Shown here: positions 1 to 64,000 of the stretch, piece after piece | Numbering within the stretch: position 1 is the first letter of the stretch | How the letters are laid out: each line of letters begins with the position of its first letter | Assembly: GCA_035288865.1 (NCBI GenBank) | Contig: DATDZA010000017.1 | Coordinates: 12,672-76,671, forward strand | Direction of reading: 5' to 3' | Origin: Candidatus Nanoarchaeia archaeon | GTDB lineage: Archaea; Nanobdellota; Nanobdellia; Woesearchaeales; GW2011-AR4 | DNA length: 64,000 nt | Position numbers and translations under genes: made by a program | The notes under the pieces: model-generated | Seen by the model: the letters and a program-made list of their open reading frames with translations, nothing else | Database searches by the model: none | What the model was told of the DNA's origin: nothing

Positions 1-208
1 CCATGTCATCTCTTAACACCGTATCCCATTTTTTGAACCATTCTAATTTTCCCGCCCTTTCCGCCCAGAATTTTGTAGGGTTTTCAATTGATTTTTTGTA
101 TAAGGCAGAATACTCCTTCATGCTTTTGATATGAGATTTTCTAGAATACTCCTCGTGAGGATAAAATACCCTTTTTTCTTTTAAGATAGAATCTATGAAT
201 TCAGACAT
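1..208 (-). CDS. acs: Acetyl-CoA synthetase (AMP-forming), N-terminus; partial, runs off the window edge
   Basis: Manual translation from ATG at 208: MSEFIDSILKEKRVFYP...YKKSIENPTKFWAERAGKLEWFKKWDTVL, the typical ACS N-terminal motif (Y..Si..P..FW...A..L.Wfk.wd.vl). Not in the ORF track. Confidence 0.85.
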   Translation of the reverse strand, partial: MSEFIDSILKEKRVFYPHEEYSRKSHIKSMKEYSALYKKSIENPTKFWAERAGKLEWFKKWDTVLRDDM

Positions 209-303
209 GATTTGCCTCTTTTTTTGATTTAATTAATGATGTTGTTTTTAAAACTTTTGAAAAATAATTTTTTGAAATTCTGCACTTGATATTTCACTTG
301 ATT

Positions 304-370
304 GGATGGGTGGCAATTAGCTAAACTTTTTATGTAATAATAAAATTTTTCCCTCCATTAAGGAATTATC
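304..370. repeat. Bipartite ~70-bp intergenic element, copy A
   Basis: TGGGTGG at 307-313, 35 nt, then TTCCCTCCATTAAGGAATTAT from 349; same layout at 24591, 58608 and 61653. Confidence 0.75.
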
Positions 371-398
371 TCTTTCTTTATATTTTTAGATTATTTTT

Positions 399-1463
399 TC
401 AATAACTCATCTTAAACCTTAAAATAGCCCCAATTCCCCCCAATCCGTCGAGCTTGTTTCCGCCTTCGTGCTCGGAGCTTATTATCTCAACATCTCCTTT
501 TGTCTTGTCAACCGTCTTCATAATATTTTCAACTCTTTTATAAAAATTCTCCAGTCGGGATTTTTGAATTAGTGAATCAGTAACCAATAAATCCCTGATT
601 GCGCCCATTGCAGCAGCATTCTCAACTTCTTTAAGCCCGTAAGCAAATAAATTATTTTTTGCAATTTCTGTAAATAATTCTTCAACCTTATTCATTTCCT
701 TTGCTGTTCTTTCCAGCTTCAAAGCTTCTCGGACTTCAGGGCGCTTGATTACTTCATCAATCCCATTTTTGGTTGCTGAGGAACAAGTCGCCAGAATTAT
801 TTTTTGCTTTAAATCATCACCTTTTAGCTCTTTCATCAAATCTTCTTTCCAAAATGAAGGGGATGCTAATATAACTTGTTTTATTTCATACCTTTCAACA
901 TATTCTTTCATTTTGTTTATCAAACTCAGATAAAAATTTTCTTTTTTAATATTCTCAGTTCTCTTTTTCTGCACTTCGCCTTCAATATGGGATAAAATTT
1001 CATATCCATATTTCTTAAACAAAGCAAAATAAGATTCTTCGCGGTCATGCACAACTATCAATATAGCAGATTTTGTTTCAGAACTGGCTTCTTTTAATTT
1101 ATCCAGTTGATACTTCAGCCATTCTTCTTTTATAATTGTAATTGTTGTATTTTCATCAACATTAAATGTGTGATGCTCCCCTCTTGGAACATCTTCAGGG
1201 GCTTCTTTTATAATTCCAGAAACGCGGAGAACATTGGAATGCTTACCGAATTCAACACTTTCAACTTCCAGCTTGACAAAAATAGACTTTTTTACGGCAT
1301 CTTTTGATTTTGCATCGCCGCTTGAAGACTTAATCTTCCTGAAAGTCTTGCCCTGAACGATATCTCCTGGATCAATCATATTACTCAAATACCACAAATC
1401 ATCCAGATTCTGCGTAAGCACTTTTACTTCACCTTTTTTAAGATTGGAATGCAGTAATTTCAT
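399..1463 (-). CDS. pelA: Pelota/Dom34 mRNA surveillance protein
   Basis: DDLWYLSNMIDPGD, RVSGII, G.HHT, C-terminal GLGGIGAILRF (eRF1-like domains). Start moved to MKLLH at 1463. Confidence 0.95.
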   Translation of the reverse strand: MKLLHSNLKKGEVKVLTQNLDDLWYLSNMIDPGDIVQGKTFRKIKSSSGDAKSKDAVKKSIFVKLEVESVEFGKHSNVLRVSGIIKEAPEDVPRGEHHTFNVDENTTITIIKEEWLKYQLDKLKEASSETKSAILIVVHDREESYFALFKKYGYEILSHIEGEVQKKRTENIKKENFYLSLINKMKEYVERYEIKQVILASPSFWKEDLMKELKGDDLKQKIILATCSSATKNGIDEVIKRPEVREALKLERTAKEMNKVEELFTEIAKNNLFAYGLKEVENAAAMGAIRDLLVTDSLIQKSRLENFYKRVENIMKTVDKTKGDVEIISSEHEGGNKLDGLGGIGAILRFKMSY

Positions 1464-1518
1464 TATGATAACTAAAATCAAAACCTTTAAATATGTTTAT
1501 GTTAAATTCTTTACTACA

Positions 1519-2691
1519 ATGTTGCAAAAGAGGGCTCAAGGTGGTGTGAATGCCGCTATTCTGGTGGCTATCATTGCAGGCCTGATTATTCTTTACATTA
1601 TTTTCCTCCCAACGTCGCAAAGAGAAGCACTTCTTCAGAATAAAACAGCCGAATCAGAATCAGGAGAAGATAATCCAAACGTGCTCTTGGATGTGTCTCC
1701 GGGCTCTTTAAGCAATAACCAGGGCCTTGAAAATCAGAAGAGTATTCCGGATGCATTTTTGGTTGAGACAACAAACGCGCAGGAGCTGAAAGCAGTAAAC
1801 CCGTTCATCGTAAGAAACGGATGGTTTGACACAAAAACATACAAAACTGATTTTGGCATTGACGATCCAGCAAACACAGACAATGTAATCTTGTCATTCA
1901 CAGCAAAAAAACACACAGGCGTTATCACAATAAAGCTCAACAGCGTAGTGATTTATGAAAATGAAATTGGAAACGAAAACATTGAGCCGGTTAAGCTCGA
2001 CAAAAGGACACTTTCCAAAACAAATACCCTTGAATTCAGCGTTTCATCTGTGGGGATAAGATTCTGGTCAACAAATGAATACAGTTTTGAGAATGTTAAA
2101 ATTATTGGAGACATTACTGACACTTCACGGCAGCAAAGCACGAATATTTTTACGATAACCGATTCAGAGTTTGCAAGCATGGATAAGGCAGCACTGAAGT
2201 TCGTTCCGTCCTGCGGAAGCGTCAGCAATGTTGGCATTCTGGATATTTTTGTAAACAACAAGAAATTATTTTCATCTGTCCCTAAGTGTGACGACTTGTA
2301 CAAGCAAAGCATCCCTAAAAGTGTTTTGAATGAAGGCGAGAACAACATTGTTTTCAAAACAAATAAAGGAAGCTACAGCGTCGAGCAAATCAAGATTTCG
2401 CTCGAATTCGGCCAGCCGACAGTGCGGACATATTATTTTGAAATCAATCAAGACGTCTTTGACAGAATTAGAAACGGCGACAGCGATCTCCAGTTAGCTG
2501 TCAAATTTGTTGATGATGGAAAGCAGAAAAGAGCCAGACTGGATGTTAATGGCCACATCGAAACTATTGATACTAGTAAATTAACTTTCACAGAAAAAAT
2601 TAATACTAAAATTTCAGAAGGAAACAATTACATTAGGTTAGACCCGATAGATGATGTTTCAATCGTTGAATTGAAGATTGAATTAGTTTAA
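1519..2691 (+). CDS. Secreted beta-rich protein with a class III (pilin-like) signal peptide
   Basis: MLQKRAQ followed by a hydrophobic helix GGVNAAILVAIIAGLIILYIIF, then repeated beta-sandwich-like segments. TATA (CCTTTAAATA) about 25 nt upstream of ATG 1519. Confidence 0.65.
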   Translation: MLQKRAQGGVNAAILVAIIAGLIILYIIFLPTSQREALLQNKTAESESGEDNPNVLLDVSPGSLSNNQGLENQKSIPDAFLVETTNAQELKAVNPFIVRNGWFDTKTYKTDFGIDDPANTDNVILSFTAKKHTGVITIKLNSVVIYENEIGNENIEPVKLDKRTLSKTNTLEFSVSSVGIRFWSTNEYSFENVKIIGDITDTSRQQSTNIFTITDSEFASMDKAALKFVPSCGSVSNVGILDIFVNNKKLFSSVPKCDDLYKQSIPKSVLNEGENNIVFKTNKGSYSVEQIKISLEFGQPTVRTYYFEINQDVFDRIRNGDSDLQLAVKFVDDGKQKRARLDVNGHIETIDTSKLTFTEKINTKISEGNNYIRLDPIDDVSIVELKIELV

Positions 2692-2749
2692 CCTTATAAT
2701 AATCTTATCATATAATTTAAAAAGGAGAGGTGGCTTGGGAAGAATTCTA

Positions 2750-2843
2750 TAGAGAATTTTGGAAAATTATCAAATTGTCAAAATTCTCTAAGAAAACTTT
2801 GAATCAAATATATAAAACTTGAATGATTATTCAAAGTTTTCTA
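2750..2843. repeat. REP-like tandem hairpin element (short + long unit)
   Basis: TAGAGAATTTTG..CAAAATTCTCTA (2750-2790) followed by AGAAAACTTTGAAT..ATTCAAAGTTTTCT (2791-2842); homologous units at 8227, 13338 and 27884. Confidence 0.75.
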
Positions 2844-2867
2844 TAGTTTGGTATCCAAAAAACTAAA

Positions 2868-5800
2868 ATGGGGATATGGGACAGTTTTAAAAGAGGATTT
2901 AGAAAGGGAAAGGCAGGCAGTGCAAATAATGCTGCAGCAAATAATCAGCAAGCTGCATCCAATCAACAAAATGATAATTCTATGGATAACCAAAACTCAC
3001 AAAGAAGTGTACCCACTTACATTACCAACGTTATAAAAGGACCATCAAAAGGTTACCTATGGCTCATAATCCTACTTTTTGTTATTGTAATTGGAATACT
3101 TTGGTATAAGAGTGCGCTAAGGCCAGTATTAATCTGGCTGTTGACTTATGGTGGACTTATGGCACTTTGTGGATTTATTTTATGGGGACTTCTAGATGGA
3201 ATAAAAGAATCAGCTCAGGGAAAACCTGACGGATTGACAAAATTATTCATTTCTTTGGCTTTAGTAATCTGGCTCGTTGACATGATACCTCCTAATTTTC
3301 CGGTAATAGGTAGATGGCTTGGTCAGCCATATGCTGGGTTTGAAATTTCATCCAGTGGATTATTGAATATTTCTTTGGTTCCAGTAATAACCTCTTCATT
3401 TATGTTTATATGGTTGTACATAAACATGGTTAAAAACATAGTCAAGCACGAATATGTTAGTTTTGGGCTCGGTTTTATCTCAATACTTATTATAAACAAT
3501 TTTATAAAAAGATTTTTTCCCACATCCGCAAATTGGGGTTTTAGTATTTATCTTCCAACTTGGCAAGGCATTTGGGCCATACTATATTATGTTGGGATAG
3601 CAGCTTTATTTGTTGGTTTAATTATACTCGCAATCTATTTTGATAGGAAAAAAAGTCAGGAATTTCCAGGATTCTTTTCTTATTTCTTTATGATAACAGT
3701 TTTTTCATTTTTCTGGATAAATAATGGGTGGCAGCAAAATCCAAGAGCAGTATTGCACGCAATTTTTATCATAGCCTTTGGTTTTGGTTATATTAAAACA
3801 CACGAAGAAAATCCAGTTGTATGGCATATACTGATTCCCTTATTGTTGATAGTGGATTTCTATGGCTACGGGTTATTATGGAATTTGGGATATCTTTGGG
3901 CTAAATTTATTCCCATCTTTATTGTATTTGTAATCTCATATTGCTATCACAAAACAAACAGTGGTTTCGCAATATTAACATTTATAGTTCTTGTTACTGT
4001 GATACTTATCTTAAGTCTGGACGTAACAGCTTATGCCGAATCTGGAGCATTTGATTACAAAGCACAAAGCGGTGGTGCCGATTTCACACAATTTTTTGGT
4101 ACGCTGAGCAAAAACACAAAACTCCTCATTGAAAGGCAATTAGTATTCGCAACAGGCGGATTATATAGAAGCCAGGTCGAATTAAATCAATATGCGCCGC
4201 TTGGAGTCTTCTTTAAGAATATTCGGGCAGCGCAGCCGAAATTCTATGATGACGAGCCTGTTACAATTTGGGCTACGATTAGCGCTAGAACTTTAAGCGA
4301 GCCGGTGAATGTAAGTTTTAAGTGTTATAGGAAGAGCGGCAACGAACGGATAGAAGAATTACAGAATCAGGCCTCACAGTCTGGCAAATTTGAAGTATCA
4401 ACTTACGAGGAAAGGGACGTCGAATGTAATTTTCAGCAGAGTCCGAACCTTAAAAAATTTGAAGTCGGCTCAAGCAATAATATAATTTTATCCTTAACTT
4501 ACAATTTTGCAACAAGCGCTTACCAAAAAATGTATTTCATTGATAGAGACAGATTGCGGGCGCTGACACGTGAAAATATAGACCCTTTGAAGCAATATGG
4601 AATTACCGACTTAAGCAGTTCGTCTTCACTTGATGATACAAGTAGTGGGCCCGCGGCAGTCTATACAAACGGGCCTGTTGAAGTTGCTACGCAGGTGCAA
4701 AAACTTGTTCCAGTTGATAAAGAGCCAACCGCAGTAGCATCGGTTCTGCTTGGCATACTTCTTCAAAACAGAAACCAGATTTCAGATAAGAATGGCCAGC
4801 CAATAGGCGAATGGGAAGGAAAAATAAACAAGATAAATCAATTGGCTGTAATACTTCCCCCCGGGATTACTATTCCTCATTTTGATCCTTCAAATCCGAA
4901 TAGCGTTAAAAACTGTAATCCTATAAATTTTAAGGAGTATAGTAAGACTGATTGTATATCAGAGTGTATAAACCTTGATGTTGAAGGGAAGAAGAAATGC
5001 GAAAATGAATGCACTTCGCTTTTCAGAGATGACAGCAGCGGCCGTGACACCTACACCGGATATCAGCTTGACGTGAGTCAAATTAGAAATAATACTGAGG
5101 TTAGGGACATCGACCGCTACAAGACTTTCACATGCAGATTAACAGTTTCAAAAGATGTGCTTGATAATACACCAATCACAACAAAATTCATCAGGATAAG
5201 GGCTAAATATGATTATCTAATCGAAAAATCCTACGATGTTGTTGTTGAAAAAGCGCCGATACCTTATGATGAGTATGGCCCGTCAGAAACCGGGTATACT
5301 CCATTTGGGGATGAGGGTACAGACCAAAGAAACGAACCAGATGTTGCCGCGACAGATACGGAAATTGATGCTTACCTAACCTATAAGAAATCTCCCTTGC
5401 AGGGCATAGGCCAATGCATGGAAAATGCTAAAAATAGAACAAAAGTTCCAACAGCAGTCATGGTAAGTGTTGCGTTGCTTGAAAGCAAGAAACCAAAAAC
5501 AACCGGCTTTGGCACTCTGTCAGACCTCGCAACACAATCAAAGAATTTGTTTGGTGTGAAATGTACTCCCAATTGGATTACAAAAAAATGTCCAACTCCT
5601 AACGAGGGTGATAAATGCTGCAGGACGTACGATAAATCCGACCTTGACAAAAAATATGAGCCAAATGCCCCGAATAATTATAGAATTTATGTAAGTCGAT
5701 GTGCTTCGGTAAATGATTTTGCCGACATTATAAGTAAAGAAAGTAGATATAGAAGTGCTATGGGTTCTACAAATGATCCAGAGACCATGATAACAAAAAT

Positions 5801-5909
5801 AGGGGCGGCAGGATACGCAAGCGATACTGAATGGGCCACTAAAATTAAATTAATGTATAGAGATTTACAGAAATACTTGTCCACGCGTTCAATAACTGCA
5901 CAAACATAA
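2868..5909 (+). CDS. Polytopic membrane protein with an extracellular domain and a C-terminal GH73 (glucosaminidase/FlgJ-like) peptidoglycan-hydrolase domain
   Basis: About 10-11 hydrophobic segments in aa ~55-390. The C-terminal ~170 aa contain VALLES (catalytic Glu), SKNLFGVK, YRIY.S..SV.DF..II....RY and AGYASD.EW..KI, matching the GH73 motif order (ES...NLFGIK...Y.S...D...GYATD). Confidence 0.8.
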   Translation: MGIWDSFKRGFRKGKAGSANNAAANNQQAASNQQNDNSMDNQNSQRSVPTYITNVIKGPSKGYLWLIILLFVIVIGILWYKSALRPVLIWLLTYGGLMALCGFILWGLLDGIKESAQGKPDGLTKLFISLALVIWLVDMIPPNFPVIGRWLGQPYAGFEISSSGLLNISLVPVITSSFMFIWLYINMVKNIVKHEYVSFGLGFISILIINNFIKRFFPTSANWGFSIYLPTWQGIWAILYYVGIAALFVGLIILAIYFDRKKSQEFPGFFSYFFMITVFSFFWINNGWQQNPRAVLHAIFIIAFGFGYIKTHEENPVVWHILIPLLLIVDFYGYGLLWNLGYLWAKFIPIFIVFVISYCYHKTNSGFAILTFIVLVTVILILSLDVTAYAESGAFDYKAQSGGADFTQFFGTLSKNTKLLIERQLVFATGGLYRSQVELNQYAPLGVFFKNIRAAQPKFYDDEPVTIWATISARTLSEPVNVSFKCYRKSGNERIEELQNQASQSGKFEVSTYEERDVECNFQQSPNLKKFEVGSSNNIILSLTYNFATSAYQKMYFIDRDRLRALTRENIDPLKQYGITDLSSSSSLDDTSSGPAAVYTNGPVEVATQVQKLVPVDKEPTAVASVLLGILLQNRNQISDKNGQPIGEWEGKINKINQLAVILPPGITIPHFDPSNPNSVKNCNPINFKEYSKTDCISECINLDVEGKKKCENECTSLFRDDSSGRDTYTGYQLDVSQIRNNTEVRDIDRYKTFTCRLTVSKDVLDNTPITTKFIRIRAKYDYLIEKSYDVVVEKAPIPYDEYGPSETGYTPFGDEGTDQRNEPDVAATDTEIDAYLTYKKSPLQGIGQCMENAKNRTKVPTAVMVSVALLESKKPKTTGFGTLSDLATQSKNLFGVKCTPNWITKKCPTPNEGDKCCRTYDKSDLDKKYEPNAPNNYRIYVSRCASVNDFADIISKESRYRSAMGSTNDPETMITKIGAAGYASDTEWATKIKLMYRDLQKYLSTRSITAQT

Positions 5910-5913
5910 GACA

Positions 5914-6984
5914 ATGATAACCAAAAATATTATTTTATTTTTATTATTATCCATGTTTTTGATAGGATGCAATGCAGCAACCGGCAATAATAATAAAAAT
6001 CAGGCAGTAACTTTTACAGGAACCGATGGAATCACGGCAGAATTTGCAGCAAGTGCACCCGCAAAAACAGTTTTTGAAAATAGCTATTTTCCAATTTTAA
6101 TAAGAATAAGAAATATGGGTGCTTATTCAATTCCAAAAGATCCTGCAAATACGCAAGGCCTGATTACTATAGGCAGAGAAAAAGATTATGTGCCGATTCT
6201 TGAAATTGAAGAGAACAGCAGGCTTGCAAAAAACAGCGGCCCAGGTGACAATGAAATGACATTTTTTGTTGATGGCAAAAGCCAGATTAACCCAAATGGC
6301 GATGAATTGGTTGCATCCCTGAAGGCAAAAACAAGCAATCTTGACGCGCAAAGTGAACGGCGAATTTCAACTATTACTGCAAATTTATGTTATCCCTACA
6401 AGACAGCTCTGAGCACCACAGTTTGTATTGATCCAGACATAGAAGGCCTCCGCCCAGGAAAAAAAGTTTGTAAAGTTGCTGCCCAACCATTTGCAAATGG
6501 GCAGGGTGCGCCATTGGCGATAGTGAAAATTGAATCATCAATGCTTCCAGATGTAGACAATAATGTGATAAAGCCACAATTCATTATTTATGTTGAGAAT
6601 AGAGGACACGGAAATCCTGTAAATTTGGCAGGTTTCAGGAATGCCTGCAGAAATGATTTTGATATTAATGACCCAATCAATAATCGATGGAATGTCGCCA
6701 GTTTAAGGGCGTTTACAGCCGACGGCACAGGAAAAGTGCAGCTTATTTGCTGTCCAAATAAATTAGGTTATTGTCCCGATAATGACAAGGATCCAGTCAA
6801 TGTGGACAACTTTGCTGGATTTATAAGATTGAAAGACAATAAAGATTTTATCAGATGCACTTTCAAAAATGGCATACCAAAAACCTTTGACGCCTACACA
6901 TCACCTCTTCAAATAGAAATTGATTATGGTTATGTGCAAACCATTTCAACAAACTTTATTATCCAAAAGCCGCTTAAATACTAG
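5914..6984 (+). CDS. Lipoprotein, paralog 1 of a Cys-containing surface family
   Basis: Lipobox-like LIGC; motifs LCYPYKT..VCIDPD, GAPLAIVKI, IEIDYGY. Confidence 0.7.
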   Translation: MITKNIILFLLLSMFLIGCNAATGNNNKNQAVTFTGTDGITAEFAASAPAKTVFENSYFPILIRIRNMGAYSIPKDPANTQGLITIGREKDYVPILEIEENSRLAKNSGPGDNEMTFFVDGKSQINPNGDELVASLKAKTSNLDAQSERRISTITANLCYPYKTALSTTVCIDPDIEGLRPGKKVCKVAAQPFANGQGAPLAIVKIESSMLPDVDNNVIKPQFIIYVENRGHGNPVNLAGFRNACRNDFDINDPINNRWNVASLRAFTADGTGKVQLICCPNKLGYCPDNDKDPVNVDNFAGFIRLKDNKDFIRCTFKNGIPKTFDAYTSPLQIEIDYGYVQTISTNFIIQKPLKY

Positions 6985-7080
6985 AATTAACAAATTTTGA
7001 ATAAATAAAATGAAAAATATTTTTTAATTTTAAAGGACATTTCGACACCTTTAAATAAAGAAAATATAACTTAGATTAAA

Positions 7081-8178
7081 ATGAAAAAATCCAAAAATTT
7101 TATTATTATTGCATTTTTATTAATTTTTGTCTTCTCAATTTCTGCATGCAGCAATAAATCTTCCGACACCACATCAAAAGAAGAAGTAAGGGTAGGAACA
7201 CAGGGTATTATTGCAAATTTCCTGCCAAACAACCCCCCCGATAAATTACACGCGGAATCTGACAGTGCAAGAAACCAATTTGATGTCGTTTTGGAACTTA
7301 GAAACCAGGGGGCTTATCCTCAGCCTGAAGACTCAGCTGGCGGCTTGGGTGGCCCAAAGGGACGACTATATTTAAGCGGCTATGATCCTTATATTATTAC
7401 TTTGACACCAAAAGCACCCAAGAACGGGCAATCAGCCACAGGCGCGGATTTAAATCAGTTGGCTCTTGATGGAAAAAGCACAATCAATCCCAACGGCGGC
7501 CAGGATATTCTGGCATTTCAGGGCAGTATAGATTATTCTAAACTTAAAGTGGATAAATACGATGTCATTTTGCTTGCAACCGCATGCTACCAGTATCAAA
7601 CTGTGGTCGGCCCCACAGTGTGCATAGACCCCGACCCCTACACAACAGTAAACCAAAAGAAAGTATGCCAGGTTAAAGATACGGTACTTTCAAGCCAGGG
7701 CGCTCCAGTCGCTATTACTAGTATTATCGAAGAGGCCTTTGACCAAAAAACTCAGTTTAAAATAACAATAAAGAACGTCGGCGGTGGAGAAATCATCAAG
7801 AAAGAATCATTGGATAAATGCGACCCTTACGGAAAAAGTACGACTGCTGCAGGCTCGTCAAGTTCTGGCAAGATTGAGAGGGATGATTTGGACAAGGTGT
7901 ATGTCGATTTTGTGAAAATGGCAGATCGTGCAATAACATGCGGCCCATTCGCCGATGGCACCGTAAAAGGAACAAGTGGAAATTTGAGAATGATTAACGG
8001 CGAGGGATTCATAATATGCGAATTGCAGAAATCAAAAAGTGAATATTCTCAGACAAACACTGCTTACACAACCCCAATGGTGATTCACTTAACCTATGGT
8101 TATAGGACTTCCGTAATGCGTACAATGCAGATAATAAGAGAACCATCAAGCACGGGATCGCCAACTTCCAATCCTTAA
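7081..8178 (+). CDS. Lipoprotein, paralog 2
   Basis: ISAC lipobox; ACYQYQT..VCIDPD, GAPVAITSI, LTYGY. Confidence 0.7.
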   Translation: MKKSKNFIIIAFLLIFVFSISACSNKSSDTTSKEEVRVGTQGIIANFLPNNPPDKLHAESDSARNQFDVVLELRNQGAYPQPEDSAGGLGGPKGRLYLSGYDPYIITLTPKAPKNGQSATGADLNQLALDGKSTINPNGGQDILAFQGSIDYSKLKVDKYDVILLATACYQYQTVVGPTVCIDPDPYTTVNQKKVCQVKDTVLSSQGAPVAITSIIEEAFDQKTQFKITIKNVGGGEIIKKESLDKCDPYGKSTTAAGSSSSGKIERDDLDKVYVDFVKMADRAITCGPFADGTVKGTSGNLRMINGEGFIICELQKSKSEYSQTNTAYTTPMVIHLTYGYRTSVMRTMQIIREPSSTGSPTSNP

Positions 8179-8226
8179 ACAGAAAACTTTATATACCTAC
8201 ATCAAAATAAAATCAATTAAATTTAA

Positions 8227-8277
8227 AGAGAACTTTGAATAAATCATTAAGTTTATATATTTCGTTTAAAGTTCTCT
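8227..8277. repeat. REP-like hairpin element (long unit)
   Basis: AGAGAACTTTGAAT..TTTAAAGTTCTCT; its loop aligns with the reverse complement of the 2791-2842 unit (AATCATT.AAGTTT.TATATATTT). Confidence 0.75.
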
Positions 8278-8334
8278 AAGGTAGTTTTAACAAAATTGAT
8301 ATATTTTAAAATTACCAATTGAAAAGAGGCAAAA

Positions 8335-9351
8335 ATGAGTAAACAAAATTATATTCTTGCATTCTTGGTCATATTAGTTCTTTTTGTTTCATCATGCAGT
8401 GGAAAGAGCGGTGCATCAACCGGCAGCGCCCCAAGAACGCCTTTTATCGGCGGCACAGCCGGAATTACGATCAATTTTGAAAAGGACACGCCTCCTCCTG
8501 AAGTTACCGACGATGACACGTTTGGATTCAGGGCGATTATAGATTTGAAGAATGAAGGTGAGTACAGTGTTCCACGAGACGCAGTTAAGGTAAATCTTGT
8601 TGGATTTGATCCGGCAGACTTCGGAAAGTCATTTGATGATTTAAGGGATGTGCTTCCAGATGACAACCTTGATGCGAAGAGGAGAGATGCCGAGGGCAAT
8701 ATTTTAGAGGGCACGACAACTTATGCGCAATTCCCGAGAAGCGGCGATGATTTCATTCCAACGAAATTCCCCGGCAACACACCATTTACTTTTAGGGCAG
8801 ATGTATGCTATAATTACCAGACTCAGGCCGACGCCCAGCTTTGCATATTAAGGGATATGATTAACATCAGGCAGGATGCAATATGCATACCGACCCAAGG
8901 CAGAACAGTTTATAGTTCATCAGCACCAGTTCAGGTTGTAAATTTCAGGCAGAGTGTTATAGGGAAAGACAAGATATCATTTACATTTGATGTTGTATTA
9001 AGCGGCAATGTTGATGTCTTCTGGAGCAGGGAAAAGAGAAAGCCGGTAACTTTTGATGACGGCTGCCCGAGAAACCCAACTGCAAGAAGGGCAGTTGAAA
9101 ACAATGTCGGGGTTACCATAACTGAAATTCCTACGGATCCTTTGTTCTCTGAATTGAAATGCGGCGGCTTAGACGGCGGCTCAACAGGAGTTGTCAGGAT
9201 GATAAATGGTAGGAGATCAATTACATGCACAGCCTCGATTGTTCAGGACAGGCTTGACTTGGAGAAGACAGTCGGCATTTTGCTCGAGTATAATGTTCTC
9301 GACAACAAAGAAACTCAGGTTCTTATCAAGCACCTTGCAGAAGGGCCTTAA
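8335..9351 (+). CDS. Lipoprotein, paralog 3
   Basis: VSSC lipobox; VCYNYQT..LCI, SAPVQVV, LLEYNV. Confidence 0.7.
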   Translation: MSKQNYILAFLVILVLFVSSCSGKSGASTGSAPRTPFIGGTAGITINFEKDTPPPEVTDDDTFGFRAIIDLKNEGEYSVPRDAVKVNLVGFDPADFGKSFDDLRDVLPDDNLDAKRRDAEGNILEGTTTYAQFPRSGDDFIPTKFPGNTPFTFRADVCYNYQTQADAQLCILRDMINIRQDAICIPTQGRTVYSSSAPVQVVNFRQSVIGKDKISFTFDVVLSGNVDVFWSREKRKPVTFDDGCPRNPTARRAVENNVGVTITEIPTDPLFSELKCGGLDGGSTGVVRMINGRRSITCTASIVQDRLDLEKTVGILLEYNVLDNKETQVLIKHLAEGP

Positions 9352-9427
9352 ATTTTAAGATTTTATTTTTTTAAATTTATTTTCTCAATTTGATTTTATT
9401 AAATTAGCTGAAATCGAAACCAATAAA

Positions 9428-10390
9428 TTATTTATTTCCAACCAGCGCAAACTGGCTCAATAAAGCTTCTAACTGTATAAATTCATCGGAGCCTTCCGTC
9501 ATCCGAAATTCTATTTCGCCGCATTTCTCAATAAGAATCATCTTAGATTTATTATCTGTATCCAGATCAATAATCTCTTTCTGTATCTGTTTTATTACAT
9601 CAGAGCCTGCCAATCCATAAGTAAGCATCAAATCCAGTAATTTGTTTCTTGCATCAATAAATTTGTTCTTTAATGCCAATTCCAAAACTTCTTTTATCTC
9701 TTTCGGCTTTGCTATCGAAGCCATTGAATGCACCAAATCTTCTGTGATATGATTTTCAATTGCTCCCGCGCTTTGCAGAATATTTTCCAGCTTCCTGCAG
9801 TCGCCTTCTGAAACCTCATAAAGCGCCTCTTTAGCCTTATCGTCAATCTTCAGTTTTTCTTCCTTGGCAATGTTGTCTATAATTTCAAAAATTTCTTTTT
9901 TATCAAGCCTCTTGAACCTGAAAACAACACATCTGCTCTGGATTGGGTCAATTATTTTTGAAGAATAATTCGCAGACAGTACAAACCTGCACGTCTGAGT
10001 GTAATTCTCCATAGTTCTCCTCAAAGCCTGCTGTGCTTCTCTTGTTAAGGCGTCACATTCGTCTAGATAAATTATTTTGAAGGGAACATCCCCTATAGCC
10101 CTTGTTCTTGCAAAATCTTTTACTTTGTTTCTTATAATATCAATTCCTCTTTCATCTGAAGCATTCAGCTCAAGAAAATTCTGATGCCACAGGTCTTTGA
10201 AAAGTTTTTTTGCTATCACTAAAGCCAAGCTCGTTTTTCCTACACCGGCAGGCCCCGCAAACATCAAATGAGGCAGGTTCTTTTGCTCAACAAACGCCTT
10301 CACTCTTTTTACTATATCTTTCTGGCCCTTAATGTCAGAGAAATCACTAGGCCTGTACTTCTCGGTCCACAGAGATTTTTCTACATTCAT
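9428..10390 (-). CDS. rfcS: Replication factor C small subunit
   Basis: WTEKYRP, GPAGVGKT, ELNASDERG, DECD, SRC motifs. Confidence 0.97.
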   Translation of the reverse strand: MNVEKSLWTEKYRPSDFSDIKGQKDIVKRVKAFVEQKNLPHLMFAGPAGVGKTSLALVIAKKLFKDLWHQNFLELNASDERGIDIIRNKVKDFARTRAIGDVPFKIIYLDECDALTREAQQALRRTMENYTQTCRFVLSANYSSKIIDPIQSRCVVFRFKRLDKKEIFEIIDNIAKEEKLKIDDKAKEALYEVSEGDCRKLENILQSAGAIENHITEDLVHSMASIAKPKEIKEVLELALKNKFIDARNKLLDLMLTYGLAGSDVIKQIQKEIIDLDTDNKSKMILIEKCGEIEFRMTEGSDEFIQLEALLSQFALVGNK

Positions 10391-10437
10391 TTTTGATATC
10401 TGAGAAACACTATATTGTTTAAAAAGGTATTTATACC

Positions 10438-10833
10438 CTACTTTAGATTTTTGACATCTTTAATTATTTTCAAGTTTCTTATGGGAAGATAGAAAGTTAA
10501 TCCCAAAACTATGATCAGGAAAATTGAAAACAAATATCCCATTATTCCAATATTTAAGAAAGAATTCCAATTTTTGATGCCCTTCAAAGTATAAATAGAA
10601 TATATAACCATAATTAAAAATATAAATAATACAATATAATTTATTGCTAGTATACTTTTCAATTTATTAGCATCAATAATAGATGGAGTAATAAATCCAG
10701 GAACTTTAGAATTTACTTCTCGAAAACATTTTTTATGATACAGGGCAAGTATTGGAATGTTTATATGGCGCCAATAGCTTATAATTAAATCATTTCTAGA
10801 ATTTATAGGTTGTTTGCAGTTTTCGCATTTCAT
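10438..10833 (-). CDS. Small membrane protein with an N-terminal Zn-finger-like CxxC..HxxC
   Basis: MKCENCKQ...YHKKC, then two TM helices; start moved to MKCENC. Confidence 0.6.
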   Translation of the reverse strand: MKCENCKQPINSRNDLIISYWRHINIPILALYHKKCFREVNSKVPGFITPSIIDANKLKSILAINYIVLFIFLIMVIYSIYTLKGIKNWNSFLNIGIMGYLFSIFLIIVLGLTFYLPIRNLKIIKDVKNLK

Positions 10834-10850
10834 ATTGATTACTTTGTTAG

Positions 10851-11207
10851 TTACTGCTCGTTTACTTGCTTTTGGCACAAATCTTTTAGTAAATTAAGTT
10901 CGGCATCAGATACACCAAAACTTGGATCTGCAAGATTATTGCATATTTCAGGATCATTTTTATCCAAAGCAACTCCGATTATGCAGCCACCAACTGCAGC
11001 GGACCTTGCACCCGGCACAGCACCAACAATTCTACTGCAAAAAGAAACATCATTACTCTTTAATGCCATAGTCGTGAAACATAAGTCTTTCCTCATATTA
11101 CTCTTAAAATTTTCACATTTCGATGCCTCTGTATTATAAGATTTGGCGCACCCAGAAATAATAAAAATTCCTAAAACTAAGATTGAGAATAATAAAATTT
11201 TATTCAT
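10851..11207 (-). CDS. Cys-rich lipoprotein (hypothetical)
   Basis: MNKILLF...ISGC lipobox; repeated C...C motifs. Confidence 0.6.
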   Translation of the reverse strand: MNKILLFSILVLGIFIISGCAKSYNTEASKCENFKSNMRKDLCFTTMALKSNDVSFCSRIVGAVPGARSAAVGGCIIGVALDKNDPEICNNLADPSFGVSDAELNLLKDLCQKQVNEQ

Positions 11208-11330
11208 GTTTAATGTTAAAATGGATTTACATACATATAAATATATCGTTTGCAATTAAAAGTTATTCGAACTTAAAATCAAAAACTAAGAATGTTATTA
11301 TTTTTTAATCATTAACATAAAAATAAAATC

Positions 11331-11594
11331 TTAAATTATATCCTCTTCAGCAACAACCATGAAATCGCCGATTGCGATAACTGCGCTGAAAGGTATCAGA
11401 ATATGCCCTTCCTTGTCTTTTTCTAGCTCTAATTTCTCTGTGTAAGAAGTCGGATTATGAAGAACCATATGTATCAATTCGCCTGAGCGTGTCTCAAATA
11501 TAATATCGCCTACTTCGCCAAACCTCTTTCCTGTCTTTGAAACAACAGTCTTTCCAATCAGCTGCTTTGAGAATTTCTTATCGTCTTCCGGCAT
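11331..11594 (-). CDS. PRC-barrel protein
   Basis: LIGKTVVSKTGKRFGEVGDIIFETRSGEL...IPFSAVIAIGDFMVV. Confidence 0.9.
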   Translation of the reverse strand: MPEDDKKFSKQLIGKTVVSKTGKRFGEVGDIIFETRSGELIHMVLHNPTSYTEKLELEKDKEGHILIPFSAVIAIGDFMVVAEEDII

Positions 11595-11718
11595 TTTCTT
11601 CCCTCTTAAGTTAATACGAAATATTGTTGGGCAGGTTGTATTTAAATTTATCGAAAATGCCCCGCAATATGGTCTAATTTTCTATATAATTATTGTCAAA
11701 TTACCTTATAATCGCCAC

Positions 11719-12573
11719 TTAGGCTAACATGTTGTTTATCTTCAATAATTTGTTCATTTCTTCTTCATTGTAGCAAGTTTCCCTTAATCCGCATTTAACA
11801 CATTTATTCTCATTATTGCAGAAATCCGGCAAATTCTTGTTTTCCAATAGACCAATTACTTCATTTACTATTTGCCTTACCTCATCCTTCATGAAAGGAT
11901 TTATTGCAATGTGCCTTTTTTCTTTTGTGTCAAGGTAAAAAACAAACCCCTCCTTTATCGGCTTCCTGAATTTTTCCTGCAAAAGCATGGAGTAAGCTGC
12001 TATCTGTATGCGGTGCGAAGGCCATACGCCTGAATATGGGGCCCTTCCTGTTTTCAGTTCAAACGGCACATAATCTTGCTCATAAACATGAACTTGGTCA
12101 ATTATTCCTTTTAATTTCAATTCCTCTGACTCAACTCTCAGCTCTGACAAAATTTTCGGCGTCAGTCTCTGCCACAATTCATCTCCAAAAACATTATTTT
12201 TTAGTATGAAATCAAAAACATTTTTTGACCTTGTAACCGATTCTTCCATTATGAACGGGAATGATTTTCTATAAGCGTCAAGCATGTTTAAATTTATTTT
12301 CTTTAACCTGTCTTTGTTGTCCGCAATGCTCTTCCTTAGAAATTTCAGGTGATTTTGCTCGTATAATTGTTGCATTTCCGCAAATTCCATTTTTTTTGTT
12401 ATGGAAGTGACAATAAACTCTTCATTCTTGTTTATCTTGTCATAAGTCTCGTGCCTTATGCTTCCCATAACCAAAGACTCCTTGGGCGGCTCTGCCTGCA
12501 TCAAAACTTTTTCAAGAAACAGCTTTCTGGAGCAGTACAGGTAGCTGGACAACAAAGTAACAGAGATTTTCAT
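11719..12573 (-). CDS. cas4: Solo Cas4-like Fe-S RecB-family exonuclease
   Basis: YLYCSRK, G.IRH, KGIIDQV, PFELKTG, QIAAY and C-terminal C..KC.KC...C (four-Cys cluster). Confidence 0.85.
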   Translation of the reverse strand: MKISVTLLSSYLYCSRKLFLEKVLMQAEPPKESLVMGSIRHETYDKINKNEEFIVTSITKKMEFAEMQQLYEQNHLKFLRKSIADNKDRLKKINLNMLDAYRKSFPFIMEESVTRSKNVFDFILKNNVFGDELWQRLTPKILSELRVESEELKLKGIIDQVHVYEQDYVPFELKTGRAPYSGVWPSHRIQIAAYSMLLQEKFRKPIKEGFVFYLDTKEKRHIAINPFMKDEVRQIVNEVIGLLENKNLPDFCNNENKCVKCGLRETCYNEEEMNKLLKINNMLA

Positions 12574-12595
12574 TAGACTTATACTTCAGAATTGG

Positions 12596-12627
12596 TTTAT
12601 AAAGTTTACGTGAAGATGTCCAGTGGT
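12596..12627 (-). promoter_or_regulatory. Conserved 19-bp upstream motif + BRE/TATA of cas4 (copy 1)
   Basis: Minus strand ACCACTGGACATCTTCACG-TAAAC-TTTATAAA, 22 nt before the cas4 ATG. Confidence 0.7.
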
Positions 12628-12651
12628 TTATTAGACATGTAAAATATGCTG

Positions 12652-12852
12652 CCAACAACAAGAATGGCAGGCAAACACGGATTTTCTCGGTGAAAATCCT
12701 ACTCACAAAGGATTTTTCCCAACTTCGTAAGGAAAAATCCTCTGCATTCGATTTGCCGCCATTGTTGTTGGACGAAAACTGAGTGGAGAACAAAAATCAG
12801 TTACGAAGTTCTGATTTTTGTTTTCCGAATAGGGTTTTCTTCAAGAAAACCC
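12652..12852 (+). ncRNA. Candidate structured RNA (multi-stem, kissing loops)
   Basis: Long closing stem 12652-12675/12752-12771; hairpins 12679-12699, 12709-12741, 12785-12826 and 12832-12852. Loops 12721-12730 and 12801-12810 are perfect reverse complements. A G-U pair favours the + strand. Confidence 0.5.
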
Positions 12853-12958
12853 GTGTTTGAGTCCATTGTTATTTTTGATGACAATTAAATTCTGCACTTT
12901 TACTTTTTAATTATACAAACCACAACCTTTATATTCTACTTATTCCAAGAATTAATCT

Positions 12959-13216
12959 ATGAAAGAAGGAGCTTTTATAGGGGCCGTTATAGCCTTGTTG
13001 ATTTATATAATGCTGCCAATCTATGGCGATAATGGAACGCCGGCAAGCGTTTTTCCGACAGCTCAGGTAGTTTCTGACACGAATTCTTTTGACGGCTATG
13101 TCTCAAATCTGCCGTTCAGCACAATGATATTCTTTGCTTTGGAAATAATGGGAGTTTCTCTTGGCATAGGAGCCCAGATGATATTCAGGAAAGTATATGA
13201 GCCAAAGCAGCAATAA
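12959..13216 (+). CDS. Small two-TM membrane protein (hypothetical)
   Basis: ORF with TATA (CTTTATAT) about 25 nt upstream; hydrophobic ends. Confidence 0.6.
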   Translation: MKEGAFIGAVIALLIYIMLPIYGDNGTPASVFPTAQVVSDTNSFDGYVSNLPFSTMIFFALEIMGVSLGIGAQMIFRKVYEPKQQ

Positions 13217-13337
13217 AGATTTTTTTCTAAAATTATTTTATTTTTGATTTATCATAATACATCTTATTTATGAATTTTAATTTTTATTGTAATTTTGTTT
13301 GTAATGCGCAGATTTTATAGAATATAAAATTCTTATT

Positions 13338-13376
13338 GAGAATTTTGAAATATATCCATTTTGTCAAAGTTCTCTA
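13338..13376. repeat. REP-like hairpin element (short unit)
   Basis: GAGAATTTTGA..TTGTCAAAGTTCTCT, homologous to 2750-2790 and to the reverse complement of 27935-27972. Confidence 0.7.
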
Positions 13377-13471
13377 TTCTAAAATTTAAATAAAGAAAAT
13401 CAAGATTTTCTAATTTAAAGGTCCACAAATAAAGATTTGCGACACCTTTAAATATTCATAATTAAAATTAC

Positions 13472-14551
13472 TTGCTTATGGACACTGAAAATAAAATAAG
13501 CCTAATTAAGCAAGTTGGCGAGGAAATAATCACAGAAGAAGAATTAAGAAATCTTTTGCAGACAAAAGAGCATCCAATCGCTTATGACGGCTTCGAGCCA
13601 AGTGGCCAAGATGTTCACATTGCACAAGGAATTCTGAGGTCCATTAACATTAACAAGATGACCAAAGCCGGCGTCAAGTTCAAGATGCTTGTCGCTGACT
13701 GGCATGCGTGGGCAAATAACAAAATGTCCGGCGATTTAGGAAGAATACAGACTGTAGGGAATTATTTGATTGAAGTATGGAAGCATTGCGGAATGGATTT
13801 AAAGAATGTTGAATTTATTTGGGCAAATGATTTTGTTAAAGACACAGATTACTGGAAAAAAGTAATGCAGGTTTCAAGGAATTCAACCGTCAACAGAATA
13901 ATAAGGACTGGCCAGATAATGGGCAGAAAGGAAGCAGATGTGCAGCAGGCTTCTCAAATTTTGTATCCCTGCATGCAGTGCGCTGATATTTTCCAGCTAA
14001 AAGCAGATATTACTCAGCTTGGGATGGATCAAAGGAAAGTTAATGTTTTGGCAAGGGAGCTTGGCCCTTCTTTGGGATTCTGGAAGCCGGTTGTTGTTTC
14101 ACATCATATGCTGATGGGGTTAGGGGAGCCGCCGAAATCAAAAGACATTGACAGAGTAATTGATTTGAAAATGTCTAAGTCGAAGCCGGACACTGCAATT
14201 TTTATGAATGATTCCGAAGAAGATATCAAGAGAAAAATTGGAAAAGCATATTGCCCTGCAAAAGTCACTGAAGAAAATCCGATGCTTGAATATTCAAAAT
14301 ATTTAATTTTTGAAAAATTCAATGTGATGGAATTCAAAAGGCCGGAAAAATTCGGCGGAGATTTAATCGTTGAAAATTATAAAGAATTAGAAAGATTATA
14401 CGCTGAAGGAAAACTTCATCCAATGGATTTAAAGAATGCAGTTTCTCATTATATCAATGAAATGGTAACTCCCGTCAGGGAAGCTTTCCATAAAGATGCT
14501 AAATTAAAGCATCTTCTTGAGACGATTAGGAAGTTTGAAGTGACGAGATAA
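13472..14551 (+). CDS. tyrS: Tyrosyl-tRNA synthetase (archaeal type)
   Basis: YDGFEPSG, HIAQG (HIGH-like), YPCMQCAD, GMDQRK, KMSKS, LHPMDLK. Confidence 0.95.
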   Translation: MLMDTENKISLIKQVGEEIITEEELRNLLQTKEHPIAYDGFEPSGQDVHIAQGILRSININKMTKAGVKFKMLVADWHAWANNKMSGDLGRIQTVGNYLIEVWKHCGMDLKNVEFIWANDFVKDTDYWKKVMQVSRNSTVNRIIRTGQIMGRKEADVQQASQILYPCMQCADIFQLKADITQLGMDQRKVNVLARELGPSLGFWKPVVVSHHMLMGLGEPPKSKDIDRVIDLKMSKSKPDTAIFMNDSEEDIKRKIGKAYCPAKVTEENPMLEYSKYLIFEKFNVMEFKRPEKFGGDLIVENYKELERLYAEGKLHPMDLKNAVSHYINEMVTPVREAFHKDAKLKHLLETIRKFEVTR

Positions 14552-14578
14552 ACATATGTACAGATTGGCTGATATTAT

Positions 14579-15136
14579 TCATGAAAACTCTTTAATCATA
14601 AATTCAAATACTTCTCTTGAATTTTTATCAATATCCTTGTCTTTGCAATGATCATAAATTTTCACTATCCTTCGTCCAATTATTTTAGCGCTTTCTTCAT
14701 TAATTCGATTTAATTTAAAAGCAATATCTGAAATGCATCTGAAAATAGCACTAGTCCAGCGCCCTAATACCAATAAGTTAGACGTTAATCCATATTCAAC
14801 AGTTGCAAAGAATATGCCAAATCCCTCTCCGAGCAATTTAGCCATATACTCATCATTTATTTTTTCATTCAATGCGCGCTCAAGGGTTTTCCTATCTAAT
14901 AATACTTGGTGAAGTACGGTATGGAGTGAGTAAATACCCCCATGCACCTCATCAGCTAACACAGATGCACCTTTTATATAATAAACCCCTAAACTTGCTT
15001 TCTTTAATTCATACTGCTTGTTAAATTCCACGTCAAAAATTTTTTCAAGCCGTTCTTTCTCGTGCGGTTCAAAATTCCCTATTACTTTTAGAAATGCCCT
15101 CAATGCAGCTACTTCATCATTTTGCCATTCAAACAT
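14579..15136 (-). CDS. Hypothetical protein
   Basis: 185-aa ORF with its own TATA-like promoter; no recognised motif. Confidence 0.55.
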   Translation of the reverse strand: MFEWQNDEVAALRAFLKVIGNFEPHEKERLEKIFDVEFNKQYELKKASLGVYYIKGASVLADEVHGGIYSLHTVLHQVLLDRKTLERALNEKINDEYMAKLLGEGFGIFFATVEYGLTSNLLVLGRWTSAIFRCISDIAFKLNRINEESAKIIGRRIVKIYDHCKDKDIDKNSREVFEFMIKEFS

Positions 15137-15191
15137 AATTTGTATTCTATAGAACTTATTAATATATTTATCTTTCTTAATATAAAAAAAT

Positions 15192-16400
15192 TTATTCCTG
15201 CTCTATAACAACCAAAGTGTATTTGTCAGTAAAATACTTTGCCGAAATTCTTTTAACGTCTCCAGCAGTTATTTTTTTTATATTATTTATGTAAGAATCT
15301 GCAAGCTTTGCGTCTTTGATTGTATCCCAGAACGAAAAATTATCAGTGCAATGAAAATTGTCTTCCATCTGCAATGTGTGGTTCCCTTCAATAAATGTTT
15401 TTGCCTCATCAATGTCAAGTTTTGTAACTTTCATTAATTTATGGAACTGTTGCATGATAATTTCTTTTGCCTTGCCAATATTTTTTTTGTCAAGATTTGT
15501 ATATACCGCAAACATTCCGTAATCTATCTCGCTTTCATTGTTGATTCCAACCTGATAAGCTAAGCCGCGCTTGTTTCTTATCTCGTCAAACATCCATCCG
15601 GACTGGCCTCGGCCGAGAATTGCAGTTATGACATCAAAAACATAGCTGTCTTTGTGCATTCGCGGCACTGCCTTGTAGCCTAAAACCGTGTATGAGTTCA
15701 GAGTTTTTTTCTTTCTAACGACTTTTTTCATTCTATTCTGTGCAGGCTCGTTAACTTTTGCCCTTGTGATAATTTTTTTTGGCTTTAGCTCATGAAAATA
15801 CCTCTCTATTTTTTTCCTGACATTGTTAACATTTCCCGCCACCGAAATAATCATGTTATTTGGTATATAATGTGTCGCATAATAATCAACAAGCTGATTT
15901 CGCGTGATTGCTTTTACTGTCTCAGCAGTTCCGTATGTTGGATTACCGGCAGGATGCTTTTCAAACAATGCATGCTGGAACAATATCCATTGGAACAGTC
16001 GAGGATCATCATTGACCATGTTTATTTCTTTTAAAATAACCTGCTTTTCTTTTTGCATGATTTTTTCCCCGAATACCGGATTCTTCACCATGTCAGAAAG
16101 AATATCAAGTGCAACGTCAAATTTTTTGTTTATAATCTTGATAAAGAAGGCCGTCCTGTCTCCTGTCGTGTAGGCATTAAAATCGCCGCCGTATTTTTCA
16201 ATTTCATTTGCGATTTCTCTGCTTGTTTTTCTTTTCTTTGTGCCCTCAAAAAGCATGTGCTCAAGAAAATGAGAAATTCCTGCAACTTTCAGATTTTCGT
16301 AATTTGAGCCGATTTTAAACATAATTTCGACAGCAACAGACTTTGAAGAAGTCTTCTCGAAAATTAGCGTTATTCCGTTTTTCAGTATGTGTTTTTGCAT
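15192..16400 (-). CDS. M16 (pitrilysin/insulinase) family peptidase
   Basis: Inverted zincin motif GISHFLEHMLFEGT, FNAYT, EKQVILKE, IRNKRGLAY. Confidence 0.95.
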   Translation of the reverse strand: MQKHILKNGITLIFEKTSSKSVAVEIMFKIGSNYENLKVAGISHFLEHMLFEGTKKRKTSREIANEIEKYGGDFNAYTTGDRTAFFIKIINKKFDVALDILSDMVKNPVFGEKIMQKEKQVILKEINMVNDDPRLFQWILFQHALFEKHPAGNPTYGTAETVKAITRNQLVDYYATHYIPNNMIISVAGNVNNVRKKIERYFHELKPKKIITRAKVNEPAQNRMKKVVRKKKTLNSYTVLGYKAVPRMHKDSYVFDVITAILGRGQSGWMFDEIRNKRGLAYQVGINNESEIDYGMFAVYTNLDKKNIGKAKEIIMQQFHKLMKVTKLDIDEAKTFIEGNHTLQMEDNFHCTDNFSFWDTIKDAKLADSYINNIKKITAGDVKRISAKYFTDKYTLVVIEQE

Positions 16401-16447
16401 GTTCTTAAAAGAAAAGATTTAAATGGTTTATAAGACTTATTGTTTTC

Positions 16448-17518
16448 ATGAAAATAAAAGAATTCCAGGATATGCTTGAAAAAAAGAATCTGGATGCGGC
16501 AGTCTTCTATAATTCTGAATTTCCCAGAATAAACCCGAATATGGTTTATTTCTCTGGCTATACTGGTTTGGGAGTTCTCGTGGTTCCTCGGAGAAAAGAG
16601 CCATTTTTGATAGCCCCTGAAATGGAATTCCAGAAAGCCAAGAAATCAATGATAAGAAAAGTATTTTCAATGCAGAAAAAAAGATTTTTTGAATCCGTGT
16701 CTGATATAATAAAAATAAACGGCATAAAAACAAAAAATATTGCAATTGACCGGAATAATTTTACTTTAAACTCTTTCAAATATTTTAGAAAGTCATTTAG
16801 GAAATCCAAATTTAAGGATGTTGCAATGAACTGCATTAAATTAAGGGAAATAAAAAGCAATAAAGAAATTGAATATCTGAAAAAATCATGCGGTTACGCC
16901 GATAAAATAATCCAGAAAACAATAAACAATTTTAAGGGCTTCAAAACAGAATCAGAAGCTGCGGCATTTCTGGAATATGAAACCAAAAAACTAGGCTTGG
17001 AATTATCATTTAACCCGATTGTTGCCTCAGGAAGCAACGGCAGCATGCCGCATCACGAGCCTAAAAATAAGAGGATGAAAAAAGGGCTGTGCGTCATAGA
17101 TTTTGGTGTAAGGTATAAGGGATATTGCTCGGACATAACCAGAACTATTTGCGTTGGAAAGCCAAAAAAAGAGGAAATTGAAATGTATACTCTATTATTA
17201 AAAATACAAAATGGCGCTATAAATAAAGTTAAAGAAAATAAAAAATGCTCTGAACTTTATGATTTTGTGAATAAAAATCTCGGAAAATACAAAAAGTATT
17301 TTACTCACGGGCTCGGGCATGGAGTTGGAATTGAAATCCATGAAATGCCAAATCTAAGCCTGAATTCAAAGGATAGAATACAAAACAACATGGTTTTTAC
17401 TATAGAGCCTGGAGTTTATTTTCCAAATAAATTTGGGATAAGAATTGAGGATACCGTTTTATTTAAAAATAAGCCAATAGTCTTGACAAAAACATCAAAA
17501 GATTTATTAACAATTTAG
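16448..17518 (+). CDS. M24 Xaa-Pro aminopeptidase/dipeptidase
   Basis: IDFGV...YCSDITRT, HGLGHGVGIEIHEMP, TIEPGVY, GIRIED. Confidence 0.95.
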   Translation: MKIKEFQDMLEKKNLDAAVFYNSEFPRINPNMVYFSGYTGLGVLVVPRRKEPFLIAPEMEFQKAKKSMIRKVFSMQKKRFFESVSDIIKINGIKTKNIAIDRNNFTLNSFKYFRKSFRKSKFKDVAMNCIKLREIKSNKEIEYLKKSCGYADKIIQKTINNFKGFKTESEAAAFLEYETKKLGLELSFNPIVASGSNGSMPHHEPKNKRMKKGLCVIDFGVRYKGYCSDITRTICVGKPKKEEIEMYTLLLKIQNGAINKVKENKKCSELYDFVNKNLGKYKKYFTHGLGHGVGIEIHEMPNLSLNSKDRIQNNMVFTIEPGVYFPNKFGIRIEDTVLFKNKPIVLTKTSKDLLTI

Positions 17519-17532
17519 TCTTTCTGAATAAA

Positions 17533-19305
17533 ATGAAATACAGTGAAAAAGCATTTAATTCTGCTGTTGAGGATTATAAAAAACACTTTAAAAATGCAAA
17601 AGGCAAAGATTTCTTTATAAAATTTGACTTGGGCAATAAAAATGCATTCTATTCACTTGCTCCATTGTCAAGGGCACTGCACGATTTGGGTGGAGATGTA
17701 AGCTGCATTGGAATAAGCAAAACATCAGAAAGCTTGGAAGCGGTAAAAGAAGTTTGGAATATTTTTGAAGATTTGGAAAAAGGATTAAAAAGCGAAAAAA
17801 CAAATGCTCTGAAAGAATTTATTGAGGAAGTTGAGAAAAAAGCAAAAGGCGAGTTCAGAAAATTATTCAAAAAGCCGGATGTATTTATTGAAGCCGGAGA
17901 AAATAAATTTATCGGTAATTTGGAATTGCCGTTTCATGCAGAATGGTTTAAGGACTACAGGATGGAAGAATTGATGCAGACTTCAGAAATACTCTGGAGA
18001 GAAGTTTATGATCTCAAAGAAGGTGAAAGAGTGGGCATTGGATTTTCACTTATACCCAAAGAATCCTTGATTGGACATCCTTTGGAAGATTATCTTGATT
18101 CTTACTCGATAATCTGGGCAATGACGCAGGCTGCTGCAAAAATTGCTGAACCAACCATGAACAGCTCCACATTCAGGGGTTCGATGCTTGAAAAAAGCGA
18201 GAGAGTTTCTGAATTAAGGGCAACTTTATTAGGATGCGAGCTGGAAAAAGAAATTGACGAAGAGCCGTTCATCAAATACAAAAAATTATCCGGCTTATCA
18301 AGATTAAACAGAATTAAGCCAATTGATTTGTCTTTTTCAATCAGCGCAAAAGGGTACCCAGGAAAACATCTTTTCGGAGAATTGATTGGCTACCCGTCTG
18401 CAAACAAAAAAACGAGATGGCAATCTCCGGGTCAAATGGTTTACAAGCTTGACTTCTATCCGCAGACAAAAGAGGAATCAAGGGACCCGCTTGCAAGAGT
18501 CGCTTTCACCGAAACAATCCCGATTGATATTTTTATAGAGACAAATTTGGTTGACTGGGCTGATATAAGGTCAAGAAACCAAAAATTGAAAGACAAAATG
18601 GACAAATGTGATGTAATTTATGTTGAAGGCAAATTAAAAGAAAAATATGTTACAAAACTTGAAGTTGGATTAGTAAAGCCGGACGGCACAAGAAGGTGGG
18701 TAAGGCGCTCGGATACCGATGTTCGGGAAAAAATAAACAAGGATTACCTGAGAATGACTGGAATCCGGGCGGGCAATATGGGAAACATACCTGGAGGTGA
18801 AGCTTTCGTAACGCCGGAATACATAAAAGGAATTTTTGTCGGAGATGTAGTTATTCACGTTGACCAAAGCTACCAATTAAATGAAAAAAATCCATTGATT
18901 GTTGAATGTTATGGCGATAATTACAAAATAATCGGGGGCCCCAAAGATATAATTGAAAAGCTCAACAAAAGAAAAGACGAATCCATGCAGATGCTTCTGG
19001 AAGCGGAGAAAAACAAAAGCCTGCCGAAAGAAATAATTGAAATGAAAAAGAAAAATTTTGAAAGGGTCGGTGAGTTTGCAATCAACACCAATCCAAAAGC
19101 CAGATTATGCGATTACCTTATCGTTAACGAGAAAATTGCAAAGATGATGCACATTGCTCTTGGCTCAGGCTTTGAGCCGGACAGAAGCACAGAATACCAC
19201 ATGGATATTGTGTTCAACGCGCCCCGGCAAAAGCTTGATGTTTACGGCATTGACAAAAAAGGCAATAAATGCTGGATTTTGAAAGACGGGGAGTTTGCGG
19301 CATAA
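17533..19305 (+). CDS. Large M29-like (thermophilic metalloprotease/aminopeptidase) protein
   Basis: C-terminal NIPGGEAFVTP, GEFAINTNP, EKIAKMMHIALG, HMDIV; long N-terminal part unassigned. Confidence 0.75.
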   Translation: MKYSEKAFNSAVEDYKKHFKNAKGKDFFIKFDLGNKNAFYSLAPLSRALHDLGGDVSCIGISKTSESLEAVKEVWNIFEDLEKGLKSEKTNALKEFIEEVEKKAKGEFRKLFKKPDVFIEAGENKFIGNLELPFHAEWFKDYRMEELMQTSEILWREVYDLKEGERVGIGFSLIPKESLIGHPLEDYLDSYSIIWAMTQAAAKIAEPTMNSSTFRGSMLEKSERVSELRATLLGCELEKEIDEEPFIKYKKLSGLSRLNRIKPIDLSFSISAKGYPGKHLFGELIGYPSANKKTRWQSPGQMVYKLDFYPQTKEESRDPLARVAFTETIPIDIFIETNLVDWADIRSRNQKLKDKMDKCDVIYVEGKLKEKYVTKLEVGLVKPDGTRRWVRRSDTDVREKINKDYLRMTGIRAGNMGNIPGGEAFVTPEYIKGIFVGDVVIHVDQSYQLNEKNPLIVECYGDNYKIIGGPKDIIEKLNKRKDESMQMLLEAEKNKSLPKEIIEMKKKNFERVGEFAINTNPKARLCDYLIVNEKIAKMMHIALGSGFEPDRSTEYHMDIVFNAPRQKLDVYGIDKKGNKCWILKDGEFAA

Positions 19306-19354
19306 GAATTTTGTTCAATTCATTTGTATCTAAAAATTTCATAATAGGTAGAAA

Positions 19355-20299
19355 ATGACTTTAAATAAATCATCTCAAATAATTCTCAGAGATTGCATGG
19401 CTTTGAAGAAAAAAGAATCTTGCCTGATTGTTACAGACAACAAATTAAAATTGATTGGTGAAATTCTGTTCAAAAACTCTTTGAAAATATGTAAAAAATC
19501 AAAACTGATTTTTACAGAAATTCCAAAATCCCACGGCTCTGAGCCTCCTGAATATGTTGCTGAAGAAATGCTTAATTACGACGTCATCCTGCTGCCTACA
19601 ACAAAATCTTTGAGCCACACAATGGCACGAGAAAATGCCAGCAAAACCGGAGCAAGAATTGCGAGCATGCCTGGAATAACTGAGGATATGATGGAGCACA
19701 CTTTGAATGTCGATTTTTATGAAATTAGGAATTTAAATAACAAATTAATATCAAAATTAAAAAATAAAATAAAAATAAAAATTGCAACAAAGAAAGGAAC
19801 AAACATTGAATTTAACCTCAAAGGAAGAAAATGGAAGCCGGATGACGGAATCTACACAAAAAAATCAGCTTTTGGAAATCTGCCGGCCGGAGAAATTTTT
19901 ATCGCTCCGATTGAAGGCAAAACAAACGGAAAAATTGTTTGTGATGCAAGCGTTGGCGGATTGGGTAAAGTCGATAAAAATATTGAAATTATTGTTAAAA
20001 ATGGATTTATTGAAAATATTAAAGGTGGAAAAATTGCAAGCCAATTCAATGAATTGTTAAAAACCAAATTATACAAAAGCGTTGCAGAATTAGGAATTGG
20101 AACAAACCCAAAGGCAAAAATAACTGGGGAAGTTCTTGAGGATGAGAAAGTAATGGGAACGTGCCACATTGCCTTTGGCAACAACAAGCATTTTGGCGGA
20201 AAAATTGATGTTCCGTTTCACGTTGATTTTGTCATTAGAAATCCGACAATTTATGCTGATAACCTCTTAATAATAAATAACGGTAAATTTAAACTATAA
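19355..20299 (+). CDS. M29 family aminopeptidase
   Basis: GNLPAGEIFIAP, AELGIGTNP, EDEKVMGTCHIAFG, HVDFV. Confidence 0.9.
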   Translation: MTLNKSSQIILRDCMALKKKESCLIVTDNKLKLIGEILFKNSLKICKKSKLIFTEIPKSHGSEPPEYVAEEMLNYDVILLPTTKSLSHTMARENASKTGARIASMPGITEDMMEHTLNVDFYEIRNLNNKLISKLKNKIKIKIATKKGTNIEFNLKGRKWKPDDGIYTKKSAFGNLPAGEIFIAPIEGKTNGKIVCDASVGGLGKVDKNIEIIVKNGFIENIKGGKIASQFNELLKTKLYKSVAELGIGTNPKAKITGEVLEDEKVMGTCHIAFGNNKHFGGKIDVPFHVDFVIRNPTIYADNLLIINNGKFKL

Positions 20300-20340
20300 A
20301 CCCAAATCTTTTTATATCAATTCCAATAACATAAAATAAA

Positions 20341-21495
20341 ATGCCTGCAAAAGAAGCAAAGGACAAAAACATAATTGACAGCATAATGTACCGTTACTCT
20401 ACTTCTGCGAACCCTTTTGAAGAGGAAAACAGGATTCTCAGGGAAACGGTTACACGGCTCAAAGATGAAGTTGAAAGATTTAAATCCGCTCCATTAATGG
20501 TCTGCGAAGTGAAAGAATTATTTGGAGACACTGCAATAATAAAAATCCCGAATGGCAACCAATTTCTTGTTAACATAGCGAGCGACTGCGACAAGCTAAA
20601 GGCAGGAGACTTGATACTTGTGGAGCAGAAAAATCTCACAATCATAAGAAAGACGCCTATCACAAAAAGATTTAATATTGAGAAATATGTGATTGTTGAA
20701 AAGCCAACTATCTCTTGGAGTGATATTGGGGGCCTGGAGAAGCAGGCAGAGGAGATAAGGGAAGTTATAGAGCTCCCTCTTAAAAAACCGGAATTATTCA
20801 GGAAAGTCGGAATCACTCCGCCAAAAGGAATTCTTCTTTACGGCGAGCCCGGAACCGGAAAAACTTTGCTTGCAAAAGCAGTTGCCGCATCAACAAACTC
20901 AACTTTTATAGAAGTGGTCGGCTCTGAATTAGTTCAGAAATTCATCGGAGAAGGTGCAAAATTAATCAAGGAAATTTTTGAATATGCAAGGAAAAAAGCC
21001 CCTGCTGTTGTTTTCATTGATGAGTTGGATGCGCTTGCCGCAAAAAGAGTTGAAGTCGGCACTTCCGGCGAGCGAGAGGTCAACAGGACTTTTATGCAGC
21101 TTCTTGCCGAATTGGACGGCTTCAAGCCGCTTGATAATGTCAAGATAATCGGAGCGACAAATAGGAAAGACATACTTGACACTGCAATCATAAGGCCCGG
21201 AAGATTGGACAGGTTAATTCACATTCCAATTCCGAGCAAAGAATCCAGGGCAGATATTTTTAAAATACATTCAAAGAATATGACATTTGACAAAAATATT
21301 GTGCCTGAGGTAATAGTTGAAAGGATGGAAGGTTTCAGCGGAGCAGAGATAAAAGCCGTATGCACTGAATCAGGCTATTTTGCAATCCGTCAAAATCGTG
21401 AATATGTGACGAGAGAAGATTTCCTGAAAGCAATTGACAAAGTAAAGCTGGACGAAAAAGCAGAGGGCGAAGATTACATGGGCATGTTCGGGTAA
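20341..21495 (+). CDS. pan: Proteasome-activating nucleotidase
   Basis: Coiled-coil/OB N-terminus, GILLYGEPGTGKT, FIDELD, ATNR.D.LD.A..RPGRLDR. Confidence 0.95.
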   Translation: MPAKEAKDKNIIDSIMYRYSTSANPFEEENRILRETVTRLKDEVERFKSAPLMVCEVKELFGDTAIIKIPNGNQFLVNIASDCDKLKAGDLILVEQKNLTIIRKTPITKRFNIEKYVIVEKPTISWSDIGGLEKQAEEIREVIELPLKKPELFRKVGITPPKGILLYGEPGTGKTLLAKAVAASTNSTFIEVVGSELVQKFIGEGAKLIKEIFEYARKKAPAVVFIDELDALAAKRVEVGTSGEREVNRTFMQLLAELDGFKPLDNVKIIGATNRKDILDTAIIRPGRLDRLIHIPIPSKESRADIFKIHSKNMTFDKNIVPEVIVERMEGFSGAEIKAVCTESGYFAIRQNREYVTREDFLKAIDKVKLDEKAEGEDYMGMFG

Positions 21496-21496
21496 A

Positions 21497-21952
21497 ATGA
21501 AATTTTTGAAAACTTTTATAATTCTTGTTCATATATTTTTGGGATTAATTATCATTTTTCTTAATGTGAACTATCAAATCCTTACCTATGGCAGGATACA
21601 TAATACCAGTAAATATTACTCTTCGGAAGATTTGAAGAATTCAGGTATTGCAGATTTTATTGAAAATCTAAAGCAATCGGAACCGCGAATTATTGCTGAG
21701 GGTATCTTTGGAATTATTCTGGGTTTGTTCTCAATAATCGGTGCAGTTGCGTTCATAAAAGATAAGCGATGGGCGGCGCCTGCTTTGCCGATAGTAACTT
21801 TAATAATACTGATGATTGTTGTGCTTGACGCCTTTAGATCTGCCACCGGATTTTTAGTCGGCCCTTATCTGTTGGCTATCTTTCTATTGTTAATAATTTT
21901 AGTTTCAGAAATCTTACACATCACGCTCAGAAAACAGGCATCGCCTAATTAA
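21497..21952 (+). CDS. Membrane protein (hypothetical)
   Basis: Four hydrophobic segments; starts 2 nt after the pan stop. Confidence 0.55.
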   Translation: MKFLKTFIILVHIFLGLIIIFLNVNYQILTYGRIHNTSKYYSSEDLKNSGIADFIENLKQSEPRIIAEGIFGIILGLFSIIGAVAFIKDKRWAAPALPIVTLIILMIVVLDAFRSATGFLVGPYLLAIFLLLIILVSEILHITLRKQASPN

Positions 21953-22046
21953 TTTTTTATTCTCTATTAATTATCATCATTCAAAATTATTTTATCATTA
22001 AATATTTTCTTAATGTTAATCCATTTTTTACAGAAAGAACTATAAA

Positions 22047-22122
22047 GCACACGCTCAGCAGTTACTATCGCATCTCATCGGCTTTCGCCTAGATGGGTGT
22101 TCACTAAAATCATCGCGTGTGC
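22047..22122 (-). ncRNA. Candidate C/D-box guide sRNA
   Basis: Minus strand: terminal stem GCACACGC/GCGTGTGC, C-like ATGATTT, internal GGC-GAAA-GCC hairpin, C'-like ATGAGA, D box CTGA abutting the stem. TTTAAAAA lies about 22 nt upstream. Confidence 0.5.
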
Positions 22123-22158
22123 AGATAGAATAAGGCATATCGATTTTTAAACCTTGCC

Positions 22159-22992
22159 TTAATAAATCTTAAAATCAATGCAAATCCTATAGAATCCGGG
22201 CGAGTATTGTCCGCATTTAACTATGTTAATTAGCTTGAAATTTTTTCTTGATTTGATGCAAGCTTTTTTTATCTTCTCATGGGCTTTTTCAAATTCATCC
22301 TCGTGTAAAAAATCATAGAAATGGATTATTCCGTTTTTCTTAATATATTTTAACGATATCCCAAGAAAACTTTCCGCTCCTTTAGGCAACGGCATCAGAA
22401 TCCTGCCAAATTTCTTGTTTATTTTGGGCATTATTTTTGTTACATCGCCAAGAAAAACTTTGATTTTATTTTCCAGTTTATTTGTTTTGATGTTTTCCAG
22501 CGCGTATTTGTGAGCTGTCGGGTTTATTTCAATTCCATAAACCTCTTTGCATTTTGTATTATTTGCAATTACTAATGGATAAGGGGCAGCGCCGGAAAAC
22601 ATAACAAGTACACTTTCATTTGGTTTAATTAAATCAGCAATCCTTTTCCTTTCGCTTGACATCCTTGCAGAAAAATAAACCTTTTCCACGTCTAATTTTA
22701 TGAAAACATTATTTTCCTTGTGCGTAGTTTCTTTTCTTTTCTCTCCCGCAATGATTTTTAATTTTGGAGTCCTGAACCTGCCTGAATATTTTTTTGTTTT
22801 CTTAAGGATAGTTTTAATGTGATGGTAAGTTCTTAGAATTGTTTTACCAATTATTTTTTCTTTTTTAGATAATTCTTTAGGAAAGTCAGAAAAAATCAAA
22901 ATATCACCTACTACATCAAACGAAGTTGGCATTAATCTAATCTCTTTCTCGCTTAATTTGTCTTTTAGATAATATTTTAAGTTTTTTTTCAT
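22159..22992 (-). CDS. trm5: Trm5/Taw22-type tRNA methyltransferase (Met-10+ family)
   Basis: SFDVVGDI, KVYFSARMSSER, MFSGAAPY, EINP.A, RILMPLP, GIIHFYDF. Confidence 0.85.
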   Translation of the reverse strand: MKKNLKYYLKDKLSEKEIRLMPTSFDVVGDILIFSDFPKELSKKEKIIGKTILRTYHHIKTILKKTKKYSGRFRTPKLKIIAGEKRKETTHKENNVFIKLDVEKVYFSARMSSERKRIADLIKPNESVLVMFSGAAPYPLVIANNTKCKEVYGIEINPTAHKYALENIKTNKLENKIKVFLGDVTKIMPKINKKFGRILMPLPKGAESFLGISLKYIKKNGIIHFYDFLHEDEFEKAHEKIKKACIKSRKNFKLINIVKCGQYSPGFYRICIDFKIY

Positions 22993-23045
22993 TTAAATCA
23001 TCTCTATACACAAAGTATTTAAATCTTCATCTGAATGCTTAATTC

Positions 23046-23630
23046 GTGGATGGTAAAAATGGTTTTGGGAAAGAACTTTCAATATCTATAATTTTATTGA
23101 TAGTCGCTGTTGCAATTACTTTAGTTTTGACTGTTGCTTGGCTTGGAGTTTTAGGTATTCCAATAGGACTTGTGTTAATATCATTTTCCATCTGGTATTT
23201 TGCAATGTGGTTTTACAAGAAAAATATTTCATTCAAGATAGCTGCTGTACTTTTGATTTTGCCAATTTTGGCAATTATCTCTTTTTTGTCGGCAAGAAGT
23301 ACTAATTTTTTTATTGCAATGCTTGGCTTAAATCCAAATAGCCCGCCTAGCTCAGCGTCTTTTTGGGTTGTTATTGCCAGCTTTACTTATACATTAGTGC
23401 TTCCGCTTATACTAAAGGTTACAGGAATAATTATAATTATTTATTTTTTAAGAAAGCAAAAAAGTTATAATCACCCAAAAAACTCTCCCAAACCCTTTTG
23501 CCCTTTTTTCTCTTTTAATTTAAGCAGTTCGCTAATCTGCCCTTTGACCCTTTCTTCAGAGAAATCATGCTTATTAACTAATAAATCCATCACTTTCTCT
23601 TCATCAATTTGTCCCCATTTCAATTCATAA
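23046..23630 (+). CDS. Membrane protein; the 3' end overlaps fen convergently and its true end is uncertain
   Basis: GTG start, four to five TM helices; reads 160 nt into the antisense of fen. Confidence 0.5.
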   Translation: MDGKNGFGKELSISIILLIVAVAITLVLTVAWLGVLGIPIGLVLISFSIWYFAMWFYKKNISFKIAAVLLILPILAIISFLSARSTNFFIAMLGLNPNSPPSSASFWVVIASFTYTLVLPLILKVTGIIIIIYFLRKQKSYNHPKNSPKPFCPFFSFNLSSSLICPLTLSSEKSCLLTNKSITFSSSICPHFNS

Positions 23631-24508
23631 TCTTTATTTACTTTCATGTGCTTAATTAAATCAAACACTTCTTTCCATTCAAATTCGAAATTATCAGCCC
23701 ATTTTGCCTCACTAAACATAGCATCAAAATTATTTGCATGCTTCTTGACCAATTTAATGGCAGATCTCGGCCCTATTCCTTTAATTCCTCCCATGTTAAA
23801 ATCTGTTCCAATCAGCATTGCCAAAGAAATTAATTGGTCTTGGCTTATTGCAAGGTGCTTTAGATTGTCATCAAGTAAAATCATGTCCGGATTTACAGTT
23901 TCATAGCTTAATTTGTTTGTTTTCTTTTTTCTCCCCGCTATGCTGACGTTTCTGATTATTCTGGGAGCTTCAAAAAGCAGGGCATCGGCATCATTTGTTG
24001 CAATTGCGTAAGCATCGCCGTTCTTGACAATCAAGGAAGCCTGAGCTTCAGCCTCTGAAGGCGCCGTAATTGCCGGCAGACCAAATGCTTCAACTAATTT
24101 CTTCGCCTCTTCTTTCATCTCATCGTTCAGCCTTGAAGTCCTTGAAGCGTATTTTTTCATCAGTTCTTCATCGCCGTCTTCCTTTGCCTTATCTAGATTC
24201 TTCTGGGCTTCAATCTTGATTTCCTTTCTCTTTTCCAGCGTTAATTTTTTCAGCAGAGGCGCCTCGCCGTCAAAAACAAAAGCAAGCTTGACATTATGCT
24301 GCATTAAATTTGAAATTCTGGACAATAATCCTACCAAGTGCGACGTCACATTTCCATTCGAGTCCATAAGCAAAGTTCCGTCTCTCTGCCTTATTGAACT
24401 CAAAAACTGGTACAGCCACATAGAAGCATCTACAGCCAGAATTTTGTTCTGCAAAGCATCAATCTCAATTTCCTTAATCAACAATAATTCAGTTAATGCG
24501 ACTCCCAT
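23471..24508 (-). CDS. fen: Flap endonuclease 1
   Basis: AVDASMWLYQFLSSIRQRDG, FVFDG, EAEAQAS, D.DALLF, GTDFN.GG.KGIG, C-terminal PIP box QKGLGEFF. Confidence 0.97.
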   Translation of the reverse strand: MGVALTELLLIKEIEIDALQNKILAVDASMWLYQFLSSIRQRDGTLLMDSNGNVTSHLVGLLSRISNLMQHNVKLAFVFDGEAPLLKKLTLEKRKEIKIEAQKNLDKAKEDGDEELMKKYASRTSRLNDEMKEEAKKLVEAFGLPAITAPSEAEAQASLIVKNGDAYAIATNDADALLFEAPRIIRNVSIAGRKKKTNKLSYETVNPDMILLDDNLKHLAISQDQLISLAMLIGTDFNMGGIKGIGPRSAIKLVKKHANNFDAMFSEAKWADNFEFEWKEVFDLIKHMKVNKDYELKWGQIDEEKVMDLLVNKHDFSEERVKGQISELLKLKEKKGQKGLGEFFG

Positions 24509-24585
24509 TTTGTTAAATTTTTTATTTTATGGTTTATTTTATTATAAACTAATGTTTTAATTAATGCACATGTTTTTTCCACAGC

Positions 24586-24652
24586 AAGGGTGGGTGGAGG
24601 GCGGATAAACAATACTTAGTGCAATTATTAAATTCCCTCCCTTAGGAATTAT
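24586..24652. repeat. Bipartite ~70-bp intergenic element, copy B
   Basis: AAGGG-TGGGTGG (24591-24597), 35 nt, TTCCCTCCCTTAGGAATTAT from 24633. Confidence 0.75.
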
Positions 24653-24676
24653 TTTAAAATGAAATTACAACTAATT

Positions 24677-25660
24677 TTAAATCTGCTTGAAAGTCAGATT
24701 GTTTAATTCTTTCTTTATCATTTCCTCTGCTTTTGCTGACAATTCTCCCGGTGACAAAACAATAACCGGAAGTTTCTTGAACTGCCCTTTGACGTAGGCA
24801 TTGCTCAAATCTGAATCGCTGATTCTTTTCTTGTTCTTTGCTTTGCAATAGTACTGCAGACTACCCATCACGCTTGGAATTTCTATGATAAAATCAATTT
24901 CGGAATTTTTCTTGGTGACTTCAGTACTGATGATATCAATCTTGTTTTTCTCAAAGAATTTCATAATATTTTTCATAAACTCGTCTTCTTTTGAACTTTC
25001 TTTTGGCTTTCTGCCTCGAGCTTTCTGTTGAATTGGCTTTTCCACTGCTTCTTTCAGCTGCTGCTGAAATTTCTCTGCAGGCTCTTCTTCAATTTTTTTC
25101 TCAATAGGAAATTCTCTTTGCTTTTGCACTATTTCAGATTGTTTCTGCTGAATTTCTTTTTTAATTTCCGTCTGTATTTTTGTTTCTTCTTTAACTTCTA
25201 TCTTATCAACTTTTTCAGCAATACCTAACTTTGATTTAATAATTTTTCCTGCTTCCTCGTCCGAATCCAAAAACCATTTCCAGAAAATCTCGCTTGTATC
25301 GCCGTATTTGACATTCAACGGCATTGCAAAATCTTTTATTTCCCTTAATGCCACTCTGATTACAGGCACCTGCTCAGAATCCCTTAAAATCTTGTTTTCT
25401 TTTAGCAGCTCAAGAGCTTTAAGTTCCTTCTCATTCAAATTAGATGTATATTTTAGGAGCATAGCTTCCTGCCCGGCAAGATAATACAGCGGAGAGCCGC
25501 CGACTTTTATTGCAGAAATCTTCATCTTTTTTGTTGCGGTCAGCTCAGCAAGATGCGCGGAAGCCATCACCATGTCCATTCCTATAAGCTTTGAAATTTG
25601 TATAGGTAGCACAGGGCCTTTCATCTTTACAAAGTCTATAATTTTGTCTCTGTGGTCCAT
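24677..25660 (-). CDS. Hypothetical protein: N-terminal wHTH-like region, charged linker, C-terminal restriction-endonuclease-like fold
   Basis: KGPVLPIQISK..L..L (HTH-like); C-terminal EIDFII..YCKAKNKKRISDSDLSNAY resembles a PD-(D/E)xK/Mrr-like core. Confidence 0.5.
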   Translation of the reverse strand: MDHRDKIIDFVKMKGPVLPIQISKLIGMDMVMASAHLAELTATKKMKISAIKVGGSPLYYLAGQEAMLLKYTSNLNEKELKALELLKENKILRDSEQVPVIRVALREIKDFAMPLNVKYGDTSEIFWKWFLDSDEEAGKIIKSKLGIAEKVDKIEVKEETKIQTEIKKEIQQKQSEIVQKQREFPIEKKIEEEPAEKFQQQLKEAVEKPIQQKARGRKPKESSKEDEFMKNIMKFFEKNKIDIISTEVTKKNSEIDFIIEIPSVMGSLQYYCKAKNKKRISDSDLSNAYVKGQFKKLPVIVLSPGELSAKAEEMIKKELNNLTFKQI

Positions 25661-25704
25661 AACCTAAACTAAAGAAGCTGGTTATATATATTTTGTTGTT
25701 AGAA

Positions 25705-26298
25705 TTATGGCCTTAACCACCGGCACTCGTAGAATGTAACATCCTGCTCCGAATCAACAATCCCTATTAAAAGCCGTTTCTTGGTGGAGTGGGCAACCCT
25801 GTTCTTGGCTGCGAATTCGTACCATGTCAACGCCGAACTCTCATGCACCGGAAATACTACCCATCTTGCGTGATCTTCTCCTGGCTTCACGCCTCGGTCA
25901 TAAATTCTGAAATCTGCTCCAAACTTTAAAGCAGTTTTTATGATGTATCCTCTGTTTCTAATATCTTTATAGACACAATATCTTATCCAGAAATTAGGCT
26001 CGGTTTTTTGGGATTTCTTCAGCAAATCTTCTGATTTAATTTCCTTATTTTTTGAATCATAAGCTATTAATTTTTTTTTATCAACAAGATAAAGCGCTTC
26101 AATCAAAGAAAGTTGCACTCTGCCATCCTCAAGCAAAGTTCCATATCTGCTTTGGTTATAGAGCTCCCTAGCAGGATCTGAGCTTTCTGTAAGCACTCTT
26201 TCCTTTGAAAAATATGCTTTGACAGGCTCTCTGATTTCTTTTAATTCTTTATCTTCCTTCTTAGGAAGAACTTTAGATTCTTCCTTTTTCTTTGGCAT
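25705..26298 (-). CDS. endA: tRNA-intron (splicing) endonuclease catalytic subunit
   Basis: LSLIEALYL, YKDIRNRGY.IKTALKFGADFRIY, HA, K.LL. Confidence 0.95.
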   Translation of the reverse strand: MPKKKEESKVLPKKEDKELKEIREPVKAYFSKERVLTESSDPARELYNQSRYGTLLEDGRVQLSLIEALYLVDKKKLIAYDSKNKEIKSEDLLKKSQKTEPNFWIRYCVYKDIRNRGYIIKTALKFGADFRIYDRGVKPGEDHARWVVFPVHESSALTWYEFAAKNRVAHSTKKRLLIGIVDSEQDVTFYECRWLRP

Positions 26299-26406
26299 GG
26301 TAAAATGATAGATAAAGATATTGATGGGTGTTTAAAAAGGTTGTTTATTTCGAAATTAATTTTTCAAACAAAAACCCTTATAAATTATATTCTTATTCTA
26401 TACAGT

Positions 26407-27297
26407 ATGCAACTTACATTTTTGGGAACATCTTCAATGGTTCCGACAAAAGAAAGAAACCAGATAGCAGTTTTCCTTAGTTATGGCACTGAAGGAATTT
26501 TATTTGACTGCGGTGAAGGAACTCAGCGACAATTCAAGATTGCAGGAATACCGCTAAGCAAAGTAACAAAAATTTTGCTGAGCCACTGGCATGGCGACCA
26601 TGTTCTGGGACTGCCCGGATTGATGCAGACTTTAAGTTCTACTGATTATACCGGAACTCTTGAAATTTATGGGCCGGCAGGAACAAAAAAAAGAATGGAA
26701 AAAATGTTCGAGGCATTTGTGTTTGATAAAAAACTTAATTTCAAGGTTGAAGAGGTCAAATCAGGAAAATTTTTTGAAAATGGCGATTTCGATCTGGAAT
26801 CATATCCGCTCGAGCACGGAATTGAAACTTTGGGATTTAAATTCACAGAAAAAGACAAGAGAAAAGTTGACATGAAGAAAGTAAAGAAATTTGGAATTCC
26901 GGAAGGCCCTTTGATTGGAAAATTGCAGCAAGGCCATTCGATTGAGCATAACGGCAAAAAAATAAACCCTGATGATGTGACTGATATTGAAAAGGGAAAG
27001 AAAGTTGCGTATGTAACTGACACAGTTTTATGCAGCGGCTGTTACAAAACTGCAGAAGGCGCTGATTTATTGATTTGCGAAGCAACATACTCCTCAAAAT
27101 TAGCTGATAAAGGCGAAGAATATGGCCATATGACGGCAAAACAAGCGGGACAACTAGCTAACAAATCCAATGCTAAACAATTGGTTTTAATTCATTTCAG
27201 CGCAAGATACAAAAATACGCAAGAGTTGGAAGAGGACGCAAGAGATGTTTTTGATAATGTAATCTGCGCAAAAGATTTCATGAAGATTGATTTATAA
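26407..27297 (+). CDS. rnz: Ribonuclease Z
   Basis: FLGTSSMVPTKERN, DCGEGTQRQ, SHWHGDHVLG, YVTDT, GHMT, HFSARY. Start moved to MQLTFLG. Confidence 0.95.
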   Translation: MQLTFLGTSSMVPTKERNQIAVFLSYGTEGILFDCGEGTQRQFKIAGIPLSKVTKILLSHWHGDHVLGLPGLMQTLSSTDYTGTLEIYGPAGTKKRMEKMFEAFVFDKKLNFKVEEVKSGKFFENGDFDLESYPLEHGIETLGFKFTEKDKRKVDMKKVKKFGIPEGPLIGKLQQGHSIEHNGKKINPDDVTDIEKGKKVAYVTDTVLCSGCYKTAEGADLLICEATYSSKLADKGEEYGHMTAKQAGQLANKSNAKQLVLIHFSARYKNTQELEEDARDVFDNVICAKDFMKIDL

Positions 27298-27423
27298 CAA
27301 GGGTTTCGCCCCTTGAGGACGAAAAACTTTTTGCGAAAAAGTTTTATCAAAAATTGTACTTTCTTCGATGGCACTCGCTAAAATAAACTTATGGGCTGGT
27401 CAGACTTATAGAACAAACCGTGC

Positions 27424-27455
27424 ACCATTGGACATCTTCACCCAAACTATTTAAA
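27424..27455 (+). promoter_or_regulatory. Conserved 19-bp upstream motif + BRE/TATA of hjc (copy 2)
   Basis: ACCATTGGACATCTTCACC-CAAAC-TATTTAAA, 29 nt before the hjc ATG. Confidence 0.7.
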
Positions 27456-27484
27456 CCCGTTCTCACATTTAAATTCTGAATAAT

Positions 27485-27886
27485 ATGACCAACAAGACAA
27501 AAGGCTCTAACTCAGAGAGAGAATTGCTGCATATGTTCTGGGCAAAAGGATTTGCGGCCATACGCAGCGCAGGTTCCGGCTCAATGAAATATCCGGGTCC
27601 GGATTTGTTAGTAGGCAACTTAGTCAGAAGAATGTCCATTGAATGCAAATCATCAAAAGTAAATAAAATATATCTTACAGAAGGGGATGTCAACCAGTTA
27701 AAGAATTTCTCCAAAGTATTTGATGCGCATCCCTGGTTTGCAGTGCGTTTCTTCAGAAAAGACTGGCTGTTTGTCAGCATCGAAGACTTGGCAAAAACGC
27801 CAACAGGCTATGTTATAGATGAAAGGACAGCAGAACTAAAAGGAATTTCATTCAATGAACTTATAATTTATGAAATAAACAAATAG
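27485..27886 (+). CDS. hjc: Holliday junction resolvase Hjc
   Basis: KGSNSERELL..F...GFA.IR.AGSG...PDLL..IECKS. Confidence 0.93.
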   Translation: MTNKTKGSNSERELLHMFWAKGFAAIRSAGSGSMKYPGPDLLVGNLVRRMSIECKSSKVNKIYLTEGDVNQLKNFSKVFDAHPWFAVRFFRKDWLFVSIEDLAKTPTGYVIDERTAELKGISFNELIIYEINK

Positions 27887-27972
27887 AAAACTTTGAAACA
27901 TCCACAATTTCAATATTTCATTAAAAGTTCTCTAAGAGAATTTTGATGAACTCATAAATCTTCAAAATTCTC
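27884..27972. repeat. REP-like tandem hairpin element (long + short unit), starting at the hjc stop codon
   Basis: TAGAAAACTTTGA..AAAAGTTCTCTA (27884-27934) + AGAGAATTTTGA..TCAAAATTCTC (27935-27972). Confidence 0.75.
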
Positions 27973-27985
27973 AATAAAAGAAAAA

Positions 27986-28192
27986 TCAGCGTCTTTTCTT
28001 CATTGACCTTTCAATCGTAATCTCTTCTTTGATTACTTTGTCAACTACCCTTTCGATGTGCATCTCGATTCTTGCTATCCTGCGCTCCATCAAAACCATA
28101 ATCCTCAAAGAATAAACTATAGCTGCCAAAGTTCCTATTATTATAGCAAGTGTCACGTCTGGCACTGTTAAAGTCTCAAGTCCGAAAGCCAT
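27986..28192 (-). CDS. Small single-TM/coiled-coil protein
   Basis: 68 aa, GAGGTG RBS, TM helix then LMERRIARIE coiled coil. Confidence 0.65.
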   Translation of the reverse strand: MAFGLETLTVPDVTLAIIIGTLAAIVYSLRIMVLMERRIARIEMHIERVVDKVIKEEITIERSMKKRR

Positions 28193-28308
28193 CTAATCAC
28201 CTCAATTTTTGTTAATACTCTCTATTTTTTTGGTTATTTATAAAACTTTCGATAATGCCTCCTTTGCACAATAACTCATTAACCTGTCTAGTTTCTTACC
28301 TTTAATAT

Positions 28309-28926
28309 TTACCCGAACTTTGACAATATCTGCCGCCCTATTTTTGCAATATACTCTTTAGTTTTATTGCCTTCCTTGGTTCCATTATTAGAGATTTCAA
28401 TGAGGTATCCATCCTTCGTAAACCAGAGATGATAATAATAGATGCCCGGTTTATTGAACTCGGCACCATAATCCTCATCGCTGTTAACATGAAATTTGCT
28501 CTGGTCACCAAAATCATTCTCGCTTATAATGCCTTTAGAACTAACATAGTGCCCGGAGTTATATTGGTACGTGCCATTTAGGTCTTCTGGATTTGTAATT
28601 TTCCCAATATAGTGAATTGTCACTTCAGTATCCTTCACGCTGTTAATGGTGTAGGTACACCAGGTACTGTAATTATTTAAGTACACAGTTTGATTATATA
28701 CCCACCCCTCTATTTGGCAATCAGTTCCATTGAGGACTATCGGCCCAAAAGTTCTATTGGAAGTCATCAATCCAAGTTGCTTAAGGTCTTGTTCATTAAG
28801 CACCAGTTCCTGAACTCCAGATATAGTATGGGTTGAGCCATTTTGAATTAAAGGTGGTCTTTCATCTTGCATTGAGCATCCTCCAATAAATATGAGGAGA
28901 ATTGCTAAAATTGTAGTTAGTTTCAC
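28309..28926 (-). CDS. Lipoprotein (hypothetical)
   Basis: MKLTTILAILLIFIGGC lipobox. Confidence 0.6.
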   Translation of the reverse strand: MKLTTILAILLIFIGGCSMQDERPPLIQNGSTHTISGVQELVLNEQDLKQLGLMTSNRTFGPIVLNGTDCQIEGWVYNQTVYLNNYSTWCTYTINSVKDTEVTIHYIGKITNPEDLNGTYQYNSGHYVSSKGIISENDFGDQSKFHVNSDEDYGAEFNKPGIYYYHLWFTKDGYLIEISNNGTKEGNKTKEYIAKIGRQILSKFG

Positions 28927-29064
28927 AATATCACTTTAATTTTATAGAGAGATGATTATTATTTTTAAATATTACTAAAAGAGTGCCAGGTGGAGGTGAC
29001 CTCCCTAACCAAAATTGACATCAGATAGCTTTCCTTTTTAGTTTGAAAAAACTTTTTATAACAA

Positions 29065-30417
29065 TTACTTGGAGTCGTTCTTTACTTTTTTGCCTCTATT
29101 CATCATCCAAGCCTTTTTTGTTGTGTACTGCGCAGGATTTTTTATCTTGGCGCAGAAAGAGTCAGGACTGCAAACCCTTAAATCAGTGTAGTAATTTTGC
29201 TGATTAATCAGAACAACATTATTTTCTCGCCTGGGGCAATTGGGTGGCAAAATCTTTTTTCTTTGCTGCTTGTGATATCTAACCTGCCCAATCAAATAAA
29301 TTTCTTTCAAAGGCTCTCTGTTCTTGTCATTCCATTCTTTAAGTTTTTTCTCAATCATGTCATAATCCCAGCCTATGGAAGTAAAATAATTCACCAATAC
29401 AAACAAAGCCCTTTTTCTTCCGTCTTCAAGGCCATTGAGAATTGTCTTGATGCACGGCGGAAATAATTCTTCAGGCAAAGCAGATGCAGGCCCTTCAAAT
29501 TCTTTTCCGGATTTTGGCTCTGTTTCATCATCTTCCTTTGCATGAAAATCAAGCGCCTCAACAAATAATCTTTTTGCTTCTTCTCTTTCTGCATTTGTCC
29601 TGTCAAGAAATTTATGGGAACTTATTTTGACCTTATCAGGCAAGGCAAACTCTTTTTTGAACAGCATAACCTTTTCTGGATTTAATGGCACCGACACAAG
29701 CCCGGATTTTTCATGAAGAGAATAAGGCATCCTATAAAGATGTCGGGGAGATATCAGCAAAGTGTCCATTTGCAGAATTGAATCAGGATTAAATTTCTTC
29801 ACGCCTCTTTCTTCATACAGCACTTCACTTGCAATTTTTCCTGTTTTTTCAAGAACTTTTGAAATGTTGCCCTCAAGCTTCAAAATTGCATCTCCAAACT
29901 CAGGCAGTATCATGTGCTTGATGTAAAGCGCAATTTTTCTCGGTGCATCGGGAAACAGATTTTTTATGTCCCCATTTTTTATTCTCTCAGGAAACGCCTC
30001 ATAAGGCACCCCGATGTGGAATCCCTTGTTGCCGGAAAATTTGCAGGAAATGGATTTTATTTTATGGAATTTCAGCGCTTTAATAACCAAATCAGCGGCA
30101 ATTTTCGAATAGTCAAAAACTATACAATCAATATCAATTATTAAATCCCACCCAATCCTTAAATCCTCCAGTTCCTGCCGTCTCATGGTGGGGTCGAGCT
30201 GCAGCGGGTCTTTCCATAATTCTTCAGAAGCGTGAAAAGAAGTTGCGCCCTGCTTTGCCAATTCAAGAATGTCGCTTGCATGTCTCAGCACATCTGGCCT
30301 CTTGCCAAACTGCTCGTTAAAGCGCGCAGCAACTTCCCGGTCTGCAGAGTTTGTAATTATTTCTTCCTGTATGTCCGCTCTCTTATAATGGCTTAATGAT
30401 ACATTGATAGGAATCAT
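29065..30417 (-). CDS. priS: DNA primase, fused small + large subunit (PriS-PriL)
   Basis: WDLIIDID, KFSGNKGFHI, RHLYRMPYSLH (PriS), then FPPCI..GL.DGRKR..PPNC...C (PriL Fe-S C-terminal domain). Confidence 0.92.
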   Translation of the reverse strand: MIPINVSLSHYKRADIQEEIITNSADREVAARFNEQFGKRPDVLRHASDILELAKQGATSFHASEELWKDPLQLDPTMRRQELEDLRIGWDLIIDIDCIVFDYSKIAADLVIKALKFHKIKSISCKFSGNKGFHIGVPYEAFPERIKNGDIKNLFPDAPRKIALYIKHMILPEFGDAILKLEGNISKVLEKTGKIASEVLYEERGVKKFNPDSILQMDTLLISPRHLYRMPYSLHEKSGLVSVPLNPEKVMLFKKEFALPDKVKISSHKFLDRTNAEREEAKRLFVEALDFHAKEDDETEPKSGKEFEGPASALPEELFPPCIKTILNGLEDGRKRALFVLVNYFTSIGWDYDMIEKKLKEWNDKNREPLKEIYLIGQVRYHKQQRKKILPPNCPRRENNVVLINQQNYYTDLRVCSPDSFCAKIKNPAQYTTKKAWMMNRGKKVKNDSK

Positions 30418-30486
30418 ATGCCAGGGAATGTTTTTTGGTTTTTAATAGTTATGTTTAATATTTAAGAATGACGTAATAACCACTTA

Positions 30487-31119
30487 TTATTTACTCTTTA
30501 TTTTTTTCTTCCAAAAAATTAGAGGCTTAAGTTTATAAACAATTACTCCAATAATAAAATATAGCAATGCTGCGAAAATAAAACCAACTCTTGATGGTAA
30601 ATCATCAACATAAGGGTAAAATGTAAGCAATTTTTGGTGAATGGTGGAATAAGTGGTTGGATCTTCAATATTTACAATAGACCCAAAAGCGCTTCCTGTA
30701 TAGATTAATACAAAAATTCCGAGGTAAGAAATAATAATAAAAATTTGGTTATCAAATGCAATTGAAAAAATAGAACTAACTATAAATAATGCAACGAAAA
30801 ATAATCCATACTTTATTTCATTCTTATATTTAGTAAAGATTTCAACATTTCTATAGAAATAAAAAGAGGCAAAAACTAGAACCCAGAAAGCTATGTCAAA
30901 TTTTAAGTTATTGCCATAAAAATTTTTAATTTCTGGTTTATGAAATGTCAAACTACTTGTAGGACTTTCAGCGTAACTGGGCGACCTAGAATCCATGTAA
31001 ACGAATGGAAAACCATAAGTTACATCACCTAATTTTTGGTCATTAACACAACCCCTTAATCCAATTATTAAAAATGTAAAGATAAAGAAGTAAATTATCC
31101 ATTTAAGCCAAGACCACAT
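30487..31119 (-). CDS. Membrane protein (hypothetical)
   Basis: Multiple hydrophobic helices; YGFPFVY motif. Confidence 0.55.
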   Translation of the reverse strand: MWSWLKWIIYFFIFTFLIIGLRGCVNDQKLGDVTYGFPFVYMDSRSPSYAESPTSSLTFHKPEIKNFYGNNLKFDIAFWVLVFASFYFYRNVEIFTKYKNEIKYGLFFVALFIVSSIFSIAFDNQIFIIISYLGIFVLIYTGSAFGSIVNIEDPTTYSTIHQKLLTFYPYVDDLPSRVGFIFAALLYFIIGVIVYKLKPLIFWKKKIKSK

Positions 31120-31248
31120 TTTACTATTCTATTGACATAACAATATTAAAACTTATCTATTTAATGTATAGAATATATCATTTACAAATACTTATATATT
31201 CAACATCTATTGGGTAAATTACTAATTAACATATTCTCAATACAAAAA

Positions 31249-31605
31249 ATGAAACACGAAACAGAAGAATTCAGTAAACATATAGAAAAAATAAAAAATT
31301 CAAACGTCATTGTAATAGTAGAAGGCAAGAAAGATAGGGCTGCATTAAACAAATTTGGAATAAGCAATATAATTGAACTTTCCAAAAAACCATTATTCCA
31401 AATTGTTGAGGAAGTTGCAAATTCAAATGACGAATGCATAATTCTGACGGATTTGGATAGAAAAGGAAAGGAAATATATGGAAAATTAAACTCTGATTTG
31501 CAGAAGCACGGCGTAAAAATAAATAACAAATTTAGAAATTTTCTTTTCAAAAACACCAAATTAAGGCAGATAGAAGGAATGAATACTTATGTGCAGTTTA
31601 TCTAA
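31249..31605 (+). CDS. Small Toprim-domain protein (RNase M5-like)
   Basis: IVEGKKDRAAL, ILTDLDRKG; start moved to MKHETEE. Confidence 0.85.
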   Translation: MKHETEEFSKHIEKIKNSNVIVIVEGKKDRAALNKFGISNIIELSKKPLFQIVEEVANSNDECIILTDLDRKGKEIYGKLNSDLQKHGVKINNKFRNFLFKNTKLRQIEGMNTYVQFI

Positions 31606-32359
31606 AATCAATTTTCTGCCCGTTAATCAGGAGATTTGTTGCCACAGCATCTCCGTGCCAAAGCGCAACTTCGACAAGCATGTCTGCTGCCGTAAACTGT
31701 GGAAGGTTACCCTCATTCTTCGGGACAAAATAAGACTCAATAGGGTATTCTATGCTTATTTCCATTATTCCTTTCTTCACATTAATGACGTTTCCGATTT
31801 TGTATTGATTGTAAATATCAGGCTGATCCTGGCAAATCCCATTCTGGCATTTTATAAGGTAGTTTACCCGGTTATTGAATTCATTGAACTCCACTTTGTC
31901 ACCGACATCAAAAGATTGCTCTGTTTTAACGGGACTATATTCATAGTCATAAATTGTTTCTTCATAGATATAATTATTTGAGCTGTTGGTTTCTTTTACA
32001 GTGTACACATTTTTAGAGTAAACATCGTTTACCCTTCCTTTAATGTAGGGCTCTGCAGTTTTTTTGGTGCTTACTTCAGCAGCACTTGAAAAATCCTTGC
32101 CCTTCTCCAGTCTGACAAATATTGTATCTCCTCTTTTGAAATCTTTTGTATCGCTTTTTATCGAATCAAGTTTTATTGTTGATATTTCATACCTGATATT
32201 GATAAAATCCCCTCTTAAAATATCAGTTGGATCATATGGAATTGGCTTCAAAAGAACTTTTTCGCCAAACCACACAGTAGACTGCTTAAATCCAATCATT
32301 CCAATTAGGAAAACCACCTGCAGCGCCACAATCAAATAAAACAATTTTCCTTTTTCCAT
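31598..32359 (-). CDS. GDYXXLXY-domain membrane-anchored protein
   Basis: LKPIPYDPTDILRGDFINIRYEI, IESYFVP; paired with the upstream DUF2157 gene. Confidence 0.85.
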   Translation of the reverse strand: MEKGKLFYLIVALQVVFLIGMIGFKQSTVWFGEKVLLKPIPYDPTDILRGDFINIRYEISTIKLDSIKSDTKDFKRGDTIFVRLEKGKDFSSAAEVSTKKTAEPYIKGRVNDVYSKNVYTVKETNSSNNYIYEETIYDYEYSPVKTEQSFDVGDKVEFNEFNNRVNYLIKCQNGICQDQPDIYNQYKIGNVINVKKGIMEISIEYPIESYFVPKNEGNLPQFTAADMLVEVALWHGDAVATNLLINGQKIDFR

Positions 32360-32360
32360 T

Positions 32361-33614
32361 TTATCCCGTGAACCTGTCAATTATCTTTCTTCTGTTTTTT
32401 TCAAGTATAATCGCCAATACTATAAGCAGTACCCCGCCGATTATGAAAAATAAATATCCATTCAGGACGTCCCATAAATATTCAATGTACCTTGAAAATA
32501 TTGCCACGCCAAAGGCTATCATGCCCAAATTAACTAGAGTTTTTTCCCTTTTTGCATAGCCAAGATATACGCTTCCTACTATGAGCAAAAATAATATTAT
32601 GTTGAACGTAATTGGAATCATCCAGAAATTAATTTTTGAAAATAAAACAACCAGCGGAGTGAAGACCAGCAAAAGCCCAAGATAAAGGACCTCATGAAAT
32701 TCTGTGCTGTCTTTTGTATCGCGGTATTTGAAGCTGATAAATATAAAAATAATTGCAACTAAAGTTACTGCCAGGTAAATAATCCAGAATTTTGAGTTGA
32801 AAAGGACGCTCATAGTATTGGTGCCGGCTCCTGCAGAATATCCAAAATCATTTGCTTTCCCAAACCATTTAAATGAAAATAGATAAGCAGTCAGCATTAT
32901 TAAAAAAGAGCCAATTAGGTGAAAAGGATACCTTAGCATTCTTATGCTTTCTTTTTTTTCGTGCAGATTGCCGAGCATATAGTATGATATTCCGAGCGAC
33001 AGGAATATCAGAAAAAATGCATATGAAATATTGTAGTACCTGTCGACGAAATTAAACCAATAAAACATTTCCGAGCCGACATAAACGCCTGCTGTTAATA
33101 AGCTTAAGTACATTACAGGTTTTGACTGGGTAATGTAGGCAAGTGCAACAATTCCCAATGCCCAGTAAAGGAAAGCACTAGGCCAATGGGAGTTTATGTT
33201 GAAAATCTGGCCTACCAAAAAAATCCCGGCTCCAAAAATAATTGCGCCCAAAAATATCAAAGCGCCCCCTACATTCGGAAAATTTGCCTTGCTGAACTTC
33301 ATGGTGTAGCCGACGTAATACGATGCAACCAGCGCAGCCAAAATCGAAAAAACTTTTACCAATTTAGGAATGCTCGACCAATTTAGCGCAAAAAACAAAA
33401 TTATTCCGGCGCCTATCATGAGGGAGCCGAAAATAGCAATGATAGAAACAATATCCCAGTGCTTTGCCTCTACTGCTTTTTGCGGATCCTTATATAATGA
33501 ATAAATCTTTTGAAGCTGCTCTTTCGAAATTACTCCAATATTTGCTAATTTTCTAGCTTCGGATAAAAGGAATTTATATTTTTCAATTTTGTCAAGGCTG
33601 TCTTTCGTTGGCAT
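32361..33614 (-). CDS. DUF2157-family membrane protein
   Basis: GVISKEQ..I...Y; GAGIILFFALNW..IPK..K; IFLVGQIFNI; many TM helices. Confidence 0.85.
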   Translation of the reverse strand: MPTKDSLDKIEKYKFLLSEARKLANIGVISKEQLQKIYSLYKDPQKAVEAKHWDIVSIIAIFGSLMIGAGIILFFALNWSSIPKLVKVFSILAALVASYYVGYTMKFSKANFPNVGGALIFLGAIIFGAGIFLVGQIFNINSHWPSAFLYWALGIVALAYITQSKPVMYLSLLTAGVYVGSEMFYWFNFVDRYYNISYAFFLIFLSLGISYYMLGNLHEKKESIRMLRYPFHLIGSFLIMLTAYLFSFKWFGKANDFGYSAGAGTNTMSVLFNSKFWIIYLAVTLVAIIFIFISFKYRDTKDSTEFHEVLYLGLLLVFTPLVVLFSKINFWMIPITFNIILFLLIVGSVYLGYAKREKTLVNLGMIAFGVAIFSRYIEYLWDVLNGYLFFIIGGVLLIVLAIILEKNRRKIIDRFTG

Positions 33615-33734
33615 TATTCATAAATTATTTGGCCACTATTTAAAGGTTTTTATAAGGGTTTTTGACCAAAGGAATAAGCTCATGCAAAGTTAATTAGCAA
33701 ACAATTGCACTTTAATTATTATAACTAATCACTT

Positions 33735-34925
33735 TTATTTAACAATGCTTCTTTCCAAATCTTCAAGTTCTCTAAAAGTCTTTAGAGTAATAACTCGGTT
33801 TTCTGGAAGAATTCCTAAAACATTGCATGATATATCATAAATTTTGATAAATCTGTTAAGAGTAGCCCTTTGCACTAAGATAATAGTATCTCCTAAAATA
33901 TCATCAGGCAGTGCACTTATATGAAATTCTACAGACACTGCTAAAAGATTGTTAATTTCGGAAACTGGATATTGTTTGGCAGAATTAAATAGGAAGACAT
34001 CCTGCTCCCTGCCTTTTCTTTTCAATAATGCCAATGCTATCATTGTTCCCATTAATAGCCCGATATAATGTCTATTGTGATACATTTTATTATCTAATTC
34101 CCATATTTCGTTGGAAAACAAATCGATAAGGTTATTACTCACATATTTTGCATCCGATTCATGTGAATAGGTTATATCCAATTTTGTATACAGTAGGCTC
34201 CTACATATTGAAATTACCTTATCGATTCTTGGGCCGAACATTTCAGTCTTGAGGGGGATAGTTTCTCCTTTGCACAATATTAACATTGTATGAGCCTCTT
34301 CCCGAAAGCCATTAAAAAAATTAAGATATTGCAATACGCCGCCTTTTAACTTATTCCATGACTCAAACCTGCTAGGCTTTATACGCCATGTATGCTTGAC
34401 ATCGAAAATATGGATAAGTTCATGGCATAAATAATCCACAATTTCCCGATATGTATTTGGCTCTTTCCTTATTTTTTCAATAAATTCATAGGCATAATCC
34501 GTTCCTATAAATATCTGGCCGGGATCGTTCCCTTTTGGAAAGGAACCCCTCATAATTTGGGGATCATTTTCATAGCCCGAACCAAAACTCCAATGGTAAA
34601 CCACCATATTGAATCTCAGTTCCTTTATTGGGTGTATCTTATCAAACCTAAGAATTATTTTTTCTGAAATATCCTCTTGCAGGGCAACGATAATAAATTG
34701 AGGAAGATACTTATGGGACCTTTTCCTGAATTCCTCAAACGAAATATGAAATTTGTCTTGCACATAATGAATTAGGCCATAATTGCCCAAATATTGATTT
34801 TCATCAAATTTTAAAATTATCTTAATTCTTTTTTTCCCTATTCTGATTTTTTTAGAGAATATGGTACATTTTCGTGATGTATTAAATCCCGATATCCTAT
34901 TTTTTATTCTTTTCAAAAATACCAT
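33735..34925 (-). CDS. Orphan protein with a zincin HEXXH motif
   Basis: YLCHELIHIFD plus downstream FREEAH; no signal peptide. Confidence 0.55.
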   Translation of the reverse strand: MVFLKRIKNRISGFNTSRKCTIFSKKIRIGKKRIKIILKFDENQYLGNYGLIHYVQDKFHISFEEFRKRSHKYLPQFIIVALQEDISEKIILRFDKIHPIKELRFNMVVYHWSFGSGYENDPQIMRGSFPKGNDPGQIFIGTDYAYEFIEKIRKEPNTYREIVDYLCHELIHIFDVKHTWRIKPSRFESWNKLKGGVLQYLNFFNGFREEAHTMLILCKGETIPLKTEMFGPRIDKVISICRSLLYTKLDITYSHESDAKYVSNNLIDLFSNEIWELDNKMYHNRHYIGLLMGTMIALALLKRKGREQDVFLFNSAKQYPVSEINNLLAVSVEFHISALPDDILGDTIILVQRATLNRFIKIYDISCNVLGILPENRVITLKTFRELEDLERSIVK

Positions 34926-35116
34926 AATTTAAAATTTGGTTTTAAATATAAAAATATACCCATTTTTTGGCTTGTTGTACTCTGTGATATTACTTCAGAT
35001 TTAGGTTTACGGTGCTCTTTTAAGTATTTATATAATACTATTATTTAATATTATGAAGCCCTAATTTTTTGGCATTTTTCATAAGTTTTTTAAATATAGT
35101 AGCATTGCTTATTGGC

Positions 35117-35962
35117 ATGTCAATGAAAAATCAGTTTAAAACAGCAATCCTGCTTGCAGTGCTTACATCTCTTTTCTTGTTCATAGGGAGCTTTTTCGGA
35201 AAATCAGGATTTTATTTTGCCTTAGTATTCGTGGCAATTATGAATTTTGGCTCCTACTGGTTCTCACACAAGATTGTTCTGTGGATGTACCGTGCAAAGG
35301 AAGCAAAGAAAAGTGAATATCCAAAATTGTACAAAATTGTAGGGGAAGTTGCAAAATTAAGCAGCCTCCCGATGCCTAAAGTTTATATTATCCCGACCGA
35401 AACTTCAAATGCTTTCGCTACGGGCCGCAATAAAAATCACGCCGTTGTTGCTGTAACAGAAGGAATTTTAAAAATACTGAACGACGAAGAATTAAAGGCA
35501 GTTCTTGCCCACGAATTCGGCCACATAAGAAACCATGACATTTTAATTTCAACAATAGCCGGAACAATTGCAGGAGTTATCTCCTACGTTGGCATGATGG
35601 CAAGGTGGTCAGCTATCTTTGGCGGAAGAGACGATGACCGGGGCAATAACATCATCAGCCTTTTGATTTTGGGAATTCTTACTCCATTGATTGCAGCGTT
35701 GATTCAGATGGCAATCTCAAGAAGCAGGGAATACTTGGCTGATGAAACAGGTGCAAACACGGTTAAAAACGGAACGCATCTTGCCGATGCTTTGGAGAAA
35801 ATAGAAAAGAACGTGAATATCCATCCGTTAAAATTCGGGACAACGGCAACTGCGCATTTGTTTATAACGAATCCATTTAGGAACGCGAGCTTTTTGTCAT
35901 TGTTCATGACGCATCCGGCAACTTCGGAACGAACAAAAAGATTAAGGTCAATGAAATTTTAA
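35117..35962 (+). CDS. htpX: Zinc metalloprotease HtpX (M48)
   Basis: NAFATGR, AVLAHEFGHI, SRSREYLADE, FMTHP...R. Confidence 0.95.
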   Translation: MSMKNQFKTAILLAVLTSLFLFIGSFFGKSGFYFALVFVAIMNFGSYWFSHKIVLWMYRAKEAKKSEYPKLYKIVGEVAKLSSLPMPKVYIIPTETSNAFATGRNKNHAVVAVTEGILKILNDEELKAVLAHEFGHIRNHDILISTIAGTIAGVISYVGMMARWSAIFGGRDDDRGNNIISLLILGILTPLIAALIQMAISRSREYLADETGANTVKNGTHLADALEKIEKNVNIHPLKFGTTATAHLFITNPFRNASFLSLFMTHPATSERTKRLRSMKF

Positions 35963-37027
35963 ATTATTATTTTTGTTTTTCTTATTAGGTTTTTTTGAAG
36001 ATTCTGTTTTTTCCTCTGTCATAGATTCTTTTTCATTGTCGTATTTTTTATCATTTTCTTCTATTTTCTTTGTTTCTTCATGACGCATTCTTTTTTTTAT
36101 TGTCATCAAATAAATTTTCCCAATTCCCCCTGCAATTAAAAATACAATTCCCACAGTCAATATGAAATTATTGTAAGTCCTTAAAAATAATAATAAAATT
36201 ACGCTGATTATTGCCTTAAAATCAAATATGTTTCCAAGTCCAAGCAAGCTTCCCAGAATAGAAGTAGTATCAATACCTACATATTTTGCATACAATAATA
36301 TCAAAACATAAGGCAGCATTATCAGCATTCCGATGCCAAAGGCAATATCACTTAATATTTCGCAGAAAGCCATGTAATCATGGAGAATAAAATAAAGCAG
36401 AGCGGCTAAAATAGCCAGCAGCACAAGATAGATTATCCGGTCTTTGTTTAGAAAATCAATAAATTTATTATATTTGTCGAATAAGTTCATTTTTGTGCTG
36501 TCAGATTGTTGGCCCGAAACAAAATTTCCTAAAGAACCCCCAATCACACTGTAGAAAAATTCCTTGTCATTTATTTTTCCAGCTTTGTAATCATTGCACA
36601 CTGCACCTATCCTGCTTAAGTCCATTTTATTCTGTCCAGACTTTAATTGGTTGCACTCGTCTTCAATTTCTCCGGATTCGATCTTAGCGCAGCTTTCTTC
36701 CATTTGCTGCTCGTTTTCAATCTGGGCACCCTGTCGCTTCATTTTTTTATATTCGTTGCAATTATCTATCACTGACTGCATTACGCTGTCATTGCTGCAG
36801 AGCTGCTGCATGGTTATAACATTAGAGCCTGACTCCATAGAAGCGCATGTTTCCGCAAGCCTTCCAACCGCCTCTCTTTGTGCCTCCGGGCTTGCAAAGT
36901 CATACACATCCCCGAAAGTTCCTTTCATCACGTCTGGAAAATCAAAGCTTGCATTAGAAAAAATCAGGGTCGCAACTAGTATAATCATTAAGTTTTTTAT
37001 CAGCCAGATTGAGAATTTCTTGAACAT
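35948..37027 (-). CDS. Membrane protein with a Cys-rich extracellular region
   Basis: N-terminal signal/TM, repeated Cys helices, four C-terminal TMs, charged tail. Confidence 0.6.
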   Translation of the reverse strand: MFKKFSIWLIKNLMIILVATLIFSNASFDFPDVMKGTFGDVYDFASPEAQREAVGRLAETCASMESGSNVITMQQLCSNDSVMQSVIDNCNEYKKMKRQGAQIENEQQMEESCAKIESGEIEDECNQLKSGQNKMDLSRIGAVCNDYKAGKINDKEFFYSVIGGSLGNFVSGQQSDSTKMNLFDKYNKFIDFLNKDRIIYLVLLAILAALLYFILHDYMAFCEILSDIAFGIGMLIMLPYVLILLYAKYVGIDTTSILGSLLGLGNIFDFKAIISVILLLFLRTYNNFILTVGIVFLIAGGIGKIYLMTIKKRMRHEETKKIEENDKKYDNEKESMTEEKTESSKKPNKKNKNNNLKFH

Positions 37028-37218
37028 AGGAAAATTATTTCACAGTTCAGATATAAATATTTCTAAAATAAATCAACTACCTTTGCTTGTTAATTTTAAT
37101 GGCTCAAGCATAAAGACAATAGAACGTTCCAGAAATATAGGACAATGTTCAAGGTCTTTCGGAATTTTTATTTCCTCATTCTTATTTAGAATTATACCCC
37201 TATTTTGGATCTTAATTT

Positions 37219-37950
37219 TTATCTTTTCGCATTTTTTACAGCATAACTGATTGCCACTTTTAGCCTTCTGGCAAAATCATCAGTATGAGGTGGCCATTTC
37301 CAGCGATTGACGTCTATTATTGTAAGGTATCCGTTATCATCTCTCTGTGTATTATGGGTGTCAAGGTCGCACGGGACAAGACCAGTTTCTCTTTTTATAT
37401 GAGCAATCAACTCTGTTATTGTATAGTTTGGTCCTGCCGCTTTCCAAGGATTGTTCATGTGCCAATATGGATCAGAATTAACTTGTTTTGTTATTAATTC
37501 TTTTTCTCCATTAGTCTCTACTATTGCTTGTGGTATCTCCGCACGAATATCATATTTTAATAACCTCAGCAAAAAAATTGCTTCCCATTCTACCTGTTCA
37601 TCAACAACCAGGTCGTTGACATAGACTGCTCTTTCACCTGAACGTTTGCCTCCCCACCATACTCCGGTAGAGCCTAAGATATGTTCGGGACCTTTTACAT
37701 ATATAGATGATTTCTCTCCATTGGCAAGCTTGTAAATCCATCTTACTCTTCTAAAATTACCAGATTCAACCCTTGCGCAGAATGGGTTCCAGTTTTCTTC
37801 AATTAAATGTGTTTCTGGCACACTACGCGTTGGCAATAAGGTTATGATTCTGCCAGATTCTGTTCTATACGCTGGGCATGGTCCGTATTCAAGCAATAAA
37901 TCTGATGCCTTAATTTCCACTGGTTGAAGCCTATCTTGAAGTGTTATCAT
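37219..37950 (-). CDS. Divergent protein-kinase-like (RIO/Kdo/APH superfamily) protein
   Basis: SGNFRRV (Gly loop), IYVKG (beta-3 Lys), EWEA..L..L (alphaC Glu), CDLDTHN (catalytic loop), IIDV (DFG-like). Confidence 0.6.
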   Translation of the reverse strand: MITLQDRLQPVEIKASDLLLEYGPCPAYRTESGRIITLLPTRSVPETHLIEENWNPFCARVESGNFRRVRWIYKLANGEKSSIYVKGPEHILGSTGVWWGGKRSGERAVYVNDLVVDEQVEWEAIFLLRLLKYDIRAEIPQAIVETNGEKELITKQVNSDPYWHMNNPWKAAGPNYTITELIAHIKRETGLVPCDLDTHNTQRDDNGYLTIIDVNRWKWPPHTDDFARRLKVAISYAVKNAKR

Positions 37951-38224
37951 TTTGTCCTCTTATATCTATTATTTTAAATCTCCATCAAATTAATTTTAAA
38001 TAAAAGAAAAATTTAGATGAACATTGAAATTACAATTACATCATCATTAGCATTGTAGAATTAAAACTAGGAAAAGTAAAACGTGAATTAATTTTCTCTA
38101 AATTATTTAATTTAAGCATTTAAACAGTTTAAGGCATTTTATATTTAAATTGTTTTGAAAGAATTATTCTTATAGGAATATTATTATCAATTAATTATTA
38201 AAGAAGTAATCAATATTTAAGGTT

Positions 38225-38863
38225 ATGGCTAACCAAGTACAAACCGAAAGAATAGATTTGCTGGTTCATCCGTTTTACACTATCAGCAAAGTATATAGTA
38301 GAATGATGATAGATGAACAATCAGATAGGAATATTTTATCACTAAAATCATTATGGCTTGATTCTATATCTGATGTCGCCAGAAATGAAAGACGCTGCCT
38401 CGTTTTGGTAAATGGAACAAATGTTCTGGAGCAACTATTTCCTAATCCTGAAGATATAAATCCTTACAGGTCACTCTATAGAGAAATTATTTCTCGAGCA
38501 AGACAACTTTTGGGGCAAAGATTATTTTATTTTTACCCAAGGTTATACTCAAATTCATTTTCAACAGAAATATTGGATGATGGGGTCATTTTAGCTAAGG
38601 GTGCCGGAAATGATTTGTTTTATGACCCTGCTTATGTAGGGGTTACTGCTTATGGCGAACATGTTGACGAACAGACAAAAGCCGGTTGCGTAGATTCTAG
38701 CATTAGAGATTTAACAAATTTGCTTAAAATTCCTCTAGAAAATGTAAGGATTAATCCGGATAAATCCCTTCCTTTGCAACCATTGATCAGAACAGAATTT
38801 GGTTTTGACGTGCCGACAACTTTGTACCTTACTATTAAAATGATTAAAAAATTATCTGATTAA
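38225..38863 (+). CDS. Hypothetical protein, weak resemblance to the cysteine-hydrolase (isochorismatase) fold
   Basis: LLVHPFY...VTAYGE...GCVD pattern only. Confidence 0.4.
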   Translation: MANQVQTERIDLLVHPFYTISKVYSRMMIDEQSDRNILSLKSLWLDSISDVARNERRCLVLVNGTNVLEQLFPNPEDINPYRSLYREIISRARQLLGQRLFYFYPRLYSNSFSTEILDDGVILAKGAGNDLFYDPAYVGVTAYGEHVDEQTKAGCVDSSIRDLTNLLKIPLENVRINPDKSLPLQPLIRTEFGFDVPTTLYLTIKMIKKLSD

Positions 38864-38867
38864 TCTT

Positions 38868-41081
38868 CTAATCACCATTGTACTCGCTTTCAACCACCTC
38901 CTTTATCTGCTTCGCCTTTGCAGGTCCAATCTTCTCAACTTTCTGCAGCTCTTCAGCAGAAGCGTTAACAATATTTTTTATTGTCTTGAAATGCTTCAGC
39001 AAAGGTTTTGACAATGTTAAATTTATACCGGGCAGCGAGCTAATAAAATATTCTTGCTGCTCTTTTAATGATGTTGGCTTGCGGTCAGCATGCACGTTAA
39101 AATCCTTTGAAGTCTCTGCCTGCTCTCTTCTTGCAATTATCTGGAGCAAGGACGCGGTTTCCTTGAAATTTTTTGTCTGTATTATTGGAATTCCGTAAGA
39201 AACAGCAATAGTAGCCATCATTCCAAGTATTGAATTGTGATGCACGTTGCGAACAGAATAAATATCCTCAGAGCCCTCAATCACAATCACAGGCCTTTCA
39301 AAATTATTCTTCATGTTCTTAATCTGCTCCAATAATCTTCCGTCAATTATTGAATCAACAAAATCAGAAACTGTCTTGATTTCAACTCCGCACCTTGATG
39401 ATAAAATATAATCCGCATATTCCAATCTCTCCAAATTGACCTGAATGTTTTCTTCAACCATTTCCTTTATAACTCCGCTTCCTTTCTCCCTGTAGTCAGC
39501 AAAAATTTTTATTTTATCTTCAGTATGTTTTGCTGCAGAATTTTCTTTTCTTTCATGAAGGGTTAAATTAAGTTTTTTTCTTAAACTAATTAGATTCATG
39601 TACATTTTTTTCTCTTTATGATGGGCAACCCATCTGTAAGACTCATCCCTGGTGCCTTTGGCTAACAAAATTATAACTCGCCCTTTTTCCTGCCGTCCAG
39701 TCCTGCCGCGCCTTTGTATACTCCTGATTGCGCTTGGAATAGGCTCATAGAATATCACCAAATCAACTTTCGGAATGTCAAGGCCTTCTTCCCCGATTGA
39801 TGTTGCAACAAGCACATTAAACAGCCCGTTCCTGAAATCATCAAGCATTTGTTTCTGCTCTTTCTGGCTCATTCCTGTGTCGATTTTTTTCTGCTGACCG
39901 ACGAAAATGTTTGCTTTTACATTACTTAATTTATTCAGCTTCTGCATAACATCAAGGGCATTGTCCCTGTACTGGTTGAAAATCATTATCTTAATATTGG
40001 GATTTTTGCCGGCTTCGGCATCAACAATATTCTGAAGCTCGATTAATTTTGGATGCTCAACTCCTTCTTCATGAAGTATTCTTGCTTTTATCAGCGCAGA
40101 CTTGAAATTTGAGTCAGCCATTATGCTCCTGATTGCCTTTGTCTGTGATGTGCTGGATTCAGAAACTAATTTTTCAAAATATTTGTGCAGCGCGTTAATT
40201 CCCTGCGTTTCAAGCAGCTCAAGAGCGTGATAAATCTTCATGACTTCGGCAAGAGTTGAAATTGCGCTCCACATCGCAAAATCTTTATCTCCCTGGGAAA
40301 TCCTGCTCCTTATTTCCCCCTGGAGCTGCAGCAAGTCTGATTTTGAAACAAACTTTACATCGGCTTTTTTGAGAACTCCACTTTTCTTCAGCCTTTCAAA
40401 CCTTTCTCTTAAAAATAGCAACAAGAATTTCTGAATGTCAATAAAAACTCTTGGAAGTTCTACATTCACCCATTCTGTATGGATTTCTTGCACATATGGC
40501 TTGACATCGGGGTCTTCATCTGTCCTGACCTCAATATCCTCAATGAAAAGATTTTTGCACACTTCCTGTATTTTTTCCATATCGCTTCCCGGCGAAGCGG
40601 TCAGCGCAATTATTCTCGGGAAATTTGAAAGCTTCATGAACTGCTTTGCAACAAATACATAGGCATAATCTCCAACTGCGCGGTGCGCTTCATCAACCCC
40701 GAGCAGGCAGACTTCTGCAAGATTTATGCGGTTGCTGATTATGTCATTTTCCAAACCCTGTGGTGTTGAAAAAATAATTTTTGATTTCTTCCACAGCTCC
40801 CCTCTTTTTTCAGGGCTTATCATGCCTGTGAAAACGGACATTTTGTTTTCATCAATTTCAAAATGCTCCTTGAATACCGCCATATACTGGTCAATCAGCG
40901 GCTTGGTAGGCCCGATAAAAAGTATTTTTGAATTTGGAAACTGCTTCAGCCTCTGGGCAGAAAGCATCAGAAAAATATTCGTCTTCCCCATTCCGGTTGG
41001 AAGCACTACCAAAGTGTTCTTCTCTGCAGCTGTGTTAAGAATAGTCTCCTGATACAGCCTTGGCTCGAAGTTCTTAATCAT
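38868..41081 (-). CDS. hef: Hef helicase/ERCC4 nuclease (FANCM homologue)
   Basis: PRLYQE, PTGMGKT, DEAHRA, TASPG, QRRGRTGR, ERCC4 domain (DYRE..GVEIK), C-terminal HhH. Confidence 0.95.
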   Translation of the reverse strand: MIKNFEPRLYQETILNTAAEKNTLVVLPTGMGKTNIFLMLSAQRLKQFPNSKILFIGPTKPLIDQYMAVFKEHFEIDENKMSVFTGMISPEKRGELWKKSKIIFSTPQGLENDIISNRINLAEVCLLGVDEAHRAVGDYAYVFVAKQFMKLSNFPRIIALTASPGSDMEKIQEVCKNLFIEDIEVRTDEDPDVKPYVQEIHTEWVNVELPRVFIDIQKFLLLFLRERFERLKKSGVLKKADVKFVSKSDLLQLQGEIRSRISQGDKDFAMWSAISTLAEVMKIYHALELLETQGINALHKYFEKLVSESSTSQTKAIRSIMADSNFKSALIKARILHEEGVEHPKLIELQNIVDAEAGKNPNIKIMIFNQYRDNALDVMQKLNKLSNVKANIFVGQQKKIDTGMSQKEQKQMLDDFRNGLFNVLVATSIGEEGLDIPKVDLVIFYEPIPSAIRSIQRRGRTGRQEKGRVIILLAKGTRDESYRWVAHHKEKKMYMNLISLRKKLNLTLHERKENSAAKHTEDKIKIFADYREKGSGVIKEMVEENIQVNLERLEYADYILSSRCGVEIKTVSDFVDSIIDGRLLEQIKNMKNNFERPVIVIEGSEDIYSVRNVHHNSILGMMATIAVSYGIPIIQTKNFKETASLLQIIARREQAETSKDFNVHADRKPTSLKEQQEYFISSLPGINLTLSKPLLKHFKTIKNIVNASAEELQKVEKIGPAKAKQIKEVVESEYNGD

Positions 41082-41205
41082 AGCGCTTTGAGAGTATTTT
41101 TGAGTTTAAATAGGTTGTTGAAGAAATTTGTATCTATGGTGTGTTGTTTTGTATTTTTATTATTAAAACAATTCGAAAAATTATTAAACAAAAGGTTAGC
41201 AAATT

Positions 41206-41610
41206 ATGTTTATGGCATTGTTTGATGAAATTAAAATCCTATCTAAAAATGGTGGGCTTTGGTCAGCGTTTAAATGGTCCTTGATTGCAATTCCAATAAT
41301 TTTAATTTTTGAATTTATCGGCTTGATGATACCAATTGAAAGTGAGTTTTTATCCCTTTTGACTATTGGAATTTTTGAGAGTATGGGGATGCTATTTTTA
41401 TATATTTTTGCCCTGAAAAAAAGCATTAAGCCATTTGGCCTCAAGACGTACTCTTTAAGAGTTGAATATGTAGCAGCGATTACAATTCTGCTTGTCGTGT
41501 ATTTTAATGTAGTATTTGCCATATTCTTTCCTTCCCTTTTTGAATTTTCTAGTGTTGGGCTTTTATCAATTGGCTTTATGTTTGTTGTTCCATACTTCAT
41601 TAAAAAATGA
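41206..41610 (+). CDS. Membrane protein (hypothetical)
   Basis: Four hydrophobic helices; AT-rich. Confidence 0.5.
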   Translation: MFMALFDEIKILSKNGGLWSAFKWSLIAIPIILIFEFIGLMIPIESEFLSLLTIGIFESMGMLFLYIFALKKSIKPFGLKTYSLRVEYVAAITILLVVYFNVVFAIFFPSLFEFSSVGLLSIGFMFVVPYFIKK

Positions 41611-41634
41611 ACCAGAATAAAAACTTTAAATAAT

Positions 41635-42402
41635 TCACTTGGCAGCATTCACCATCAAATCCGCCTTCTTGACCCCGGTTGAAGGCCAGTAAGAAGTTAT
41701 TTTTACATCTTCTTTCATAACAAACTCTGCCCTTATTGGCTGCTTGTCACCGTGCCTGTATTTAACTGTTGGAAATGGCCCTTGAATGTCAATGCCAGCA
41801 AAATACATCGTGGCATTCCTGAATCTGAAATTAATTATGACGGTATCATTTATTCTCGCCATTAGATTATTAGGGTAAAACCCAAAGTCATCAGATTCAA
41901 TAGAAAATTCTTCCAATCCGGGCTGTTGGAGGATCTCTTTTGAAATGGCATCAGATTCAACATTGATTAAAATTGTTTTAATTACTCGAGGATTAAGCGA
42001 GGAATGGTCACTCATGACCAATTCAGCTGCTATTGAATGCCTTCCCGAAGAAACATTCTCGAAAGTAAAATTATTGTAAGCGCTGATTCTTCTCTCGCTG
42101 TCAAGCCACACATGAAAATGCCCTTCTCTATTTTTTACCATGCTTCCCACAGGCACAATCTTGAAATTATCGGCATAGACTTTGACATTTATAGTTGAAT
42201 TTTTTATCATTTGATTATCTCTTGGAGACAATATTTTTATGGACGGCGGCGCTATTGTTTTATTGCTTTCAATTTCCACATTTGTAGTTCTTATGTAAGT
42301 CTCTTTAGCAATCACATCTGAGCTTTGAGCGTCTTTTATTTCAACTTCACTCGTGCATGATGTTAAAACAAGTATCACCAACAAAAAATATATTTTTTTC
42401 AT
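41635..42402 (-). CDS. Lipoprotein with a His-motif Ig-like domain and a cupredoxin-like C-terminus
   Basis: LTSC lipobox; GHFHVWLD...GRHSIAAELV..DHS; FGFYPNNL..RINDTVIINF. Confidence 0.55.
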   Translation of the reverse strand: MKKIYFLLVILVLTSCTSEVEIKDAQSSDVIAKETYIRTTNVEIESNKTIAPPSIKILSPRDNQMIKNSTINVKVYADNFKIVPVGSMVKNREGHFHVWLDSERRISAYNNFTFENVSSGRHSIAAELVMSDHSSLNPRVIKTILINVESDAISKEILQQPGLEEFSIESDDFGFYPNNLMARINDTVIINFRFRNATMYFAGIDIQGPFPTVKYRHGDKQPIRAEFVMKEDVKITSYWPSTGVKKADLMVNAAK

Positions 42403-42403
42403 C

Positions 42404-42727
42404 TTAGTAAAGCCGGTCCATCAAAATTCCTTTGCTGTGCAGCTGATAGCTCAGAACAGCCCCAGCAATGAATAGGGCGGCTGCAATTATCCTGTTGCCG
42501 TATTGCATTCCCACAATGTATCCTATCAAAAATCCTGCAATTATAATATAGAACGGAAAAACAATATTTGTTCTTCTCTGGTACAAAACCCTGCCTGCAA
42601 AATATCCCGATACAAAAACAAGAGCATATCCCACCATAGCGCTTGGCACCACTAAGGCAAAAATCAGCCCCATTGCTGCAATCAGCAAAAAGAAAAATTC
42701 CATCCAGCTTTTTTCAACTTCGAACAT
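42404..42727 (-). CDS. Small membrane protein
   Basis: AAGGTGA RBS before MFEVEKSW; four TM helices. Confidence 0.55.
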   Translation of the reverse strand: MFEVEKSWMEFFFLLIAAMGLIFALVVPSAMVGYALVFVSGYFAGRVLYQRRTNIVFPFYIIIAGFLIGYIVGMQYGNRIIAAALFIAGAVLSYQLHSKGILMDRLY

Positions 42728-42875
42728 GTCAAAAATCACCTTTAAACTTACAGTTAAGTGCTGCAAACGCAAATACTTTTGTGTGGTTTTTAACCATGCT
42801 CGAAAATATGCTGCCTTGTAAGGCTCCATTCAACTTACATCCATCAATTAAAAAGATATTGTATATTTTCGACAT

Positions 42876-43631
42876 TTATGGTCCCTTCCATACTTTTCTT
42901 TCAAAGCTTACATAATACCAAAGCCACAAAATTACGCCGACCAAGAGCGACAGAACAACAGAAAAAAATACTGGTATATCAATCATCATTAAAATTGTTG
43001 CGACTATCATTGCGGGCATCACAAAGGCATAAATCATCCTGCTTCCAAAAAATATTTTGCCGCCGTCCAAAACCGGAATTGGAAGCATGTTAGTTATATT
43101 GTAAATTATGTTGAACATAATTGCTTTCTGTAGGAGCGGGTTCGGGGATAATGCATATAAAATTTTTAACAGAATAATCAGCATAAGCGTGAATAGCGGC
43201 CCGGCAAGCGCAACCATAGATTGCCCTATAATATTTATTCCATACCTGAAAAATCCCAGTCTGTGGCCGGCTAAATGGTGCAGCATAAATGTGCCCGGAA
43301 TGATAAGCCAGAATTTTCCGTTGGTGACAAAAGCAAGTATCAGCCCTAAAACAACCCCAAAAGTCCACATCTTGAATTCTATTTTATATCCGATTGCAAG
43401 CCCCCAGATTCTTTGGCCTGCATCGTGAACAAGAACTGACATGGCAACAATCAAAATCGAATTGAACAGGTTAAATAATCCTGCTGCCAGATCAAACTGG
43501 TTTGCGCCCCACTCCCTGAAAGAAATAATGAATGCAATCGCCAATATTGCTATTGCGTAGCCCCTAACTTCATACTTTGTGAATGTGTAATATTTTTTTA
43601 ATTTGTCTATCAAATCAACTAATTCTGCCAT
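42876..43631 (-). CDS. M50 (site-2 protease)-like membrane protein with a degenerate HEXXH
   Basis: VLVHDAGQ in place of HEXXH; ALAGP; NMLPIPVLDGGKI. Confidence 0.75.
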   Translation of the reverse strand: MAELVDLIDKLKKYYTFTKYEVRGYAIAILAIAFIISFREWGANQFDLAAGLFNLFNSILIVAMSVLVHDAGQRIWGLAIGYKIEFKMWTFGVVLGLILAFVTNGKFWLIIPGTFMLHHLAGHRLGFFRYGINIIGQSMVALAGPLFTLMLIILLKILYALSPNPLLQKAIMFNIIYNITNMLPIPVLDGGKIFFGSRMIYAFVMPAMIVATILMMIDIPVFFSVVLSLLVGVILWLWYYVSFERKVWKGP

Positions 43632-43784
43632 TGTACTGTTTTTGGAAATGGATTATTTAAGTTTATTGGTTTTAACCGCAAAGTCAGCTAAGGCTTATAG
43701 TTTCATGGTTTTATGATTATTTTTTGTTTTGTTAATGAACTATTCATTCCATTCGTGGTAAATTTATCTATCAGCTTCAAAAAC

Positions 43785-44489
43785 TTATTTTCCAATCGAA
43801 TAGCTGTAGTTCAAATTAATTTCTTCACTCCTTTTAACCAGTTCTAGAACATCATCAACATGCCCTGCGCCCAGAATTGCAAGGATTTTTTTATCCGGAT
43901 TGGAATTTACTAAATTCCTTAAATTTCCAGCAATCACGGAATTTCTTTCCTCAATCAGGACTTTATGCACATTCGGATACCTTTCTTTTAATCTTGATGT
44001 TAATCTCCTGATTATCTTTTTTTCTGGCACAGTCCTCAAATCAAAATCAATCCTCTCCCCTTTTGTAAATATAGACTTTAAAATATCTGCAGCAAAATTC
44101 CATTTTTCTTTCCAAGTCAAAGTTTTTGAAAGCCTTCGCAGGGTTATTTCAATATCCTGGTCAACCAGCGCAATTTGAATATTGTTTTTCTTCGCAATCT
44201 GAACTGCCTGCTTCATCTCAGAGCCTGGCGCAACTCCAACGAGCTTTCCAAGCTTTTTCTCTGCCCACGCGCCAATCAGAGAGAAAACAAATCCTTTTAT
44301 TCCAATTTGCCTGATAGCTCTAAGCCGAATTTTTCTGGGAGCCTTGCTCATCAGGGCAGGCAATCTTTTGGCATCAAGCTCTATCGCTACAATATCCGGC
44401 TTTTCTTCTTCTATATACTTTTTTACTTCATCCAGGCTTTGCTTTGCTATATGTGAAGTTCCTAAAAATACTAAATTCCCATATTTCAT
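43785..44489 (-). CDS. TraB/PrgY/GumN family protein
   Basis: LGTSHIA, PDIVAIELD..R, PGSEM, LVDQDIEITL, LIEERN, ILGAGH. Confidence 0.9.
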   Translation of the reverse strand: MKYGNLVFLGTSHIAKQSLDEVKKYIEEEKPDIVAIELDAKRLPALMSKAPRKIRLRAIRQIGIKGFVFSLIGAWAEKKLGKLVGVAPGSEMKQAVQIAKKNNIQIALVDQDIEITLRRLSKTLTWKEKWNFAADILKSIFTKGERIDFDLRTVPEKKIIRRLTSRLKERYPNVHKVLIEERNSVIAGNLRNLVNSNPDKKILAILGAGHVDDVLELVKRSEEINLNYSYSIGK

Positions 44490-44613
44490 GAATTATCGGG
44501 AATCAATGTATTTTATTAAGGCTTTCCACTTTTTTTCAAAAGATTTAAATACTACTTCGCAGATAAAACACTTTAAAGTTAAATGATTTTTAAATAAAAT
44601 AAAGGTGATTTCA

Positions 44614-44901
44614 ATGCTAAAGATGAAAAAGATAAGCGAAACTTATGATATGAGGGTATTTACAGACAACGGCGAGTATTTTGGTGATGTTGAAGAGTCA
44701 ATTCTTACTCAAAATAAGGTATTTGGCTGGAGAGTAAGGGCAACAAAGAATTCATTCTTGAACAAAGTTCTAGGTTCAGCAAAAGGAGTAATTGTGCCTC
44801 ACCAACTGGTCAAATCCATAGGTGATATAATGATCATCAGCAAGGCAGCTGTTCCTTCTTACAATGAAGGCTCAGAATCCAAAGGAAAGGAAGAGGAATA
44901 A
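44614..44901 (+). CDS. PRC-barrel protein
   Basis: MRVFTDNGEYFGDVEE...GVIVPHQLVKSIGDIMII; GGTGA RBS. Confidence 0.9.
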   Translation: MLKMKKISETYDMRVFTDNGEYFGDVEESILTQNKVFGWRVRATKNSFLNKVLGSAKGVIVPHQLVKSIGDIMIISKAAVPSYNEGSESKGKEEE

Positions 44902-44915
44902 GATTTTAATTCATC

Positions 44916-45332
44916 ATGGGTTTAATTAGTTGGTGGCAAAATAGAAGAGCAAAAGAATTAAAAATAACCCATGATGAACTATCCGCTGAATTTTTTGAGA
45001 CCCACGAGACATTAAAAAAACAATTCTATGAACTTAAGGAAATTATTTCCAAAAGGTTGGATAGGAAAATAGTTTTTGCAAAACGCAATCATTTTTATGA
45101 GACTTATCAGAAATTCTCAAAAGTGCTAGATGCATTAATCTCATTGGATAGAAGATGGCAAGATATAGATTCAAAGATGGGATTTCTTTTTGGTAGGGGT
45201 ATACTCTATTTACTTAAATACGAGAATAATTTTAATTATGATAAGGCATTGAATACTTTAAATATGATGGAAAAAGCTTTGGATGCAATAGAATCTCCAT
45301 TAAGTGATTTAAGATTAAGTTCTGCCGCTTAG
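44916..45332 (+). CDS. Hypothetical protein
   Basis: 138-aa helical ORF, no recognised motif. Confidence 0.45.
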   Translation: MGLISWWQNRRAKELKITHDELSAEFFETHETLKKQFYELKEIISKRLDRKIVFAKRNHFYETYQKFSKVLDALISLDRRWQDIDSKMGFLFGRGILYLLKYENNFNYDKALNTLNMMEKALDAIESPLSDLRLSSAA

Positions 45333-45340
45333 ACTATTTT

Positions 45341-45679
45341 CTAATAGCTCATAACCCTTGAATTGCAGTAAGGGCAGTTCTTTGGAATTCTTGTTTCCGG
45401 GTCTATCTTGAACTTGTACCCGCACGAAGTGCATTTATGGGCTATCCTGCCAGCTTTTGGCTCTTCAGAGTGCATAACTGTGACTTGCGGAGTTGATGAT
45501 GGGTTTTGCATTTGCGCCGCTTGTTTTTTGTGCATTGCTTCGTCTTCAATCTCCTTGTGAATTTTCTTGTTTTTGATGCAGTCAGGACACACCATTTTGC
45601 CTATATCCAAATCCATCTTTAGTGAGGAAGCAGGCACTTTATTGCTGCATCCTTTGCATGGAACCATTGCATCGTACAT
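45341..45679 (-). CDS. Double Zn-ribbon protein (paralog 2)
   Basis: CKGC..CPDC and CTSC..CPYC; GGAGG RBS. Confidence 0.75.
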   Translation of the reverse strand: MYDAMVPCKGCSNKVPASSLKMDLDIGKMVCPDCIKNKKIHKEIEDEAMHKKQAAQMQNPSSTPQVTVMHSEEPKAGRIAHKCTSCGYKFKIDPETRIPKNCPYCNSRVMSY

Positions 45680-45681
45680 TT

Positions 45682-45765
45682 TTAGTCCTCCCAACCCTTG
45701 GCGAAAGCGTTGATGGAAAGCATGCAATGAGGAACATAATGTTCCTCGGAACCATTGTAGTCCAT
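45682..45765 (-). CDS. 27-aa small ORF between the two Zn-ribbon genes
   Basis: MDYNGSEEHYVPHCMLSINAFAKGWED*, GGGGGAC RBS, starts 1 nt after the upstream stop and stops 2 nt before the next ATG. Confidence 0.35.
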   Translation of the reverse strand: MDYNGSEEHYVPHCMLSINAFAKGWED

Positions 45766-45766
45766 T

Positions 45767-46117
45767 TTAGTCCCCCTTCATCTTGAACGCATCTGCCATA
45801 ATCCTTGCAGTGCTTCCTTTTACATTGATATTTCCAGAGCCGCAGTAAGGGCATGTTGAAACAGCAATATGCTTTGCCCTTTTGAAATTATACTTGCAGG
45901 CTTTACAGAAATATTCTTTCATCGCCGGCTCTTCCTGTCTTTTTTGTGACCTTATAGGTTCTTCCGGTCTGGTGTTTGATGAAACTTTTCTGTCAAGGCA
46001 GCCCCTGCATACTAGATTCTTGCCGTTTGGGTCCATTCTCATCATATTCATAGGGTGCTCATTACCGCACTTGAAGCATTTAATTTTAAGATCTGTGTTT
46101 TTTTCTATGATTCTCAC
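45767..46117 (-). CDS. Double Zn-ribbon protein (paralog 1)
   Basis: CFKC..CRGC and CKAC..CPYC. Confidence 0.75.
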   Translation of the reverse strand: MRIIEKNTDLKIKCFKCGNEHPMNMMRMDPNGKNLVCRGCLDRKVSSNTRPEEPIRSQKRQEEPAMKEYFCKACKYNFKRAKHIAVSTCPYCGSGNINVKGSTARIMADAFKMKGD

Positions 46118-46241
46118 CTTTATTTTTAAATCAGGATTTTTTGATTAAGTTAATATTTAAATTTTGTGTTTGAATTTGTGTTTTGTTGTTATGTTATAAT
46201 GAAAATACTTTAATACTGAACTGAAATTCACGCTTCATTAT

Positions 46242-46363
46242 ACGGCTGTGGTCTAGTGGTTTGATTCGAGCTTCCCACGATTTAAAAATCAGAAAAAGCT
46301 TGAGGTCCGGGTTCGATTTGTGCCAAGTGAGCATTTTGGTACACGCAAGTCCCGGCAGCCGTA
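46242..46363 (+). tRNA. tRNA-Gly(CCC) with introns at 37/38 (46278-46296) and 59/60 (46318-46349)
   Basis: Acceptor ACGGCTG/CAGCCGT-A, anticodon stem CGAGC/GCTTG, CCC at 46274-46276, T stem CCGGG/CCCGG. Both inserts fold as BHB-like motifs, and splicing gives the T loop TTCGATT. Confidence 0.9.
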
Positions 46364-46417
46364 TTTATAATTTTGTGGTATATCTTTATCCTGGAGGGCA
46401 AGACCAAGAGGGGGATT

Positions 46418-46636
46418 TCACGTTTTTTTAAAATCTGCCCAAAGAGAGATTACTCCTAAAGTCAAAAAAAGCAAAGCTTCAACCCAATTTTGTTTTTGAA
46501 ATGCTTCTATTAGTGCTATGCCGAAAAGGATGATAAATACGGCAGAGTTTGCAAATGTTAAATTTTTCATACTGATGGCTAAAATATGGGCATATTTAAA
46601 ATTTCTTATCTTCATGGCTGTATAATCTTCCCGCAC
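46418..46636 (-). CDS. Small membrane protein
   Basis: Two hydrophobic helices; true start probably at MKNL. Confidence 0.4.
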   Translation of the reverse strand: MREDYTAMKIRNFKYAHILAISMKNLTFANSAVFIILFGIALIEAFQKQNWVEALLFLTLGVISLWADFKKT

Positions 46637-46729
46637 ATAAATACACTTGCCTCGAAATTTAAACTAACCTAACACTATTTTTCAAAAAATAGAATAAACT
46701 TTATAAATAAGTTTCAATTCTCAAAAGCT

Positions 46730-46954
46730 ATGGGAAGAAAAGACAAGCCTAAGAGAATAAGTGCAAAAAAGGAAAGGTACCTCAAATTCAGGAAAGAGAA
46801 GCCTACTAATCTTACTGTTGCCCCTCCTGACTTGTCAGAAGAGCAGGTTAAGGACAGGAGGTTTGACGAGCAGCACATAAGTGACTTCTGGCGGCATTAC
46901 AGACGGCCTGCTGAAAGATTTGTGAACGAGAGAAAAGCCAAAAGCAAAAGATAA
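46730..46954 (+). CDS. Small basic protein (hypothetical)
   Basis: 74 aa, K/R-rich, TATA (TTTATAAA) about 25 nt upstream. Confidence 0.5.
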   Translation: MGRKDKPKRISAKKERYLKFRKEKPTNLTVAPPDLSEEQVKDRRFDEQHISDFWRHYRRPAERFVNERKAKSKR

Positions 46955-47003
46955 GTCAGCGTTCTGTTCGCGGATTAAATTAGAAAGTTATTTATAGCCA
47001 AAT

Positions 47004-47600
47004 ATGGGAGTCACGCATATGGTATGGAGTTTCTTTCACGAGTTGGGCAGAAAAATTGTGCATATGACTATCCTCGTCATTCTTGTCCTCTATTTTTTTA
47101 TTGAGAATACCACCGGAAAGCAGATTGCTTTGCTTTTCCTTGTTGGATTGCTGATAGCTTTCTTAGTTTTAGAATATTTTAGAATTGAGCTTGGATGGAA
47201 AATCCCTTTCTTCTCGCTTTTCATAAGGGCAAAAGAGGAAAACAGGATGTACGGCGTTGTTTATTTTCTTTCAGCTAGCATAATTTCACTTGCGGTATTT
47301 GATAAAAAAATAGCATTAGCTGCCCTTTTGATGACAACTTTCGGCGACATGGTTGCTGCCATTGTCGGCAAAAGATACGGCACAAACTTGATTTACAGAA
47401 ATAAGACCTCGGCAGGTTTTTTTGGGGAATTGGTAATTAACCTGATTGTGGGCTTCCTGATACTTGACAGCATTTACATAATTCTTGGAATGGCATTTGT
47501 TGCAACAATTGTAGAAACTTTGGTTGACGAACTTGATGATAATTTGATGATACCTATATTTTCAGGGTTTGTTGGGCAGATAATTCTATATAGTTTGTAA
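47004..47600 (+). CDS. Dolichol/phytol kinase-like (SEC59/CTP-dependent) membrane protein
   Basis: ELGRKIVH, TFGDMVAAIVGKRYG, KT.AG, DDNL.IP. Confidence 0.85.
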   Translation: MGVTHMVWSFFHELGRKIVHMTILVILVLYFFIENTTGKQIALLFLVGLLIAFLVLEYFRIELGWKIPFFSLFIRAKEENRMYGVVYFLSASIISLAVFDKKIALAALLMTTFGDMVAAIVGKRYGTNLIYRNKTSAGFFGELVINLIVGFLILDSIYIILGMAFVATIVETLVDELDDNLMIPIFSGFVGQIILYSL

Positions 47601-47626
47601 TAATTTTTTTTATTAATCAAAATTAT

Positions 47627-48088
47627 TTAAATTATCTTATCGGCAAATTCCTTTTCTTCAATCGGCTCGACCATATCAAACATCGATTTCAATCCAGTTT
47701 TCAAAGATGATTCATCGCAGATTCTATGGTGAGTGTAAGGATAAATTATCCATTTCTTGTCAAGTTGTGAAAACGGATTCACAAATATAATACTCAAAAA
47801 CTTAAAGTCAATCAGCTTTCTCCAGTTTTTTATCAGGCATTCAAGATTTTCGCTTGAATTAAGCGCTACAATACAGAAATGTGAATCATTTTTTAATTTT
47901 GGAATTATCGAATCCAAATTGTTGATGCTTGGAGAAATTATAAAAAATTGTTCCTTATCTTTGAATTTGACATATAAATCAAATGCGTCTTTATTTTTTT
48001 CAATATTCTCAATCTTCTTAGCAATAACATCCTTGTTTTTCACAAAGCTTGCTGTCCATTCTATCAGAAAAGATTTAGCGCTTTCCAT
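47627..48088 (-). CDS. Conserved-looking hypothetical protein
   Basis: 153-aa ORF with FVNP...KWIIYPYTH; no function recognised. Confidence 0.55.
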   Translation of the reverse strand: MESAKSFLIEWTASFVKNKDVIAKKIENIEKNKDAFDLYVKFKDKEQFFIISPSINNLDSIIPKLKNDSHFCIVALNSSENLECLIKNWRKLIDFKFLSIIFVNPFSQLDKKWIIYPYTHHRICDESSLKTGLKSMFDMVEPIEEKEFADKII

Positions 48089-48188
48089 TACTAAATCTAC
48101 ACGGCATTTATTTATAAAATTATCGAAAACATGTTTTCGGAAATTTTATATTAGAAAATTTATGATTTTCTTTATATAAAATTTATGG

Positions 48189-48617
48189 TTAATGGGCCTC
48201 TGCCGGTTTTTTTGTATAGTACTTAGGGATTAGTGCGTAAGCGGCAGCCGCTATGCCCAAAGCGCCAACTATTGGAGGTGCAACTGCTGTCATGCTTGCA
48301 ACAAGTGCTGCACTGCCTAATAATCCAGTTAAGTAGTCTAATTTGGATTTTGGCATGGCCTTGGAATTTTCTTTCTGGGTGTGGTTAACTTTTCCCTCCA
48401 AGCCCCCTGCCTGCTCTTGTTTTTTAAGATTTTCAACTAAGATTGAATGAGCTTGTCCGTATGGCAATTGTGTACCGCTAAACAATTTTTTATTGGCATC
48501 TTGCTGATACTCTCCCTTTAGGCTGCCATATAATGCAGAAACCTGGTCTTCCTGGGCTTTTGTCCATGATACAGAATCCTTTCTTCCAGCAGTTTCGTGT
48601 CCTTCGCTCATTTTCAA
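48189..48617 (-). CDS. Hypothetical protein with C-terminal TM helices
   Basis: Hydrophilic N-terminus, Ala/Gly-rich hydrophobic C-terminus. Confidence 0.5.
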   Translation of the reverse strand: MKMSEGHETAGRKDSVSWTKAQEDQVSALYGSLKGEYQQDANKKLFSGTQLPYGQAHSILVENLKKQEQAGGLEGKVNHTQKENSKAMPKSKLDYLTGLLGSAALVASMTAVAPPIVGALGIAAAAYALIPKYYTKKPAEAH

Positions 48618-48672
48618 TCACTCACTTCAAGGCAAAGAAAGATTATTTAAAAATTTAATTGATTATAAAGAA

Positions 48673-49419
48673 TTAGTCGTTCTCCACTCGCGGAGCCAAT
48701 ATGAAAGACAGCATCACTTTGTCAATAACTTTATACTCTAATTTTAAAGGATAATCCTTGTTGAACTGGATAGTAACTTCATCGCTTAGCTTGGAGCCGT
48801 TAATCATTTTTTTCAGGTACTCAATACTATACTTTGCTTTTATTTTCTCTGCAGAATTCGTATCCACTTTTGTTGAATCGTCATCCTTTATTTCTATCTT
48901 AGCTTGATTCAAATCACCTTCGGCGAGCAAAGTGAATTTCTTTGGCTCTGCAATGAAAGCTACAGACTCGCCTACAACATCAACATCTGCGATTGCCTCA
49001 TTCAAAATGCTTGAAGTAGTTTTTATCGTGACAGGAAATTTCAAGTCAGGAACTTTTTGATCTTTCTCTTCCAACTCAATAATCGGAAGGTTAAATGTTC
49101 TTGTTGTGTTGCTTCTCAGCTCAATCTTTAGCCTGTTGTCAGCGTCAAGCTCAAGAGTCAGCATGTCCTTTGGGGAAGCTCTCCTTAAAATCTGCTTGAA
49201 ATTGCCAAGGTTTATGGCCATCTCCGTGTCTTTCTTTACATCGTATTCTGTGAAAGCGCTGCTCAGAAGCTTGAAAACAACCATCGCTACATTTGCAGGG
49301 TCCATTGCCACCAGCTCAATTGCATCTTGGCTGACCTTAAACCTTGCTTCATTGACTAAGTCAGAAATTATAGCTATGCTTTCCTTTAGATAGCCCGGCT
49401 CTGCTAATGTAAGTCTCAT
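48673..49419 (-). CDS. pcn: DNA polymerase sliding clamp PCNA
   Basis: AMDPANVAMV, AKYSIEYLKKM, DYPLKL, FILAPRVE. Start moved to MRLTLAE. Confidence 0.97.
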   Translation of the reverse strand: MRLTLAEPGYLKESIAIISDLVNEARFKVSQDAIELVAMDPANVAMVVFKLLSSAFTEYDVKKDTEMAINLGNFKQILRRASPKDMLTLELDADNRLKIELRSNTTRTFNLPIIELEEKDQKVPDLKFPVTIKTTSSILNEAIADVDVVGESVAFIAEPKKFTLLAEGDLNQAKIEIKDDDSTKVDTNSAEKIKAKYSIEYLKKMINGSKLSDEVTIQFNKDYPLKLEYKVIDKVMLSFILAPRVEND

Positions 49420-49520
49420 TTTAATGAACAACCCCCGGCTTAAGTTATCGAGTTCTATTTATATATTTTTGTGTTTTTAAATGGAAAGCTTAATAATAAT
49501 ATTATGACTAAATATTTGTT

Positions 49521-49904
49521 ATGGATGTTTCAAATAAAGAATTAATAGCAAAAGCAAAATCTGTAATAAAATCTAGAAGAATCAAACACGGATATTTGGT
49601 TGGTGATGTCGGATGCGCTTTGCTTTCAGATGAAGGGAATATCTATCTTGGAGTTTGCATGGATGTTTCCTGCGGAATAGGATTTTGCGCTGAACATTCA
49701 GCCATTGCAGCAATGGTTACAAATGGAGAGGAAAAAATTAAAAAAATTGTTGCAGTTGTAGAAGGTGGTAAAATAATTCCTCCTTGCGGCAGATGTAGGG
49801 AGATTATCAATCAGATTCATAAACAAAATAAAAATACGGAAGTTATGATTGGTAAAAATAAAGTTGTCAAGCTTGAGGAATTACTTCCGCATCCTTGGAG
49901 TTAG
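49521..49904 (+). CDS. cdd: Cytidine deaminase
   Basis: FCAEHSAIAAM, PPCGRCRE. Confidence 0.9.
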   Translation: MDVSNKELIAKAKSVIKSRRIKHGYLVGDVGCALLSDEGNIYLGVCMDVSCGIGFCAEHSAIAAMVTNGEEKIKKIVAVVEGGKIIPPCGRCREIINQIHKQNKNTEVMIGKNKVVKLEELLPHPWS

Positions 49905-49948
49905 AAATTAAAAATTTAGTTAATGATATTAAATATTCAATAAAATCT

Positions 49949-51277
49949 CTAAAGCCTGATTCTTTCCCCGTCGCCCATAACATGGACATTTTCCCCTATC
50001 CTGTAGCCCATTTCTATAGCTAAACTTGCCAATGCTGAAGTCATTCCCCTTTCTCCGTGCGCTGGAATGATATGCTCAGGCTTTACAAGATTAATAAGTT
50101 CTCTCAAATCTTCTCGTGCAGCATGGCCGCTCTGGTGGACATCCTTGAAAATCCTGACATTTGCATTTCGCAGTTTCTCTTCAAGTAGCTTCCTGTTTTC
50201 TATGTTTGTCGGAGTCGGAATTGTCCTGCATGAAAATATTACATGGTCTTCCGGAAAGAATTTAAATTTGAATTCATTGCCCATCATCTTTGAAAGAGTT
50301 GATTTTGGCTCGCCCTGATGGCCCGTTACAACCATCAAATATTTTCCCCTCTCGCTTGCTATTTTCTTCAGCTTCCTGTTTATCTGGTTGCTGTACTTTA
50401 CAATCTCAACCTTGTCTGTGAATTTCGCGATGCCGGTATCTTCAGCCGCTTTTACATATTTTGCCATCGAGCGCCCCATGAAAACAATTTTGCGGTTCAT
50501 TTTCTGCCCAAATTCAACAATTGAATTTAATCTTGCAATATGCGAGGAGAAAGTTGTCACAACGACATGCTTATTTTTGGAATCAATCCCAAGCATTACT
50601 TCTTTCAACATTTCTTTTGCAACAGATTCAGAAGGCATTTTTCTTGCGTCTCCTGCATAGGTTGAATCACATATTAAGGCAAGCACTTTTTTATTTCCAA
50701 GCTCTTCCAATCTTTTAAAATTAGGCTTTTTTCCGAGTGTCGGAAACAAATCCAGCTTGAAATCATTTGCATACAAAATTATTCCTTCATCAGTGTGCAG
50801 CGCAAGCATCACAGTCTGCGGGGTTGAATGCGTCATGTGCACGAATTCAATTTTAATATTTTTAGAAACATCGAAACTGGAATTAGCAGACATGCTCCTA
50901 ATCTTGTTGTTGAATTTGATTTTATTATCCGTGATTATGCTGTTGAGAACCGCCGAAGTGAATGGGGTGCACATAACAGGCGCTTTAAAATTATTTCCAA
51001 GATAAGGGATAGCGCCGATGTGGTCAAGATGCGCATGCGTTGGCAATATCATTTTTACTTTATCTTTCCAGTCGCTAATTGCAGAAATATCCGGCACAGC
51101 TCCGGCATTAATAAGCTCTTTCGCATTAATGCTTACTATATCCTCATCGTGTGTGTACTTAATATAATTTTCAAGATGGATTCCCAGGTCAAAAATATAA
51201 ACTTCGTCTCCCACTCTCACAGCGGTGGAATTCTTTCCAACTTCATTATAGCCGCCTACAGCGCATATTTCTACCAT
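49949..51277 (-). CDS. rnj: Ribonuclease J (MBL/beta-CASP)
   Basis: GGYNEVGKN, THAHLDHIG, HSTP, TTFSSHIAR, GHQGEP, HQSGHA, IPAHG. Start moved to MVEICAV (51277). Confidence 0.93.
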   Translation of the reverse strand: MVEICAVGGYNEVGKNSTAVRVGDEVYIFDLGIHLENYIKYTHDEDIVSINAKELINAGAVPDISAISDWKDKVKMILPTHAHLDHIGAIPYLGNNFKAPVMCTPFTSAVLNSIITDNKIKFNNKIRSMSANSSFDVSKNIKIEFVHMTHSTPQTVMLALHTDEGIILYANDFKLDLFPTLGKKPNFKRLEELGNKKVLALICDSTYAGDARKMPSESVAKEMLKEVMLGIDSKNKHVVVTTFSSHIARLNSIVEFGQKMNRKIVFMGRSMAKYVKAAEDTGIAKFTDKVEIVKYSNQINRKLKKIASERGKYLMVVTGHQGEPKSTLSKMMGNEFKFKFFPEDHVIFSCRTIPTPTNIENRKLLEEKLRNANVRIFKDVHQSGHAAREDLRELINLVKPEHIIPAHGERGMTSALASLAIEMGYRIGENVHVMGDGERIRL

Positions 51278-51329
51278 GGGTCCAGATTCTAGATAAATAT
51301 TTATAAAGATATGGGTAATAAATGGATTT

Positions 51330-51932
51330 ATGGAGCTCGAGAACATCGTGCTTGACCCGCAGCGCACTATGGTGCTGGCGATTGACGTGCTGAAAGATTT
51401 CCTTAAGTCCGCCAATGGTTTTGCATTTTATGATGCAAAAACTGATTTGAGAAGCATGCAGTGGAAAGTCATCGATGGAATTATTCCTTTGTTGCTGAGA
51501 AGCGGTGCAGCACACATTACACTTATCAAGTCACAATATGAGCTTGGAAAATTCCCCCCGCCCTATGACAAGCTTTGCTCTGCAGCTCCGGGAACTGATT
51601 TTTATTTGATAGACGGAATCGTGCCTTCAGCAAAGATTTTCACAAAATTTGAGCACGATCCATTTTCAAACCCTGAACTTGTGCCCTATATTGAGAAGAA
51701 AGACATTATGGACATTGTGCTCGTAGGGTTCACTTTGACGAACTGCATCAATGTCGCTGCCCAGTCAGCGTTGAAAAAGTCTAATCTGAGAGTGATTATC
51801 CCAGAAAATTGCGTCGGCTACAGGAATGAAAGGGAAGCTGACGCAGCCAGAATTCTTGAAGAATATAAATTGCATGAACGTATTGTTGTTTTGGGCTCAC
51901 AAAGGAATATCCAGTATGGGAATCTTCCTTGA
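51330..51932 (+). CDS. Isochorismatase/nicotinamidase-family cysteine hydrolase
   Basis: VLAIDVLKDF, FTKFEHDPF, LVGFTLTNCI. Confidence 0.85.
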   Translation: MELENIVLDPQRTMVLAIDVLKDFLKSANGFAFYDAKTDLRSMQWKVIDGIIPLLLRSGAAHITLIKSQYELGKFPPPYDKLCSAAPGTDFYLIDGIVPSAKIFTKFEHDPFSNPELVPYIEKKDIMDIVLVGFTLTNCINVAAQSALKKSNLRVIIPENCVGYRNEREADAARILEEYKLHERIVVLGSQRNIQYGNLP

Positions 51933-52022
51933 TTTCGTGCCGATATAATTGCACGAGCAGATTTCTACCATTTTAATTAAAATAAGAAGTTGGTTTAAAA
52001 AAGTTTGTGGTAAACCAATAAA

Positions 52023-53534
52023 TTAACTATTATGGTTAGAATTAATTATCTGTAGTCCAACAACTTCTCCAACACGTACAGGTACGGCGTTGCCAATATG
52101 AGCGCTAATTCTTGTCTGATTTCCTTCAAAAACATAGTTGTCAGGAAATGTTTGTAAGGCGGCAGCTTCTCTTAAAGATATGGCTCTATTTTGAATCGGA
52201 TGACCATATCTGCCATTACTTATACTATTACATTTACAGGTCAATGTAGGAGCAGGTTTATCCCATTTCATTCTTCCGTAAGTGTCTCCGTGTCCAGAGT
52301 GAGACTTGTGGCATTCAAGTATAAGCTCCTTTGGCCAGGATTCTCTGCCTCCACCATTTTTGGGCGTGTTTTTCAATCTCAACAAGTTGATTGGCATTAT
52401 ACTTCTGGCCGTATGATTGGGATATTTTGGATCATTGCCTCCAGCTTTAATAGATGGGTATTTGTAAATTGTATCCCTCACAGTTCTGAAAGGAATATTT
52501 TTCCCGTCATAAATCTTTCCCGGGAGTTTTATTTTTCCTTTTCTCGATGCTATTAACATAAATCTGGCTCTGCTTTGAGGAACGCCGTAATCCCTAGCAT
52601 TAATTATAGCGGGATCAAAATAGTATTGATTATCATTTAATATACCAATAAATCTGGAGTATGTTGAATTGCCACCCTTCTTGGTAAGCCCAGGAACATT
52701 TTCCACAAAAAGAAAATCTGGTTTACATTCGTCAACAATTCTTGCAAATTGGAAAAGAAGCGTGGCTCTTTTATCCGCATCTCCTTTGTTTTTATTTTGA
52801 GTCGAGAAAGGTTGACAAGGAGCGCAGGCGGCAAAAAGTAATTTTGATTTTTTCCTGTTTATTTTGAATCTTTTCAACAATTCTTGTCCCGAGATATTTG
52901 TGATATCTTCAGTCAGGAATTTTGCCCCAGGATTATTAAATTCATAAGTATTTTTGGCAGTCTCATCAATATCTATACCAGCCACTACATGTATGCCAGC
53001 GTTCAATAATCCTCTAGTAAGTCCTCCCGCTCCACAAAAAAAGTCTATTGCAACTATTTCTTTTTTTGGAATATCCTTAGATGATTTGATATTTTTTTTT
53101 ATTTTAAGGATGCAATCATCCAAATTATTTTCTATTTCTTGACCCCAAAATCTAAGAACTTTCCATCCTTGTAACCTCAGCTTAATATTTACCTCCTGAT
53201 CCCTTTTTATGTTTCCTTCTATTTTATTTATCCAGAAGGCTTTTCTTTTTTTGATTTGTTTTTTGTATTTTTTCCAATTATAGCCGTGCCAAAACTTGCT
53301 ATCGCAGAAAATAGCAACCTTTTCTTTTACTAAAACAAAATCTGGTTTTCCAGTTATGGGAAAATGTTTTTTGAATTTAATTCCAGCACCGAAAAGTGCT
53401 TTTTCGAATGTCTTTTCCATATCAGAACCGCGCGAAAATATGCGGGACATATTGAAGCTGATTTGTTCCTTGGTTCTACTTTTTCTTGTTGACATTTCTG
53501 ACCCATGATATTGATTAAAAATTTGTTGTATCAA
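52023..53534 (-). CDS. Fusion of Vsr (very-short-patch repair) endonuclease and DNA (cytosine-5) methyltransferase
   Basis: N-terminal MSRI..GKPD..AIFCDSKFWHG..FW..KI..N..RD..GWKVLRFW (Vsr). Then FFCGAGG (motif I), PCQPFS (IV), ENV (VI), QSRAR (VIII), R.ISLREAAALQTFP (IX), GNAV (X). Start is TTG 53534 or ATG 53495. Confidence 0.92.
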   Translation of the reverse strand: MIQQIFNQYHGSEMSTRKSRTKEQISFNMSRIFSRGSDMEKTFEKALFGAGIKFKKHFPITGKPDFVLVKEKVAIFCDSKFWHGYNWKKYKKQIKKRKAFWINKIEGNIKRDQEVNIKLRLQGWKVLRFWGQEIENNLDDCILKIKKNIKSSKDIPKKEIVAIDFFCGAGGLTRGLLNAGIHVVAGIDIDETAKNTYEFNNPGAKFLTEDITNISGQELLKRFKINRKKSKLLFAACAPCQPFSTQNKNKGDADKRATLLFQFARIVDECKPDFLFVENVPGLTKKGGNSTYSRFIGILNDNQYYFDPAIINARDYGVPQSRARFMLIASRKGKIKLPGKIYDGKNIPFRTVRDTIYKYPSIKAGGNDPKYPNHTARSIMPINLLRLKNTPKNGGGRESWPKELILECHKSHSGHGDTYGRMKWDKPAPTLTCKCNSISNGRYGHPIQNRAISLREAAALQTFPDNYVFEGNQTRISAHIGNAVPVRVGEVVGLQIINSNHNS

Positions 53535-53704
53535 TCTGTAGGACTCTTATAATTTTGATTTTCGAGATGTTTTTGCATTAGGCCTTCGATTACTTTGCTA
53601 GCATGTCTGCTTTTGTGGTAGTGTATAATAGAATAAATCTGGAAATCCTCCCAGATCTTTTTATCTATACTTAAGGTTACTTTTACTCTATCGGACTCTG
53701 GCAT
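53531..53704 (-). CDS. Ribbon-helix-helix (CopG/Arc-like) regulator, 57 aa, below the ORF-track cutoff
   Basis: Manual translation MPESDRVKVTLSIDKKIWEDFQIYSIIHYHKSRHASKVIEGLMQKHLENQNYKSPTD*; its stop overlaps the TTG of the Vsr-MTase ORF (TTGA). Confidence 0.7.
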   Translation of the reverse strand: MPESDRVKVTLSIDKKIWEDFQIYSIIHYHKSRHASKVIEGLMQKHLENQNYKSPTD

Positions 53705-53807
53705 GGATGTTATACATATATACTTATATAAATATTTAACTCATTTTATATATTAATTAATACATACTAGTTTATCAAATATATTTCACGACGACGAGGT
53801 GCCTAAA

Positions 53808-55301
53808 ATGATAGATTCAAAAGAAAATATAAGCTTATTTGGACAGAAGATAGGAAGAGTAGTGGCATTGGAAGATTCTCCTACGTTTGAAAAAGTCACT
53901 GTTAGGCTTGATGCTGGCCGACGAGTAAGACCTGGAGAATTACTAGTAGTTCCTTGTAATCTAGAAGGATCTCGCAAAGATTTCATAATCTTAAGAGTGT
54001 CTGGAGCCAGAGAATTCAACGAGTATGAAAATCCTATGGATAGTCAGGTCAGAGATATGTTTAATATGAACTCCGTAAGGGGCCGAGATGACCTTCTCAG
54101 AAAGTTTGTTCTTGCTGATACACAACCTTTGGAAATGGTATTGCAGGCAGAGGAAGAAAAACTCATAACTCAAGATCCCACTCAGCTTGTCCATTCTGGG
54201 ACAGAGGTATACAAATTAACCTCAGGTGTTGCTGGAAGCCTTCTTGGGTTTCCAGAGCCAGGAGGTCCATCTTCCATGGTGTTGGGTGATGTAGTGGGAG
54301 AATCTGGTATAAAGGTAGTTCTCGATGCTAACAAGTGTCTCCCCAGACATATGTTAATCGTAGGGTCAACTGGAACAGGAAAATCCTATTTCATTGGGGT
54401 CATTAGTGAAGAACTCCAAAGGCTAGGCATAAGGCACATTAACATCGATATCCATGGAGAAATGGTGAAAGCATCATCTGAGATGGGCGGTAGCAATGTC
54501 CTGCCTGGCAAAGAATTGACTGTAAAATTATCCTCGCTTTCGGAACCAGAAGTTATGGAAATGTTACCTATAACGAACGATCTCCACAAAGACATTGCAA
54601 TTAAAGCATTCTCGAATCTTAAAAAAACAGGAAAAGACTTTGGAATTCAGGAATATAAAGATGAAGCCAGATCAGTTGCTGTTTCCTATGGGTCTAAGCA
54701 AAATACAATGGATATCATGGATGCCAGGATTCAGACATTGGAAAGTATTTCTATCCTAGGCAAGGGTTACGATTGGATTACAGCTCTTGAAAAAGGAGGG
54801 GCTTTAGTAAATATAGATTGTAGGGAAATATCCAGCCATACAGAATTAAAAATAATTGTTGGTTCGGTGGCTAGAGAAGTAATGAATCTCAGAAAAAAGG
54901 AAAAAATTAAGGAATTAGTTTTATCTATGGACGAAGCTCATATGTTCTTGCCTGCAGGAGAAACGTCTCCGTCTTCCCATGTACTTGGAGAGTTAATAAG
55001 GTTTGGAAGACATCACGGAGTCGGAATTATTATTGCGTCGCAAAGTCCCAATGATATAGATAGAAGAATAGCAAAAATTACAAATACAAGGGCCTTTTTT
55101 GCTATAGAAAAAACAGAAATAGGATCGGTGACTGGATTACTGGCGGATACTCCAGAGGATATCATAGCTGCCTTACCCAGATTAAAAACTGGTACATGTT
55201 TATTAGTTGGTGCTAGAGATATTATTAAACATGCACAAATAGTGCAGGTAAGGAAAAGAACATCTACTCATGGCGGCGAAACCCCAAAGATGATAAAATG
55301 A
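53808..55301 (+). CDS. HerA-family (HAS-barrel + FtsK/HerA) ATPase
   Basis: N-terminal IGRVV..beta barrel, RHMLIVGSTGTGKS, MDEAH, GRHHGVGIIIASQSP.DID. GAGGTG RBS before ATG 53808. Confidence 0.9.
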   Translation: MIDSKENISLFGQKIGRVVALEDSPTFEKVTVRLDAGRRVRPGELLVVPCNLEGSRKDFIILRVSGAREFNEYENPMDSQVRDMFNMNSVRGRDDLLRKFVLADTQPLEMVLQAEEEKLITQDPTQLVHSGTEVYKLTSGVAGSLLGFPEPGGPSSMVLGDVVGESGIKVVLDANKCLPRHMLIVGSTGTGKSYFIGVISEELQRLGIRHINIDIHGEMVKASSEMGGSNVLPGKELTVKLSSLSEPEVMEMLPITNDLHKDIAIKAFSNLKKTGKDFGIQEYKDEARSVAVSYGSKQNTMDIMDARIQTLESISILGKGYDWITALEKGGALVNIDCREISSHTELKIIVGSVAREVMNLRKKEKIKELVLSMDEAHMFLPAGETSPSSHVLGELIRFGRHHGVGIIIASQSPNDIDRRIAKITNTRAFFAIEKTEIGSVTGLLADTPEDIIAALPRLKTGTCLLVGARDIIKHAQIVQVRKRTSTHGGETPKMIK

Positions 55302-57286
55302 AGGAAAAAATAAAACAGCTGCTGAAGGGAGCTACTGACGGCCTCACTTTATCCCAAATCAAAGGGTTATTAGGTGATGAGATTACATTACCAGTGCTTA
55401 GACAATCAATTACTGAAATGGAAAATGAGAAAACTGTTGCTTCATTTCCAGGCGAACCTGACAAAATAGGAAGACCTCAAAACTTGTATATGTTGATCGA
55501 AGGTGATAATATTGTCAACATACAGGACAAAGAATATGAGTATGGAGAAGAAAGGAAATTATTAATTGAACTTCTTAAAGATATAACCGATAAATATTCT
55601 ACACTGCCTCCTGAAAAACTGATGGAGATATATGGAGAAACTGCAATAAGGCTAACGAAAGAAAATCCCATTGACCTCTTTTTGAGGTATGCGGATTGGC
55701 TAAAAAAAACTCATGAAGAGGAAATCGCAAAACATGAAGCGGCAAGACTTGCAAATTCTAAAGACGATATGACTCTAAGATATGGATTTATCAATCAACT
55801 AGAGGCTTCTGCACTAGTGATGTTTAATCATCTCTTGGGAGTTCCATTTAGTTTACCTGATGGAAAAGACTGGAAAGCTGGACCATTCCGACTAAAATAC
55901 GATTTTAAAAATCATAAACTGAATTCTAATATGGATCGTAAGATGCTTGAAGAATATCTGAAGATGTCAGTATTTGGTGAATATGTGTTAGAAATACTAG
56001 AATGTGAGAAGCTTAACTTGCCAGCCGTAATAGGTGGCAGTGATGCATCATTACAGGCATTAGATCTTTCAAGAATTCTTCCTTGGAATGTTGAAAAACG
56101 AGAAATGCATTTAGTAACTGCCGTTGGTACTCGATATAACATTTTTGAATCAACAAAGTCAGACGTTGACTGGTATCCTGAGCCAAAAGTGCTCGCCGAG
56201 TATGAGAGGAAAAAAGCAATTTCTGAAGGATATTTAATCCCACCTGAAGAAGCTTTAGGTCAGGATAGCAATATGTATAATAGAATTAAAGAAGCTGCAA
56301 TGAGTTTAAGGCAATACCATAAGGATCATGAAATTATGTTTGAAAAGGAGCCTCTTGCAAAACTACATTTTAGAGACGGAAGAATATTCCCAGTTGAGCA
56401 CAGATTTTATGATTCGATTCAACCAGGCTTACATGGAGATATCGTAAGAATGGCATTAAACCAATTTAACAATATTGTTAATCAGATAGGTGTCAGTGAT
56501 GGCAGGATAAAATATTGTGGCTTTGTAAAAAGACCAGGTATTGCTTTCATAGCCCCAATAATAAGATGGTATATGGGGTTTGGTTCAGCAAATAATGGGA
56601 ATCCATCAATTGATCCCGGAATGGATATTGAAGAATATCTAAAATTTCCAAACTCGGATAGTTTCACAACCGCTTTCCTGTTTAAAGCACTAAGGGAGAA
56701 AACTAAAACAACTGGATGTATTGTTACTTTTAGAACTTTAAGAAGGTTTCAGTATTTGCAGGAGCCATTTATCATAAATCAGCCTCCAACGAATGACCCG
56801 TCTACTTGGCGCAAATCATTTATGGATAAATACTCCGATGTCAATCCATATATAGATGAAACTGGTTTAGATACTTATGCTAATTTATTGGCCAGAGCTG
56901 CTGTTATATCCTTTTACACCAGCCTTGATTCAAAATATGATCCCAGATACGAACCTTCAACCGTAATTCCAAGAGTTGAAATGATGGTACCTTTCATGGA
57001 TATAGGCAGTTTTCCATCACCTGGTGGTATTATTACTAAAGAACGTAAATATGTATGCGACCTTTTAAGCGTCATGTTCCATGAAGGTGTCTTGGACAAA
57101 TATAATGAACAATTATTCTTTATGAAAAAAGATAATCCAGCAATTTTTCTAGTTCCCAAAACAGTCAGAGATGCACATTTGGCTTCCAAGATGATTGCTA
57201 AAGTCTTTAAGGACGACTTCCTTAATTTACTGGTAAGGGAAGCCAGAATATTTTGGTTGGAGAAAAAATATAAGAAAGCTCATTAG
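55298..57286 (+). CDS. NurA-like (RNase H-fold) nuclease with an N-terminal winged helix
   Basis: wHTH-like aa 1-70 (LTLSQI..LRQSI..L..GRP..Y); GGSDAS, FRDGRIFP, GFVKRP, P..V..AH.ASK match NurA motif order. ATGA overlap with the herA stop. Confidence 0.72.
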   Translation: MKEKIKQLLKGATDGLTLSQIKGLLGDEITLPVLRQSITEMENEKTVASFPGEPDKIGRPQNLYMLIEGDNIVNIQDKEYEYGEERKLLIELLKDITDKYSTLPPEKLMEIYGETAIRLTKENPIDLFLRYADWLKKTHEEEIAKHEAARLANSKDDMTLRYGFINQLEASALVMFNHLLGVPFSLPDGKDWKAGPFRLKYDFKNHKLNSNMDRKMLEEYLKMSVFGEYVLEILECEKLNLPAVIGGSDASLQALDLSRILPWNVEKREMHLVTAVGTRYNIFESTKSDVDWYPEPKVLAEYERKKAISEGYLIPPEEALGQDSNMYNRIKEAAMSLRQYHKDHEIMFEKEPLAKLHFRDGRIFPVEHRFYDSIQPGLHGDIVRMALNQFNNIVNQIGVSDGRIKYCGFVKRPGIAFIAPIIRWYMGFGSANNGNPSIDPGMDIEEYLKFPNSDSFTTAFLFKALREKTKTTGCIVTFRTLRRFQYLQEPFIINQPPTNDPSTWRKSFMDKYSDVNPYIDETGLDTYANLLARAAVISFYTSLDSKYDPRYEPSTVIPRVEMMVPFMDIGSFPSPGGIITKERKYVCDLLSVMFHEGVLDKYNEQLFFMKKDNPAIFLVPKTVRDAHLASKMIAKVFKDDFLNLLVREARIFWLEKKYKKAH

Positions 57287-57380
57287 TAACCTTTGAGAAA
57301 AAAGAATGTATAAACAAATCTTAAAAAATATTATCCGGCTATGGGGTAGGATATTTTTTATGAATAAATAAGGGCGATGA

Positions 57381-58160
57381 TTATTTTAAAGACTCGATCA
57401 ACTTTTCTTGTTTTCTTTTACTATAAATAAATCCAATTTCTTCATAAAATCTTCTTCTGTTATCTATTTGATTTTTAATTCTAAAAACTATTTGATAAGT
57501 GCAAATACCACTTTGTCTAATGCAAGATATTGGATTATAAGCTTTAGCATCTGTAGTTTCAATATTAAATTCATTAAGTATTAATCTAATTTGGTTGAAG
57601 AACTCTAATCCAGCTGGTATCAGTTCTTGTGATTTATTCATCCTCAATCTTAACCCTTTCCAACTATAAGTAGCCCCTTTATGAATACCTTCTAATTCAT
57701 CATCAAATAACGCTTGAAGAAATTTCCTTTTTATTTCTTTTTCACCATTCATAATCCAATAAGGCACTTTAAAATTAGTTAAGACTTTATCTCCAGAAGG
57801 TACACCAATTTTATTTAAACATCTAGCAAAAATACTATCTACCACATCTAATTGAAATCCTTCACGTGAATATTTTCTGATTAAGTTTATTCTTCTACCA
57901 GATATTTTTTCATAAATTTTTGCTATTTCTGTGAGCTTTTCAGGTTCACCAAAAAATCTAACCGTACCACCATTATTTTTAGTCTTACTTATGCGCAGGT
58001 GACCATCTCCAATCAAATGTCCACATATTTGTGCCAATTCTGGACTTGCTTTAAGAGGTATAATTTTTCTTTCTAAAGCATATTTCAGGAACTTTTTGCA
58101 ATTATTGTTCTTATATATTCCTTTTAAATCTTCTAATGTAACTAAAATATTTTCATTCAT
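57381..58160 (-). CDS. Free-standing LAGLIDADG homing-endonuclease-family protein
   Basis: LAQICGHLIGDGHL and FLQALFDDEL motifs; GVPSGDK..F.VP.WI, typical of intein-type LAGLIDADG domains; no splicing residues. Confidence 0.85.
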   Translation of the reverse strand: MNENILVTLEDLKGIYKNNNCKKFLKYALERKIIPLKASPELAQICGHLIGDGHLRISKTKNNGGTVRFFGEPEKLTEIAKIYEKISGRRINLIRKYSREGFQLDVVDSIFARCLNKIGVPSGDKVLTNFKVPYWIMNGEKEIKRKFLQALFDDELEGIHKGATYSWKGLRLRMNKSQELIPAGLEFFNQIRLILNEFNIETTDAKAYNPISCIRQSGICTYQIVFRIKNQIDNRRRFYEEIGFIYSKRKQEKLIESLK

Positions 58161-58169
58161 ATTAATCGG

Positions 58170-58300
58170 CCTCCAAAGTTTTTTATTTCTACAAAGACTT
58201 TGGATTTTTAAGAAAAATAGAGTGTTAAGCGAAACTCCGTAAAAGGATTTTGATATAAATCAAAAGACTTAATTTGGGAGTTTTGCGTATTCTATTTTTC
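58170..58300 (-). promoter_or_regulatory. Structured 5' leader of the LAGLIDADG gene
   Basis: Nested stems 58212-58221/58291-58300, 58232-58238/58277-58283, 58248-58254/58259-58265. Hairpin 58172-58179/58197-58204 overlaps the GGAGG RBS. Confidence 0.45.
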
Positions 58301-58321
58301 AATTTTTAGAAGAGGAATTGC

Positions 58322-58353
58322 TTTATATATTATGCGTGAAGATGTCCAGTGGT
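58322..58353 (-). promoter_or_regulatory. Conserved 19-bp upstream motif + TATA (copy 3)
   Basis: Minus strand ACCACTGGACATCTTCACG-CATAA-TATATAAA, identical 19-mer to 12609-12627. Confidence 0.7.
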
Positions 58354-58367
58354 ACAGAATAAAAGAG

Positions 58368-58544
58368 TGCGGGGAAGAGGATTCGAACCCCTGAAGGCAC
58401 TAAGCCAGTAGATATCTCTCCTGCCATGTTTTTTGTCTAGCAGGTAGATAGGCCTAAGCTATCCGAAACGCCTTGAGTTTGGGTGAGTAAATCTCTACCC
58501 CGTAAAGCCCCATTTTAATGGTTTGGCCGCTCCGGCATCCCCGC
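58368..58544 (-). tRNA. tRNA-Leu(CAA) with three introns (58504-58522, 58479-58494, 58414-58471)
   Basis: Spliced product GCGGGGATGCCGGAGCGGCCAAACGGGGTAGACTCAAGATCTACTGGCTTAGTGCCTTCAGGGGTTCGAATCCTCTTCCCCGCA folds as a long-variable-arm tRNA-Leu. The D-arm and 30/31 introns have 4-bp BHB cores. Confidence 0.88.
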
Positions 58545-58602
58545 ATAGCTTTTAGAATAAGAATTTCATTTAAAAAGATTTGCACTTGAATGTCAAAGAA
58601 TC

Positions 58603-58661
58603 AAGGCTGGGTGGAGGGCAATAGTCTTGCAGAAAGTCCGACAAGAACATTCCCTCCCTTA
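58603..58661. repeat. Bipartite ~70-bp intergenic element, copy C
   Basis: AAGGC-TGGGTGG (58608-58614), 35 nt, TTCCCTCCCTTA from 58650. Confidence 0.75.
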
Positions 58662-58734
58662 TGATAAAGTTTAATTCTAACAATAACGGACATAAAACTA
58701 ATTTTAATTAACTTAAATTCAAAAGAAAAATATT

Positions 58735-59139
58735 TTAAGTAAAACTTTTTAGTTTGCTTTCAATTGCATTCAGTTCAGACTGCAGTTTATCCAATTCTGT
58801 CTTTTCTTTCTTCTGTGGCTTCTCTTCAGAAGACGCTTCTTTTTTCTTTGCGTGAACTTTCTTGGGCTTCGGGGCGTGCTGTTTTGGAATCATCCCCTTT
58901 AGATTTGTCTGCGGAAGTTTGACTTTCAACACTCCCATCAATTTATTGGTATCTCTCATGAGAATTCTCAATCTCTGTATCTTCTCCATCTTCTGATGCC
59001 TTACTATTTTGAAATTCTCGAATCTTTGCAGCAATTCAATTATCTCCTTTAAGGTTTCCAGAATATCTTTTCTTGCCTCATCCGGCTGCTTTATCTCCAC
59101 AAAAAATAATTCACTGTGTTCTTTTGCGCTCTTTACCAT
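58735..59139 (-). CDS. Coiled-coil hypothetical protein (paralog set, gene 3)
   Basis: LFFVEIKQP..RKDILE.LKE motif plus a basic tail. Confidence 0.65.
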   Translation of the reverse strand: MVKSAKEHSELFFVEIKQPDEARKDILETLKEIIELLQRFENFKIVRHQKMEKIQRLRILMRDTNKLMGVLKVKLPQTNLKGMIPKQHAPKPKKVHAKKKEASSEEKPQKKEKTELDKLQSELNAIESKLKSFT

Positions 59140-59375
59140 GATTGCCCTGGCTCAAAAATCATCTTGTCTATGTTTTCAATTTTCTTCTCAATCTCGTCAA
59201 CAGTGCTGTTCCACATCGAGACTTCTGCATCTTCCTGGTTCCGCAGCTCATGCACGCCATGTAGCGTCCCTCTTATCTCCTCTAGTTTTCCCTTTATCAT
59301 ATCCAGAACATCTAAAATCTCCTTGTAATCGTCGACTTTTACGAAAACAGGCGCTCCGTTTCTCTCTTCCCTCAT
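59133..59375 (-). CDS. Coiled-coil hypothetical protein (paralog set, gene 2)
   Basis: PVFVKVDDYKEILDVLDMIKGKL; start at MREE. Confidence 0.65.
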   Translation of the reverse strand: MREERNGAPVFVKVDDYKEILDVLDMIKGKLEEIRGTLHGVHELRNQEDAEVSMWNSTVDEIEKKIENIDKMIFEPGQSW

Positions 59376-59376
59376 T

Positions 59377-60063
59377 TTACTCACCTTCGAATAATGTTTT
59401 ATCAATGAAAATCAATTTTTTTTGCAAATCATCAAGTGACGCCTTGAATTTTTCAAATGATTTGTCCTTCTCATGTTTTAAGCTTTCAAGCTTCATCAGG
59501 TCAGCATCTGATTTTCTCAAACCGCTTCTGATTACATTAATATGGTCAAGCGCAATCTTGAATTTATCTACTCTCACATATAAAGACTTTCCGCTTCGTA
59601 TAATCTTTCCAGCATCCTTATTTCTCATCTGGCTTGCAGGCTGGGTTAACTGGCTATTCTGCTGTGGATCATCCGCCGCGGGGGCATTAATGCCTTGCAT
59701 TCGAGGAAATTGATTAAAATCAGGAACTGAATTTGGCATCGGAGGAGCCTGGCTAAAAGCAGGACTCATTTTTGGAACTTGTGGCATATTCATATCCGGG
59801 TCAGATGCTTGTTCTTTATCTAAATCATCCAAATTCGGAAATTCCGGCATATCCTCATCTTTTCCGATATCCGGCATCTTGTCATATTCAGGAAAATTAA
59901 AGTCCAAATCATCCTTTTTTGGAGCGCTTATCTGTGGAAATTCCGGCAGATTAACATCTTTATCATCTTCAAATCCTTCCAATGGGGGAGGCGCTGGCGG
60001 CAAATCCAGCTCCGCTTCATTTCCCTGATTCTTATCTCTTTTCAAGAATTTAAAAAAACCCAC
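59377..60063 (-). CDS. Pro/Asp-rich protein with a C-terminal coiled-coil domain (paralog set, gene 1)
   Basis: Low-complexity P/D/E region, then LYVRVDKFKIALDHINVIRSGL. Confidence 0.65.
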   Translation of the reverse strand: MGFFKFLKRDKNQGNEAELDLPPAPPPLEGFEDDKDVNLPEFPQISAPKKDDLDFNFPEYDKMPDIGKDEDMPEFPNLDDLDKEQASDPDMNMPQVPKMSPAFSQAPPMPNSVPDFNQFPRMQGINAPAADDPQQNSQLTQPASQMRNKDAGKIIRSGKSLYVRVDKFKIALDHINVIRSGLRKSDADLMKLESLKHEKDKSFEKFKASLDDLQKKLIFIDKTLFEGE

Positions 60064-60167
60064 ATGACCACCTACTGCCTAAACAATGTAATCTGTATTA
60101 AAACTTTTGTTAGCATTCTTAAATGGTGATAAGGTTTCCTAAATATCAAAAAAATTAAATATGAATT

Positions 60168-60938
60168 ATGAATAAAAGTTGGAATATGAAAATTATTTCA
60201 ATAATCCTACTATTTTTAGTGTTGTTAACTGCCGTATCGGCTGCAGAAACAAATGATTGTGACTACAAAATCGAAATTTTGCTCAACAGCTCTATCTATA
60301 GCAATTCTGATTTTGTGTGGAAAATGAAAGCCACCAAAATTTCCGGAATTTCTACAAACATAACCGCCACGGCAAGAATAGAAGATTCAAACGGAAAAAT
60401 AATCAAGACTTACAAGCCATGGATTTCCGTTCCAATTTCACGGCAAAAAACTTCGGGAGAGTATTCTCCAAACCTGAAAGATGATGAATACAGATTAATT
60501 TCTGAAATAACTGTTGATTGCAATGACGCCGATAAGTCAAATAATATGGATTCAGAATATTTTGCAGTAGCAAGCGCAGCAAATGGCAATCCCCAGCAGG
60601 ATTCAAAAGAAGAAATTATGGTAGCTCAAAATCAGCCGGAATCTTCTGTTCCGGTGGAAAATATTCCGGAAGAAAACAAGTCAATAATCCAAATTATGGA
60701 AAATAAAGTGGATGTAATAAACAATACAGATGACCTGACCGCTGCGCAAAAAACAACGGAATACAGTAATGAAATTACTCTATTAAACACCTATGAGGAA
60801 AGTGATAATTCCCTGCAGGATTCTTCAAAACCGGAATTAGTTTATGAATCAAGCAATGAAAAATCACGGGCGATTGTTTTGTATGTGCTTTTAGGATTTT
60901 CAGTTTTATTTAACATAATTCTGATTTGGAAAAGATAA
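60168..60938 (+). CDS. Secreted protein with a C-terminal membrane anchor
   Basis: Signal peptide, Ig-like segment, acidic linker, TM ending IILIWKR. Confidence 0.6.
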   Translation: MNKSWNMKIISIILLFLVLLTAVSAAETNDCDYKIEILLNSSIYSNSDFVWKMKATKISGISTNITATARIEDSNGKIIKTYKPWISVPISRQKTSGEYSPNLKDDEYRLISEITVDCNDADKSNNMDSEYFAVASAANGNPQQDSKEEIMVAQNQPESSVPVENIPEENKSIIQIMENKVDVINNTDDLTAAQKTTEYSNEITLLNTYEESDNSLQDSSKPELVYESSNEKSRAIVLYVLLGFSVLFNIILIWKR

Positions 60939-61580
60939 TTAGCCGTGTTTTGTGATTATGCTATTTATAACAACAGAAATATTTTTGCATTTATTTGATA
61001 AGTTTTCCAGTAAATCATAAATTTCCTTATACTTGATAACATCTACCGGATTTTTGTAATAATGCAGTAAATCAGACAAAGCTTCATCATGCAGCCTGTC
61101 TGCCTCACTTTCAAGCTTCAGGATTTTTTTGCAGTGCTCGTCAGCGTCCTTAAGTTTTTTTAAATCCAGAATGCCATTATTTACTTCCTCTATAATTTTC
61201 ACAGCCAAATCCACAAATTTTATTGTATAGTCATCAATCCTTTCAATACTTAAAATAATAAAACTTGAAGCTAACGTATTGATTAAATCAGCAGTATCAT
61301 CCAGAAGATCAGCTAATTTTCTTATATCCTCGCTGTCCGCAGGGGTTCTGAAATTTTTGTCAAGGCTATAAATAATTTTATTCTGAATTTCATCTCCCAG
61401 CTGCTCGAGTTTTTTTATTGAAGCTGCTTTGGATTTTCTCTCATTTTTCTCAATATCAGGATAACTATCAACAAAATTCTTTAGTTCGTTAGCGCTTTTC
61501 AGGACATTTAAAGACTGCTCTGCAAGCATTTCAAAGAATTTCTCCTCTTTTGGAACAAGCCAATGCATAATTCTTTTCAT
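60939..61580 (-). CDS. DUF47 / PhoU-like phosphate transport regulator
   Basis: LVPKEEKFFEML, IKKLEQLGD, D...L..LLDD, LESEADRL, IKYKEIYDLLE. Confidence 0.9.
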   Translation of the reverse strand: MKRIMHWLVPKEEKFFEMLAEQSLNVLKSANELKNFVDSYPDIEKNERKSKAASIKKLEQLGDEIQNKIIYSLDKNFRTPADSEDIRKLADLLDDTADLINTLASSFIILSIERIDDYTIKFVDLAVKIIEEVNNGILDLKKLKDADEHCKKILKLESEADRLHDEALSDLLHYYKNPVDVIKYKEIYDLLENLSNKCKNISVVINSIITKHG

Positions 61581-61649
61581 ACCGCAAATTTAGATATTAT
61601 CTATAAATAAGTTTCTATGATTTAGAGCATTAAAAACACATACTTTACC

Positions 61650-61715
61650 GGGTGGGTAGAGTTTGGTTAAATCAAAGTGAGTAAAATAATGAAATTCATT
61701 CCATTAAGAAAATAA
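61650..61715. repeat. Bipartite ~70-bp intergenic element, copy D (more diverged)
   Basis: GGG-TGGGTAG (61653-61659), 35 nt, TTCATTCCATTAAGAAATAAT from 61695. Confidence 0.6.
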
Positions 61716-61769
61716 TGTTAGATGTTATTCTTACAAACATTTTTAAACGTCTTTATTTTCTTAAAAACT

Positions 61770-62354
61770 ATGTCAGAACAGGAAAAGCAGGGACAGCATG
61801 CTCACATAAGATGCCGGACTATTATTGAAGTTCTCGGAAAGCCAAAGGATCACATTGAGCAGGCTCTAAAAGATTACGTTGAACACATAAAAAAAGATTC
61901 TGAATTAGTTGTATTAGATGAGGATTATTCCGAATCAAAAGAGCAGGGCAAATTATGGGGCCAGTTTGTGGAATTGGATTTGGTGATAAAAGGCACTTTC
62001 AAGCTTATCAGTTTTTGTTTTGAGTATATGCCGTCTTCGATGGAAGTGATGAAGCCGGAGCACCTTATTTTGACTAACCATGAACTGGGAAGCTTCCTGA
62101 ATGATTTGCAGGCAAGGCTTCACGATGTTGACATGATCGTAAAGAAACAAAAGGCAGAGAACGATTTTATCAAGAATAATCTGAATGCAGTCGTCCACAA
62201 TATGATAGTTATATGCCTTAAAGTGAGCAAACTGACTCTTGAACAGCTTTCCCAGGTAACAGGAATAGAACAAAAAGAGCTCGAAGTTTACGTTGAAAAG
62301 CTCCTGAAGGAAAACAAGATTAAAAAAGAAGATGGGCAGTATACTTTGGTGTGA
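61770..62354 (+). CDS. Conserved-looking hypothetical protein with a C-terminal winged helix
   Basis: IIEVLGKPKDHI, FEYMPSSMEV, C-terminal LTLEQLSQVTGI..L..LLKENKI; start at MSEQ. Confidence 0.65.
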   Translation: MSEQEKQGQHAHIRCRTIIEVLGKPKDHIEQALKDYVEHIKKDSELVVLDEDYSESKEQGKLWGQFVELDLVIKGTFKLISFCFEYMPSSMEVMKPEHLILTNHELGSFLNDLQARLHDVDMIVKKQKAENDFIKNNLNAVVHNMIVICLKVSKLTLEQLSQVTGIEQKELEVYVEKLLKENKIKKEDGQYTLV

Positions 62355-62428
62355 ATTCTAAGTTATTATGTAACTATTAAAGCATCCGTATCACAATCTA
62401 TTTAAATCAAAATAAACTAATCATTCTC

Positions 62429-63649
62429 ATGGCGGATTTGAAAAAAGCAAGCGCGAAAAGCAAGGTGGAAGCGGTATTATTTTCTGTAGGCCATAAAATA
62501 ACCGTTGATGAGATAAGCAGGCTCTGCCGCTCAAGAAAAGAGGATGTGCTGGAAGCTCTTCAGGAGCTGAGGGCTGAATATGATTCAAAGCAATCCAGCC
62601 TGATGCTTTTTGAAGAAGGAGATTCATGGAAATTTGCTGTAAGGGACCATTTAATATCTGTTGTCAGGAAAATTGTTACAGAAACAGAGCTGACAAAAAG
62701 CGTCATGGAAACTTTGGCAGTCATCGCTTTCAAATATCCTGTTCTTCAGGCTGATTTGATAAAGATGAGAACCAATAAAGCTTACGACCATCTTGCTGAG
62801 CTGGAGAAATCCGGTTACATCACCAGGCAAAAGCACGGCAGGACAAATTTAATCAAGCTGACAGAAAAATTCTTCAGGTACTTTGACCTGACGGAAGAAA
62901 AGCTAAAGGACCAGTTCAAGGATTTTGACAGCATAGCAAGAGCGATCAAGGAAAAGGAAGCAGAAGTCGATAAAATCAAGGAAGATCAGGTAAAAAGGGC
63001 GCAGGATTTAAAGCAGGAAGATGAGAAAATAAGGAGTGAAATTGAATCCCTTGACAAGACAGATGAGGAATTTCCCATTCCAGTCGAGGCTTATAATACC
63101 AATCCCGAAGAATCAAAAACTGAAGTTCAGGAGGAGAAAAATGAATTCAAGGAGTTAATCAGAGGTTTGGAAGTTGTAAGTGTTCCAAAAGAAATCAAGA
63201 AAATAAAAGAAGAATCCGGTCCAAAAATTTCAGGGCAAAAACCCGAAGAAGAAAAATCCGAAAGTGAAGAATTAATGGAGGATTTGGAAGTTGTAAGTGT
63301 TCCAAAAGAAATCAAAAAACCAAGAGAAGAAATAAAAGAAAAAATTGAAGAGCCAAAACCTGAAATAAAACCGGAAGTTAAAGAACAGGAAAAACCAATT
63401 GTTGCAGAAGGGCCAGTTCACAATGCAGAGCCTCCTGCTGAAACAAGGGAAAATGAAATAATTCATCAAGTTTCTGAGCGGCAAAAACATGCTTATAGAA
63501 AAGAACATTCTCAAAAAAAGAAAAAAAAAGAGCATCATGGAATCAAGCTTCCACCAGAAGCAGAAGTAAAAGTTAATGAAAGGGTCAATGAAATAATTAA
63601 TGGCGAAGAAAATATGGAAAATAAAAATGAGGAAAATCAAAATCAATAA
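62429..63649 (+). CDS. scpB: SMC-Scp complex subunit ScpB with a long acidic C-terminal extension
   Basis: KVEAVLFS, METLAVIAFKYPV.QA.L..R, GRT...LTEKF..YFDL. Confidence 0.88.
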   Translation: MADLKKASAKSKVEAVLFSVGHKITVDEISRLCRSRKEDVLEALQELRAEYDSKQSSLMLFEEGDSWKFAVRDHLISVVRKIVTETELTKSVMETLAVIAFKYPVLQADLIKMRTNKAYDHLAELEKSGYITRQKHGRTNLIKLTEKFFRYFDLTEEKLKDQFKDFDSIARAIKEKEAEVDKIKEDQVKRAQDLKQEDEKIRSEIESLDKTDEEFPIPVEAYNTNPEESKTEVQEEKNEFKELIRGLEVVSVPKEIKKIKEESGPKISGQKPEEEKSESEELMEDLEVVSVPKEIKKPREEIKEKIEEPKPEIKPEVKEQEKPIVAEGPVHNAEPPAETRENEIIHQVSERQKHAYRKEHSQKKKKKEHHGIKLPPEAEVKVNERVNEIINGEENMENKNEENQNQ

Positions 63650-63772
63650 AATAATCTTAGTAAAATAAAAATAGTATAATAATATTTTTAATAAATTATT
63701 AATTTTTAAATTCAATAAATTTGAGTGTATACCCTTATAATTAAAAAATAATTGACAAAATTCAAAGCCAAA

Positions 63773-63913
63773 ATGTTCCTTCTACAATGCCCCAAATGCA
63801 AGAACAAGATGAAGTATCAGTCTAATGACAATTACTTGACTGGTAAAAAGAAAAGATGTGTTTATTGCAATCATGTTTTTGGTGCTAGTTCTAATGTAAT
63901 CAAGAAGATTTAA
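63773..63913 (+). CDS. 46-aa Zn-ribbon protein (below the ORF-track cutoff)
   Basis: Manual translation MFLLQCPKCKNKMKYQSNDNYLTGKKKRCVYCNHVFGASSNVIKKI*. Confidence 0.65.
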   Translation: MFLLQCPKCKNKMKYQSNDNYLTGKKKRCVYCNHVFGASSNVIKKI

Positions 63914-64000
63914 TTTTATATCTTCTTTATTTTCTATATAGAAATTTTCCATATTGAAATGAAATCAAAAACACAACCCTTATAAATCCTTTCAACTACC

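What the first reader, a model, noticed from the sequence alone, without database searches (positions are those of the whole stretch)
12652..12852. 200-nt structured element with a perfect 10-bp loop-loop (kissing) complementarity
Seen: a closing stem (12652-12675/12752-12771) enclosing two hairpins, then a 16-bp hairpin and a 9-bp hairpin. Loop AACTTCGTAA (12721-12730) is the exact reverse complement of loop TTACGAAGTT (12801-12810). One G-U pair favours the + strand, which the palindromic TTTATAAA at 12596 could drive. I see no SRP (helix 8) or RNase P (GAGGAAAGUCC) signature. Several stems reuse GATTTT/AAAATC, so a DNA-level palindrome array is an alternative. Inference: an unannotated ncRNA or a riboregulator of the downstream 85-aa membrane protein.
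Basis: partly seen in the sequence, partly recalled or inferred. Interest (0 to 1): 0.7.

Follow-up and report, generated by a model that had tools for sequence, protein, structure and literature searches.

The report
Inverted-duplicate structured RNA-like gene cassette
The 200-nt hairpin cluster is real and its structure is conserved, but it consists of two inverted copies of one ~115-nt three-way-junction module, which explains the "kissing" loops; it is most likely an undescribed accessory non-coding RNA gene inserted between two promoters of a DPANN archaeon, not a regulator of the next gene.

Summary
The loop complementarity is not an isolated feature. It is the inner end of a 78-nt inverted repeat (0/2000 shuffles). 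Domain 2, read on the minus strand, is a copy of domain 1: closing stem, hairpin, TAYTC, then a hairpin with loop AACTTCGTAA (covariance model E=1e-10).

Close relatives carry the same element at 84% identity, with compensatory changes. One relative carries a GC-rich version with the same architecture but almost every stem pair replaced on both sides. Structure is therefore under selection.

The element lies in a 290-nt slot between the core promoters of a Cas4-family gene and the 85-aa gene. The slot is empty in distant relatives and holds unrelated small genes in other close ones, so this is an insertable cassette, not a 5' UTR. Metagenome contigs show the module at 20-100 times the depth of its flanks and in other contexts.

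Rfam, ARAGORN, phage, plasmid and viral searches find nothing, and no RNA data exist. Best reading: a new accessory ncRNA of about 220 nt on the + strand (confidence 0.42). Function is unknown.

The parts
12627..12916 (.). Variable slot (the inserted cassette) between the conserved 17-mer GTGAAGATGTCCAGTGG (12610-12626) and AAACCACAACC-TTTATATT (12917-12935, promoter of the 85-aa gene)
   Evidence: The flanks are conserved in all relatives while the content differs. It is the same element in L003/L061/L063/L069 and others, a GC-rich version in L002/L089/L090, and unrelated small ORFs in L001/L058/L059, L060, L065, L078 and L093. The slot is empty in L223 and nearly empty in L220.
12627..12634 (+). 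TATA-like octamer TTTATTAG, candidate promoter for a + strand transcript starting near 12657
   Evidence: An A/T-rich octamer lies directly after the 17-mer and 19-23 nt before the start of the conserved closing stem in all three variants: TTTATTAG, TTAATTAG and GAAAATAA. The mRNA promoters here use a 20-23 nt spacing. This is an inference and has not been shown.
12652..12675 (+). P1 5' strand of domain 1 (conserved from about 12657: AACAAGAAUGGC-A-GGCAAA)
   Evidence: Pairs with 12752-12771. The inner 6 bp, the bulged A and the next 4-5 bp are kept in L002, with 5 pairs changed on both sides.
12679..12699 (+). H1 hairpin (8 bp, loop UCGGU)
   Evidence: There is one A-U to C-G double change in L003 (12681 and 12697) and four double changes in L002. 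A paired deletion of 12685 and 12693 occurs in an abundant metagenome variant.
12700..12709 (+). J2 junction UACUCACAAA (family motif CCUAYUC)
   Evidence: Identical in L003. CCUACUCA is kept in the otherwise unalignable L002, and CCUAUUC appears in the inverted copy.
12710..12740 (+). H2 hairpin (10 bp) with 11-nt loop C-AACUUCGUAA (family motif ACYYCGYA)
   Evidence: The stem is invariant in L003 and 4 loop positions changed there. The motif is present in all six module copies from the three genomes.
12741..12771 (+). J3 (UCUGCAUUCGA) plus the P1 3' strand (UUUGCC-GCCA-UUGUUGUUGG); the most conserved segment of the family
   Evidence: This segment is 100% identical in L003 apart from one base at 12766. 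Exact-match contig depth is 220-289 against about 10 for the flanks, with different sequences following 12764 and 12770.
12770..12864 (+). Domain 2: closing stem GGAC-GA-AAAC / GUUU-GA-GUCC, H3 (12785-12826, loop UUACGAAGUU 12801-12810), GAAUA, H4 (12832-12852)
   Evidence: Supported by the MFE. On the minus strand it matches the domain-1 covariance model over its full length (49.1 bits, E=1e-10). H4 has a C-G to G-C double change in L003, and H3 has a C-G to U-G change in L003. The closing stem and H4 are compensated in L002.
12865..12878 (+). 3' tail AUUGUUAUUUUUG with a T5 run (12872-12876), candidate archaeal terminator for the + strand
   Evidence: T5 is kept in L003. T5-T6 runs follow the module in other metagenome contexts (loose ends). 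The run is absent in L002. Its role as a terminator is inferred.

Best explanation
The element is an accessory gene cassette for a previously undescribed structured non-coding RNA of about 220 nt. I read it as transcribed on the + strand, from a weak TATA-like box at 12627-12634 (start near 12657) to the T5 run at 12872-12876.

The RNA consists of a ~115-nt three-way-junction module (P1-H1-J2-H2-J3) followed by an inverted, antisense copy of the same module, which itself folds as a second three-way junction. Because the second half is an antisense copy, the exposed single-stranded parts of module 1 each have a complementary partner exposed in module 2. These parts are the H2 loop, J2 (ACUCA) and J3 (AUUCG). 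The two halves can therefore dock on each other. Alternatively, the second half could pair in trans with free copies of the module, starting at a 5-7-bp loop-loop contact.

What is shown: the structure, its conservation with compensatory changes, the inverted-duplicate origin, cassette behaviour, and the abundance of the module in other contexts.

What is inferred: transcription, the strand, the transcript ends, and any loop-loop docking.
For: Structure:
- Folding z = -8.65.
- Between the window and L003 (84% identical), every stem change is either double-sided (12681/12697 and 12839/12845) or gives G-U. The unpaired junctions J2 and J3, the linker and GAAUA are 100% conserved.
- The element's core (12701-12800) is 94% identical, against 82-88% for the neighbouring coding DNA.
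- L002/L089 carry, in the same slot, a 61% GC version with the same architecture. 14 stem pairs are changed on both sides and none on one side. It matches the domain-1 model with no non-canonical pair in P1 or H1.
- On the model alignment, 96.4% of cells are paired and 19 of 29 pairs have double changes. 0 of 500 shuffles reach this, and slid controls give 40-62% paired and 1-4 double-change pairs.
- Each half keeps its own closing stem, which a simple terminal-inverted-repeat DNA element does not need.

Strand:
- All three wobble pairs in the three variants are G-U on the + strand and would be A-C on the minus strand.
- A T5 run follows on the + strand in two variants, and T5-T6 runs follow in other contexts.
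- A TATA-like octamer lies 19-23 nt before P1 in all three variants.

Cassette behaviour: the slot is empty in L223 and L220 and holds other genes elsewhere.

Family: module depth is 400-1800 against 6-100 for the flanks at >=80-85% identity. Exact-match depth is 220-289 against about 10. Copies containing only D1 or only D2 occur in other contexts.

Docking energies: loop-loop duplex -11.6 (window), -7.1 (L003) and -32.3 kcal/mol for the extended L002 pairing; J2 with the linker -9.5.
Against: - There is no transcript evidence. No RNA run holds the sequence.
- The minus strand folds equally well.
- All hairpin covariation would equally be preserved for ssDNA or cruciform DNA.
- Only three distinct full-length sequence types were recovered, and the L002 alignment is partly hand-made.
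- The candidate promoter is weak, and L002 lacks a T run.
- One abundant metagenome variant (12697 T>C with no listed partner change) would be G-U on the minus strand.
- Loop complementarity decays in L003 without compensation.
- No function can be tied to the neighbouring genes.
Confidence: 0.42

Rival explanations
1. A DNA-level foldback or MITE-like mobile element. The two 78-nt arms would be terminal inverted repeats recognised by a transposase or recombinase, and the hairpins would matter only as DNA.
For: - Long inverted repeat reaching both ends of the conserved region.
- Presence/absence polymorphism at one site among strains whose Cas4-family proteins are >=90% identical.
- Module depth 20-100 times that of the flanks, and other flanking contexts in the same metagenomes.
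- The minus strand folds as well as the plus strand.
Against: - No target-site duplication is visible.
- Compared with the empty site (L223), the inserted DNA is 290 nt. It carries 25-33 nt and 21-41 nt of variant-specific DNA outside the repeats, so the insertion borders are not the repeat ends.
- There is only one locus in 64 kb, and none in about 50 kb of related loci.
- No transposase or integrase is adjacent.
- Each arm keeps an internal closing stem with compensatory changes, for which a TIR model has no use.
- Two very divergent versions occupy exactly the same site. That fits allelic replacement by homologous recombination better than two independent transpositions.
- Nothing was found in viral, phage or plasmid collections.
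Confidence: 0.2
2. Two convergent genes for the same ~115-nt small RNA, D1 on the + strand and D2 on the minus strand. Each would display the same loop motif ACYYCGYA for a common partner such as a protein or a target RNA. The loop complementarity would then be meaningless.
For: - D2 on the minus strand matches the D1 model end to end (E=1e-10).
- The loop motif and CCUAYUC are conserved in all six copies.
- Single modules occur alone elsewhere, some followed by T6 on the module-sense strand.
- A/T-rich boxes also exist on the minus strand near 12903-12912.
Against: - In module-sense orientation, H3 has one A-C mismatch in the window and two in L003, where the + strand has G-U.
- No T run follows either module on its own strand inside the element.
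- Convergent overlapping transcription would give dsRNA.
- The tail-to-tail arrangement is kept across very divergent variants, which independent genes would not require.
Confidence: 0.15
3. A recombination or replication site, such as an integron attC-like site, an origin, or a rolling-circle nick hairpin.
For: - Structure is conserved rather than sequence.
- It lies in a slot that exchanges cassettes.
- GTTGGAC at 12766-12772 fits the attC R' consensus GTTRRRY (my own knowledge of the consensus).
- The 10-16-bp stems with 10-11-nt conserved loops resemble nick-site hairpins.
Against: - L002 has no GTTRRRY at the homologous place.
- The ORF-bearing cassettes in the same slot carry no such structure.
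- No integrase, Rep or Orc1 gene is adjacent.
- The element is dispensable in sister strains, so it is not the chromosomal origin.
Confidence: 0.05
4. A cis-acting riboregulator in the 5' UTR of the 85-aa membrane protein gene.
For: It lies upstream of that gene on the same strand.
Against: - The gene's TATA box (12928-12935, 23 nt before the ATG) lies downstream of the element and of a T5 run.
- The gene and its promoter are unchanged where the slot is empty or holds other genes.
Confidence: 0.03

Closest known systems
Antisense-RNA pairs that start pairing at kissing loops (CopA/CopT of plasmid R1, RNA I/RNA II of ColE1, Sok/hok); named from my own knowledge
   Same: A sense hairpin and its antisense copy expose exactly complementary loops. 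Contact through a few loop bases can then spread. Here the sense and antisense copies lie on one strand, 80 nt apart.
   Different: - The known pairs are transcribed from opposite strands of one locus and control replication or a toxin. Here the antisense copy is a separate, diverged inverted duplicate (68% over 78 nt).
- No target gene is evident.
- Transcription is not shown.
phi29-family packaging RNA (pRNA, Rfam RF00044)
   Different: - No sequence or model match.
- pRNA loop pairing is 4 bp, between two loops of the same module.
- pRNA is a phage RNA beside packaging genes, whereas this is a chromosomal archaeal cassette.
MITEs and foldback elements
   Same: Short, non-coding, with long inverted arms. 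Present or absent among strains and over-represented in the community.
   Different: - No target-site duplication.
- The insertion borders lie outside the repeats.
- Each arm has its own compensated closing stem.
- A single locus in 64 kb.
Integron attC sites
   Same: Structure is conserved, not sequence. Imperfect palindromes with bulged bases, located in a cassette-exchanging locus.
   Different: - Two inverted three-way junctions rather than one bulged hairpin.
- R'/R'' boxes are not conserved.
- Other cassettes in the slot lack such a site.
- No integrase.

Membership tests
Any Rfam 15 family (including archaeal SRP RNA, RNase P RNA, 5S rRNA, tRNA, pRNA, known ribozymes and riboswitches) | Covariance-model match at or near the family's gathering score | tested here: not met
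   There were 0 hits at gathering score in the whole window. In the 700-nt region the best hits are 10-22 bits against thresholds of 34-144, all in unrelated families. There were 0 hits at E<=1 in six related loci.
tRNA / tRNA-like | Cloverleaf with a T-arm and an anticodon loop | tested here: not met
   ARAGORN finds nothing, with or without intron search.
Cis-regulatory 5' UTR element (riboswitch, leader) | Lies between the regulated gene's promoter and its start codon, and co-occurs with that gene | tested here: not met
   The 85-aa gene's TATA box at 12928-12935 is downstream of the element. The gene is present without the element in L001, L060, L065, L078, L093, L220 and L223.
MITE / foldback transposon | Terminal inverted repeats | tested here: met
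   A 78-nt inverted repeat reaches both ends of the conserved region.
MITE / foldback transposon | Target-site duplication, and insertion borders at the repeat ends | tested here: not met
   No direct repeat flanks 12652 and 12878. Compared with the empty site in L223, the insertion spans 12627-12916.
MITE / foldback transposon | Several near-identical copies per genome | tested here: inconclusive
   There is one locus in 64 kb. However, the metagenomes hold the module at 20-100 times the flank depth and in other contexts. The whole genome is not available.
Integron attC | R''/R' boxes (RYYYAAC ... GTTRRRY), a single bulged hairpin, one per cassette, and an integrase nearby | tested here: not met
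   GTTGGAC is present in the window and L003 but not in L002. The ORF cassettes have no such site, and no integrase is among the neighbouring ORFs.
Structured ncRNA gene (generic) | Base pairs maintained by compensatory change across homologues | tested here: met
   Caveat: there are only three sequence types, and the same pattern is expected for DNA hairpins.
Structured ncRNA gene (generic) | A transcript with defined ends | not testable with these tools
   No RNA run holds the sequence.

The most novel reading that the evidence does not exclude
The module is a new family of small structured RNAs spread through groundwater DPANN archaea as promoter-to-terminator cassettes. The sense-plus-antisense dimer found here would be either a self-docking or multimerising RNA, or a built-in anti-RNA that neutralises free copies of the module. 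Pairing would use three exposed contacts: the H2/H3 loops, J2 with UGAGU, and J3 with CGAAU. That would make it an RNA-only regulator/antagonist pair carried in a recombination hot spot.
Probability: 0.15. Interest if true: 0.75.

Novelty: new variant of a known kind. Interest (0 to 1): 0.5.

Why it matters
DPANN archaea have tiny genomes, and almost nothing is known about their non-coding RNAs. This element stands out for four reasons:
- Both A/T-rich and G/C-rich versions keep the same structure.
- Its core is more conserved than the neighbouring protein genes.
- It is abundant in groundwater communities.
- It moves in and out of a defined promoter-flanked slot.

It is therefore a concrete candidate for a new RNA family and for studying how accessory RNA genes are exchanged in these organisms.

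The result also carries a caution. Perfect loop-loop complementarity can be a by-product of an inverted duplication and is not by itself evidence of a tertiary contact.

Tried and rejected
- **Rfam.** Searched at gathering score and at permissive thresholds on the window and on related loci. Nothing found.
- **Spurious-ORF search.** I used a six-frame peptide concatenate of the element and of the L002 version as a protein query, hoping to find spurious ORFs called over other copies. No hit.
- **Viral contig scans.** Exact and degenerate DNA patterns gave only chance matches: a 16-mer (51 hits), an 18-mer (3 hits, all in coding regions) and a gapped motif (120+ hits). None had flanking similarity.
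- **BLAST.** Nothing against GenBank phages or PLSDB plasmids.
- **RNA-seq runs.** None available.
- **Literature.** No description found.
- I spent the single genome-collection and metagenome-collection scans on the Cas4-family neighbour. That defined the slot but returned only three element variants, and a DNA-pattern scan for the module itself was then no longer possible.
- **Origin of replication.** TCCAGTGG in the flank resembles the ORB core as I remember it. I rejected this because the 17-mer copies are dispersed and each sits beside a promoter, and because the slot content is dispensable.
- **SRP Alu-like, 5S-like and T-loop or anticodon-like readings.** Considered from sequence resemblance and dropped for lack of any model support.
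- **L070.** It first looked like transfer of an identical element between diverged genomes. It turned out to be the same genome with a swapped Cas4 allele, or a chimeric assembly.

Full report
**Context.** The window is A+T-rich (33-40% GC). Around the finding it encodes housekeeping archaeal genes:
- RFC small subunit (9428-10390, minus strand)
- a PRC-barrel protein (11331-11594, minus strand)
- a Cas4/PD-(D/E)XK-family nuclease (11719-12573, minus strand)
- an 85-aa membrane protein (12959-13216, plus strand)
- a class Ib aminoacyl-tRNA synthetase (13472-14551, plus strand)

Public sources label the closest Cas4-family proteins Nanoarchaeota or Woesearchaeota. The sequence is held by groundwater and soil metagenome runs. 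The finding lies in the 385-nt space between the divergent Cas4-family and 85-aa genes.

- It adds a closing stem around H3+H4, so the element is two three-way junctions, D1 (12652-12771) and D2 (12770-12864).
- The minus strand folds at least as well (z = -10.2).
- AACTTCGTAA and its complement occur exactly once each in 64 kb.

**What the loop complementarity really is.**
- The repeat finder shows the two loops are the inner ends of a 59-nt, 73% inverted repeat.
- A local alignment of D1 with the reverse complement of D2 runs for 78 nt, from the 5' strand of the closing stem to the end of the H2 loop. It scores 44 against 14.6 +/- 2.2 for shuffles, and 0 of 2000 shuffles reach it.
- Read on the minus strand, D2 has the same order of parts as D1: AAYAAUGG..CAAAC, AC, an 8-10-bp GGRUUUUC hairpin, UAYUC, then a hairpin whose loop is AACUUCGUAA.
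- A covariance model built only from D1 (window plus L003) finds D2 on the minus strand end to end at 49.1 bits, E = 1e-10. It finds nothing else in the window.

So the element is a tail-to-tail inverted pair of one ~115-nt module. Two inverted copies of one loop motif are necessarily complementary.

**Relatives.** Using the Cas4-family neighbour as a handle, I recovered three versions of the element, all in the same place.

*1. The window version.* It is also found in L070. L070 is the same genome with a swapped Cas4 allele, or a chimeric assembly.

*2. The L003 type.* It occurs in L061, L063, L069, L071-74, L086-88 and L092 and is 84% identical over the slot. Within the element the differences are as follows:
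- two double-sided stem changes: 12681 A>C with 12697 U>G in H1, and 12839 C>G with 12845 G>C in H4
- one C>U change (12798) that turns a C-G pair into U-G
- changes in the H1 and H4 loops
- four changes in the H2 loop and none in the H3 loop

The junctions J2 and J3, the inter-domain linker, GAAUA and the 3' GUGUUUGAGUCCAUUGU are invariant. The 12701-12800 bin is 94% identical, against 82-88% in the flanking coding DNA.

*3. The L002/L089/L090 type.* It is 61% GC in a roughly 35% GC genome and cannot be aligned by MAFFT, yet it has the same architecture:
- an inner closing stem of 6 bp, a bulged A, then 5 bp
- an 8-bp H1 followed by CCUACUCA
- an 8-bp H4
- a second closing stem
- a 3' UGAGUC

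In my helix-by-helix comparison, 14 pairs differ from the window on both sides and none on one side. The D1 model aligns L002 with no non-canonical pair in P1 or H1 (23.1 bits, E = 1e-3).

On the model-made alignment, 96.4% of cells are paired and 19 of 29 pairs carry double changes. 0 of 500 shuffles reach this, and sliding the partners drops pairing to 40-62% with 1-4 double-change pairs.

Caveats: there are few independent sequences, the alignment is fitted to the model, and the same signal is expected for hairpins that matter as DNA.

**It is a cassette, not a leader.** The flanks of a 290-nt slot (12627-12916) are conserved in all relatives.
- On the left is the 17-mer GTGAAGATGTCCAGTGG, 6 nt from the Cas4 gene's TATA box. 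That TATA box (TTTATAAA, 12596-12603) lies 22 nt before the ATG.
- On the right is AAACCRCAACC, abutting the 85-aa gene's TATA box (TTTATATT, 12928-12935), which lies 23 nt before its ATG.

In genomes whose Cas4-family protein is 72-74% identical, the slot is empty (L223) or about 30 nt long (L220). In close relatives (>=90%) it holds one of the following:
- the element
- a ~110-aa membrane ORF (L001, L058, L059)
- other small ORFs (L060, L065, L078, L093)
- other hairpin-rich DNA (L062, L075)

This rules out a 5' UTR riboregulator of the 85-aa gene and assigns TTTATAAA to the Cas4-family gene.

The inserted DNA includes variant-specific sequence outside the inverted repeats. In all three variants it includes an A/T-rich octamer 19-23 nt before the closing stem. 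In two variants a T5 run follows D2.

**Abundance.** Logan contigs from four groundwater and soil runs were laid on the region.
- At >=85% identity they give summed depths of 400-1300 over 12679-12864, against 6-100 on the flanking genes. One search shows the same pattern at >=80%.
- At >=99% identity, the segment 12742-12775 (J3 plus the P1 3' strand) still has depth 220-289, against about 10 for this genome.
- Contigs run on into unrelated sequence after 12764 and 12770.
- Other contigs carry D1-like units followed by T6, or a D2-like piece inside a 1.4-kb contig.
- One abundant variant lacks 12685 and 12693 together, which is exactly one H1 base pair.

The module is therefore a family found in several contexts or in many related genomes. 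I could not retrieve those sequences with the tools available.

**Which strand, and RNA or DNA?**

For an RNA on the + strand:
- All three wobble pairs seen in the three variants are G-U on the + strand and would be A-C on the minus strand.
- T5-T6 runs follow on that strand.
- There is a candidate TATA box at a consistent distance.
- Each half keeps its own compensated closing stem, which a TIR-only DNA element would not need.

Against:
- There are no RNA data.
- The candidate promoter is weak.
- L002 has no T run.
- One metagenome variant (12697 T>C) may favour the minus strand.

I put an expressed + strand ncRNA at 0.42, a DNA-level foldback or mobile element at 0.20, two convergent copies of one small RNA at 0.15, a recombination or replication site at 0.05 and the riboregulator at 0.03.

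**Do the loops kiss?** If one + strand RNA is made, D2 is an antisense copy of D1. Three exposed segments of D1 then face complementary exposed segments of D2:
- the H2 loop with the H3 loop: -11.6 kcal/mol in the window, -7.1 in L003
- J2 (CUACUCA) with UGAGUGG: -9.5 kcal/mol
- J3 (AUUCG) with CGAAU

In L002 the local H2 and H3 hairpins are weak, and the homologous regions can form a roughly 20-bp imperfect duplex (-32.3 kcal/mol).

Two positions of the loop pairing differ on both sides between the window and L002 (A-U to C-G, twice). L002 also has two mismatches, and L003 lost three pairs without compensation.

From general knowledge of kissing complexes (6-7 bp in HIV DIS and ColE1 RNA I/II), a 10-11-nt loop cannot pair all ten bases anyway. 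The conserved core ACUUCG/CGAAGU is the plausible contact.

None of this separates selection for pairing from conservation of one motif in two copies. That needs the family-wide test described under next steps.

**Comparison with known systems.** The element works most like sense/antisense hairpin pairs that meet through kissing loops. In architecture it resembles three-way-junction RNAs with interlocking loops, such as phi29 pRNA. It is a member of neither. No Rfam model matches, the genomic setting differs, and its function is unknown. It shares inverted arms and patchy distribution with MITEs but fails on target-site duplication and on insertion borders. It shares structure-not-sequence conservation with attC sites but fails on their boxes, shape and integrase linkage.

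**Verdict.** This is a real, structurally conserved and apparently undescribed element, most likely an accessory ncRNA gene cassette. The headline "perfect 10-bp kissing complementarity" is explained by an inverted duplication and is not independent evidence of a tertiary contact. Interest is moderate, at 0.5.

Noticed in passing
window 12610-12626 (+), 58336-58352 (+), 27425-27441 (-): The 17-mer GTGAAGATGTCCAGTGG occurs three times in 64 kb (0.11 expected, 0 of 100 shuffles). Each copy lies exactly 6 nt from a TATA-like octamer. Its core ATGTCCAGTGG is kept beside the Cas4-family gene in relatives down to 62-74% protein identity. It may be an upstream promoter element or a regulator binding site. 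It also marks the left border of the variable slot.
   Followed up: partly
window 12627-12916 and the homologous place in L001, L002, L060, L062, L065, L075, L078, L093, L220, L223: The space between two divergent core promoters is a cassette hot spot. It is empty in distant relatives. In strains whose flanking genes are >=90% identical it holds unrelated small membrane or secreted ORFs, or hairpin-rich DNA.
   Followed up: partly
window 58368-58555, minus strand: tRNA-like ends (GCGGGGA ... GGGGTTCGAATCCTCTTCCCCGCA) lie about 185 nt apart, beside the second copy of the 17-mer. ARAGORN (with intron search) and Rfam do not call it. It may be a multi-intron tRNA. ARAGORN finds no tRNA anywhere in the 64 kb.
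   Followed up: partly
L070 versus window 10200-14100: L070 is 100% identical to the window except for 11600-12450 (the body of the Cas4-family gene), which carries the L069-type allele (about 86% identity). This is either homologous recombination between strains or a chimeric assembly.
   Followed up: yes
L062 (rev. comp.) about 50-150 nt after the 17-mer; L075 (rev. comp.) directly after the 17-mer: Other slot contents also fold. L062 has a closing stem around two hairpins: GTCGCC-TTTG-GGCGAC, and GGCGAAATTT-(10-nt loop)-AAATTTCGCC. L075 has three copies of ACTGGTGG/CCACCAGT, which allow alternative pairings. Neither matches model R1.
   Followed up: no
window 27285-27424, minus strand: The region following the third 17-mer copy contains small hairpins and the string GTTTTTCGTCC, similar to GTTTTCGTCC in the element. 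However, its folding is not better than shuffles (z = -1.06).
   Followed up: yes
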